Below are positions 1 through 64,000 of a stretch of DNA of 64,000 nt, piece after piece. The notes beneath the pieces are model-generated. The model saw only the letters and a list, made by a program, of their open reading frames with translations, was not told where the DNA came from and ran no database searches. Within the stretch, counting starts at the first letter, position 1, and each line of letters begins with the position of its first letter. The translations under genes were made by a program, and so were the position numbers. Source of the stretch: Octopus vulgaris. Lineage: Eukaryota. The stretch spans positions 6,634,001 to 6,698,000 of the forward strand of contig OX597842.1 in NCBI GenBank assembly GCA_951406725.2. Direction: 5' to 3'.

Positions 1-664
1 TGTTAAAAGTGCTGGCGAGTTTGCATGGCAACTATTTTTTTCCTGAAATGAAAGGCGTGACGACCTTTAGGACAAAATTCCCAAGTAGACCGAATGAAAT
101 CGGTTATATTAACCAAAATGTGAAAAGGGGTCTAAATGGGGCTGGAAGGGGATTAAAATTTACAGGAGTGGGTGTTTAGGAATTTTCTTTTACATCAAGT
201 TCAAAATTTTATGCCAGTCGTTAAACTGCCACTACGTTGCTGTCCGTCATTAAGAAATGCCAGCCATGGTGACTCTACTATCCTCAGATTCTATCCCTTC
301 AAACTTTGGTTTCTAATATTTTTTAAATTTTTATTCAGCTTGCAAGTTCATGTGTCCCTTTTAAATGTTAGTGCTTTGCTGTCTGCCTTGAAGCAGACCT
401 TTCCGTTGTCGCTGCCTGATATTTATGATTGATCTTTCTAAATATTTTCTTTCTCAACTTACTCAAGATCTTTTGTTGTTTATAAATGGGAGCGAGATAA
501 AGATAGAGAGTAAAAGAAAGCGAGGGAGAGAAATGAAGAGTAAGAGAGTGGGAAAGTGAGAGAGAAACAAAGAGGGAGAATGTGGTGATAACAAACAGAA
601 AGGAAGCAACAGAAAGTAACAACCACACTCTTACCCGTGCGTAGAGCGGGTCACCTTAAGCTAG
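1..664 (+). mobile_element. Non-autonomous Helitron-like element, 3' part
   Basis: Ends in subterminal hairpin acccg...cgggt followed by CTAG|T (661-664). Segments 1-170 and 470-664 are homologous to 48140-48430 and 48625-48813. Confidence 0.65.
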
Positions 665-786
665 TATATATATTATAATTCTGAAATGCGAAAAGTTTGT
701 CTGGTTTTGGCATTGGAATGGGTTAAAGGCCACTAGATCCCGTCGGATTGACTCCAAAATTTACAGGGACAAATATACAGGGCTTT

Positions 787-1326
787 TGTTATATTTCGGA
801 ATGGTCATTTTGCCAGTTTAGCCAATATATATGCACTATATATTTGGTGTTATTTTGCTTCAGTGTTATTTTTTACATTAATCTTAATCTTATTTCGACC
901 AGAGTTCTTTCGTCACACTCCTGTGACCGCATCAGTGGTCCTTTGTTTTCTTCTTTCTTATTTGTGTCTCTCCTTACTAACCGTCAGCCATTTTGTATTT
1001 CTATTGTATGTGTCTTCATTTGCTCATGCGTATATCTCTATGTGCATCTATGTTTATTTAGTGTGTGTATGTGAGGGGATGCCTGTAATATTTGTATCTT
1101 CTGTTTATATATGTTCATGTAATTTGTTTTTGTTGTTGTTTTTGTTTATTCTTATTTTGTTCATGTGTTTACATCCACTTATTATTATTATCATTACATA
1201 TGCTTGTATGTATGTATGTATAACAACAATACTATTGGCTAAACTGGCAAAATGACCATTCCGAAATATAACAATATCTGTTTCAACACACGACTTCACA
1301 TAAAAAATCTTGCACAACAAATATAT
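787..1326. mobile_element. Insertion with 16-bp target-site duplication and internal inverted arms, just 3' of the ZF stop codon
   Basis: aaatatacagggcttt at 771-786 and 1327-1342. About 40-bp inverted arms at ~786-826 and ~1233-1273; the same arm recurs near 29363-29403. Confidence 0.6.
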
Positions 1327-1374
1327 AAATATACAGGGCTTTATTTACCACAAACTAAATTTTGGAACTGATAG

Positions 1375-2742
1375 TTACTTTTCTGTATGAATACATTTGT
1401 GTGTATTTAAGCTACTTTTATAAGAGAATGATTTACCACAGACATCACAATGATACGGCTTTTCACCTGTATGAATACGTTTGTGTGTAGTTAAGTCACC
1501 ATTTTGAGAGAATGATTTACCACAGATATCACAGTGATATGGCTTCTCTCCTGTATGAATACGTTTGTGTATAGTTAATGTATTCCCATGAGAGAATGAT
1601 TTACCACAGATGTCACAATGAAATGGCTTCTCTCCTGTATGAATACGTTTGTGCTCGGTTAAGTGCTGACTTAGAGAGAATGATTTACCACAGATATCAC
1701 ATTGATATGGTTTCTCTCCTGTGTGAATACGTACATGTTCGGTTAAACGCTGACGTAAAGAGAATGATTTACCACAGATATCACACTCATAAGGTTTCTC
1801 TCCTGTATGAATACGTTTGTGTTCAGTTAAGCGCTGACTTCGAGAGAATGAATAACCACAGATATCACAGTGATATGGCTTCTCACCTGTATGAATATAT
1901 TTGTGAGTTGTTAAGGCATGTTTCTGAGAGAATGAATTACCACAGATATCACAATGATACAGCTTTTCTTTTGTATGAATACGGTTGTGCTTAGTTAAGT
2001 CACTTTTTCTAGAGAATGATTTACCACAGATATCACAGTGATATGGTTTCTTACCTGTATGAATACATTTGTGCACAATTAAGCGCTCAGATTGAGAGAA
2101 TAATTTACCACAGATGTCACAGTGGTATGGCTTCTCACCTGTATGAATACGTTTGTGTTCAGTTAAGTGATATCTTGTAGACAATGATTTGCCACAGGTG
2201 TCACAATGATAAGACTTCTCACCTGTATGAATATGGTTGTGTTCAGTTAAGTGATTTCTTTGAGTGAAGGATTTACCACAGATATCACATTGATATGGTT
2301 TCTCTCCTGTATGAATACGTATGTGCTCGGTTAAGCGCTGACTTCGAGAGAATGATTTACCACAGATATCACAATGATAGGGTTTCTCACCCGTATGTGT
2401 ATATTTGTGAGTAGTTAAAACATGTCTTTGAGAGAATGATTTACCACAGATATCACAATGATAGGGCTTCTCGCCTGTATGAATACGGCTGTGTTTAGTT
2501 AAGTGACTTCTTTGCGGAAATGATTTACCACAGATATCACACTGAAATGGCTTCTCTCCTGTGTGAATACGTGTGTGTCTAACAAGATTACCTTTCTCAG
2601 CAAATACCTTCTTACAGGTATTACACTGGTATGATAATTTATCTGTTCCTTTCTTCCTATCATCATGAGAATCAATCTTTTTAGATTTTGTTTTAAATTC
2701 AACATTATTCCCACATGATTCATTTTCCATAATTAGGCTTCT
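1375..2742 (-). CDS. Poly-C2H2 (Kruppel-type) zinc-finger protein, 15 fingers, main coding exon
   Basis: 451-aa ORF (ATG at 2730) with 15 CxxC-x12-HxxxH units, mostly joined by TGEKP linkers. Splice acceptor catttctgtattgtgttcAG lies just upstream (exon start 2742, in frame). No KRAB, BTB or ZAD domain is visible. Confidence 0.95.
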
Positions 2743-3204
2743 CTGAACACAATACAGAAATGGTTATCTCTTTCTATTTTTAAAGTTGATTTCAAACAAA
2801 TATTTCTGTTTTCACTGTTGCATGGCATCAACTATGTTTTTGTTGCTCTCTGAAGATTCTACAGACACCATTGTAAGCCAAGTTTAATAAGAAGGCAAAA
2901 TCATTTTGTCATCATTCCAAACAGTGATATTGAGAAATGTTATTTATTTCAAATCTGTGTTATATATGTGCAGTGTATAACATCTTCCTTTAGTCTTTAA
3001 CAGAGGATAAATGCTAGATGTATCTGATGTAAAAACATTCTTTGATGCCAAGGTCACATGATAATCTAAAATGATGGACAAAAAAAGAACTTTGTAAGAC
3101 TTAAAGGATACACAAAAAGTAACAGAACAATCTCTAGCCATCATGTATTCACCCACTCATGCCTATCTTCCATCCAACTCATTTTATCATGGATTCCTCT
3201 CTCC

Positions 3205-3325
3205 GACATTCTGCAGGAATTTAGTAAAGTTTAGTAAAGTGAACAAGGGTGGATACTTAGTATGCCAAGTTCTTGATGCAGATGAAATAACCCTTTATTG
3301 GCAAAAAATACGTGAAAGAAGTTAG
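3205..3325 (+). mobile_element. Tigger/pogo-like transposase fragment (degenerate)
   Basis: GGYLVCQVLDADEITLYWQKI resembles the pogo/Tigger DDE motif GGYxxxQVFNADETGLFWKKM. Confidence 0.55.
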
Positions 3326-3496
3326 ATATATAATATATATATTTATACAAGTAATAAGAGAGAGACCACATGTAGTCTCTCTCTTATTACTTGTATTAAT
3401 AATTTTTACTGTATCCCAGTCTTTATACGCTAGGCCACTTGGTGTTTTAAATTGATGTTATTAATTAATATTCAATTTTTTTCACCCTTATTGTGA

Positions 3497-3555
<59 letters not shown>

Positions 3556-4870
3556 TAATAAAGTGATTGTTTCTTATCAGGAACAAAATGTTTAATAGGA
3601 CTGCTATAGAAGTGCTCAATTAAATGAGACAAATATATTAAACTATGGTTGCAGAACAAACAAATGTAAGGTCATCCACCTAACATTTCATATCTTGAAC
3701 ATTTAATCACATAATGCTTTTTCTTTCACATAGAATATACATGAATGAAATCACGGAAGATGAAACATAATTCATTTATACAAGCATATAAGAGAAATGC
3801 GTGATTACAGTCTATCGCAATTAAATATTAATAATTAATACTTTAGCGAATAAAAAAATTTTTTTTAACATTATAACATCTAGAATAATAAATATATAAA
3901 AAAGTATAAAAATACATATATAGGAAACATATAAATATATAATATATAAGGTAAGATAAAAGTTCATCGTTTAGAAATTTTTTCGATTAAAAATTACTTT
4001 TTAAGATTAGGGGAAAACCTATTATGAAAAGCCACTGTCTAAGCAAAAAAGAAGGAACCATATTTACATTCCCTATGGCCATTTCAGGGGTTCATTACCG
4101 TATTTAATGCACAAGGGTGCATTATGATAATTACTCCTTCATTAGGGGAAAATAAAAACACATCACATACCAGGGTGAGACCTCCTTAACCAAACCCAAT
4201 GCAATATTGCATGGTTTCTTATTTAAGAAGCCATGTTCAGACCAGCCCAAATATTCAAAAATTATAAAATAAAAAAAAAACTATATAAATGGTTGTATTA
4301 AAGTAAATTCAACTTCGTCGGTTTCAATTCCCTGCAAGAACTAAATGATTTAATTACTACGACTTTTTATTCCTATACACAAATATATATCAACAATTGA
4401 CAGATCTCCTACAAAGTAGACTTAAGTTCTGAGGAAAGATAATCCATGATTACTGTTCTAGATTATGGCATTGCACAGCATCAAGTAAGCAGTAAATGGT
4501 AACTGTATTCTTCAGGAGGTTTTCTGATTCTCTGCACCAGCCCTAGCTTCATCCCCTACACTGCAACAAGTAGAAACTTTGCCAGCCCTTCTGCCCCGTG
4601 TGTCAGCAAGAATAAGAGTGACCCTGACTCTAACCCAAACTCTCCAGGCATGCCCTCCCTACCACCATCCAAGTAACGATGATAATATTGACAAGGCAGT
4701 AGATGCTGATGATGATATGCATTTTTCTAAAAGCAAATTCGGAAGTGGGGGATACATCTACAAATTTTCAAAAAACTAATTATGCTGCTTTACTCACATG
4801 GGACTAATTAATTTCACTGCTTTATTGTTAGCTGATGGTAGGTTTTTGAAATTAACAGTTTGGAAGTTAT

Positions 4871-5343
4871 CACGTAAAAAGCACCATCCGATCGTGGCCG
4901 TTGCCAGCCTTGCCTGGCCCCCTTACCGGTGGCACGTAAAAAGCACCATCCGATCGTGGCCGTTGCCAGCCTCGCCTGGCCCCCGTGCCGGTGGCACGTA
5001 AAAAGCACCATCCGATCGTGGCCGTTGCCAGCCTCGCCTGGCCCCCGTGCCGGTGGCACGTAAAAAGCACCATCTGATCGTGGCCGTTGCCAGCCTCGCC
5101 TGGCCCCCATGCCAGTTGCATGTAAAAAGCACCATCCGATTGTGGCTGTTTGCCAGCTCCGTCTGGCATGTAAAAAGCACCCACTACACTCACGGAGTGG
5201 TTGGAGTTAGGAAGGGCATCCAGCCATAGAAACACTGCCAGATCAAACTGGGCCTGGTGCAGCCTTCTGGCTTCACAGACCCCAGTTGAACCGTCCAACC
5301 CATGCTAGCATGGAAAACGGACGCTAAATGATGATGATGATGT
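4871..5343 (+). mobile_element. RTE-type 3' UTR/tail copy with 62-bp tandem modules and (GAT)n tail
   Basis: Units start at 4871, 4933, 4995, 5057 and 5119, then ggagttaggaagggcatccagc ... ccatgctagcatgg ... (gat)n. This is the same 3' end as the RT-bearing RTE copies at 8754 and 22783. Confidence 0.8.
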
Positions 5344-5427
5344 TACGTGCTTTCATCTCTATATAATGACTGTAACTTCGAAGGGTTCATTTAATTCTAT
5401 TATTTACATTGTTATTATTATTATTAA

Positions 5428-6135
5428 AGTGGCAAGCTGGCAGAATTGTTAGCATGCTGGGCAAAATGCTTAGCGGTGTTTCGTCTGTCTCTACATTCTG
5501 AGTACAAATTCCGCTGTGGTCGACTTTGCCTTTCATCCTTTTGGGGGTCGATAAATTAAGTACCAGTCAAGTACTGGGATCGATATGATTGATTGTCACC
5601 TTCCCCACAAAAATCCAAGGATTATTATTATTAGTAGTAGTAGTAGTAAAGCGGTGAGCTGGCAGAATCGTTAGCACGCCGGGCGAAATGCGTAGCCCTA
5701 TTTCTTCTGCCGTCATGTTCTGAGTTCAAATTCCGCCGAGGTCGACTTTACCTTTCATCATCATCATCATCATTTAGCGTCCGCTTTCCAGACTAGCATG
5801 GGTTGGACGGTTCAACTGGGGTCTGGGAAGCCAGAAGGCTGCATCAGACCCAGTCAGATCTGGCAGTGTTTCTACGGCTGGATGCCCTTCCTAACGCCAA
5901 CCACTCTGTGAGTGTAGTGGGTGCTTTTTACGTGCCACCCGCACAGGTGCCAGACGGAGCTGGCAAATGGCCACGAACAGATGGTGCTTTTACGTGCCAC
6001 CGGCACGGAAGCCAGTCGGGGTTGATAAATTAAGTACCAGTTACACACTGGGGTCGATGTAATCGACTTAATACCTATGTCTGTCTTTGTTTGTCCCTCT
6101 ATGTTTAGCCCTTTGTGGGTAATAAAGAAGTAGGT
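5428..6135 (+). mobile_element. Two tRNA-derived SINEs (ggcggcgagctggcagaa head family), the second interrupted by a minus-strand RTE tail
   Basis: Box A/B-like head (gagttcaaattcc) and gtcgataaattaagtaccag core; nested RTE tail at ~5757-6015. Confidence 0.75.
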
Positions 6136-6289
6136 ATTTCGTTCGCTGCTTCTTTCTGAGTTCAAATTCCGCTGAGATTGATTTTGCCTTAACTCCTTTT
6201 GGAGTCGATAAATTAAGTAGCAGTGAAATTCTGGGGTCGCTGTAATCGGCTCGTCCCCCTCCCCACAAAACTTCAGCCCTTATGCCTTT

Positions 6290-6505
6290 ATTACGCGCAA
6301 GTGGCTGAACAGTCCACACGTACCCTTAACGTAGTTCTTGAGGAGATTTAGCGTGACACAGAATGTGACAAGGTTGTTCCATGTAAAATACGGGAAGAAC
6401 TCATTTTTGTCAGCTGAACGGAGTGGAGGAATATGAAATAAAGTGACTTGCTCAAGGACAAAACGCGCCATCGGGAAATGAACCCACGACCTGACGACCA
6501 TGAGC
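6290..6505 (-). mobile_element. tRNA-derived SINE (third family)
   Basis: Head gtgggttcatttccc, central ttgagcaagtcactttatttc; 3' part homologous to 30265-30400. Confidence 0.6.
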
Positions 6506-6615
6506 TTAAATACAGGGTACTACTTAAGAAGAGTGGTCCCAGTGCGCGCACTCGCGTACTCACGCTAGCTAGTCGATCCTAGCAAAGTAAATAAAACACA
6601 AAATAAATAATTTTT

Positions 6616-7006
6616 GGCGATCTTTCGTCTCTAGTAGACCTTTCTGTCGATTTCCGTAAAAAATTTTTTTTTTTTACATATGGGCTTGCGGGAACTTTTG
6701 AAGTTACATACATATACACATACACCGAGTAAAAAATTTCAGTTATCTCTGTCTCTTCACACACACTAACAGAAGCACTTCACTTACACAACATACTGTC
6801 TGTCTCCCACACCCCATCAAACACACACATGTACATCAATGCTTCACATGCACGGTAACTTCAAAAGAACTTCCCTCGTCATACAATCGCTTTCTCTTAG
6901 TCTCTTTCGCTCTCATTACTTCAAGTTTCCGCAAGCCCAGATGTAAAAAAAAATAAATTTTTTTACGTAAATCGACGGAAAGGTCTACTAGAGACGAAAG
7001 ATTGCC
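6616..7006. mobile_element. MITE with GGCGA...T(C/T)GCC TIRs and 8-bp TSD (Merlin- or Mutator-like)
   Basis: Inverted ends of about 75 bp; TSD taattttt at 6608-6615 and 7007-7014; core shared with 13244-13739. Confidence 0.75.
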
Positions 7007-7027
7007 TAATTTTTTTACACAAAGTAT

Positions 7028-7421
7028 AGGCGCAGGAGTGGCTGTGTGGTAAGTAGCCTGCTTACCAACAACATGGTTCCAGGTTCAGTCCCACTGCATG
7101 GCACCTTGGGCAAGTGTCTTCTACTATAGCCTTGGGCCGACCAAAGCCTTGTGAGAGGATTTGGTAGATGGAAATTGAAAGAAGCCCGTTGTATATATGT
7201 GTGTATGTATTTGTGTGTGTGTTTGTCCCCCCAGCATCGCTTGACAACTGATGCTGGTATGTTTACGTCTCCGTCACTTAGCGGTTTGGCAAAAGAGACC
7301 GATAGAATAAGTACTAGGCTTACAAAGAATAAGTACTGGGGTCGATTTGCTCGACTAAAAGCGGTGCTCCAGCATGGCCGCAGCCAAATGACTGAAACAA
7401 GTAAAAAAGAAAGTAAATAAG
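7028..7421 (+). mobile_element. tRNA-derived SINE (ggcgcaggagtggctgtgtggtaag head family), full length
   Basis: Pol III box A/B-like head, internal (TG)n, 3' tail gcggtgctccagcatggccgcag..actgaaacaag. Further copies at ~11300-11686(-), 14345-14741(-), 14842-15225(+), 15290-15643(-), 26110-26500(+), 28575-28935(+), 37680-38280(-), 48828-49235(-), 49593-49992(+), 50380-50816(-), 51130-51478(-), 51955-52295(+), 54535-54850(-). Confidence 0.85.
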
Positions 7422-7570
7422 ACACAAAAACATCCTTGCTTTGTGTAAAAAAATTATTTGTTTTGTTTTATTTACTTTGCTAGGTAGTCGTTGTAGGATC
7501 GACTAGTCACGACTAGCTAGCGCGGATGAGCGAGTGCACGCACCGGGACCACTCTTCTTAAGTAGTACCT

Positions 7571-7800
7571 ATTTATTTATTACCCACAAGGGGCTAAACA
7601 CAGAGGTGACAAACAAGGACAGACATAGGTATTAAGTCGATTACATCGACCCCAGTGCGTAACTGGTACTTAATTTATCGACCCTGAAAGGATGAAAGGC
7701 AAAGTCGACCTCGACGGAACTTGAACTCAGAACGTAACGACAGACGAAATACCGCTAAGCATTTCGCCCGACGCGCTAACGTCTCTGCCAGCTCGCCGCC
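7571..7800 (-). mobile_element. tRNA-derived SINE (ggcggcgagctggcaga family), full length
   Basis: Same family as 5650 and 38290-38506; flanked by a 15-bp TSD. Confidence 0.8.
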
Positions 7801-7988
7801 TTCTTAAGTAGGACCCACAGAGCACCTGTTCGGACAACGTCTATTTAAGGGAGACAGTGAGGTAAGGTACAACACATGCATTGGACAAATCATTTGTGCT
7901 GGTCATTCAGCAACGGCTGAACACCCACAGGTCGTCTTCGACGGGGGAGTGAATTATTCAGCATTAAAGTAAATCTTTGTCAACTTAC

Positions 7989-8200
7989 CGTTTTCATTTA
8001 ATACAGAGTAAGGGGCCATCCCACAACACATTCGCCCCATTGGCGCACGGCATTCTGGGACACCGGTGTTTAGACATGTTGTGCCTCGTCGGCTAGAAGT
8101 GCCGGAACTTTGAGACTAGCTAAAAGTATCTACATTTGTCGACCGAGTCAGTTTTGATTCGATTGTAATTGAGGTTGCTAATAAAATATCTCGAGAATTT
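7989..8200 (-). promoter_or_regulatory. Candidate first exon and CpG-containing promoter of the ZF gene
   Basis: Non-repetitive, CpG-richer segment ending ATG AAA ACG|GTAAGT (donor GT at 7988-7987), which joins in phase 0 to the 2742 acceptor ([13 protein letters not shown]). A CCGGAA ETS-like motif (8102) and a TCTCGAGA palindrome (~8189) lie upstream. Confidence 0.45.
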
Positions 8201-8684
8201 TCGTATAAAAAATCAATATATTTTCGCTGTTTGAGTCCAAGTCAAATTTTCTTCACACCAAACTTTTTCAAATTTCGACGTCTTGACAACTGATGGGGCA
8301 AAATGAGTAATAATTTCAATAAAGTTCACTCTAATTTGTTCCTAGTGGCTGAGTGGTTATTAGTCCACTTCTGGACGACATAGTGTTGGGTTCGGCCTCA
8401 CATCATGACACTAGATTTGGAAGGCTGAAACCGGTAGAAATCCATAGCTTCTATATGTATATGTGTGTGTGTGTGTGTGTCCATGTTCCCCCCACTGCTT
8501 AATAACCAATATTGTTTTGTTTACATCCCCAGAGCCTCATAATTCAGTAAAAGAACTGATAGAATAAGTACCAGATTAGAGGCCCAGACATGGCTGTGTG
8601 GTTAAGAACTTTGTTTCATACCCACGTTTTCAGGTTCAGTCCCACTGTATGGCACTTTGGGTAAGCGACTTCTTCCATAGCCTG

Positions 8685-10526
<1,842 letters not shown>

Positions 10527-10532
10527 TCATGG

Positions 10533-10840
<308 letters not shown>

Positions 10841-11811
10841 GGTATATCACACCCTACATCATTTATTGGTTCCAGGAGACATGACTTAAGTCAAATTGAT
10901 TTGTCTCTAGGCTAGGCTGAATTTACTTGTTTCTAGGCTAAACCAATAATAACCATTCCCAATAACCAGTATATATGTATGTGTGTTTGTGTGTGTTTGT
11001 AGGAAACTAGTCTGTTAGTAAATCTCTGTTCAAGATAGAACCTGTATATGGACACAAAACGTATTACTTATGGCCACTTTAGTGTGGCTATCCTCTAAGA
11101 GACGACATTACTGCCATTTAACACCAGGAAGACATCTCCTGCAGCTGGTTTATTCAGTGTGCTTCTCACACACGATATTTATTGCAAGTGGGAGACAACT
11201 CCTGCCACACCAAGCTTCAAGTGGTTTTGATCTGTATTGCGTCTCCTCAGTGGTGGGTACACGTTGTCACATAAAAGTGGCTATAATTCTTTTATTCTTT
11301 TTTTCTCTTTTACTAGTTTCAGTCATTTGACTGCGGCTATGCTGGAGCACCGCATTTAGTTGAGCAAATCGAACCCAAGACTTATTCTTTGTAAGCCTAG
11401 AACTTATTCTATCGGTCTCTCTTGCCGAACCGCTAGGTGACGGAGAAGTAAACACACCACCATCAGTTGTCAAGCGATGTTGGGGGGACAAACAAACACA
11501 CACACACATATATACACACACATATCTACGACGGGCTTTTTTTAGTTTCCTTCTACCAAATCCACTCACAAGGCTTTGGTTGGCCCGAAGCTATAGTAGA
11601 AGACACTTGGCCAATGTGCCACGCAGTGGGACTGAACCTGGAACCATGTGGTTGGTAAGCTAGCTACATACCACACAGCCACTCCTATGCATATTTTTTA
11701 TACAACAGCAACCTTGCCCTTAACTTTTTCCATAGTGAAATCATATTCAACACCGTATATATAAATTTGTTTCTCTCACCATGATACATTTTCCCATTAA
11801 ATGACAATAAC

Positions 11812-13127
11812 AAAATTGTGTACAGTGCTCAGGTGCACTACAACCTATCAAAAGTATATGTATAGTATATGGAATTATGTGCAAATGTCAGGAAATTGAA
11901 CAATCTATGAGTCATGATATACATGTGTGCATGTGAATGGAGTGGTGATATCAGGCGTAGTGTTGGCGAATTTCAGGAAACATGGAGGTCTTAAAGGATG
12001 CAATGTCTCGGCAGCTAACAACTGATACAGGTAATACGGCGAATGTCAGAGATCAGTGGCACACACAAGTTGGATTTCTCCATTTTGATACGGATTTTTC
12101 AAATTTTTTATCACAGTGCCCTTGGGAATGATATGGAGCATCTTTTTAGCAAATTAAATTTGCGGAATGTTTTTTTTTTTTTGCTTGAGTGAATGGAGAA
12201 AGTTTGAGTAAATTTAGAAGTCTTCTTGTGAACATTACCTGGGCATTATTGTCGGCAGCAACTTGCGCAGGACAAAGCACATCTCTAAAATCGTCAAGAA
12301 GGCCGAGGATATCTTGGCACCAATCAGCAAGACCTTTGTCAGCTGCTTTCCAGCCATTTATTTAAGTGTGTGGTCACAATTGGAATTTACATCACCTGTC
12401 TAGAACCCCTATCTTGCTCAGAACATCGACCTCCTGGAAACTACTTAGAGACATGCAATCAAGCGAATACCCTCCATCTGCCTCAGCAACTCTGAGTGTG
12501 AAAAAATGTTTCCAAAGGTCATGGGAGCTGAGCTGTTTTCTGACTTTGTATGCATGCTCACGTGTTTTAGTCATGGAGTTCAAACAGGTGCTGAAGGTTG
12601 TTGTTGGCACGGTGGTTAATAATTTTGTGGTTGGCAGACATCGGAGCAAGGCGTTTAGAGTATGGTCGATGCCTGGTGGAGGGTATTCGCTTGATTGCAT
12701 GTCTCTAAGTAGTTTCCAGGAGGTCGATGTTCTGAGCAAGATAGGGGTTCCAGACAGGTGATATAAATTCCAATTGTGGCCACACAATTAAATAAATGGC
12801 TAGAAAGCAGCTGACAAAGGTCTTGCTGATTGGTGCCAAGATATCCTCGGCCTTCTTGACGATTTTAGAGATGTGCTTTGTCCTGCGCAAGTTGCTGCCG
12901 ACAATAATGCCCAGGTAATGTTCACAGGAAGACTTCTTGATTTTACTCAAACTTTCTCCATTCACTCAAGCAAAAAAAAAAAAAAAAAAAGTTCCGCAAA
13001 TTTATTTTGCTAAAAAGATGCTCCATATCATTCCCAAGGGCACTGTGATAAAAAATTTGAAAAATCCCCATCAAAACGGAGAAATCCAACTTGTGTGTGC
13101 TACCGATCTCTGACATTCGCCGTATTA
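11812..13127 (-). mobile_element. Degenerate CR1-type LINE 3' end with an internal fold-back duplication
   Basis: YLGIIV...HISKIVKKA...QLEFISPVWNPYL...HAYKVRK...FFTLRVAEA and LPVSVVSCRDIASFK motifs. Tail gtagtgcacctgagcactgtacacaa also occurs at ~17075. Confidence 0.8.
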
Positions 13128-13149
13128 TCATAATTTATGTTACAAAGTA

Positions 13150-13345
13150 CCATAAATCCTCGAGTATAATCCGCATTCCCCCCCAAAATTTAAAGGTCAA
13201 AATCCCTACTGCATATTGTACATGAGGTTAAAAATGAAAATTAGGCGATGTTTCGTTTGTCGTAGCACACGTTTCCGTCGATTTCCTCCGTCGATTTCCG
13301 TAAAAAATGTAAACACTGAATCGACCATACATACACACACACATG

Positions 13346-13379
<34 letters not shown>

Positions 13380-14166
13380 TACACACACACACATACATAG
13401 ATACATACACACACACACACACATACATATACACATACACCGAGTAAAAAATTTCAGTTATCTCTCTCTTTCACACATTACTCTCTCTGTCTCTTCGCAC
13501 ACACTAACAGAAGCACTTCACTTACACAACATACTGTCTGTCTCCCACACCCCATCAAACATACACACGGGGACTTCAAAAAGAAATTCCCTCGTCATAA
13601 AATCGCTTCCTCTTAGTCTCTTTCGCTCTCATTACTTCAAATATTCCCGCAAAGCCATATGTAAAAAAACAAAAGTTTTTTTACGGAAATCGACGGAAAC
13701 GTGTGCTACGACGTGTGCTACGACAACCGAAACTTCGCCGAAAATTATTTCCGAAGCAATGTCCGAGTCCCTATTTGTTGTCCGGCAATGTTTATTCAGA
13801 CACATTTTGTGATGTCGGGCGCAAAAATACCTTAAGCTAAGCCTGAAAGCAATGAAATCATAAAAGAATCGTCCATAACTTGCAGTAAGCAACATTTATT
13901 AAACGTTATTACTGTTATTTCTTTATTTTCTGCAAACAAAATGCACAAAAAAGCTACACGTTTGCATTATGTTATATATACAATAATAATAAAGTGCGTT
14001 ACCGTATACATTTTTACAAACCAAGGACGTTATCTATATAACGTCCTTGACTCAAGTTAGAGAAGGGGTGCGTATTATACACAAGGTTTAGGTTTTTCAG
14101 AGGTACAGCCCCCTAAAAATCCCCTGCGTATTATACTCAAGGGCGGATTATACTCGAAGATAGTAG
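13150..14166. mobile_element. pogo/Tc2-like non-autonomous DNA transposon
   Basis: TA+ccataaatcctcgagtataatccgc left TIR; gcggattatactcgaagat right TIR. Confidence 0.65.
13244..13739. mobile_element. Second MITE with GGCGA/TCGCC TIRs and 8-bp TSD
   Basis: TSD gaaaatta at 13236-13243 and 13740-13747; internal core homologous to 6725-6930. Confidence 0.75.
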
Positions 14167-15641
14167 TAAAGTAAGGGTAGTAAATCCCGCACGACTATTC
14201 TGCATGGTTTAGGGGAGATAATTTATGATTTTGGCTTGTTCTCTTCATCTGTTGATCTCTTTGAAATCTGGGTATTTAAAAAATAATTTAAAACTTCGAG
14301 GAACCCATACTAATGCTCGAGTGTCTTGAGAAATATACTCTCTCTTTTACTCTTTTACTTGTTTCAGTCATTTGACTGCGGCTATGCTGGAGCACCGCCT
14401 TTAATCGAGCAAATCGACCCCGGGACTTATTCTTTTGTAAGCCTAGTACTTATTCTATCGGCCTCTTTTGCCGAACCGCTAAGTCACGGTTACGTAAACA
14501 CACCAGCATTGGTTGTCAAGCGATGTTGAAGGGACAAACACAGACACACACACATATATATATATATACATATATACGACGGGCTTCTTTCAGTTTCTGT
14601 CTACCAAATCCACTCACAAGGCTTTGGTCGGCCCGGGGCTATAGTAGAAGACACTTGCCCAAGGTGCCACGCAGTGGGACTGAACCCGGAACCATGTGGT
14701 TGGTAAGCAAGCTACTTACCACACAGCCACTCCTGCGCCTATATGTACTTATTATTTCTTATAATTTATCATAATTTTGTTTTACATAATTTTTGTTTTG
14801 TTTTACACAAATAAAACAGTTTTCTGCCTTTTTTTTCTTGTAGGCGCAGGCGTGGCTGTGTGGTATGAAGTTTGCTTCCCAACCACATGGTTCTGGGTTC
14901 AATTCCAATATGTGTCTTCTACTATAGTCTTGAGCCGACCAAAGCCTTGTTTGTGGATTTGGTAAATGGAAACTGAAAGAAGCCTGTCGTATGTGTGTGT
15001 GTCTGTGTATCTGTGATGTCCCCCGTTACCACTTGACAACCAGCATTGGTGTGTTTACGTCCCTGTAAGTTAGCGGTTCAGCAAAAGAAGCTGATAAAAT
15101 AAGTACCAGGCTTTTAAAAGACATGGAAAAGTACAGCAATCAATTAGTTTAACTAAAATCCCTCCAGGCAGTGCTCCATCATGGCCGCAGTCTAATAACT
15201 TAAACAATCAAATGATAAAAGGTAGATGTAGGCGTAACCATGTGGTAAGAAGCTTGCTTCCCAACCATATGATTCCATGTTCAGTCTCACCTTTAGTCTA
15301 GCAAATTGACCCCAGGACTTTTCTTTGTAAGCCTAGTACTTATTCTATCGGTCTCTTATGCCGAACCGCTAAGTGACGGGGACGTAAACACACCAGCATC
15401 AGTTGTCTAGCAATGTTGGGGGGACAAACACAGACACACAGACATATACACACACATACTTATATATATATACATATATACGACAAGCTTCTTTCAGTTT
15501 CCATCTACCAAATCCACTCACAAGGCTTTGGTCAGCCTGAGGCTATAGCAGAAGACACTTGCCCAACGTGCCACGCAGTGGGACTGAACCCGGAACCATG
15601 TGGTTGGTAAGCAAGCTACTTACCACACAGCCACTCCTACG

Positions 15642-15701
<60 letters not shown>

Positions 15702-15704
<3 letters not shown>

Positions 15705-15918
15705 CGGAGTAAACACATAAATGTGAAACAAGGTGGAAAAAAGAGTACTCAAATACCAGGGGTATAGTAATATGCTTTATTTAAAGCAGCAGAAAATTCA
15801 ACAAAACCTGTTACTCTGAGTTTCCCGTTGCCGTTCATTGGACAGTTTTTGCTAGCAAAATAAAGCATATTACTCTACCACTGGTATTTGAGTACTCTTT
15901 TTTCCACCTTGTTTCACA
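15702..15918. repeat. Inverted repeat (about 80-bp arms) in (TA)n, Penelope-terminus-like
   Basis: accggagtaaacacataaatgtg... and its reverse complement; the spacer holds a degenerate hammerhead-like motif on the minus strand. Confidence 0.65.
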
Positions 15919-16677
15919 TTTATGTGTTTACTCCGGTGTATATATATATATATATATATGAAGAGTGAGGGGGCAATTATGTGAATAAACAAATTAGATA
16001 CATTAATTTATATTAATTATATTAGATATAATAGTTTGGGTATTCAATACAATGTACATGTATATATGTATATATGTATGAGAGAAAGCAGAAGGTGGAG
16101 ACATTCAGATGATGTTTTTTCAAGTATAAACATATAGATATTTATACTCGAAAATTCATCATTAGTACCCTCCTTTAGTACCCTCATTATTAACCCCTCA
16201 CTCTTCCTGAACTACCTTTTTTCCCCTCACCAACCTTCCTACTACCCTCTCCTCTAATACAGTTAACTCTCCACATTTGTGTGAGTTGGTCCAACTTTCA
16301 CAAAGTACAAATGACAAAGAATATTAAAGGGACAGAAGAAAGGTGTTATAAGTTCAACAGCTGTTTTTAGGACTCAGAATTCCATAATAATATTAATAGG
16401 TGTAGTTCATCAGAACATGCAGCCAACCTTCCTACTTTCCCCCTCCTCTAATACAGCTAGCTCTCCACATTTAATCATTCCATCTTTGGGCTTCTCTGCA
16501 TCAAGATTTGAAATGTAAGATCTTCTCAACCTGATGACGGAGGCCCATCTTATCCAATATTAATTGCATCCATACAGCTGCATATTGTAATGAACTACAT
16601 CTATCAACATTATTGTGGATTTCTGAACCCCTAGAAACAGCTGTTGGGCCTATAACATCTTTCTTCCACCCCTTTAA

Positions 16678-16898
16678 CCCTTTCATTACTGTATTTATTT
16701 TGAGATGCTCTGTGTTTCTTTCAATTACTTTAAATATAACAAAGAATTTGGTAAAATAACTTGGTTATCATTCAGCTGGTGTTAGGAACATAAATTGTGA
16801 CTAAGGTTTGGTGGAAGATTTTAATTCAAAACTTATGAAAACAAGACATTTGTACTTCAGAGCCAGAGCTGGTTTCAGCCAGGTTGGTAACGAAAGGT
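16678..16898. mobile_element. piggyBac-like MITE
   Basis: TTAA|CCCTTTC left end and GAAAGG(T)TT right end. Confidence 0.55.
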
Positions 16899-17018
16899 TT
16901 GATTTTCTCTGTCATTTGTACTTTGTGTAAGTTGGACTTATTAATATAAATATCTATATATTTATACATAAAAGTTCATCATCTGGAAGCCTGCACATTT
17001 TGCTTTCTCTCGTTTTGC

Positions 17019-17053
<35 letters not shown>

Positions 17054-17860
17054 TGGTTATACACTTTAGATGAGTTGTAGTGCACCTGAGCACTGTACAC
17101 AATTATTATTATTATTATTATATTATTATTTTTATTATTATTATATATATGTAGTGAATCTTTCATACATGAAGTGGATTCGATCCACCATAGCCAAATT
17201 TAAATTAACACTGCTACAGAACTTTTCCAACGAGGGAACAATGGTTTTTCTCTGACAGCAGTTTTACATTTTCCAGATGCCTTTAGCTAGGCCTGTAATA
17301 ATGTCTTCACCACTTGACCCTTTCTAACCTCTTCTACTCCACCAAAAGCTAGTATAGAGATAACAAGACCACTAACTAAATCTATTGTTCTCAATGGTAT
17401 GTCTATCCTTCTGGATAGTTATAAAAGCAAGCATACTACAAGCAAAAATCAGTTAGTCACTGCAGTGACAACTCAGTGAGAACGAAGTCTGGCTGACCAG
17501 CTAGAGCTTTGGTGAGAGGGAGAAATGAAGTTTACTGTCAGCAATGTCCCATGCCCTACAATTCTCTCTAGCTCTAATTCTGTTCTCTTACAACATAATT
17601 CTACCTGTCTCAGCAATTACTACTAAACAATGAAGAGGACACAAACACAAACTTTACTTCGCATGCTTTTGGATGTATCATTAACCTGCCCGTTGAGGCT
17701 TGGTATTGTAACGAAACGGTTATAAAACTTAAAGCTTCATACATTGTGCATCTTTCTCATCTACACATCTTACAACATGCAATTATAATCACAAATTATT
17801 ATCGTTACCACTGCCTCCACCAACATTTCATAATAATAATATTTACTAAATAAAAACTGT

Positions 17861-17905
<45 letters not shown>

Positions 17906-18027
17906 TTTATATTTTATACCTATACTATTATATTTAATTGCAATTTTATTATCAGTCTGAATATGCTTCATACACATTTGAACTAGAGAACAAGCTACTC
18001 ACTACATAGTGTCACAGAGAATATACC

Positions 18028-18875
18028 TGATGTAGGTGTATGCACACCATTTGTAAACAAGCAAGATATATTCTCTGTGAAAAAACACCGTGAGGAATTT
18101 CTTCTTGAGTTCGAATGTGCATCAAGCATATTCAGACTGATAATAGTACTGCAATTTCACTTATCACAGCTTAGTGCTCCCGTTTTGTAATTTACTTACA
18201 GTGAGCCACCTTATAGCACTACCAGTCATTGTATGGTGACTGGAAAAACATAAGAGAGGTAATCTCTTAATTCAGCTCATAGTGTTGTGAAGGTGCATGG
18301 CTCAGTGGTTAGAGCATCAAGCTTACGATCGTGAGGTTTTGAGCTCGAATCCTGGACTGGGCTGTGTGTTGTGTTCTTGAGCAAGACACTTTATTTCACA
18401 CTGCTCCAGTTCACTCAGCTGTAGAAATGAGTCGCAACGTCACAGGTGCCAAGCTGTATTGACCCCTTTGCCTTTCCCTTGGATAACATCAGTGGTGTGG
18501 AGAGGGGAGGCTGGTATGCATGGGCGATTGCTGGCCTTCCATAAACAACTTTGCCCAGACTTGTGCTTGGGAGGGTAACTTTCTAGGTGCAAGCCCATGG
18601 TCAGTGTCATGACCAAAGGGGTCCACAAAAAAGTGTCGTCTGCCTGGTGTCTGTAACTGATGAGGAGATAACTACCCTGAAATGCTAGCATCTCACAGTC
18701 TAGGCAGATGGTGTGGCAAACTGATCTAGGTGTATGCACACCATTTGTCAACAAGCAAGATATATTCTCCATGACAAAACACAGTGAGGAGTTTGTTCTT
18801 CAGTTCGAATGTGCATCAAGCATATTTGGACTGATAACAACATTGCAACTTTACTTATCACAGCTTAGTGCTCCC
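18028..18875 (+). repeat. Direct repeats of about 155 bp (18028-18180, 18721-18875) around a tRNA-derived SINE (~18289-18622)
   Basis: ctgat.taggtgtatgcacaccatttgt... is duplicated. SINE head ggctcagtggttagagc...tcgaatcc; its 3' part recurs inverted at 30060-30255. Confidence 0.65.
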
Positions 18876-19134
18876 CCTCTGTAATTATATTTAATACATT
18901 TAATATATTCAATATATTTGATGTGTCACATTTGTTTATCTACCTAATTGCCTCTATACCCACTCAACTTCATCCCTCTTGTAGCCTTTCTTTACCTTGT
19001 GGATTTGATCCCCTGTAAAGCCATCAATGTCTAAGTTTGAATCTTTTAAGCACTACTAAGTGTCGTCTATATAGAAAATCTCTGGATCTCATCTATGAAC
19101 TTTATATGATGAATTGAATTACAATATTTTAAAT

Positions 19135-19800
19135 CTAGGTCTGTCCTCGTTAACGGGGGAGGCCGGATCTCCCTCACTCTTACAGCAACTGCTCTCACAC
19201 TGTCTCGCCCGGTTTTGAGCATCCTCCCTCCTCAAACCAACCCTCCCAAACTCCTCCTCCACCTGTCCCATCCACATTTTCTTTGGTGTTCCTCGCTTTC
19301 ACGGTTCATTTACTTTAAATTCAAGCACTCTCCTCAGAACACGCTCCTCATCTCTCATCAACACATGTCCATACCACCACACTCCATTCGCCTTTACCAG
19401 CTGTTCCACTGATTCCTCCAACCCCAGAATCCCATCAAGTCCTCAGCCCTCCTTTCATCCAATAGTTTCACACCACACATTGCTCTCTTGGTCCTTCTCA
19501 AAATTGCCATTTCGCTTTTCCTCAGACACTATGCCTCACTCCCATCCAACATTGCAAATCTCCCACAACTCTATCAAACCTTTCCTTTCATCTTCAAGGA
19601 GAACCTTTTCCCACATAACACTCCACATTCCCTCAACTTCATCCATCCAAGTCTCACTTTTGCTGTCACAGCTGCTTCACATCCACCACTTACATCCACC
19701 CTATCTCCCAAAAAACAAAACCCTCTCACTGGTTCTACTAGCCCTCCAGCTCCTTTCTCACATCTTCCACAAATAAAATCTCTTGCCAGCTCTGAAAAAG
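19135..19800 (-). mobile_element. Degenerate RTE-like LINE 3' fragment
   Basis: Minus strand reads a C-terminal RG.PKKMWMGQVEEE...GLRREDAQNR segment typical of RTE ORF ends. Confidence 0.55.
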
Positions 19801-19801
19801 C

Positions 19802-19836
<35 letters not shown>

Positions 19837-20061
19837 TTTTATTTGTTTCAGTAATTTGACTCTAGTCATGCTGGAGCACTGCCTTTAGCCAAACAAATCA
19901 ACCTCATGACTTACTCTTTGTAAGCTTAGTACTTATTCTATCGGTCTCTTTTGCCAAACCAGTAAGTTATGGGGACATATACACACCAACATTGGTCAGG
20001 TGATGGTGGGGGACAAACACAAACAGAGACACAGAAATACATTCACATACAAACAGATATG

Positions 20062-20285
20062 TAGAGGGGTTGGACAAAATAATGGAAGCACCTTAAAATT
20101 TCAAACAAAATTTATTTTAATATGGGGTAGGACCCCCTTTGGCAGTAATTATAGCTTGAATTCTACAAGGTATGAACTTGTACAAAGTTTGAATTGTTCC
20201 AAAGTAATTTTTGTCCATTCTTCAGCTAAAACAGTCTCCAGTTCTTGTAGTGATGATAGTGGAGGATATCAACTACTTACTTGTA
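20062..20285 (-). mobile_element. Tc1 transposon 3' end fragment
   Basis: TIR aggggttggacaaaataatggaa.cacc and minus-strand ...RIQAIITAKGGPTPY* C-terminus. Confidence 0.7.
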
Positions 20286-20327
20286 GTCATGGTGATACAT
20301 ATATATGTATGTATATATATATATATA

Positions 20328-20890
20328 GCAATAATAAATCTCTGAACGAGATGTAAACAGTAACCACTCGACAACATAAAGTATACTAGCCATCTCAATA
20401 TGGCTAACCACTAAGGGTGGGTGTTACTGTAGGTTTTAGCCCCAGGAAATCATCGTCTCCAGCTGGCTTTAGGCACACTATTTGTGCCCTTATAGTATTT
20501 GCAAAGGGAGGCCATCCCTTTCTCGTAAGCCTAAGTGATACGCACGGACTGCAGTTTCGAGGTATTTGCCTCTTGTCAACATACGGTAATCACCGGTTTA
20601 CGATGAAAAGGAAGACCTTAAGTGTTTTTCTAGTAACTTCCGTCACTGATTTCGAAAAACTGTCAGCAAGCAATAATAAATCTCTGAACGAGATGTAAAC
20701 AGTAACCGCCCGACAACGTAAAGTATAATAGCCATCTCAATATGGCTAACCACTAAGGGTGGGTGTTACTGTAGGTTTTAGCCCCAGGAAATCATCGTCT
20801 CCAGCTGGCTTTAGGCACACTATCCGTGTGTATCATTTAGGCTTACGAGAGAATGATGACCTCCCTTTGCAAATACCATAAGGGTGACAT
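20328..20890. repeat. 340-bp-period direct duplication with inverted pieces, Helitron-family related
   Basis: gcaataataaatctctgaacgagatg... at 20328 and 20669; shares gccatctcaatatggctaaccac with the Helitron at 46001. Confidence 0.6.
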
Positions 20891-21243
20891 ATATATATAT
20901 ATCTACTACATACATTATTTACATTTGATGGATATCTGTCCTCATTTTGTTTGTTGTTGACGCAATGTTATGGCTCCAGCCTTCATCAAGTGTCTTGGGG
21001 AAATTTCGAACCTGGTTTCTCATTCCTAAGTTATTTTTCAAGATTTTGAGTTCGATTAATAATAATAATAATAATAATAACAACAACAACAACAGGAACA
21101 TCAAAAAATACCTTGGGAATGAGAACCCAGGTTCCAAATTTCCCCAAGACATCTAATAAAACATTGCGTTAACAACAAACAAGATGAGGACAAATATCCG
21201 TCAAATGCAAATAATGTAAATAAGGTACATAATTCCTGTAATA

Positions 21244-22139
21244 TCTACTACACATGTGAGAAATTCTGTCTGTGGGTGTGTTTGTGGAGTTGTTAGCTAA
21301 CTCCTTCTACATCGTTTTATAGATTTTGATGAAACTTGACACGTGAATAGAACTCATGTCTGGAAACCTCATGGCATACTCTGATTGTTGAAAAAATTGA
21401 TAATAGAGTCCCTGGAAGGGATCCTTATATATATCTAATATATTTCATTTTAACAGCCAAGGGAAATAACCCGTTCGCCCAGCTTTCAACACCCAAGGGA
21501 AATAACTCATTCATTTTCCTAAATCATTTGGTATAAATCAAACCGAGTATGCTTATTTCTTAGTATTTGAACTGTTAGAGTTATTTTCGCAATTTATCCA
21601 GTACAACCCTTAAACAAGTAAATAGTATTTTTCTAAACAATAGATCCACTTATTTCGGTTAGTGACTTATTCACGAATATACCAACACTAGCACCCCTGA
21701 GGGTAATATTCTCTGGGAACACACAAAAGCCCTTTTCAGAGTTATTTACTTTGAATTGTTATTATTTCTGATTAGCCTGTTATTACTTAACATGCTTCAC
21801 GATTTTAGTATACATACATTATTAGTATTTCCTCCAAAGTTCTATGTACTCTGGGAACGTATTGAAGCCCTGTTTGGGACTACTTTATTTGAATTCTTAC
21901 TATTGGGTAACTAATTTCATTATTACATAACTGATTTCACAATTTGGGTATTCGTAACTTATTGGGAATTCCTAAAAACAAGATCCTGTGAAAGACTGTT
22001 TGGTACTCTCTCTAAATGCACAAAAACCGTTTTAAGGGTTACATACTTTGTATTGTTGTTATTGGATTTGCGAAATTTTTGAGAATGGAACGAAGGGATA
22101 AGCCCCACTTTCCTGAGAATTATCGGGTACGTCAGCTAG
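21244..22139 (+). mobile_element. Non-autonomous Helitron-like element
   Basis: A|TCTACTAC 5' start; degenerate hairpin then CTAG|T 3' end. Confidence 0.55.
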
Positions 22140-22718
22140 TATATATATCTGTGTGTGTGTGTACGATGTGTCTCTTTCAGTTTCTGTCACAAGTTTTTGG
22201 TTGACCTGAGGCTAAAGAAGAAGACACTTACCCAAAAGTAAAATGTGTACAAGACAAAAATAGAGGAATACATACAGGCAGAAAGATGTTCAGGTTATGT
22301 ATATAACTAATTGTATTTGACCGAGTCTATCGATAGCCCTGAAGCTAATCAAGAACCATACATTGTATGGTCTATAAAAATACTTTGGATCTATGCAAGA
22401 TGGAGGTTCTGAGAAAGGTGAATAATAAATGAATAAAAAACAACAGATGGATAATGTGTCAATTCACTACACCTGTTTCCAATGAATTTTTAATTAATTA
22501 ATGGAGACATTACATCGTTAGAAATGACAAGTAAGGGTCATGGAATCATGAAGGTGCACATGCCATAAGCTTTTTTAATGTTTTTATGTCATAATTCATA
22601 TATTCACCTGATGAAAATAGTTTTTTCTAATGATGTAATGACTCCATTTATCAGTTAAAAATTTGCTGGAAACACTTGTAGTGAATTGACACATTATCCA
22701 TCTGTTGAAATTTATACG

Positions 22719-22782
<64 letters not shown>

Positions 22783-22785
<3 letters not shown>

Positions 22786-25700
22786 AACCTGTGGAAGAGA
22801 CAGACCCAGGAAAACCTGGGACGAGGTGGTGAAGCACAACCTTCGAACTTTAGGTCCCACTGAGGAAATGACTAGAGACCGAGTCCTCTGGAAGTGCGCT
22901 GTGCGCGAGAAGACCCGGCAGGACAAGTGAGTCCATAACCCGTGGCCTTCTACATGGGATGGAGCCAGCCTACGTATGCATACCTTCCCTTCTTGGGACA
23001 CAAAACTCTACTTGTGAAGACCTGTTGAGGCAAGTGAGGATCAGAATCGAATCGATCAATGGAAATTGCAGATGTGTTACCAGTGCTGGTGGCATGTCGA
23101 AACTCTACTTGTGAAGACCTGTTGAGGCAAGTGAAGATCAGAATGGAAATCGATCAATGGAAATTGCAGATGTGTTACCAGTGCTGGTGGCATGTCGAAA
23201 CTCTACTTGTGAAGACCTGTTGAGGCAAGTGAGGATCAGAATGGAAATCGATCAATGGAAATTGCAGATGTGTTACCAGTGCTGGTGGCATGTCGAAACT
23301 CTACTTGTGAAGACCTGTTGAGGCAAGTGAGGATCAGAATGGAAATCGATCAATGGAAATTGCAGATGTGTTACCAGTGCTGGTGGCATGTCGAAACTCT
23401 ACTTGTGAAGACCCGTTGAGGCAAGTGAGGATCAGAATGGAAATCGATCAATGGAAATTGCAGATGTGTTACCAGTGCTGGTGGCATGTCGAAACTCTAC
23501 TTGTGAAGACCCGTTGAGGCAAGTGAGGATCAGAATGGAAATCGATCAATGGAAATTGCAGATGTGTTACCAGTGCTGGTGGCATGTCGAAACTCTACTT
23601 GTGAAGACCCGTTGAGGCAAGTGAGGATCAGAATGGAAATCGATCAATGGAAATTGCAGATGTGTTACCAGTGCTGGTGGCATGTCGAAACTCTACTTGT
23701 GAAGACCTGTTGAGGCAAGTGAGGATCAGAATCGAATCGATCAATGGAAATTGCAGATGTGTTACCAGTGCTGGTGGCATGTCGAAACTCTACTTGTGAA
23801 GACCTGTTGAGGCAAGTGAGGATCAGAATCGAATCGATCAATGGAAATTGCAGATGTGTTACCAGTGCTGGTGGCATGTCGAAACTCTACTTGTGAAGAC
23901 CTGTTGAGGCAAGTGAGGATCAGAATGGAAATCGATCAATGGAAATTGCAGATGTGTTACCAGTGCTGGTGGCATGTCGAAACTCTACTTGTGAAGACCT
24001 GTTGAGGCAAGTGAGGATCAGAATGGAAATCGATCAATGGAAATTGCAGATGTGTTACCAGTGCTGGTGGCATGTCGAAACTCTACTTGTGAAGACCTGT
24101 TGAGGCAAGTGAGGATCAGAATGGAAATCGATCAATGGAAATTGCAGATGTGTTACCAGTGCTGGTGGCATGTCGAAACTCTACTTGTGAAGACCCGTTG
24201 AGGCAAGTGAGGATCAGAATGGAAATCGATCAATGGAAATTGCAGATGTGTTACCAGTGCTGGTGGCATGTCGAAACTCTACTTGTGAAGACCCGTTGAG
24301 GCAAGTGAGGATCAGAATGGAAATCGATCAATGGAAATTGCAGATGTGTTACCAGTGCTGGTGGCATGTCGAAACTCTACTTGTGAAGACCCGTTGAGGC
24401 AAGTGAGGATCAGAATGGAAATCGATCAATGGAAATTGCAGATGTGTTACCAGTGCTGGTGGCATGTCGAAACTCTACTTGTGAAGACCTGTTGAGGCAA
24501 GTGAGGATCAGAATCGAATCGATCAATGGAAATTGCAGATGTGTTACCAGTGCTGGTGGCATGTCGAAACTCTACTTGTGAAGACCTGTTGAGGCAAGTG
24601 AGGATCAGAATCGAATCGATCAATGGAAATTGCAGATGTGTTACCAGTGCTGGTGGCATGTCGAAACTCTACTTGTGAAGACCTGTTGAGGCAAGTGAGG
24701 ATCAGAATGGAAATCGATCAATGGAAATTGCAGATGTGTTACCAGTGCTGGTGGCATGTCGAAACTCTACTTGTGAAGACCTGTTGAGGCAAGTGAGGAT
24801 CAGAATGGAAATCGATCAATGGAAATTGCAGATGTGTTACCAGTGCTGGTGGCATGTCGAAACTCTACTTGTGAAGACCTGTTGAGGCAAGTGAGGATCA
24901 GAATGGAAATCGATCAATGGAAATTGCAGATGTGTTACCAGTGCTGGTGGCATGTCGAAACTCTACTTGTGAAGACCTGTTGAGGCAAGTGAGGATCAGA
25001 ATGGAAATCGATCAATGGAAATTGCAGATGTGTTACCAGTGCTGGTGGCATGTCGAAACTCTACTTGTGAAGACCCGTTGAGGCAAGTGAGGATCAGAAT
25101 GGAAATCGATCAATGGAAATTGCAGATGTGTTACCAGTGCTGGTGGCATGTCGAAACTCTACTTGTGAAGACCTGTTGAGGCAAGTGAGGATCAGAATGG
25201 AAATCGATCAATGGAAATTGCAGATGTGTTACCAGTGCTGGTGGCATGTCGAAACTCTACTTGTGAAGACCCGTTGAGGCAAGTGAGGATCAGAATGGAA
25301 ATCGATCAATGGAAATTGCAGATGTGTTACCAGTGCTGGTGGCATGTCGAAACTCTACTTGTGAAGACCTGTTGAGGCAAGTGAGGATCAGAATGGAAAT
25401 CGATCAATGGAAATTGCAGATGTGTTACCAGTGCTGGTGGCATGTCGAAACTCTACTTGTGAAGACCTGTTGAGGCAAGTGAGGATCAGAATGGAAATCG
25501 ATCAATGGAAATTGCAGATGTGTTACCAGTGCTGGCGGCATGTCGAAACTCTACTTGTGAAGACCCGTTGAGGCAAGTGAGGATCAGAATGGAAATCGAT
25601 CAATGGAAATTGCAGATGTGTTACCAGTGCCGGTGGCATGTCGAAACTCTACTTGTGAAGACCTGTTGAGGCAAGTGAGGATCAGAATGGAAATCGATCA

Positions 25701-26099
25701 ATGGAAATTGCAGATGTGTTACCAGTGCCGGTGGCATATAAGAGAACCTTCCATTTCACGACCGTTGTCAGCACCGCCCCGTTTCGTGTCCGTTGCCAGC
25801 ACCGCCCCGTTTCGTGTCCGTTGCCAGCCTCGCCTGGCTCTCGTGCCGGTGGCACATAAAAAGCACCATCCATTCGTGGCCGTTTGCCAGCTCTCTCTGG
25901 CACCTGTGCAGGTGGCACGTAAAAAGCACCCATTACACTCACGGAGTGGTTGGCGTTAGAAAGGGCATCCAGCCGTAGAAACACTGCCAGATTTGACTGG
26001 GCCTGATGAAGCCTTCTGGCTTCACAGACCCCAGTAGAACCATCCAACCCATGCTAGCATGGAAAACGGATGCTAAACGACGATGATGATGATGATGAT
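22783..26099 (+). mobile_element. 5'-truncated RTE LINE (ORF C-terminus, expanded 3' UTR, (GAT)n tail)
   Basis: GTCGRDRPRKTWDEVVKHNLRTLGPTEEMTRDRVLWKCAVREKTRQDK* matches the 9164-9526 RTE C-terminus; the canonical 3' end follows the satellite. Confidence 0.88.
23003..25737 (+). repeat. Tandem satellite, 28 x 97/98-bp monomers, with 782-bp (8-mer) higher-order repeat
   Basis: Monomer aaactctacttgtgaagacctgttgaggcaagtgaggatcagaatggaaatcgatcaatggaaattgcagatgtgttaccagtgctggtggcatgtcg; the variant pattern restarts at 23003, 23785 and 24567. Confidence 0.95.
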
Positions 26100-27319
26100 A
26101 TATATATATAGGTGCAGGAGTGGCTGTGTGGTAAGTAGCTTGCTTACCAACCACATGGTTCCGGGTTCAGTCACCTTCTACTATAGCTTCGGGCCGACCA
26201 AAGCCTTTGTGAGTGGATTTGGTAGATGAAAACTGAAAGAAGCCCGTCGTATATATGTATATATATGTGCATGTGTGTGTGTTTGTGTGTCTGTTTGTCC
26301 TCCCCCACCAACATCGCTTGACAACTGATGGTGGTTTGCTTACATCCCCATAACTTAGCGGTTTGACAAAAGAGACCGATAGAGTAAGTACTAGGCTTAC
26401 AAAGAATAAGTCCTGGGGTCGATTTCCTCGGCTAAAGGCAGTGCTCCAGCATGGCCGCAGTCAAATGACTGAAACAAGTAAAAGAGTAAAAGAGTAAAGA
26501 GTATATATATATATATATATATATACCAAATTCATTCACAAGGCATTACTTGGCTTGGGGCAATAGTAAAAGACACTTACCCAAGGTGCCATGTGGCATG
26601 ATTGAACTCAAACTCATATGGTTGCAAAGTGTGCTTCTTAGTCTCACAGCCATGACTGCGCATTTTTAATGCTCACCACATTAAATACAGTTTAATTCTA
26701 ACTTAGCAATTGCTTTCCATGTAGATAGATTCCCCAAGTAATTAACTGCAAAAATTATGATTATTTTGCAAGCATATTCAGATACAATCTTGTACATCTA
26801 TTCAGTAAGTCTCTCTATGTTCACTGAAGAGCTTCTAATAAGGCTGAAACAAGTCCAGAATTATCTCCCATACATGTCCAATAGGATAAACGAAAAAAAA
26901 AAAAAACCAAAGAAATATTAGCTATTGAGATAATTAATTTCTTTTTTTTTCTTTTTGACTTCACTGCATAAAATATATTTAAAATTAATTTTGGTTGTTC
27001 ATTGCATATGTTTTGAACTTGTTTAATTATTATGATAATATTGGTATTTCTTTTTGTGTAAAAACATCTAAATCTGTTGGCTGTGAGTCAGCCATTGTGG
27101 TTTTATATTCTGCAAGCAACTCTGCACTACCAAATTTGGAAGCTGCTGATATTCCAACGTTTGTAGCTATATTTATAGAACGAGATTCACTGAAAGTTAT
27201 TCATGACTCTTGGGACTCCAGTTATTATCAGTTTCTTGATGATTTCACTTGTTTATTCTTCATAATAAACAATAAGGTCCTTTTAGTGAAACATAAGAAA
27301 AGATTTATTTTTTGGAAAG

Positions 27320-28058
27320 TGTGTGCGTGTGTGTCTATGTGCGTATGTGCATGTATGTATCTGTCTGTGTGTGTGTCTATGTTTCTATTTGTGTTTGATT
27401 ATGTGTGTTAATATGTAAGCATATATATGTAAATGTTATGTATATACATACACACATATATGTATGTTTGTGTGTGTGTGTGTGTGCATATATATATATG
27501 TGTGTATATGTATATATATGTGTGTATATTTATATACATACATATATGATATATATATTTATTTGTGTATGTATATGTATGTGTGCCTGTGTATATATAT
27601 GTGTGTGTGTGTGTGTGTATGTATATATACACACACACATACACGCATTTATATGTACATATATATGTGTGTGTGTTTGTATATATAAATACAAATGTAT
27701 ATATGTATGTGTACATATGTACGTGAGTGTGTACATGTACATATATATATATTCATATACACATGCTCATGCACACACACACACGCACACGCATGCGCAC
27801 ACATGCACACACATACACACACATGTATATGTACATATATGTGTGTGTGTGTTTGTATGTATAAATACAAGTTTATATATGTATGTGTACATGTGTATGT
27901 GAGCGTGTACATATGCATGTACATATATATATATATTCATATACACACACGTGCATGCACACACACACATGTGCGCATACACACACATGCGCGCACACAC
28001 ACACATGCACACACACACACATATACAGAGAGTGAAAAGAGAGGAGAGAGAGAGAGAT
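27320..28058. repeat. Degenerate alternating purine-pyrimidine microsatellite block
   Basis: (TG/TA/CA)n mosaic with an internal ~180-bp duplication. Confidence 0.9.
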
Positions 28059-28733
28059 AATTGGGTTGAAGCAGTTATCAGGGTAGACTTGAAAGTGGAG
28101 TCACTGCATCTCCCATAAATAGAGCAGCCTTATTCTTCGCTGAACTGTGGAACTGGTTTAGATCAAAGGTTTTATTGGGGGAGTGTAGTAGGAAGGATGT
28201 GGGGATGCAGGTCATGGTTATTTACTTATTTATTTACTTATAGTCAGAAGGGCTGGACACACAGACACACACTCACACCAACACAAACACACTCATGACT
28301 ATTTAGATGGCCACTAAGATTGGTAGAAAGAAACGAGCAATTATCCTTGAACCAGATATCTGGCCTGAATCATTGCAATGGAGCAAACTCCACTCAGAGA
28401 CCCCTCCCACTCCAAGGACCAGGTGCTGGGGTTGAACCAGACTCGTACAGATTAATTCTATAACATATATCTGTAGTCAGTTGTTGCAACTGTGACTGTT
28501 CATGACTTTGATAAGCTTTCTCCATATTGGTTGCTTTTTTTTGCTTGAGTTTATCCTTTATTATGATTAGGAGTGGTGCAGAAGTGGTTGTGTCACAAGT
28601 AGCTTGCTAACCAGCCACTTGGTCCTGGGTTCAGCCCCACTTTGTGGCACCTTGGGCAAGTGTCTTCTACTATAGCCTTGGGCTGACTAAAATCTTGTGA
28701 GTGGATTTGGTAGATGGAAACTGAAAGAAGCCC

Positions 28734-28795
<62 letters not shown>

Positions 28796-29301
28796 TGTGT
28801 GTGTGTATGTTTGTGCGTCTCTGTTTGTCCACCCCCATCGCTTGACAACCGATGTTGGTGTGTTTATGTCCCCATAACTTTCCGGTGCTGTAGAATGGCC
28901 ATAGTCAAATGACTGAAACAAATATAAGAATAAAAGAATTCCTTTTCCATTTTATTTTCCTTTTTGCAATATCTTTGAATCTCAGTCTAGATCTTCCTTG
29001 GGTTTTTGTTCGCCCCCCCCCTTGCATAGTTGGGAGTAAAGTATTTGTCTGGAGAATCTGTAGTCATCCATCCCGTGTATGTGTCCCAGCCACTATAAAT
29101 TTCTATCAATGAGGATTCCATCATAGGAAGCAGACTAGCACATCATAGAATCTCTTCATTCCTGATCTCATCAAAGAGAGTATATTTGGAATTTGTGATA
29201 TATATATATATATATATGAATTTTGCCTTTTTGGTTACCTATATTATAATGTATTTAATATATTGTAATATATGAATATACTATCATAATATCTTATGAT
29301 A

Positions 29302-29366
<65 letters not shown>

Positions 29367-29584
29367 ATATTTCGGAATGGTCATATTGCCAGTTTAGCCA
29401 ATAAAAAATCTTGCACAACAAATATTTAAACGTATATATATATATATACATATATGAATTTTGCCTTTTTGCTTTTAACTGCTATAGTTACCAATATTAT
29501 AATGTATTTGATATATCGTGATATATTAATTTACTATTTTAATATCTTATTGTATTTTTTAGTGTGATCACTGCTAGAGCAGCT

Positions 29585-29982
29585 GATTGGCTTCTGTGCC
29601 GCTGGCACGTAAAAAGCACCATTCAAGCGTGATCGTTACCAGCGTCACCTTACTGGCACTTGTGCCGGTGGCATGTGGAAAACATTTGAGCTAGGTCATT
29701 GCCAGTGCCACTGGACTGGCTCCTGTGCAGGTGGCATATAAAACACACCACTTGAGTGTGGCCATTGCCAGTACTGCCTGACTGGCCCTCGTGCCGGTGG
29801 CACATAAAAGCACCCACTACACTCACGGAGTAGTTGGCGTTAGGAAGGGCATCCAGCTGTAGAAACTCTGCCAAATCAAGATTGGAGCCTGGTGCAGCCT
29901 TCTGACTTGCCAGACCCCAGTCAAATCGTCCAACCCATGCCAGCATGGAAAGCAGACGTTAAACGATGATGATGATGATGAT
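29585..29982 (+). mobile_element. RTE-tail element with four diverged GTGCnGGTGGCAC modules
   Basis: Same 3' end as 4871. Other copies at 30835-31125(+), 34027-34440(-), 35560-35835(+), 37915-38115(-), 49290-49480(-), 52600-53170(-). Confidence 0.8.
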
Positions 29983-29984
29983 AA

Positions 29985-30028
<44 letters not shown>

Positions 30029-31123
30029 TGTGTATACACACACACACATATATATTGTGTTGTGACCCCCTTCAGTCATGAATGACCATGGGATTGCACC
30101 TAGAAAGTTACCCTCTGAGGCACAAGTCTGGGCAAGGTTGTTTATGGAAGACCAGCAGTCGCCCATGCATACCGACCTCCCCTCTCCATGCCACCAATTT
30201 TATCCAAGGGAAAGGCAAAGGGTCGATACAGCTTGGCACCTGTGACGTCGCAGTTCATTTATTAACGTGCAAGTGGCTGAGCATTCCACAGACACGTGTA
30301 CCCTTAACGTAGTTCTCGGGGGAGATTCAGCGTAACACAGAGTGTGACAAGGCTGGCCCCTTTGAAATACAGGTACAACAGAAACAGGAAGTAAGAGTGA
30401 GAGAAAGTTGTGGTGAAAGAGTACAGACTGTATAGTAATGGGACTGGGTGTGCTGTGTGGGCTGAGGGCAAAAGAGGGATAAGCATATTGTGCTATCATC
30501 TAACATGATTTCTTGGGAGTATATAACCGTAATCTTAGCTTTCTGCAATCATTCTCTCTCTGTTTTACTCTTTTACTTGTTTCAGTCATTTGACTGCAGC
30601 CATGCTGGAGCACTGCCTTTAGTCGAGCAAATCAACCCCAGGACTTATTCTTTGGAAGCCTAGTACTTATTGTATTGGACTCTTTTTGCCGAACCGCTAA
30701 TTTACGGGGACGTAAACACACCAGCATCGGTTGTCAAGCGATGTTGGGGAGGGGGGACAAACACAGACAGACAGACAGACACACACACACACACATATAT
30801 ATGTATATATAAATAAATATATACACATATATATGTGGATCATAGGGTGACCTGCTGTGCTTGAGGAGACCTATTGAGTCAAGTACATCAACATCAAAAT
30901 AAATATCAAATGGAAATTGTAGTTGTGATACCTGTGCTGGTGGCACGTAAAAAGCACCCACTACACTCACAGAGTGGTTGGCGTTAGGAAGGGCATCAAG
31001 CTGTAGAAACACTGCCAGATCAGACTGGAGCCTGGTGCAGCCTCCTGGCTTCCCAGACCCTGGTCAAACTGTCCAACCTGTGCTAGCACGGAAAACGGAC
31101 GTTAAATGATGATGATGATGATG

Positions 31124-31158
<35 letters not shown>

Positions 31159-31185
31159 TTTATAAATATATATATGGATATATAA

Positions 31186-31238
<53 letters not shown>

Positions 31239-31241
<3 letters not shown>

Positions 31242-32856
31242 ATATATAAAACTGAGAATGTGTGTCTGTCTGTCTGTCTGTCTGTGTGTTTCCCTAAAAC
31301 TTGAGAACTACACAACCAATTTCATTCAAATTTTACACATGCCATGTAGTTTCATGGGCAAAAAAAATGTTCAACTTCTTGCCTAGGGCGAGCCCATAGC
31401 AATATCATATCTTTTCCACTATTTCAGTATTACATATTAAAAGTGAAACAAAAACATTTCTCTATTTTATCTCAGATACTTTCACTTTAACAATAAAAAT
31501 TAGAGATAATAATAACAATAACAATTGAATTATATGTAGTAAGTAATAATTAAAATAAAGCTAAAGTATAATATAATAATTAAATCGTAACATAACAATT
31601 AAAAGTAAAAATAGCAATTGGTATAAAATTGCATCAATGACTTGAACTTGAATAAGTGGTTTCACATGAATGGGAATAAATTAAAAATAAAATTAGTGTG
31701 CAGAAATGGATTAGTCCAGATAGAGCTGTGCACATACCATTTACCACGGCTTTTACATTAGATTATCTGCTAATTAGCTAGCATTAAGTATTTATATGAA
31801 GTTTGGCTGTATATAATGTCTGTTTTCTCGAACAGCCGCTTCTACTGAGTACTGCTGTTAGTTTATTTCTTATACATAAAGGACTATAGCTTCAACTGCA
31901 TACTGCTTTTTGATTCACCGTAAGATTTGTTGTTATTATTATTACTGTTTAACTATTGTTATCACGCTTGTTGGTTCCTCGAAAGAGAAACGTTGTTGTG
32001 TTGCATTTGTTAAATAATTGTAAACTGTAACCCTCCCCCTTTGGGGGAAGGAGCTTTGGTTCTTGTTTAAAAATTGAATTGTGTCCCTGTTTGGGGAAAT
32101 TGACAATATTTTCACTGTTTATACGGAAGTATTTTTGTTAACATGCCTTCGATAGAAGAAAGTCCAAAAATGAATTTCGCTGCAGCTGTCGGTGGGCGCG
32201 AACTCATTGAAATTAAAATGGAAGAAATACAAACCTATTTCGGATTGATCACCGACAAAGACGGTGAATCTAGGATAACACCACCAAATGAAATAAAAAA
32301 TTAAATTGAAGAAAAGACTATTGTCTATAAAGTATACAATGTAGAGAAAAAAAAAAGATTTGAACACCTGGAGGAAAGCACCATCGGAAAGTGTCTTGGT
32401 GCGACTATGAAAGATATCTAACCAGAGGCGGTAAATTTGCCACAATAGAAGCAAGGTTCAAGTCAACGGAGTGTGCAAGGGAGTACTCGACTTGAACCTT
32501 GCAAAGTGGAAATATTTTATTTTTACCTTTATATGAGGGACGTAGGACGTCCCGGATAAAAATTAAAAATGTCCCCGCAGAAGTAGAGGTAGGCTGGATT
32601 GTAGCCACACTTCTATACAAGAAGGAGGACAAGATACAATTGATTGAAATTGCAAGAGATGGGCTAACAATTCCAGTCTGTTATATATTTTGAGTATTGT
32701 TATCACTAGCGATATCAAGCTATAACTTTGTATTTTGTATTCTATGTATAGATGTATATATATATATAGATGTACATGTAATATGTACACATATATATAT
32801 ACACATATATACATGCACTAGCACTATGACCCGGCAACGACGGGTCATAATGCTAG
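31239..32856 (+). mobile_element. Helitron-like 5' end (31239) and palindromic 3' end (32818-32856)
   Basis: A|TCTATATATAAAACTGAG start resembles the 46393 element start; gacccg..cgggtc hairpin plus CTAG|T. Whether both ends belong to one element is uncertain. Confidence 0.45.
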
Positions 32857-33039
32857 TATATATATATATTCATATATACAATGGACTTCTTTCAGTTTCC
32901 GTCTACCAAATCCACTCACAAGGCTTTGGTCGGCCCGAGGCTATAGTAGAAGACACTTGCCCAAGGTGCCACACATATTTTTTTCACATGCTTCTGTTTG
33001 CTTCTCTTCTGCAGGTCTTTCAGCTGTGAACACTTAGAG

Positions 33040-33312
33040 ATGAATGATGAACACCAAGCAACGACTAAACCTGAAATTCTATGGGAAAACTCCATCACAA
33101 GCACTTGAAATGCTTCAGCAAATGTATGGAGATAGCACTGTATTGCGTCCACATGTTTTTCAGAGACACAAGAGGTTCAAAGAGAGGCAGAAGGAAGTGG
33201 AAGCTGAGATGACCCCAAGTGCAGGAGGCCTTCAACAGGACGAAGGTCAACGTTAAGCAGGTAAGGCAGGTGGTGTGTGGCAATTGTCAGTTAACTCTTC
33301 GAATGATTGCAA
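33040..33312 (+). mobile_element. mariner transposase N-terminal HTH fragment
   Basis: QRLNLKF.GKTPSQALEMLQQMYGD...VFQRHKRFKE..EVE matches the Mos1-type HTH pattern. Confidence 0.8.
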
Positions 33313-33329
33313 GGTTTAGCTTTACTGAG

Positions 33330-34760
33330 GATTGACCATTTTAGCCCATATTCTGTTTTTTCCTCCCTAGGTTGCCATATTCGCTTGTATTTTCTCTGTT
33401 TTATGCCTATATGACGAAAAATGTGGTTTTTATTGTAAATGATGAGATATGGTTGTAAACCTATCAGTAATGTACCTATAAGGACTACTGAAAACTGCTG
33501 TAAACCAAATTTGCCCCAATAAAGAACAAAATATGTAATGACAATTATGTCTCACTTGCACACCGGCACAAGTGCCAGTAAGGCGACACTGGTAACGATC
33601 ACGCTTGAATGGTGCTTTTTTGCTAGTTCCAATGAGTGGGTTATTGAATTGTTTCATTTTACTATTATTAATGTTGTGCATATGTTGCTATAAATTAGAA
33701 AAGTTAGCACACGATACCTTCATGGTGTATCTATTAAAAATAGCATGGTATCGATTTGATTTGGGGAAACATTTGTCTAAACTAGCAGTCTTCATTGAAA
33801 CCCGTGAACCATAGACTGGGTTGTACCAGAGGACATCGTGATTCCTATATTTGATGTTTGGTTTATTTATTCTGGTGTGTTGTACAGGGTTGGGACAATT
33901 TATTGCTATGAACAATAGAATTATTGTGTTGTGTTTGGTTTGTAAGTTTATTGCCTTGACCAATTCTTCCCATCCTGTATTCTCAATCTGAGTCACTTTG
34001 CTTACTGTAATATTGCGTTGGTGTGCAATCATCATCATCATCATCGTTTAATGTCCGTTTTCCGTGCTAGCATAGGTTGGACGGTTCGACCGGGGTCTGG
34101 GAAGCCAGGAGGCTGCACCAGGCTCCAGTCTGATTTGGCAGTGTTTTGACAGCTGGATGCCCTTCCCAATGCCAACCACTCCGTGAGTGTAGTGGGTGCT
34201 TTTTACGTGCCAGGGGAGTCTGGCATCGGCCACATTCGGATGGTGCTTTTTATGTGCCACCGGCACAGAAGCCAGTCAAGGCGGCGCTGGCATCGGCTAC
34301 GTTCGGATGGTGCTTTTTACCTGCCACCGGCACAGAAGCCAGTCAAGGCAGTACTGGCATCGGCCACATTCAGATGGTGCTTTTTACGTGCCACCGGCAC
34401 AGGTATCACAACTACTATTTCCATTGATATTTATTTCGATGTTCATGTATGTATTATTATTGAAGGAATTGGCAGAGTTATGTATATTTGTGCCTTGTTT
34501 GTATTAGATTTTAACTCAGTGTCCAGCTCTCATTAAAGCAGGATTGTAATATGGTGCATGTGGTTCAAAAATTTCCTTATTAGAAGACAACCTAGACATT
34601 CTTATTGAAATGTTCTTAACTAATCCCGTATGGGTCGATGGTTGGATGCTACATTTATATACTTAATATTAACGTTTGGTTTATGAAAGGATTCAAATAA
34701 TCCAGTGTCAAGACAGAATGTAACAAATACACAATGAACACTGTGAAAGTGAATGTGCTT
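33330..34760 (-). mobile_element. Degenerate Penelope-like element (RT thumb to linker), interrupted by an RTE tail at 34027-34440
   Basis: HKPNVNIKYINVASNH, VLWYNP and LDKCFPKSNRYHAIFNRYTMKVS motifs typical of PLE ORFs. Confidence 0.7.
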
Positions 34761-35137
34761 TACTGGTAAGCTGCCAGGTATACACCATACATTTTATTAT
34801 CTAATAATATATATATATATATATATATATTTCGGTTTTGGATTTGGTTTGCAAGATTCTTTATTTGAGTTCGTGTGTTGAAGCATTTTCTGTTGTGTCT
34901 GGGGAGATTCATTTTTTTTTTGTGCCTTATAATGTAACACACTCACCGGTAAAATTTCCACTTATTTCTTATTTTTATTTTCTTGAGTCAAGACTATGAA
35001 AAGGTTGTAAGACACAACGAAAATTTTAGAAAATAAAAATAAATAAGTGAAAATTTTACCGGTGAGTGTGTTAAATAATAAGGCACTAAAAGAGAATGGC
35101 TCTCCCTAGACACAACAGTATATATATATATATTTGA

Positions 35138-35200
35138 TTTTTTTTTTTTTTTTTTTCCAGTTTCAGCTCATGAGCTGTGGCCATGCTGGAGCACCGCCAT
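35138..35200 (-). mobile_element. Isolated minimal 3' tail of the CR1/L2-group LINE with poly(A)
   Basis: ggcggtgctccagcatggccacagctcatgagctgaaac nearly matches 43870-43908. Confidence 0.75.
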
Positions 35201-35930
35201 ATATAGTTAATCCAAACATGAAAATACAAAGAGAAAATACAACAACGCGAGGATATGGAACAAGTATAGTGTTATTGGATGGTCAGGAAAGGAAAGAAAG
35301 AAGGAGGATCTAACGTTTTGAGCGGAGCTCTTCATCAGAAACATAGGAAAAGGAAAGGTCCAAGGAAGGGATGATGGAGGAAGAAAATCGCCAACGATAC
35401 ACACGCGGTCACATATTGAACTGACTGGAAGGGAATGGGTGAAGAAAAAGTTCTTTCAAGGACAGGAGAGTGCAAGAGAAGGAGGTATGTGTGGGTATGT
35501 GTGTGCGTGCAGGTCTGTGTGTGTGTATAATGGTAGCATGTGTGATATATATCAAGCGCTCATGTTGGCACCATTTAAAAAGTACCTGTGCTAGCGTCAC
35601 ATAAAAAGCACCCTTGCTGGTTTCGTGTAAGAGAGCACCTGTGCCAAGACCACGATAAAACTGCTTGTGCTGGCATCATGAGTACACTCCATAAAGTAGC
35701 TGGTATTAGGAAGGGCAACCAGCCATAGAAACCATACCAAAACTGACAACTGGAGCCTTGTGCAGCCCTGCGGCTTGCCAGCTCCTGTCAACTTGTCTAA
35801 CACATGCCAGCATGGACGTTAAATGATGATGAGGATAAGAATAATAATGTTGATATTTTGTTGGCCGTTCTGAGATACAATGATAAGAATAATGATGGTG
35901 ATAATATATATATATGCACACACACACACA

Positions 35931-35970
<40 letters not shown>

Positions 35971-36184
35971 CATACATATACTGAAACATACACATACACA
36001 TGTTTACTTGTACATGCTCATACACAATGTTATACAATAGAATTTTTAACAGTTACACTTTCATAACCTCAGTACATATTTTCTTCAATTCTAATTCTTC
36101 TCTCCCAGCTGCATGAATTATGGAAGCATATGGAAACACTTGAATGAAAGACAAATTAGATAAACATGTCGTCTATAAGAGGTA

Positions 36185-37220
36185 AAGATTGGTCTTCTAT
36201 TACAACTCCATTCACATCAAAGATGTTTTATGGGAATTTTAAATCTACCCTAGTATTTCACTGCTGCTTTATCATACCAACCTCAGAAGGTTGAAATATA
36301 AAGTTAATGTTAGTCTTCTATTATAATTCCATTGACATCCAAGACGTTTTATAGGAATATTAAATCTACCTTAGTATTTCACTGCTACTTTATTATATCA
36401 ACTTCACATGGACAAAAGGTAAAGTTTGTGTTAGTCTTCTGTTATAATTCCATTGACATCTAGGATGTTTTATAGGAATATTAAATCTACCCCAGTATTT
36501 CACTGTTACTCTATTTTATCAACCCCCAGAACGATGAAAGGTAAAGTTAATGTTAGTCTTCTGTTATAATTCCATTGACATCTAGGATTTTTTATAGGAA
36601 TATTAAATCTACCCCAGTATTTCACTGTTACTCTATTGTATCAACCCCCAGAACGATGAAAGGTAAAGTTAATGTTAGTCTTCTGTTATAATTCCATTGA
36701 CATCTAGGATGTTTTATAGGAATGTTACATCTTCCCCATATGAATGAAATGGAAAGTTAGTCTTCTGTTGTAAAACCATTCACGTGTAGGAATATTAAAT
36801 CTATCCCAGTATTTCACTGCCATGCCAGAAGGATGGAGGTTAAAGTTGGCCTTAATCTTCTATTATGATTCCATTCATGTCCATTCATTGATATGTGTAT
36901 TTTATTGCTATTTTATTTTATAAACCCCCAGGTACATGAAAAGTAAAGTTAGTCTTAGTCTTCTATTATAATTCCATTCATATCTAAGATGTTTTATAGG
37001 AATATTAAATCTATCCCAGTATTTCATTCCTACTTTTATTTTATCAACTCCAGATGGATGAGCGGTAAAATTCAACCCCAGATGAATGAAAGGTAAAGTT
37101 AGTCTAAATCTTCTATTATAATTTTATTGTCATTTTGGATGTTTGATAGGAATATTTGGTCTACCCTGATATCTTGCAGGCACTTTATTTTATTAACTTC
37201 TTCAAAGGGTGAAAAGTAAG
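36185..37220 (+). repeat. Diverged minisatellite, about 120-bp period, 8-9 units
   Basis: gttagtcttctgttataattccattgacatctagg at 36430, 36552 and 36674, with diverged flanking units. Confidence 0.85.
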
Positions 37221-38141
37221 GTGTGGTAGGAACTCAGAAAATTAAAGGCCATTACGAAACACAGTAATTCTCTAAGATACTCTTCTAATTCTGCTGGTCT
37301 AGTGTGACCTGTGGTTGGGTAGGGGTGGGAGATATGATAAGAAAGACAAGAAATTCTTTGTAAGTTAAAGGTTGCCAAGTTAGGATTCTGGCTTTTAATG
37401 AGACTAATTTAGATAAAATGATATTAGAGAGAAGTGGTGGTGGGGTGTGGGCTTGAGTTGATGGTGGTGGGGAAATAAATGAAATAAAAACTGTAAAACA
37501 CATCAAAACATCAAAACATCAAGCATTTTGGAGTCTCTGCTTTCAAAATAATTTCTGTTATTCTATAAGGGTGATAAGAACCACCGTAGTACATGGAAAC
37601 ATTGCATCAAACACACAGACACACAGACACACACACACATACATACGTGTGTGTGTGTGTTTGCATGCATATATGTATTCTTTTATTCTTTTACTTGTTT
37701 CAGTCATTTGACTGTGGCCATGCTGGGGCACTGCCTTAAAGTGTTTTTAGTCAAAGACATCGAGCTCAGGACTTATGCTTTGTAAGCCTAGTACTTATTA
37801 TTTTGGTCTCTTTTGACAGACCACTAAGTTATGGGGACATAAACACACCAACATTGGTTGTCAAGCAGTGATGGTGGGGAGGAACACAGACACAAAGACA
37901 CACACACAAAAACACACATCATCATCATCATCATCATCATTTGATGTCTGTTGTCCATGCTGGCATGGGTTGGACGGTTTGACCATGGCTGGCAAGCTGA
38001 GGGGCTGCACCAGACTCCATTCTGGTTTGGCATTGTTTCTACGACTGGATGCCCTTCCTAATGCCAACCACTTTGAAGAGTATAATGGGTGCTTTTACAT
38101 ACCACCAGCACAGGTGCCAGTTGCATGGTACCAATGTCTGT

Positions 38142-38174
<33 letters not shown>

Positions 38175-39019
38175 GACAGGTTTCTTTCAGTTTCCATCAA
38201 CCAAATTCACTCACAATGTTTTGGTTAGCCTGAGGCTATAGTAGAAGACACTTGCCCAAAGTGCCATGCTGTTGAGAAGCAAGTTTCTTATTTCTTTACT
38301 GCCCCCAAGGGACTAAACACAGAGGGGACAAACAAGGACAGACAAACGGATTAAGTCGATTACATCGACCCCAGTGGTACTTATTTAATCAACCCCGAAA
38401 GGATGAAAGGCTAAGTCGACCTTGGCAGAATTTGAACTCAGAGCGTAGCATCAGACGAAATACCTCTAAGCATTTCGCCTGGCGTGCTAACATTTCTGCC
38501 AGCTCGCAGAAGGCTGTGTGGTAAGAAGCTTGCTTCTTACCACAAAGCCTTGCCTGAGAGAGAGTGAAAGAGAAAAAGAGACATATGTCTATATACAAAT
38601 GTGCATGTGTGTGTATAGTAATGGAGTACATGCAGTTATTTATATGTAATGTGACTGAAAGTGAAATGACACCAAAACAATTGTGAGCAATATCTAACTT
38701 CTGTCACACTGATATCTTCATCTTTGTCTTATTTTATACGAGCAAAATGCCCCCCGTCCAATGGATGGTGCTGAGTTGTCAAAACATTTAAACCAAATTT
38801 TCTCAAACCAACTTGTCCGACCGTCTCATAGCCCCACCTCCTTTTGAGGAACACTGACTTAACCTAAATTTGAGACACCAGCAAAAGAAGAAATAAAGAT
38901 AGACTTTTTTCTATTCCAAAGAAAAACGATTTTATTCACAAAATATGCAACCGAAGAGTTTAAAGTACCAGCAATTATAAATACACATGATTTCTTTTTT
39001 AAATAATTAATTAATATAA

Positions 39020-39906
39020 ATAAAGATTCATCTCTGTGGTTAAATAAATTTGGAAAGTTTTAATCATTTCAGCCACTACTCTTGATTTATGTCCAAGCAT
39101 TTGTCCTTCAGACTGCAAAAAGGAGATGTGAAGAAGACAACTACCATGGACAATGAAATATATACAGACAACATGAACCGTTCCCTCTCTCACAATGAAC
39201 CCTGAACCCCCAAAACAGAAATTGGAGATGTAACAACACAACCCCTTTTTAGGGAGAAAATACTACAACTGTGCTCCAGACTCGATACGACTGAAGTTCC
39301 TGATGAACTCACAAAACACACAGACCCTAAAATTATAAATTTATCAACAGGGACCTCAATAAAAATTAAACGAGTCTCCTAGTAAAAGGTTTCAAATTTA
39401 CCCCAACACCCACTCCAAATGTTATAGAACTAAAAACCAATACTGAGAACTTGAACCGCCACCTCCATCTTGTAGAATTCTTTCACAAGAAAGCAGAAGA
39501 GGAATCAATCATAAGAAAAACTTTCATTTCACCCCTTACAAGGAGTGCAATAAACACCTTGATACATATATAGAAACAATCTCGAAACTCCATCTCAGTA
39601 TCCATAAATGCGAACAGATTCTTCAAAGACTATAGAACGACAATTCAATCATCCTAAAGGAAGCTGACAAGGATGGGGCGATAGTAGTCATGGACAGAGA
39701 CTTACTATAAAGAAAAAATACAAGAAATTCTAACTGATCAAATATATTATAAGGAAGAATCAAGACCCCCAGAAAAAAACAACACTGAATAAAATGAGAA
39801 CATAAATTACCAAATAGCAGGAGTCCTTCATGGATAAAGAGAAGGACTACTTATGCAACTCCATAATCAAAGAGAGCAATTTCTATGGATTTCCCCAAAT
39901 CCACAA
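39020..39906 (+). mobile_element. Degenerate Penelope-like RT N-terminal fragment
   Basis: IINLS, LLVKGFKFTPTP, IILKEADK.GAIVVMD and FYGFPQIH motifs. Confidence 0.8.
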
Positions 39907-40383
39907 TATATATATATATACATATATATATATCTATATCTATAAAACAGTCCTTGGACGAAAATTGTATGCACATTTTGCTCTTATGGTTAATGGCGCC
40001 CAAACCAAGGCTAGGATCGAGCTGAAAATTGTCAGGGATACTAAATGCATGGTGAGGATGAGACCCACGATGGTTAAAATCCACAAGCTATAAAGATGTG
40101 GTTGCCATGGCAAAAAGAGTGATTTTTTATCTCTCTATAATGACGTTTGACAGCTTCATATCTCTGTCACTCTTTCTCTCACTGTACATCTGTCTGTATC
40201 TATGGAGAGAGAGTGTTGACAGTTACAAAAGTTTAAATATTCCCGCCACAGGTCTTTTAGAATGGTGAATTATTATCGCCCACCACCATTGCTCAATATT
40301 AACAGATATTATTGATCAGATATATTGTGTTAATTTATATACATATGTGTGTATATAAATAAATATATATATATATATATAAA

Positions 40384-40494
40384 GGCGGCGAGCTGGCAGA
40401 AACGTTAGCACACCAGGCGAAATGCAATAGCGCGCGTTTCGTCCACCTTGACGTTCTGAGTTCAAATTCCGCCGAAAGGATGACCTTGCTTTCA
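40384..40494 (+). mobile_element. 5' head only of a tRNA-derived SINE, abutting the LINE
   Basis: ggcggcgagctggcagaaacgttagcac...gagttcaaattccgccga; the remainder of the SINE is not found after the LINE. Confidence 0.8.
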
Positions 40495-40504
40495 GCGCAC
40501 ACGG

Positions 40505-43500
40505 GTGTGTATGTTCTACCTGAGAGGTTCCTGCTGGCATGGAAAGGAAGGTGCAGGCTGCCGCTTTGCACATCAGGGACCCTGCCACAGAGACACGAGG
40601 CAGATGGACAAACCATCAACACAAAGAAAAGGGATGGACCACGCACCACCTGCCCCAAAGCGGAGGTATGCAGATGTTGTGCGCGCCACAAACAGCCAAC
40701 ATGATGTTGTCGAAAGAGCAGCTGCTGAGCAACAATCTTTTTTGTGCATGGCACAAAAGATTGTACAGCAGCTGACCTGGCTTCATCAAACCCAAGCCCG
40801 CAGGTGGGACTACCCACTATATACCAGACCACCACAGCAAACAGACACAGGATGGACACCGCCGGCAACAACGTACACCTCAATACTCCTACTGAACATC
40901 AGAGGACTGCAAACACTCAGTAACAGGACAAAGATCCCGTTCCTGAGAGACTTTGTTGCATGCAATCAAGCCTTATGCATAGCACTTACAGAAACGCACC
41001 TGAAACCGGACATAGCAGATGCGGAGTTACACATACCACAGTATGCTGTACTACGGACCGACAGGAAAGAAAGGAGTCATGGAGGTGTTGCTATGTACAT
41101 CCGTGAGGACCTCACACCCCAGGTCCTCTTGTCATACTCAAACTCGGTGTGTGACACACTAATTGTACATATTAGGCAACTTGATGTAGTTGTGTGTGCT
41201 ACATATCGCCCTCCAGATGCCCCAAGCCATGTGGGCAAGTTTGAAGACTGCCTTATAAAAATAGAAGAAATTCTAACCACATTAGAACAACACATAGGTG
41301 TGCTTCTTATGGGAGACTTCAATCTGCCCAATGTCAGATGGCCCGAGGGCCTTTCTCTCCCAGGAATGACAAGATGTGAACGAGGACAGGCGAGGTCCCT
41401 CCGGAACCTCATCAACACCCTGTACATGGAGCAGGTAATACTCCAACCAACCAGGGCAGGTAACACACTGGATCTCTGCTTCACAAATGACATGGATCTC
41501 ATCCATAATGTGAAAGTGACACCGACACTACTCTCGGATCACAACATGATAGAGCTGACCATGTACGGGCCAAAAGAGAGCACGGACATGCAGCCTACAA
41601 GAAACCCTCAAAATCTTTCCAGCTTGAACTACCATAAGGCAAACTGGAAACAAATTGAGAAAGAGATCCTCAAACAAAACTGGCCTAAATGTCTCTCCTC
41701 GCCAGACATCGACGTGAAACTTCAACAATTCATGTCTGTAATGCAAGCCATATGCTACAAATGTGTCCCAGAGAGAAAGGCCACTGTACACAAGAACAAA
41801 ATCCCCAGAGAGAGGAAAATTTTAATGAGACGGCGTACGAAATTTTCAAATCGCCTAAACAAACAGATTGAAAGCAGTGAAAAGTCCCGCCTAAAAATAA
41901 AACTGTTGGAAATCGAAAAATGTCTGCAACTCTCCCATGAAAAAGAAAGAGCAGACAAAGAAGCCTGGGCTATAGAAAACATAAAATCTAACCCCAGAGC
42001 TTTCTACAGGTATGCCAAAGAAACAGCTACGGTGCACTGTAGGATAGGGCCACTCCTCGAAAAGGATGGCACACTTACAGGAAAACCAATGAGGGTAAGT
42101 GAAATACTGAATGAGCAATTCAATAGTGTTTTCACTCCACCCCTTGGGCATCTCCAAATCACCAATCCAACTGACTTTTTTACCACTGCAGATATAAAAT
42201 CAGAGGCGGCGACGATAGATTACATCGATATAAAGGAAGACGATGTAACCAAGGCTATAGATGAAATGAAAACAGACTCAGCTACTGGCCCCGATGGATT
42301 CCCGGCAATCCTCCTAAAAGCATGTAAGAGAGTCCTAGCAAGACCACTGCAGTTCCTCTTTCAGAGCTTCCTTGCAGCTGGCAAACTTCCAGGAAAACTG
42401 AAGGAAGGTAAAATATGCCCCATTCATAAAGGAGGTAGCAGAGCGGAAGCCAAGAACTATAGACCTATCTCTCTGACCTCACACATCAGCAAGGTCATGG
42501 AACGAATAGTCAGAAGGAAGCTGATCACCTTCCTTGAAGAGAATGACTTGCTGCCCGACACCCAACATGGTTTCCGACCAGGGAGAAGCTGTTTAACTCA
42601 GCTCCTACAACACTATGACTGGGTGCTGAAACGGCTGCTCAACCACTCAAATGTGGAAGTGATATATCTCGACTTTGCAAAGGCCTTTGATAAAGTCGAT
42701 CATGGAATGATATGTCACAAACTGCGTGATCTCAACATAGTTGGAAAACTGGGAGAATGGCTTCATGACTTTCTGAAGGATAGAAGTCAGGTGGTAGTAG
42801 CCAATGGGGCCACCTCCATTAACACACAAATAGTGAGCGGTGTTCCGCAGGGCACTGTTCTGGGACCACTACTGTTCATAATGGCCCTCTCAGACATGCC
42901 CTCAGCCACGCAGAGAGCCACGATCACAAGTTATGCAGATGATACAAAAGTTTCACAGGCAATACAGAACCCTGAGGACACTAAACACCTGCAATGTGAG
43001 CTGGACGAAATATACAAGTGGGCTGAAAAGAATAGCATGCAGTTCAATGCTGGAAAGTTTCAAGCTTTATACTATCAGCATGCAAAACTGAATGCAATAC
43101 CCAATGAATACACTGGACCCGGAGGGATTGCAATCCCAGAGGCACAATCAGTGCGTGACCTGGGTATTCACATGAGTGATGACGCGACCTTTCATGTACA
43201 TGTTGCTAAACTGACAATGAAATGTAGACGGCTGGCTGGATGGATTCTTAGAACCTTTAGAACAAGAGAACAAGAAACCATGATGGTCCTCTGGAAGACA
43301 CTTGTCCTAAGCCACTTTGACTATTGCTCTCAGCTATGGTCACCATCCAGTGTCAAGTTGATCACAGAACTTGAGGCGATCCAACGAAGCTACACAAAGA
43401 AGATAGCCTCTATGCAGAATGTAAGCTACTGGGAAAGACTCAAGAGATTAAATTTATATTCCCTGGAGCGTAGGCGGGAAAGATATGCCATAATATACAT

Positions 43501-43843
43501 CTGGAAGATCCTGGAGGGAAGTGTCCTGAACTTTGGCATCGAGAGTTACGCAAATGCCAGAACTGGGCGCCACTGCGTGGTGCCTAGGACTCCAAACCTG
43601 CCATCAAGATGTAGGACAAGATTCTGTGATAGCCTGGGCTTCCGAGGCCCACAGCTCTTCAATATCCTCCCGAAGAACCTGAGAGACCTGCATGGGGTGG
43701 ATACAGATGTCTTTAAAATGAAGCTGGATCTCTTCCTGTCAGGTGTCCCAGATGAACCAACTTCACGGCAGGAGGGGCAGATGAGGGCAGCTGCATCGAA
43801 CTCTCTCATGCACCAAATAGCAGTTGCTAGAAAGCCTCCATGA
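40505..43843 (+). CDS. CR1/L2-group non-LTR retrotransposon polyprotein: CCCH finger + APE endonuclease + reverse transcriptase
   Basis: Uninterrupted 1112-codon frame: NIRGL, ALTETHL, GDFN, LDLCF, SDH (APE); GPDG, NYRPISLTS, QHGFR, DFAKAFDKV, GVPQGTVLGP, YADD (RT); LERRR C-terminal motif. Short 3' UTR and (AATC)n tail to 43940. Confidence 0.95.
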   Translation: MCMFYLRGSCWHGKEGAGCRFAHQGPCHRDTRQMDKPSTQRKGMDHAPPAPKRRYADVVRATNSQHDVVERAAAEQQSFLCMAQKIVQQLTWLHQTQARRWDYPLYTRPPQQTDTGWTPPATTYTSILLLNIRGLQTLSNRTKIPFLRDFVACNQALCIALTETHLKPDIADAELHIPQYAVLRTDRKERSHGGVAMYIREDLTPQVLLSYSNSVCDTLIVHIRQLDVVVCATYRPPDAPSHVGKFEDCLIKIEEILTTLEQHIGVLLMGDFNLPNVRWPEGLSLPGMTRCERGQARSLRNLINTLYMEQVILQPTRAGNTLDLCFTNDMDLIHNVKVTPTLLSDHNMIELTMYGPKESTDMQPTRNPQNLSSLNYHKANWKQIEKEILKQNWPKCLSSPDIDVKLQQFMSVMQAICYKCVPERKATVHKNKIPRERKILMRRRTKFSNRLNKQIESSEKSRLKIKLLEIEKCLQLSHEKERADKEAWAIENIKSNPRAFYRYAKETATVHCRIGPLLEKDGTLTGKPMRVSEILNEQFNSVFTPPLGHLQITNPTDFFTTADIKSEAATIDYIDIKEDDVTKAIDEMKTDSATGPDGFPAILLKACKRVLARPLQFLFQSFLAAGKLPGKLKEGKICPIHKGGSRAEAKNYRPISLTSHISKVMERIVRRKLITFLEENDLLPDTQHGFRPGRSCLTQLLQHYDWVLKRLLNHSNVEVIYLDFAKAFDKVDHGMICHKLRDLNIVGKLGEWLHDFLKDRSQVVVANGATSINTQIVSGVPQGTVLGPLLFIMALSDMPSATQRATITSYADDTKVSQAIQNPEDTKHLQCELDEIYKWAEKNSMQFNAGKFQALYYQHAKLNAIPNEYTGPGGIAIPEAQSVRDLGIHMSDDATFHVHVAKLTMKCRRLAGWILRTFRTREQETMMVLWKTLVLSHFDYCSQLWSPSSVKLITELEAIQRSYTKKIASMQNVSYWERLKRLNLYSLERRRERYAIIYIWKILEGSVLNFGIESYANARTGRHCVVPRTPNLPSRCRTRFCDSLGFRGPQLFNILPKNLRDLHGVDTDVFKMKLDLFLSGVPDEPTSRQEGQMRAAASNSLMHQIAVARKPP

Positions 43844-43940
43844 AGTGAAACCGAGTAGCAACACCAAATGGCGGTGCCCCAGCATGGCCACAGCTCATAA
43901 GCTGAAACAAGAATCAATCAATCAATCAATCAATCAATCA

Positions 43941-45590
43941 GCTACTGGCCCCGATGGATTCCCGGCAATCCTCCTAAAAGCATGTAAGAGAGTCCTAGCA
44001 AGACCACTACAGTTCCTCTTTCAGAGCTTCCTTGCAGCTGGCAAACTTCCAAGAAAACTGAAGGAAGGTAAAATATGCCCCATTCATAAAGGAGGTAGCA
44101 GAGCGGAAGCCAAGAACTATAGACCTATCTCTCTGACCTCACACATCAGCAAGGTCATGGAACGAATAGTCAGAAGGAAGCTGATCACCTTCCTTGAAGA
44201 GAATGACTTGCTGCCCGACACCCAACATGGTTTCCGACCAGGGAGAAGCTGTTTAACTCAGCTCCTACAACACTATGACTGGGTGCTGAAACAGCTGCTC
44301 AACCATTCAAATGTGGAAGTGATATATCTCGACTTTGCAAAGGCCTTTGATAAAGTCGATCATGGAATGATATGTCACAAACTGCGTGATCTCAACATAG
44401 TTGGAAAACTGGGAGAATGGCTTCATGACTTTCTGAAGGATAGAAGTCAGGTGGTAGTAGCCAATGGGGCCACCTCCATTAACACACAAATAGTGAGCGG
44501 TGTTCCGCAGGGCACTGTTCTGGGACCACTACTGTTCATAATGGCCCTCTCAGACATGCCCTCAGCCACGCAGAGAGCCACGATCACAAGTTATGCAGAT
44601 GATACAAAAGTTTCACAGGCAATACAGAACCCTGAGGACACTAAACACCTGCAATGTGAGCTGGACGAAATATACAAGTGGGCTGAAAAGAATAGCATGC
44701 AGTTCAATGCTGGAAAGTTTCAAGCTTTATACTATCAGCATGCAAAACTGAATGCAATACCCAATGAATACACTGGACCCGGAGGGATTGCAATCCCAGA
44801 GGCACAATCAGTGCGTGACCTGGGTATTCACATGAGTGATGACACGACCTTTCATGTACATGTTGCTAAACTGACAATGAAATGTAGACGGCTGGCTGGA
44901 TGGATTCTTAGAACCTTTAGAACAAGAGAACAAGAAACCATGATGGTCCTCTGGAAGACACTTGTCCTAAGCCACTTTGACTATTGCTCTCAGCTATGGT
45001 CACCATCCAGTGTCAAGTTGATCACAGAACTTGAGGCAATCCAACGAAGCTACACAAAGAAGATAGCCTCTATGCAGAATGTAAGCTACTGGGAAAGACT
45101 CAAGAGATTAAATTTATATTCCCTGGAGCGTAGGCGGGAAAGATATGCCATAATATACATCTGGAAGATCCTGGAGGGAAGTGTCCTGAACTTTGGCATC
45201 GAGAGTTACGCAAATGCCAGAACTGGGCGCCACTGCGTGGTGCCTAGGACTCCAAACCTGCCATCAAGATGTAGGACGAGATTCTGTGATAGCCTGGGCT
45301 TCCGAGGCCCACAGCTCTTCAATATCCTCCCGAAGAACCTGAGAGACCTGCATGGGGTGGATACAGATGTCTTTAAAATGAAGCTGGATCTCTTCCTGTC
45401 AGGTGTCCCAGATGAACCAACTTCACGGCAGGAGGGGCAGATGAGGGCAGCTGCATCGAACTCTCTCATGCACCAAATAGCAGTTGCTAGAAAGCCTCCA
45501 TGAAGTGAAACCAAGTAGCAACACCAAATGGCGGTGCCCCAGCATGGCCACAGCTCATAAGCTGAAACTAGAATCAATCAATCAATCAAT

Positions 45591-45593
<3 letters not shown>
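43941..45593 (+). mobile_element. Tandem 5'-truncated second copy of the same LINE (RT half + 3' UTR + (AATC)n)
   Basis: Matches 42281-43933 at offset 1660 with 9 substitutions counted by eye. Confidence 0.95.
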
Positions 45594-45625
<32 letters not shown>

Positions 45626-45763
45626 GTGTATACATATATATATATATGTATGTGTATACATATAAAGTGAATATATTTATATATATGTGTGTGTATATAT
45701 ATATATATGTGTGTGTGTGTAGATATGTATACATAATGCATATATATGTACATATTTAATGCG

Positions 45764-45809
<46 letters not shown>

Positions 45810-45966
45810 TAGAAAAAAACCCACCTTTTATCAATTCAAAATGAATGATTAAATTACACCATCTAGAAAATTACATATAATAGAAAAGTTAAAATTAAAA
45901 TAACAATTAAAAAGTAAAGATTAAGTAAATTACAAGAATAATATAATGTATATAATATGCACACAT

Positions 45967-46001
<35 letters not shown>

Positions 46002-46393
46002 CTAGCAGTATCGCCCGGCGTTGCTCGGGTTTGTAAGGGAAATAATTATATAAGCATTTTTAGAGATGTAAAGTATAATAGCCATCTCAATATGGCTAAC
46101 CACAAAGGGGGAGGGTGTTACTGTAGCTTTTTACGTTCTGAGATTTAATAATAAATTTTAGAGAGTTACTTCCCTTATATATGTCAAAAATGGATTAAAA
46201 ATGGGAAAAATTGATGGTAAATTTTTTTTAAATCGTAGACTCATCGTAGACGCGCGCTAATACCCAGACGGTCTCGATATGAATCACGACTATAAGATAC
46301 CCGGTTTTGGTTAAACTGCACCGCAAAATGTGGGAGTAGTTAGGAATCTAAATCGTAGGAGACAGACACACAACCTCACTTTTATATATAAAG
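46002..46393 (-). mobile_element. Complete short non-autonomous Helitron
   Basis: Minus strand A|TCTTTATATATAAAAG start; cccgagc.acgccggg hairpin and CTAG|T end. Confidence 0.75.
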
Positions 46394-46457
46394 ATTTCCT
46401 CTATTTACATAATATTGAGGTCTCTTTCTTTCTTTTGTTATCTTACTGTTTTTACCA

Positions 46458-46496
<39 letters not shown>

Positions 46497-46568
46497 TATA
46501 TATAGTTACAGAGATGTACTTGCATAGCAAGTGACTTGATCTGAGATCGTGTGCTGGAACGAAAACAG

Positions 46569-46828
46569 TTGCAGCGTTGAAGGTGTTTATAAGCCATTTA
46601 AGAAACACACAAAACCCGTTAGATTCACTTCAACATTTAAATTTAATTTGTCAAAATATTTTCATCGATTTGAGACCGCGACCTGTTAGCACGATATTTT
46701 TGTCAGTGAACAGGTCGCGGTCTCAAAGCGACGAAAATATTTTGGCAAATTAAATTTAAATGTTGAAGTGAATCTAACGGTTTTTGTGTGTTTCTTAAAT
46801 GGCTTAGAAACACCTTCCACGCTGCAAT
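46569..46828. repeat. Inverted repeat with about 120-bp arms
   Basis: ttgcagcg...gagaccgcgacctgtt / aacaggtcgcggtctc...cgctgcaa with a ~20-nt spacer. Confidence 0.85.
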
Positions 46829-47185
46829 ATATATATACACACATATATATATATGTATGTATGTATGTATGTGTGTATATGTGTATGCATGTATGTGTGT
46901 GTGTGTGCGTGTCTGTGCTTGTGATTGTCCTCCACCACTGCTTGACAACGAATGTTGGTTTGTTTACATCCCTGTCACCTAGTGGTTTGACAAAGGAAAC
47001 AGATAGAATATGTACAATGCTTACAAAAATAAAAGTGGAGTTGATTCATTAAACTACAATTCTTCAAGGCATTGCCCCAGCATGGCCACAGACCAATGGC
47101 TGGAAAAAGCAGAAGAATAAAAGAATACATTCTCTGCTTTGGTCAAGGCATGAGAAAGCTTGAGTTTACATGAGAAGGCCTAACA

Positions 47186-47557
47186 GACCTGGTAGAAACA
47201 GCAGCCAAATCTCCCTCAAATCACACCTTACTGTCTTATGTATGTATATATATATGAGCCAATGAGGGGGACCTCTACATGGTAGCTAGACCTGGTAGAA
47301 ATAGCAGCCAAATTTCCCCCAAATCACACCTTACTGTCTTATCTATGTATATATGTATGTATGAGCCTATGAGGGAGACCCCTACATGGCAGCTAGACCT
47401 GGTAGAAATAGCAGCCAAATTTCCCCCAAATCACACCTTACTGTCTTATCTATGTATATATGTATGTATGAGCCTATGAGGGAGACCCCTACATGGCAGC
47501 TAGACATGGTAGAAATAGCAGCCAAATCTCCCTCAAATCACACCTTACTGTCTTATC
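47186..47557 (+). repeat. Minisatellite, 107-bp period, about 3.5 units
   Basis: gacctggtagaaatagcagccaaat at 47186, 47289, 47396 and 47503. Confidence 0.9.
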
Positions 47558-48134
47558 TTTCTGCTACTTGGATATAGGTGTTATATTCGTCGTAAAAAAC
47601 TTTCCTATCACACACTCACGCACACGCACACACACACACACACACACGCACCCTCACACACACACACACGCGCGCACACCCACACCCACCCACTCACACA
47701 CACGCATGTTAGCTTACAATTTTATTTATATATTTGCGTGTGTATGTGTGGAAAGAGGAAGTGGGAAGCAGAGTGAAAGAATCACTCACTACAGTAAGTC
47801 AATTACTTTCATTTTATTCGTTGCCCACTGTGTGTGTGCGTTTGCGTGTGGTGTAAACCAGACTAAGAAAAGCATTTGACACACACACCAGAATGTGAGT
47901 TTTCTGTAAATTTTGCTTAATTGGAGTTTAAATTTTAAAAACTGGACCTGGCATGACGCGATGCATTGTACTCTTAAAACTGCTAGGTAAATTGTAATTG
48001 AAGAAATCCTATATTGTAGATTTGTATAACTCCCAAAGGGAGGCAGATAAAATCTGCCTTTTATAATAAGAGATATATATATATATATATAATGTGTGCA
48101 TATGTGGTCGGATTGAGCTGAAAATATGCACACC

Positions 48135-48813
48135 TATGTTAAAGGTGCTAGTGAGTTTGCATGGGAACTTTGAGTTTGCTCAATTGAAAGGCATGGCTTC
48201 TAGGGCAAAATTCCTCATCTTTTAAAATGTAGCCTGCTTAGACCCGAATGAAATTGGGTTATAATACCGAAACAAGTAAAACAATAATAAACTATTTTAA
48301 TCCCGAGCAAGGTTGGGTATATCTGTCTAATCTATAAAATGAAGAAGGCGAACGTTGATACCAATTGGATTTTTATCTAAAAGGGGTCTAAATGGGGCTG
48401 GAAGGGGATTAAAATTTACAAGAGCGGGTAACTTGAGGTGAGAAATTGATTGAGAGACGTTTTGGGGCGCTACAGTGGTTGATTTGGTGTGAAAATGGAG
48501 ACTTTATTGCTTTTTGGTGACACTTGGGGGTTTAGATTGGACACCTTTTGCCCGATTTCAATCAAGTTTTCAACATGGTAAAGTGGAAGCGGATTTGTAA
48601 TTTAAACACGGAAATCTAATTTTTTATAAATGGGAGAGAGATAGATAGAGAAAGATAAAGAGTAAGAGAAAGTGAGGCAGAGACCGCGAGAAAGGAAGAG
48701 TATGAGAGTGGGAGAGTGAGAAAGGAGAGAGAAACAAAGAGGGAGAATGTGGCAATATGAAACAGAAAGTAACAACCACACCCTCACCCGTAGAGCAGGT
48801 CACCTTAAGCTAG
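48135..48813 (+). mobile_element. Helitron-like fragments homologous to 1-664
   Basis: Shared aaaaggggtctaaatggggctggaagggg and ...caccttaagCTAG|T end. Confidence 0.65.
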
Positions 48814-49248
48814 TATATATATATATATTCTTTTATTCGTTTACTTGTTTCAGTCATTTGACGGTGGCCATGCTGGAGCACTGCCTTTAGTTGAACCCCA
48901 GGACTTATACTTTGTAAGTCTAGTACTTATTCTATCAGCCCCTTTTGTCAATCTGCTAAGCTACAGGGACATTAATACACCAACATCACCAACATCAGTT
49001 GTCAAACAATGGTGGAGGAGGAGGGGAACAAACACAGGCACACAAATACATACATATATATACGTATATATACATATATATCATGGGCTTCTTTCCGTTT
49101 CCGTCTACTAAATCCACTCAAAGCTTTGGTTGCTCTGAGGTTATAGTAGAAGACACTAGCCAAAGGTGCCATGCAGTGGGACTGAACCCGAAACCATGTG
49201 GTTGGGAAGCAAGTTTCTTACCACATAGCTACTCTTGCATATGTATGC

Positions 49249-49284
<36 letters not shown>

Positions 49285-50050
49285 ATATCTTTCATCATCA
49301 TCATTTAATGTCCATTTTCCATGCTGGCATGGGTTGGACAGTTTGAGTAGAGCCAAGAATCTGGTGGGGTGCACCAGACTCCAGTCTAATTTGGCATGGT
49401 CTCTACAGCTGGATGCCCTTCGTGGGTGCTTCTACATGGGACCACATTAGCACTGCATGGGTGCTTTTACATGACACAATATGGACACTGTTCTATGGTA
49501 CTGTCATGAGTGCATTACACAAGCAGAGGGACCGATCTTGATGCTTCTGCTGTGGAGTATGGATCTTCTGTGTATATGTGTGTGTATATATATAGGTGTA
49601 GGAGTGGCTGTGTGGTAAGTAGCTTGCTTACCAACCACATGGTTCCATGTTCAGTCTCACTGCATGGCACCTTGGGCATGTGTCTTCTACTATAGCCTCA
49701 GGTCGACCAAAGCCTTGTGAGTGGATTTGGAAGGTGGAAACTGAAAGAAGCCTGTTGTATATATGTATATATATGTGTGTGTGTGTGTGTGTTTGTGTGT
49801 CTGTGTTTGAATCCCCAACATCACTTGACAACCGATGCTGGAGTGTTTATGTCCCCGTAACTTAGCGGTTCAGCAAAAGAGAGCGATAGAATAAGTACTA
49901 GGCTTACAAAGAATAAGTCCTGGGATCGATTTGCTTGACTAAAGGCAGTGCTCCAGCATGGCCGCAGTCAAATCACTGAAACGAGTAAAAGAATATATAT
50001 ATATACATATAACGATATGTTCCATGATAGAAAATATATATACAAATATG

Positions 50051-50098
<48 letters not shown>

Positions 50099-50574
50099 AT
50101 GTGCTGTGCTGTAATGGTAAGGTCAACAAAAGCAGTACTCTAACTGCTGAGAGATAAATATGATCTAATAGGCACATGATTTTATGTGCTACTATTAGTT
50201 TCATGTGCTGAGAACTTGCTAAACAACATTTCATAACAAGTCTGACAGCTCTGCAGAGTCATCAGGCACAGCCCACATGGCATATCAAACTAAAAATGGA
50301 ACGTGCGAATATATATATATATATATATATATGCATATACACATATATATATGTGTATATATATATTCTTTTATGGTTTCTTTTATTCTTTTACTTCTTT
50401 CAGTCATTTGACTGCGACCATGCTGGAGCACCACCTTTTTAGTCAAGCAAATCGACCCCAGGACTTATTCTTTGTAAGCCAAGTACTTATTCTATCAGTT
50501 CTTTTTGCCAAACCGCTAAGTTACGGGGACGTAAACACACCAACATCAGTTGTCAAGCAATGTTGGAGGGACAA

Positions 50575-50657
<83 letters not shown>

Positions 50658-50813
50658 TATGACGGGCTTCTTTCAGTTTCCGTCTACCAAATCCACTCAC
50701 AAGGCTTTGGTCGGCCTGAGGCTATAGTAGAAGACACTTGCCCAAGGTGCCACATAGTGGGGCTGAACCTGGAACCATGTGGTTGGTAACAAGCTACTTA
50801 CCACACAGCCACT

Positions 50814-50863
<50 letters not shown>

Positions 50864-51502
50864 CGTGCGTGTGTGTGTGTGTGTGTGTATGTGTGTACAT
50901 ATATATATATATATGTACATATGTATGCATGGATATGTATGTATATATATATATAAAGACGAAGACAGGTAGTGTACAAAACAAACAGATGTATTAGTAT
51001 AACGCTCAGGAATAGAAAAAGTCTTTTACGTTTCGAGCCTACGCTCTTCTACAGATAGGGACACAGAAAAAAAAAGGAGAGAAAAAAATGTTTGTAGTGG
51101 CTAACGATCTATGATGGCGACTATATATATTCTGTGGCCATGCTGGAGCATTACTTTTAGTCAAAGATATTAAGCCCATGACTTATTCTTTTGTAAGCCG
51201 AGTACATATTCTATTGGCCTCTCTTTGCTGAACCGCTAATTTACAGGGTCATAAACACACCAAAATCAGTTGTCAAGCGATGGTGGAGAGACAAACACAG
51301 ACACACAAACATATACATATGCACGAAAGGTTTCTTTCAGTTTCCATCTACCAATCCCAGTCACAAGGCTTTGGTTGGCCTGAGGCTATAGTAGAAGACA
51401 CTTGTGTAAGGTGCCACACAGTGGGACTGAACCCGGAACTATGTGGCTGATAAGCAAGCTACTTACCACACAGCCACATATGTATATATGTATGTATTTG
51501 TG

Positions 51503-51576
<74 letters not shown>

Positions 51577-53349
51577 CGACGGGCTTCTTTCTGTTTCTGT
51601 CCACCAAATCCATTTACAAGACTTTGGTCAACCCAGGGTATAGTAGAAGACACTTGCCCAAGATGCCACACAGTAGGACTGAACCCAGAACCACGTGGTT
51701 TGGAAGCAGATTTCTTACCACACAGCCACACCTGTTCCCATATGTTCAATTTAGCAACAGAAGACCCATGTGTGCTTGTGTCTACAGTAAATTTATCATT
51801 TTCTGTGTGCCTGAAATATGTGTGTTGTATGTTCTCCCGGAATACCTGAGTTCTTTGTTTTCCCAGAATGCTCAACTATGTATACAAAGAAAACTGAGCC
51901 ATGCTGATATCTTAAGAACTCATAACGATAGGTACAGGCGTGGTTGTGTCATAAGAGGTTTACTTCCCAACCACATGGTCCTGAGTTCATTCCCAATGCA
52001 ATGCGCCTTGGGCAAGTGTCTTCTACTATAGCCTCATGCCAACCAAAGCCTTGTGAGTGGATTTGGTAGATGGAAACCGAAAGAAACCTGTCGTATATGT
52101 GTGTGTGTGTGTGTTTGTTCCCTCCACTACCATTTGACAATTGATGTTGGTGTATTTACATCCCTGTAACTTTGTGGTTTGGCAAAAGAGACCTGTAGAA
52201 TAAGTACTAGGCTTAAGAAATAATTCCTGAGGTTGATTTGAATGCAGTGCTGCAGCATGGCCGCTGTCAAGCAACTGGAGCAAGTAAAAGAATAAAAGAA
52301 AAAACTATATTCTGTGTTTCTACTGTAACACACATGTTTATTCTGTATCTACTGAAATCTTGACAATATTTGAGTTCCCTGGAAATTTGAAGGGTTCCTA
52401 GAATACTTGGATGTGTTTTATTTGTTCACAAAATACAGAACTGTTCTTGCGTCACCCAAAAGTTCAAAATCTTAAGTGTATTTTGTGTTTTCACAGAAAG
52501 CTTTGGATATTTTTTCTAAGTATTTTCTCAGAAAGCTGAAGTTTGTTTCTGTTTGTTGTGTTTCATTTTTTACCCCTCAGTATCAACATCCTTATCATGA
52601 TGATGATCATCATCATTTAGGGTCTGTTTTCCATGCCAGTATGGATTGGACGTTTTTGCCAGAGCTAGTAAGGCCAGGTCACAATAAGGCCCCATTATCT
52701 CTTCTGCCATGATTTCTAGGGCTGGATTCTCTTCCTAATGCCAACCACTCTACGGAGTGTACTGGATGCTTTTTACGTGGCACCATCACCAATGCTTTTA
52801 CATGGCAACAGTACCAGTGATTTTTCTGTCACTACCACTAGTGCTTTTAACACATCATCAGCACCAATGTTCTCTAAGTGGCACCATCACTTGTGCTTTT
52901 CATCTGGCATCATCATCTATGCATTTTGTGGAACCATCACCAATGCATCTTAAGTGGCATCATTACCAGTGCTTTTATATAGCACCATCACCAATGCTTT
53001 TTACAAGACACCACCACCTGTGCTTTTTATGTGGCCCCATCACCCATGCTTTTTACGTGGCACCATCACCAGTGCTTTTTTATTTGGTATCAGCACCAAC
53101 ACCAATGCTTTTTACAAGACACCATCACCAGTACTTTTTATGTGGTGCCATCAGCTGAGCTCTTTATATGGAATCAGCATTGGCATCAATTCTGCTGTGT
53201 TGGATGAGTCTTCTTTGGTGCAGTTGGGTGCCAGCCAGATATCTTGATCATTTAACATACTCGTACACACACACATATACATATATATATATATAAATTG
53301 GAAGGTTTGGAGATGATGTACAGGTATTTTATATTTTATATTTCTTCTA

Positions 53350-53381
<32 letters not shown>

Positions 53382-53399
53382 TCATTCACACATACATAT

Positions 53400-53504
53400 A
53401 TATATGTATGTATTTGTATGTATGTATGTATGTATGTATGTATGTATGTATGTATGTATGTATGTATGTATGTATGTCTAGCTATCTATCTATATGTCTG
53501 TCTC

Positions 53505-53565
<61 letters not shown>

Positions 53566-53566
53566 A
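53400..53566. repeat. (TATG)n-(TATC)n microsatellite
   Basis: Seen directly. Confidence 0.95.
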
Positions 53567-55915
53567 TATTTATATATATAACTGTAATTGCTCTGAGATT
53601 CTCCATTAAAATGATTTATCCTACATTTTCCTAAGGCTAAAATTTCATAATGTAAGCAGATTTACTTTCTCACTTCTAAGAACAAAGAATCTATTTTAAA
53701 GAGGAGACTTTACTTTAGTGTGACTGGTTCATGTGTCTGTCATGGATAAAGAATATAAGGGTTCAATTCCTGCAGGTTGCCTTAAATTTATTTCCCCATC
53801 CAAGGGTTGTTTTTTTTAAACCTGGTTTATTATATGCTATTCTTTATAGCTGTATCCACTTTGAGATACATGAGAGAAGGGTTAGTCTTTATGTGGTGGC
53901 CCTTAAACTGTGAGGTTTATGAGAATATTTCTTCTCTGATGTATATATAGCATAGAAAGACAATAGGGTGGTACCATTTGTAGGAGAGGTTATGAAGATA
54001 AAAGGGGATGAAATACTGAAAGTGAATAAATTAAGGGAAATTAAAAGCAATTAAGAACAAGGTAGTGTTACCCTATTGTCTTTTTATACTAAACCATAAC
54101 CATGGTGTCCGAAGCATACCAGCACATTATGATGACTATATAGTCTCTAAGAATGGGAATAAGAATATCAATAGCAAAAACAGTTACAACAACAATAACA
54201 GCCACTTTAACAACCAAAAGAGATTCTAAATGGTTGTTCAATCCACTAGAAATAGCAACCAAATCACACCTGTGTTACATAAGAGGCAGGCTAGATTAGA
54301 CTAAGACTATGCAATCCTTAGATATCCCTAGAGAATGGAAAAGGTCATGGATGGATTGCTTTGGATCACAAGTCTGCTGAGTCGGCATTGACTGGGCTAA
54401 AAACGATATCAACAACACAGATGACAACAGCAGTAAGGACAACAACAAAGCAACAACAACAGCAGCAACAACAAAATACTTCCAACAAAAATTCCAATCA
54501 AACAACAATTATCAATGTACCTTTGATCTTCTATCTCTTGTTTCAGTAGACTGTGGCCATGCTGGGGCACTGCCTTGAACAATTTGTTTTTAGTCAAATG
54601 AATTGACCCCAGAACTGGGTTCAAACGCCTGGTACTTATTCTATTGATCTCTTTTGCCAAACTGCTAAGTTACAGGGGACATAAACACACCAACACCAGT
54701 GTCAAGCGGTGTTGGAGCACAAACACAGACACAAAGACACACACACATAGATATATATAACCCAAGGCTATCTTCTACCCAAGGTGTCACACAGTGGGAC
54801 TGAACCCAAAACGGTGTGGTTGGGAAGCAAGCTTCTTACCACACAACCAAAAATGTCAATAAAAACAATTCAAGAAATAATAACAAACAAAAGATATAGA
54901 ATTTTTTTGTAACTCTGCATATGGGTGTATTTATTATAAATTATAGTCCAGTATAGGCACCCCAGGATATATATAATATAACATGATATAATATATATAT
55001 ATATACACATATATATATATATATATATATACAAATATATATGTTGGTAAATATTTCTATAACACAGTATTGACTGAGAGGTCAAAAGGTATGTTTTTCT
55101 TTCTGAGTCAATTCCATGAAAACTGTCCAACGAAAGAGAGATTCTGCCATTTTTTGTTTTATATATGTATATGGATGGATGGATGAAGAGAGGAATTCTT
55201 GCTGTGTTGTTTTGTTAATTGTTCTTGGTTATTCATTCCTCTTTGTGCAGTTCATCATCATCATTATAATTAACCTGCCAGTGTTGGAATTTTTAATTAG
55301 AAAAAAATTATTGATAATTCTCTTCCATGTGCAAAATAACCGAAAATTTTCAAAAACAACATCCATAGAATACTAGACTATCAAATATAATAAATAATTG
55401 ATAATAAATTATAAATAATAATAATAATTGTTTTTCTTCAATATATATATTTTTTCATCTTTTTTTAAACCTTCATTTTTTTTTTCACAATTATTACGGG
55501 TGTTGCATGTCGTTAGTTTATTATCTCATAAATTTTCTGTCTTTCTTTCAACTTCTGGCATTCTTTGAGCTCCGTTTCTGTTCTGTGTTTTTGATATTTT
55601 GTCATGAATATTTTTTAAAAAAATTTATTTTATTTTATTTATTCATTTTTTCTACCCCTTCACTCCACCCGAAAAAAAAGGAACCAAAAAAACAGTCCAC
55701 AACACACACAAGGTCGCAGTCAAATATTTTGAGCAAAGAAAATTCCGGTTATTTTTATGCACAGATGTTTCCACTTCTGCTTTTGTCTTAGATTCTTAGT
55801 TTTCTTCTGGCAAGTTTATCATTTTGTTGTTGTTGTTATCGTTGGTTCTGGTGGGTGTTATTGCTGTTGATGTTGGTGTTGTTGTTGGTGGTGGTGGTAG
55901 TAGTCATGATTTTGT

Positions 55916-56038
55916 TTAGAAGTGGTCATCTTCTCCACCGTTGGACATATGTACAGATCGACTAAAAGTTGCTGAATATCCGGAACCACGACCTTGCATA
56001 GTTGTGACTTGGTGACTGCTGGAGCTGCTTGTCAAAGA
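55916..56038 (-). CDS. Candidate terminal coding exon of an unidentified host gene
   Basis: Strong acceptor ttcttattctttgtttgtctctaaacAG; unique sequence reading SLTSSSSSHQVTTMQGRGSGYSATFSRSVHMSNGGEDDHF*, followed by an AT-rich UTR-like tract. Confidence 0.65.
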   Translation of the reverse strand, partial: SLTSSSSSHQVTTMQGRGSGYSATFSRSVHMSNGGEDDHF

Positions 56039-56084
56039 CTGTTTAGAGACAAACAAAGAATAAGAATTGTTAGACAAACAGATT

Positions 56085-56470
56085 GAGAGATGGAGAGATA
56101 GATAGAAAGATAGATAGAGAGATAGATAGATAGAAAGATAGATAGATAGAAAAATAGATAGAGAGATGGATAGATAGATAGATAGAAAGATAGATAGATA
56201 GAGAGATGGATAGAGAGATAGATAGAGAGATAGAGAGATGGATAGATAGATAGATAGATAGAAAGATAGATAGATAGAAAGATAGATAGAAAGATAGATA
56301 GAGAGATGGATAGATAGATAGATAGAAAGATAGATAGAGAGATGGATAGATAGAAAGATAGATAGAAAGATAGATAGAGAGATGGATAGATAGAAAGATA
56401 GAGAGAGAGATGGATAGATAGATAGATAGAAAGATAGATAGAGAGATGGATAGAGAGATGGATAGACAGA
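56085..56470. repeat. (GATA)n-family microsatellite
   Basis: Seen directly. Confidence 0.95.
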
Positions 56471-56798
56471 TAAAAGAAAGAGATTACTCCAAAGAAATCA
56501 GAAGACTCAGGTAATATTTCTGAAGAAATTGAAACTTAAGCCAAATAATTTCAAGTTATGTTCCATTAGTTCTTCTTTCATTGATGAACTGTACTTGGGA
56601 ATTTCATATTCTATAATCACGTTCCTTATTTGGAAATTATTGCAAAAAAGTTATAATTGTAAATACAAAGATACATAATATAGAAGATTTCATTTAAATG
56701 CACACATTATATATATGTGTTTGTGTGTGTGTATATGTCTATATTTATATATATGTATATATATATATGTTTATACATATATGTATGTATATATATGT

Positions 56799-56842
<44 letters not shown>

Positions 56843-57002
56843 ATATGAGCATATACATATATGTAAATATAAATATAGAGAGATAGAAAGAGAGAGAGAG
56901 AGAAAGTTAGGTATAAGAGACCTAAACAATCAAATGATTTAGTATATATGTGTGTGTGTGTATGTGTATGTATATATGTGTGCATATATATACATAAATA
57001 TA

Positions 57003-57054
<52 letters not shown>

Positions 57055-58518
57055 GCATGTATATATATGTATGTGTGTGTATATATATATATGTATATAT
57101 AGATATAGATATACATATATCTATATCTATATGTATACATCTATATATATATATATATATGTATGTAGACCAAATATATGTGAGAGTTTATTGTGGGATA
57201 CAATTGATTTAATCGACTCCAGTAGAACAAGTAATTCATTTCATCAAATCGAAAACGATGAAAGATAAAGTACCCCAGTATGTTATTATTGATTTCATTA
57301 TCGTCATTTATCATTATTAACAATAATAATAATAATAATAATCATATGCATTCATATGTATAAAATATGTAGCGAAGAGTGTTGTAGTTCACTTGAAGCA
57401 CTGTAGTACAAAAGTAGAGAATTGAATGGAAGGAAAAAATAAGGAAAGTTTCTAACAATCCAGAAAGATTTAAAATCCATTATATTTCAGGCATTTTTTT
57501 TTTTTACAGATAAGACTTTCTGCCTAAAAAATAAAGGCTTTTAAACTCACAACAGTACTTGAAGCTTTCCTTATTTCTCATTTGATTCAATACATATATA
57601 TATATATATGTATATATGTAGAGAGAGAGAGAGAAGATTAAGTTTCCAAAATACTGGGAATACTTTTTACTATAGTTTTAGTAATTATGCTTTCAAATTT
57701 TTGAGTGATAATTGCTCCAGATCAAACTCCATTGGCTAGAGATCATGATAAAATTGGAATAATAATAATAATATTAATAACAATGATGATTTTTTCATAC
57801 ATTTGGCAGAAGGCCGAAAACCTTTTGGTGAGAAGTAGTTATAGTCGATCATATTGGATCCCAATTCATGGCTGGTATCTTATTTTGAAAACAATAAAGA
57901 CATGGAACTCGAGAAGCAATACATATTTGAAGAAAACTTTACCTTTTCTTTCAAAGCATCTTTTTGAGGAAATCAATATTGCTATATATACATGCATATA
58001 TATATATATATAAATCTATATATATATAAATAAATCTATATATATATATCTAAAATATATATATATATATATTTAGGAATGTATATATACAAATGCACAT
58101 AAGCTCTTAATATCATAAGAGCTCACAAATCACAGCAGAGCCATTGTTCTCAAGCGATTAAGAATATGATAATGATAATAGTAATAATACTATTAATATT
58201 GATACTATAATCAAAAGAAAACAACACACGCACAAACAAACAAGCAACAATCGACTAAGCAATCTACGTTTTTGTTATTGTTGTTGTTGTGGCGGCGATG
58301 GTAATGGTAGTAGTAGTAGTAATGTGGTAATGGTGCTAGTAGTATTACTAGTAGTGATGATGAGGATGATTATGATGGTATTGAGGAGGTTCCTTAGAAT
58401 AATGGTAGTAGGATAGAATAGAAGAAAAAGAGAAAGTAGAGAAGAATGGGCTGGGAAAAATCTTTCGGTGCCGAATGACAAAGTAATTCCAATGACATAG
58501 AACCCAGGTGAAGATTCT

Positions 58519-58689
58519 TTAGGCCAATCTGTGTGACATAACTGACAGGCTTTTAAAATCGCAAGTACAGTTCATCGGTTCATGAAAATCTGTCTGTGTC
58601 TTCATCCTGGTCGCTTTTGTATCTAATTCCACGTGACCAGCTTGTAGATGTCTTTGTTGGCCACAAATAAATTTACACTTTTGACTCAG
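58519..58689 (-). CDS. Candidate alternative terminal exon of the same gene
   Basis: Acceptor tttattttgtttgctcttactccatgtcttcAG. Phase 1 gives AESKV* (stop 58673-58675); phase 0 gives 56 aa to 58519. Confidence 0.4.
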   Translation of the reverse strand: MSQKCKFICGQQRHLQAGHVELDTKATRMKTQTDFHEPMNCTCDFKSLSVMSHRLA

Positions 58690-58956
58690 CTGAAGACATG
58701 GAGTAAGAGCAAACAAAATAAAGGATATCTCACAGCCATTATTAACCCAGGCCAAGTCCAATTTAATACCAACACCTGGAGTAATCTATTTAATGTTTTG
58801 GGACATCATACCCCACTTGAATAGGGAGTTGTCTGCTGAAATTAATCCAGATATCAGTGGTTTGTCTGCTATCATCTCTTGAAGGTGTCATTTGAATGTT
58901 ATGGAGTCGTTTTCTTCATTGATTTTTTTGTGGGATAATAAAACAGGGCCAGATGA

Positions 58957-59007
<51 letters not shown>

Positions 59008-61181
59008 TTGTATGTGTGTATATATATATATATATATGTATGTGTGTGAATATATATAGACTGATAGATTGAATGAAAAGAGAGATGTGGTTATGACAAG
59101 TAGGAAATAGAGAAAAGGTGTTCTGTGAAAAATAGAAATGAAAGTACTGAGATCATTTTAAGGAAAAGAATCATTTCATCATTAAAAAACATCAAGGCCT
59201 CACATAAAACCACTACAGGTGAGGACCATAAGACACAGGATAAACTACATTTTCAGGGGTTAGCAACTGATAATAATTCATTTTGAGTTGTGTTTTAGGA
59301 TTAACAAGGGTTTATTGAAGGATATCTTTCTACAGGAATTCATTCATGCCATTTTAAAAGTCAGAAGAGGGTTTCACAAGTCATTGAAGAGACCTTGCAG
59401 TTTTTGGCAAACTTGATCATTCGGTAGGAGAGTCATATGGGTTAGAGAAGAGATGGGTTTTTCTGGAGGAAAAACATGACTGGGAATGAAGAGGGAATAA
59501 AGGATGAAGACAAATGGAGAAAGACCGAGAAGGAGAGAAAAATATATATATAGGAAGGAAATAGGGAGAGAGAAGAGAGAAGAAAAGAAAATGATAGAAG
59601 GATGAAAGGAAAAAAGATTAAGGAAGAAATAGAGATATTTAAGGGAATTACTTTTAGGGTTCATTTACAGAAATCATTAAAGTAGGGATTAATATTTAGA
59701 AGGATCACACACTAAGAAAAAAGAATGAAAACTCAAATTCAGTATATTTTAAGGGGAGGTTCTCATGTAAAGTAGTAATTCTGATATCAAACAATGCAGG
59801 TTTAATTGAAGAGAGGACGGGTGTATTACAACACATACCAACACCCGGTTTTTTTTTAGGTAAGAAGAAAATATTTAAGATGTAATTTTCTTAGATTCTC
59901 CTTACCAATGAAGTTCCTTAGTTATCGTTGGTGGATGAATTTGTTTCTTTTACTGAAAAAATAATAATTGTTTTTTCAATAAATGATGTACACCGTTTCT
60001 TCGACTTCTCATATTTTGTTTATGATATTTGTATTGTTAATACTAGCATATCATTTGCATAGGATTTCTATTTTGGCCTTTAGGTAGCTTTCCTAAGATA
60101 TATAGTTTTGCATACCATGGTTAGTCCACATTACTCTTTAAGGAGCACAGGGTCAGATTTCCAGTTTCTATGGTGGGTATATATATTCATTCCTGGACAG
60201 GGATCTGTCACAGGATGACTCATATTTATCATTTGAGTGGACTGGAGCAACATGAAATGATGTGTTTTGCTTAAGAACACAACGCATTGCCTGGTCAGGA
60301 ATTGAAACCACAACCTTACGATCATGAATCCAACACCCTAAACACTAAACCATGTGCCTCCACTTTTACCTATAAAAATATCCTGCAATTTTGTTCCAGA
60401 TTTTTAACTGTTACCAAATATCTTTTATTTTTTTTTTTGGTTTTTGGCTGTTTGTTTCTTTTGTACCTTTATTGCAAAAGAACCCTGGCTGTACCCTTCC
60501 AGCCCTTTATGTCTGATAAGCCGTTGATTATCCTTTCAGTTTTTAAGTAAAACAATTCCGAAGACATCCAGGAATATTCTGGCTGGAAATAGTTTTTGAT
60601 TTATAAAACTATCAATATCCTCACTGTATTATCTTATCATGAGTGAGGTTTTTTCTAATTTATGAATAATATTCCTCTGACAGCATCACATATATATATA
60701 TATATGTGTATATATATTGTCACTGCATTTATTTATTTGCTTTTGTTTCTGACTTGCTTGGCCCTGATTCAAAGATGTTCCATCCGTGGCAACCCCATTT
60801 CTTATTCCAGACATAGCATATCTAGGACTAAGTTGTAACATGTACCATTTTTTAAGAAAGCAAGATATGATTCGAGGGAGATATGACGGACAATTGTTTT
60901 GGGTTTACAGGTCCAGTTTGTAACTCCATTGTATGTAGATAAATGTAATGATGGATAATTGCAAAAAACAAGAGAATAAAACAAAAATATATAAAATAGA
61001 CAAAAAAACATGGTTGGTGATATGAATGAAGAAAACATGATGAATAAGCAACAACAACAATAAAAATACTATGCCATTGTATTTTTTTTGTTTTAAAAAA
61101 CATTGAGAAGCAACTACTATAGCTGAAAAATTAACAAGTATACTTGTTATATATATATGTATGTGTATGTGAATGCATATA

Positions 61182-61234
<53 letters not shown>

Positions 61235-61843
61235 GTGTAACTATAAAGTAAAGCGGAAATGAAAACAACAATAATTATTAACAACAATAATAGCATTGAT
61301 AAGTGACTACTACAACTACTATTGCTCAGAAACGAACGAAGAGTAAAAAAAAATAATAATAATAATCGTCTGAACAAAGGAGAGCGTTCTGAAATGCCAA
61401 AAAAAGCCAAGAGTTAAATTGGAACCTGTGTGACAAGTTCATTGCAAGGTCCATCATCACAAGCTTATCAAAGCAGCGACAGCCAGAAGAGAAAAAATTG
61501 TAAATGAACAAATGGATGTATATTGAATGAAGGAATTGATTGATTAATTAACATTAATTATTAAATAATACACTACTGTAAGTGTGTAAGTGTGTTGAAT
61601 GAATCTACTTTATATATAATATATATTATATATTCATGCAAGAAACTCTTTGAATAAGCTTATATATATATATACATATTTTTATTAACATGATATATAT
61701 ATATATTTTTCTTGCAGTTTAACAATAACAATAATAATAATAATATTAATTAATATTATTGATGTTATTAATTATGACTATCATAATTAAAACAATAACA
61801 ATATTAATAATAATTATTATTCTTTCTCTTTTGTGTTTCGTAC

Positions 61844-61902
61844 CTTTAGTTTTGTCAATTACCTCAGTGAGAAGATGACGCGCTTGCTCGCATAATTCCA
61901 GG
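61844..61902 (-). CDS. Candidate small internal coding exon with two tandem donors
   Basis: Branch point CTAAC plus pyrimidine tract and TAG acceptor; reads LELCEQARHLLTE|gtaatt (exon end 61863) or ...VIDKTK(G)|gtacga (exon end 61844). Confidence 0.6.
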
Positions 61903-62423
61903 CTAAAGGGAAGAATGTTAGTGAAGAATGCTATGTCAGATAAAATATCTTTTAATTGGCCCCAGTTCATGACTGGTTTTATATTCATCAACCCAGGAAT
62001 GATAAGAATTCAAAATCCAATAATAACCAGTAGGATTTGAATTCTGACTGTAATTATATTAATAATTAATATTTTGTGCTATAGGAATAAGGCCATGAGT
62101 GTTTGGTGACAAAAGGGAATGAAATCAAAAACATTCCCCAAATATTTTGAAATCCAATTGGAGACACACACACAAAAAGAAGAAAATTAATTTAAATGGG
62201 AGAAGACCCTAATATGAATAGCAACTACAACATGAGCAATAGCAAAAACATTCCATGATTTACTAACAATGTGGAATAAAATGAACTTCACAGCTTGAGA
62301 TGTTTCCAAGACAAAGGTTTGTTACAAAGGTCAGTACCTCCTTGCTTGAAAGAGGATTTTCCATATGACCTCAGAAGATGAGTTAGAGGAGGCTCTGACT
62401 GATGGAATAAAGTACTTGGAAGC

Positions 62424-63210
62424 ATGTACCTGGTTTTTATGACCAAGGATAAGGTAAGAAGACAGATAGACCTGGTGCATGACATGGCTACTCACAGGCT
62501 AATGCCATTGTAGAGTTCAAGGGGCACTAGGATTAAAGATGATGGTATGAGTGTTAACCCTTGGTGACCAGCTCAGCCTTTTTGTATAGTATATATCATT
62601 GGAGTTCAATGAGGTCAGACTATGCATTTCAGATGGTAGCAGAATGAAGAGATTTGGAAGCAGCTATTTTTAGCAGGGCAAGTTATCGCAAAGCATAGAA
62701 AAAGGACTTCACTTATTGATTTGCTCATCTTGTAGCTGTTTGCTTGCAGTGAGATAAAACACATTGCCTCATTGCTTGGTGACTAACTGTAGTAAATGGG
62801 TGAAACAATGAGAATAAACTAAAAAAAAATATCCATGCCCAGCACACACAAAAATTGCAGTGATGTCAGAAAAGGGACCCCAAACCAGAGTGCAAGTCCA
62901 GCCTATTTTTACCCTGATATTTAGTGATTTAGTGTGCAAAGGTTTTGTAGTTTAAGCAATAGAAAATAACATAGGAAATAAATTGAGATTTGAATCTCAC
63001 AGGTAACCATCAACGTATAATTTTTTTACATCTATGGTTTATTTTTTAACTCAGTGTTTTATGTTTTTATGACCAAGGATAAGGCAAGAAGATAGATAGA
63101 CCTGGTGCATGACATGGCTACTCACAGGCTAATGCCATTGTAGAGTTCAAGGGGAACTAGGATTGTGAATATAAATGATGGGATGAGTGTCAACTCTTGG
63201 TGATCAGCTC
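62424..63210 (+). repeat. Dispersed direct repeat of about 150 bp
   Basis: gtttttatgaccaaggataagg...gatagacctggtgcatgacatggctactcacagg at ~62433 and ~63063. Confidence 0.8.
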
Positions 63211-64000
63211 TAGCTGTATCTACTCCGAGATTCATCATTAAAATGAATTACTTCACATTTTCTTGAAGCTTTTACATTTCATAATGGGAGCAGACTTACT
63301 TTCTTGCTTGTAAGAATTGCTTGTATTTAATTTTAAGGAGGAGAAGCCAAAGTCTATTTTGTAACTGGCTACTATGTCTATCATGGCCTTTGGCCTTTTT
63401 TTCTATCTGAAAGCATTTTTGAATCCAATATGTTGCATTATTTATAGCCGCCTCCATTTTAAGATTCAACATTAAAATGATTTATGATTTCCTTAACCTC
63501 CTTCTATAAACCTTGGAAGTTAACTTACTGGTTGCTTGTAGATAAGGTTTTGTTGTTTAAATAACAGAAAGACCCCAGGAAAACCTCTGAATATCAGTTT
63601 AACTTAACTTAAATTTAGGGAGCAAGAGTTTTGTAGTTTAAACAAAGGAATAAAAAGAAGTCCTAAACCCTGAATACAAATTTGGTCTTATTTACCTTTT
63701 CAATATTCAGTATCTGAAAGGATTCAGCTGATTAAAACAGTCCCCAGTTTTTTAAATGGGGCTTATTTTATTGCTTCACTTCACAAAGGACGAGAAGCAA
63801 GTTTGAACTTGCAGTGTTGGGATAGGAATTTTTAGAAATATAAACTAATTTAATCATAGTAGCAATAACTGTTTCTAATTTGGGCAAAAGACTAGCAATT
63901 TTTAGGGAAAGGCTGCTAGTTGATTAAACTGAACCCAGTATTTGACTGGTACTTTATTTTATTGACCTTTGGACGAATGAAAAGCAAAATTGACCTTAGA

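Follow-up and report, generated by a model that had tools for sequence, protein, structure and literature searches.

A tandem structured unit with a candidate H-type pseudoknot in the 3' UTR of an abundant RTE-type LINE

Introduction

To our knowledge, how the proteins of RTE-type LINEs choose their own RNA has been little studied. In R2 elements, a small 3' UTR pseudoknot is necessary for template use, and it is used in RNA-templated gene insertion. The question arises again at a locus of Octopus vulgaris, where 64,000 nucleotides of contig OX597842.1 (the window; coordinates count from its first base) contain tandem copies of a short motif in the tail of a LINE. The original prediction read these copies as H-type pseudoknots and suggested that an array of variable length might serve RNA stability, translation or recruitment of the reverse transcriptase (RT). 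Here, we ask what the repeated unit is, whether its core is likely to form a knot, and whether the array matters as such.

Results

The module lies in the 3' UTR of an abundant LINE

At the first locus (plus strand), the insertion begins with a 5'-truncated module that retains the stem-1 3' strand, the A-rich loop and CACC (4871..4885). It is followed by a module with a broken stem-1 5' strand (4923..4947; 2 mismatches to the pattern), two intact modules (4984..5009 and 5046..5071), a decayed module (5109..5133), and the terminal module, which lacks its 5' half owing to a 19-nt microhomology deletion (5166..5181). TRF described 4871-5157 as 4.6 copies of a 62-nt unit. The tandem array predicted for 4871-5185 is thus present, but only the two modules named are intact among its six units. 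Behind the terminal module follow a hairpin with a conserved stem and a variable loop (P3, 5187..5199), the conserved distal 3' UTR with a motif common to metagenome repeats (5196..5321), a predicted terminal stem-loop lying mostly inside this distal part (5292-5323), and the (GAT)n tail (5330..5342).

Further copies in the window carry two modules (5920..6006, minus; 8912..8998, minus, with 270 nt from the ORF end to the distal tail), two intact modules (25843..25930, plus), four modules with stem 2 altered in some (29596..29814, plus), a single module (30934..30958, plus), or three modules and a terminal module bearing the 19-nt deletion (34195..34400, minus). At window 5757-5780 and elsewhere, LINE tails often lie inside or beside SINE-like repeats or (TA)n tracts; the copy at 5780-6006 is inserted into a repeat of this kind.

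Eight exact matches to the module pattern were found in the window (4985, 5047, 25843, 25906 and 30934; minus strand 5920, 34242 and 34376). Allowing ≤3 mismatches raised this number to 14, compared with 0 in shuffled sequence. Across the 2.8-Gb genome, the exact pattern occurs 29,950 times, and the reversed-pattern control gave 0 matches. A further sample of 1.0 Mb consisted mostly of repeat-rich or window-adjacent DNA and included 200 kb of arbitrary stretches from other contigs. In the resulting 1.06-Mb sample, 110 of 112 exact modules had a same-strand distal tail ≤700 nt downstream; these modules lie behind the stop codon and upstream of the (GAT)n tail, which bears out their original assignment to a LINE 3' UTR. 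The distal-tail anchor alone detected 370 tails in 1.064 Mb, and extrapolation from the 17 tails in the arbitrary 200 kb gives roughly 2x10^5 LINE copies in total. The repeat was abundant in the contig data from each of four organisms (A, B, C and D).

The suggested Rfam comparison returned no family that matches the module: covariance models run on 4700-9300 gave three chance matches far below threshold and none at the gathering score, and a search of eight long loci gave 0 matches. When 1.06 Mb was scanned with a descriptor for the same topology in other sequences, every recurrent match belonged to the module family itself, and no module homologues were found in viral contigs. We found no description of the module repeat in the openly searchable literature, and the available sections of a paper on RTE UTR pieces in SINEs (PMC5786205) mention no such module.

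The copy at 8770-10221 (minus) joins the modules to the frameshifted 3' part of a LINE ORF (9164..10221, minus), an RT fragment bearing an inserted PHD-like finger. Two long relatives have frames of 1045 and 1037 aa, each with Exo_endo_phos and RVT_1 domains and a sub-cutoff PHD match. A single ORF with an AP endonuclease (APE) followed by RT fits the RTE clade, as does the short-repeat tail that replaces poly(A) (of the GAT type in 260 among 273 full tails); on this architecture, and in line with the original prediction, we provisionally assign the host LINE to that clade. Its 3' UTR is ordered as stop codon, ~120-200 nt, module array, P3 hairpin, distal motif, terminal stem-loop and tail. 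The modules are 130-190 nt away from the tail, with the core ending ~140 nt short of it. In the only copy inspected for its 5' UTR (L398), a repeat has been inserted where the ORF begins, and an intact 5' UTR was not recovered. Elsewhere in the window, a 1119-aa LINE-like ORF has immediately behind it a near-identical second copy of its RT half, 560 aa long (40484-45503, plus), and a long C2H2 zinc-finger array exon with a 462-aa frame and an 84-nt period occupies 1375-2763 (minus).

The distal motif (5196-5235) is common to abundant metagenome-contig repeats (L161-L291), where it lies near the 5' start of the repeat. The sequences on either side of it are able to pair, and the pairs vary from G-U to A-U. 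Metagenome contigs gave at least 140 distal-motif matches in at least 131 loci, with 0 modules among the matches listed; their source is probably an invertebrate host. As judged from these sequences, the distal motif looks more deeply conserved than the module.

The unit comprises a hairpin and a 26-nt core

The internal unit, mostly 61-68 nt long, has three parts: the 26-nt core, a spacer that varies, and the P0 hairpin. The stretches originally described as linkers contain this conserved hairpin, one per unit (4965..4980, plus, at the first locus), which the first reading missed. Across young and old types, the core would have a stem 1 (S1) of 4-5 bp, a loop 1 (L1) of 1-2 nt, a stem 2 (S2) of 4-5 bp and a loop 3 (L3) of 6-8 nt; in the intact module at 4984..5009, the predicted values are 5 bp, 1 nt, 4 bp and 7 nt. 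The core has the two interleaved complementary strand pairs of an H-type pseudoknot, its loops being taken as able to span the stems.

Because inserted copies decay neutrally, selection can be judged only from what differs between source lineages. In the internal set (270 units from 142 loci, with CpG-decay alleles set aside), the non-consensus frequency was 0.067 in S1, 0.034 in the S2 5' strand, 0.124 in the S2 3' strand, 0.107 in L3, 0.155 in the spacer, 0.053 in the P0 stem, 0.39 in the P0 loop and 0.31 at the junction. The P0 stem was conserved as strongly as S1, with a hypervariable loop, and both helices are well supported. The 5-nt loop of the S1 hairpin, unlike the P0 loop, was conserved (0.034 versus 0.39), which counts for a knot. 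The core A-run and the preceding U were 95-98% conserved, on par with the stems. Among 110 young terminal modules, the frequencies were 0.054 in the S2 5' strand, 0.027 in the S2 3' strand and 0.41 in L1, with a 3' linker median of 0.027. The expected excess conservation of GGTG and CACC over the linkers was therefore found for GGUG (0.034 versus 0.155-0.39, p = 0.01) but was not significant for internal CACC (0.124, p = 0.15); CACC of terminal modules is well conserved (0.027), but only about as much as the adjoining 3' linker.

The loop-1 bases had been listed correctly (C at 4989, A at 25910, G in the 5920-5944 copy, T at 30938). Their variability had been taken as evidence for a pseudoknot, an argument that falls because a 5-nt hairpin loop fits equally well. 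The T sits in a CpG, where CpG decay accounts for it. A source-element change is required for A and G alone, and these two bases are found mostly in terminal modules (together in 54 of 182 terminal versus 19 of 342 internal modules). Right up to the CACC edge, variation affects loop 1, the loop-3 length and the last base of loop 3. Mutual information over the 270 internal units ranked subfamily linkage at the top and no stem pair high. In sum, the tandem unit is genuine and structured, and it occurs in very large numbers in the LINE 3' UTR.

Stem 1 shows pair-keeping changes

Thirty-one of 321 haplotypes were recurrent, each in ≥4 contexts and partly ascertained by pattern. Among them, the outer pair of S1 occurred in five forms (U-A, C-G, U-G, A-U and G-U). 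Overall covariation in these 31 haplotypes was not significant, as it was matched by 30 of 500 shuffles. In the old family, a 3' U at the outer pair was accompanied by a 5' A or G in 24 of 26 loci, compared with 21 of 33 otherwise (p = 0.013). Where adjacent modules differed at the outer pair, the bases matched within the module 50 times but across modules only 20 times, which indicates that the local S1 is what is kept.

The inner pair of S1 was doubly changed in 558 cores genome-wide, whereas 42,000 wild-type cores and a single rate of 2.3%, itself derived from small counts, would lead one to expect ~23. The first 100 of these doubles, tallied by hand, comprised 60 new Watson-Crick pairs (48 U-A, 11 A-U, 1 G-C), 33 cores with a junction C, two with U-U and five unpaired. 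The junction C or U in 35 of the 100 can pair with the G before CACC, and the junction base is paired on either side in 95. Two properties of the inner pair count against a knot, namely the lack of a within-module preference (6 versus 5) and a common C-A mismatch (18 versus 8 U-A). On balance, the covariation expected of stem 1 in an H-type pseudoknot appears to be present, more clearly at the outer than at the inner pair.

Stem 2 persists in terminal modules and shifts at the junction

S2 is intact in the recurrent terminal-module types but broken in some internal modules. All six recurrent terminal types (clustering 123 of 234 terminal units) have four Watson-Crick S2 pairs and 4-5 S1 pairs. 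Of the 13 internal types (147 of 380 units clustered), eight have four Watson-Crick S2 pairs, three a reduced or shifted S2, one a broken S2, and one has lost it. In one young lineage, the penultimate module is changed on both S2 sides, with the register not restored.

Covariation at the central S2 pairs, one of the checks proposed with the original prediction, did not emerge. Double changes at these three pairs numbered 47, 14 and 67 genome-wide, compared with ~23 by chance, an expectation that rises further once older copies are allowed for; the doubles are thus at chance level, and no compensated lineage or subfamily was found. No double change in S2 occurred in the 31 recurrent haplotypes. 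The central pairs are invariant between subfamilies, and only the stem ends shift. There was a small excess of C-G doubles (5 of the 47 at one central pair, p = 0.007), a double transversion that restores the pair; the three of these five that were inspected (L294, L300, L302) have different subfamily contexts.

The older, more diverged subfamilies have C at the junction (1,488 exact), giving an S2 of 5 bp, an S1 of 3-4 bp and a variable L1 of 2 nt, whereas in young subfamilies the junction G extends S1 in place of S2. In the old subfamilies, the junction base would thus pair within stem 2 in place of stem 1, which is the behavior expected of a pseudoknot. At the outer S2 pair of the old family, G-C was counted 1,488 times, G with non-C 1,443 times (mostly G-U), non-G with C 429 times and both changed 887 times; the first 100 of these doubles were 60 U-U, 27 A-U, 3 U-A and 10 other. 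The many U-U doubles count against a knot; by these counts, the old family can do without the outer pair and still retain an S2 of 4 bp. One old sub-lineage has a 7-bp complement with A-U at the outer S2 position. With G at the junction, the G before CACC was freer, which is the right direction but not significant (44/225 versus 0/12, p = 0.13; 63/422 versus 3/26, p = 0.78). Both GUG and both CAC triplets were kept in every recurrent terminal type examined. These triplets outlast the shift of the junction register, and only a knot pairs all four, which provides an indirect argument for the knot.

The rival downstream pairing partners of CACC count against a knot, and RNAfold preferred an inter-module duplex on arrays. 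Compared with the nested minimum free energy, the knot was 1-11 kcal/mol worse without coaxial stacking and between 2 better and 7 worse with it, by a rough energy built from ViennaRNA stacks and a Dirks-Pierce-type penalty. From the sequence evidence taken together, a pseudoknot is probable but unproven, and we lean slightly towards its formation in the terminal module. The core is also a near-palindrome that may resemble transcription-factor sites; the G-U-keeping changes fit the RNA reading better than such a DNA-level reading.

Module number varies, probably as a by-product of copying

The copy number is variable among sister copies, as had been predicted, with ~2 to 7 modules in nearly all of the 27 young ORF-linked copies examined (four of which are near-identical duplicates). 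Seven of 146 copies, on several backgrounds, have lost the 5' part of the terminal core, half of it, through an identical 19-nt deletion between two short direct repeats; gaps of 12-30 nt in the 127-nt distal tail were present in only 5 of 163 young copies. The 19-nt deletions point to template slips during copying. Long single-locus arrays have private decay mutations in common, which points to late expansion.

In the copy with the intact modules at 25843..25930, a 98-nt unit with a stem-1 hairpin but no CACC partner is repeated 28 times at ~99% identity (23003..25737, plus), and it occurs at least 12 times at another locus (U2, near 5.255 Mb). Expansion, therefore, does not need the knot. 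This 98-nt expansion is a LINE-born minisatellite. Knot-less 28-nt units and decayed 26-nt units have likewise been amplified, and the window holds a decayed array of ~15 x 26 nt of the old-family module, consisting of the core alone with C at the helix junction (52766..53153, minus). A function for the array as such is left unsupported, as units without a stem-2 partner were amplified just as readily. Younger copies did not have significantly more modules (rho 0.33, p = 0.15, n = 21). There was also no sign of RT stalling at the knot: the 5' breakpoints of the truncated copies (141 of 200) were spread over the unit with no pile-up, remnants below ~7 nt being invisible. Copy-number variation is best read as a by-product of copying, and any function probably does not reside in the array as such. 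In an old subfamily (L407-L433), the whole cassette of core, P3 hairpin and distal motif is doubled, and its cores have diverged to different stem-2 ends.

Discussion

The observed basis for any account of the module is its position behind the stop codon, the conservation of helix letters between subfamilies, the pair-keeping changes in S1 and the variable module number. In our preferred reading, a 3' UTR piece of an abundant RTE-type LINE, made of the P0 hairpin and the 26-nt core, would have been tandemly duplicated. The core would fold as a compact H-type pseudoknot with stems 1 and 2 present simultaneously, and the RT protein of the element would bind the core and the following hairpin as a cis-signal, much as the A-clade R2 protein binds its own RNA. 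Of the possible roles, recognition by this protein is the most likely. The terminal module is probably the constrained one; the upstream modules would be redundant copies under weaker constraint, produced by template slips at short direct repeats and supplemented by later DNA-level expansion. We give this reading as a whole, in which the core folds as a likely pseudoknot and, with the hairpin behind it, acts as a cis-signal for the element's own RT protein, about an even chance.

A possible, though somewhat unlikely, alternative is a chain of simple hairpins (P0, S1 and P3) with a single-stranded A-rich hinge. Here, GGUG, the A-run and CACC would be read by the protein, or CACC would start the next stem; an old long S2 hairpin would have been refolded into the S1 hairpin, leaving the CACC complement as a remnant. 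Such a chain would explain why the A-run and its preceding U are as conserved as the stems and why central S2 covariation is absent. It also agrees with the downstream pairing of CACC in nested folding, with the 9-10-bp hairpin that the old family can form around S2 without S1, and with the A-rich hinge between two stems that R2 proteins read, according to the available portions of PMC12180492 and PMC12222951. However, the upstream GUG and the loop CAC are invariant in old subfamilies whose alternative downstream partner varies, and the junction base is paired on either side in 95 of the first 100 doubles; both favor the pseudoknot.

It is quite unlikely that the modules are functionless, that is, a self-complementary, repeat-prone stretch that was duplicated and appears conserved through few source lineages and recent common descent. 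The amplification of knot-less 98-nt, 28-nt and decayed 26-nt units, the private decay mutations common to arrays, the 19-nt deletion that precisely halves the terminal module (7 of 146 copies), and the metagenome repeats with the distal motif but 0 modules among 140 matches listed would all suit it. Yet source-element changes avoid stems and fill loops (P0 stem 0.053 versus loop 0.39; S1 0.067), S1 shows pair-keeping changes, and the seven deletions, being on different subfamily backgrounds, look like products of copying and not like successful templates. Very unlikely, in our judgment, is a model in which tandem knots stand in for poly(A), acting additively on translation or on the stability of the RNA, with module number tuning activity. 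Tandem 3' UTR pseudoknots of tobamoviruses do functionally replace poly(A), the element ends in (GAT)n and not poly(A), both stems are retained by the majority of internal types (four Watson-Crick S2 pairs in 8 of 13), and young ORF-linked copies mostly have 3-5 modules, with four of six low-scoring (older) complete UTRs being single-module. Against it stand the non-significant relation of module number to youth and the loss of internal S2 in active lineages; the tobamovirus analogy is weak, as nothing tested supports poly(A) replacement, and a literature search on it gave nothing relevant. A bolder extension of our preferred reading is unlikely: that an RTE-clade LINE independently evolved an R2-like pseudoknot-hinge-stem, tuned by a one-base-pair slide of the junction and multiplied into an expandable array, with longer arrays improving recognition of the template or survival of the RNA. 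If true, such an R2-like expandable array would help explain the rise to ~10^5 copies.

A 26-nt candidate knot with ~30,000 exact copies and natural variants is cheap to probe and mutate, and the module could show whether APE-type LINEs share the solution of R2. The natural shift of one base pair between stems is a neat case of RNA structure evolution. Should the knot fail on probing, the module would be part of an ordinary repeat-prone LINE 3' UTR.

The comparisons with known systems that follow are based on the available portions of the papers cited. The -1 frameshift knots of PLRV and BWYV are part of coding RNA, downstream of a slippery heptamer; their loop 1 is 2 nt long, and an unpaired linker base separates the stems (PMC5416846). 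The module resembles these luteovirus/polerovirus knots in its ~26 nt, short loop 1 and A-rich loop crossing stem 1. However, the young module is non-coding and lies ~120-200 nt behind the ORF end, and its core has a 1-nt L1 and no linker base, so that the luteovirus analogy drawn originally is weak; going by these portions, neither the reading frame with heptamer nor the 2-nt L1 with unpaired base of such frameshift signals is found in the young module. Stringent LINEs have 3'-terminal stem-loops (PMC5135761), as is predicted here just ahead of the (GAT)n tail, whereas the modules are additional, upstream and repeated. The UTR repeats of L1 are 5' promoter monomers or low-complexity 3' repeats (PMC5381506); like the monomers, the modules are tandem units of variable copy number in a LINE UTR, but they are structured 3' units of 62-67 nt. 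RTE-2_OV of Octopus vulgaris is likewise an RTE-clade single-ORF LINE, with a mostly microsatellite 3' UTR and a C2H2 finger (PMC9115989); our element, with its module and PHD-like finger, is set apart from it by description, no module being mentioned for RTE-2_OV in the portion available.

The closest parallel is the A-clade R2 of birds and turtles, whose protein binds a 3' UTR pseudoknot-hinge-stem (PMC12180492, PMC12222951). The R2 knot is single, forms the last 65-67 nt, and was proven by cryo-EM and compensatory rescue (PMC12180492, PMC12222951). Both elements would combine a small non-LTR 3' UTR pseudoknot, here predicted, with a short hinge and a stem, represented in our case by the terminal core, ~5 nt and P3. 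In contrast to R2, the module is tandem, lies 130-190 nt from the tail and belongs to an APE-type element, and the likeness is one of description and not of sequence. As far as these portions define the class, the module, being neither 3'-terminal nor from an R2-type element but APE-type, is not a member of the A-clade R2 3' UTR pseudoknots; by analogy, the A-clade R2 knot is nevertheless its best functional model.
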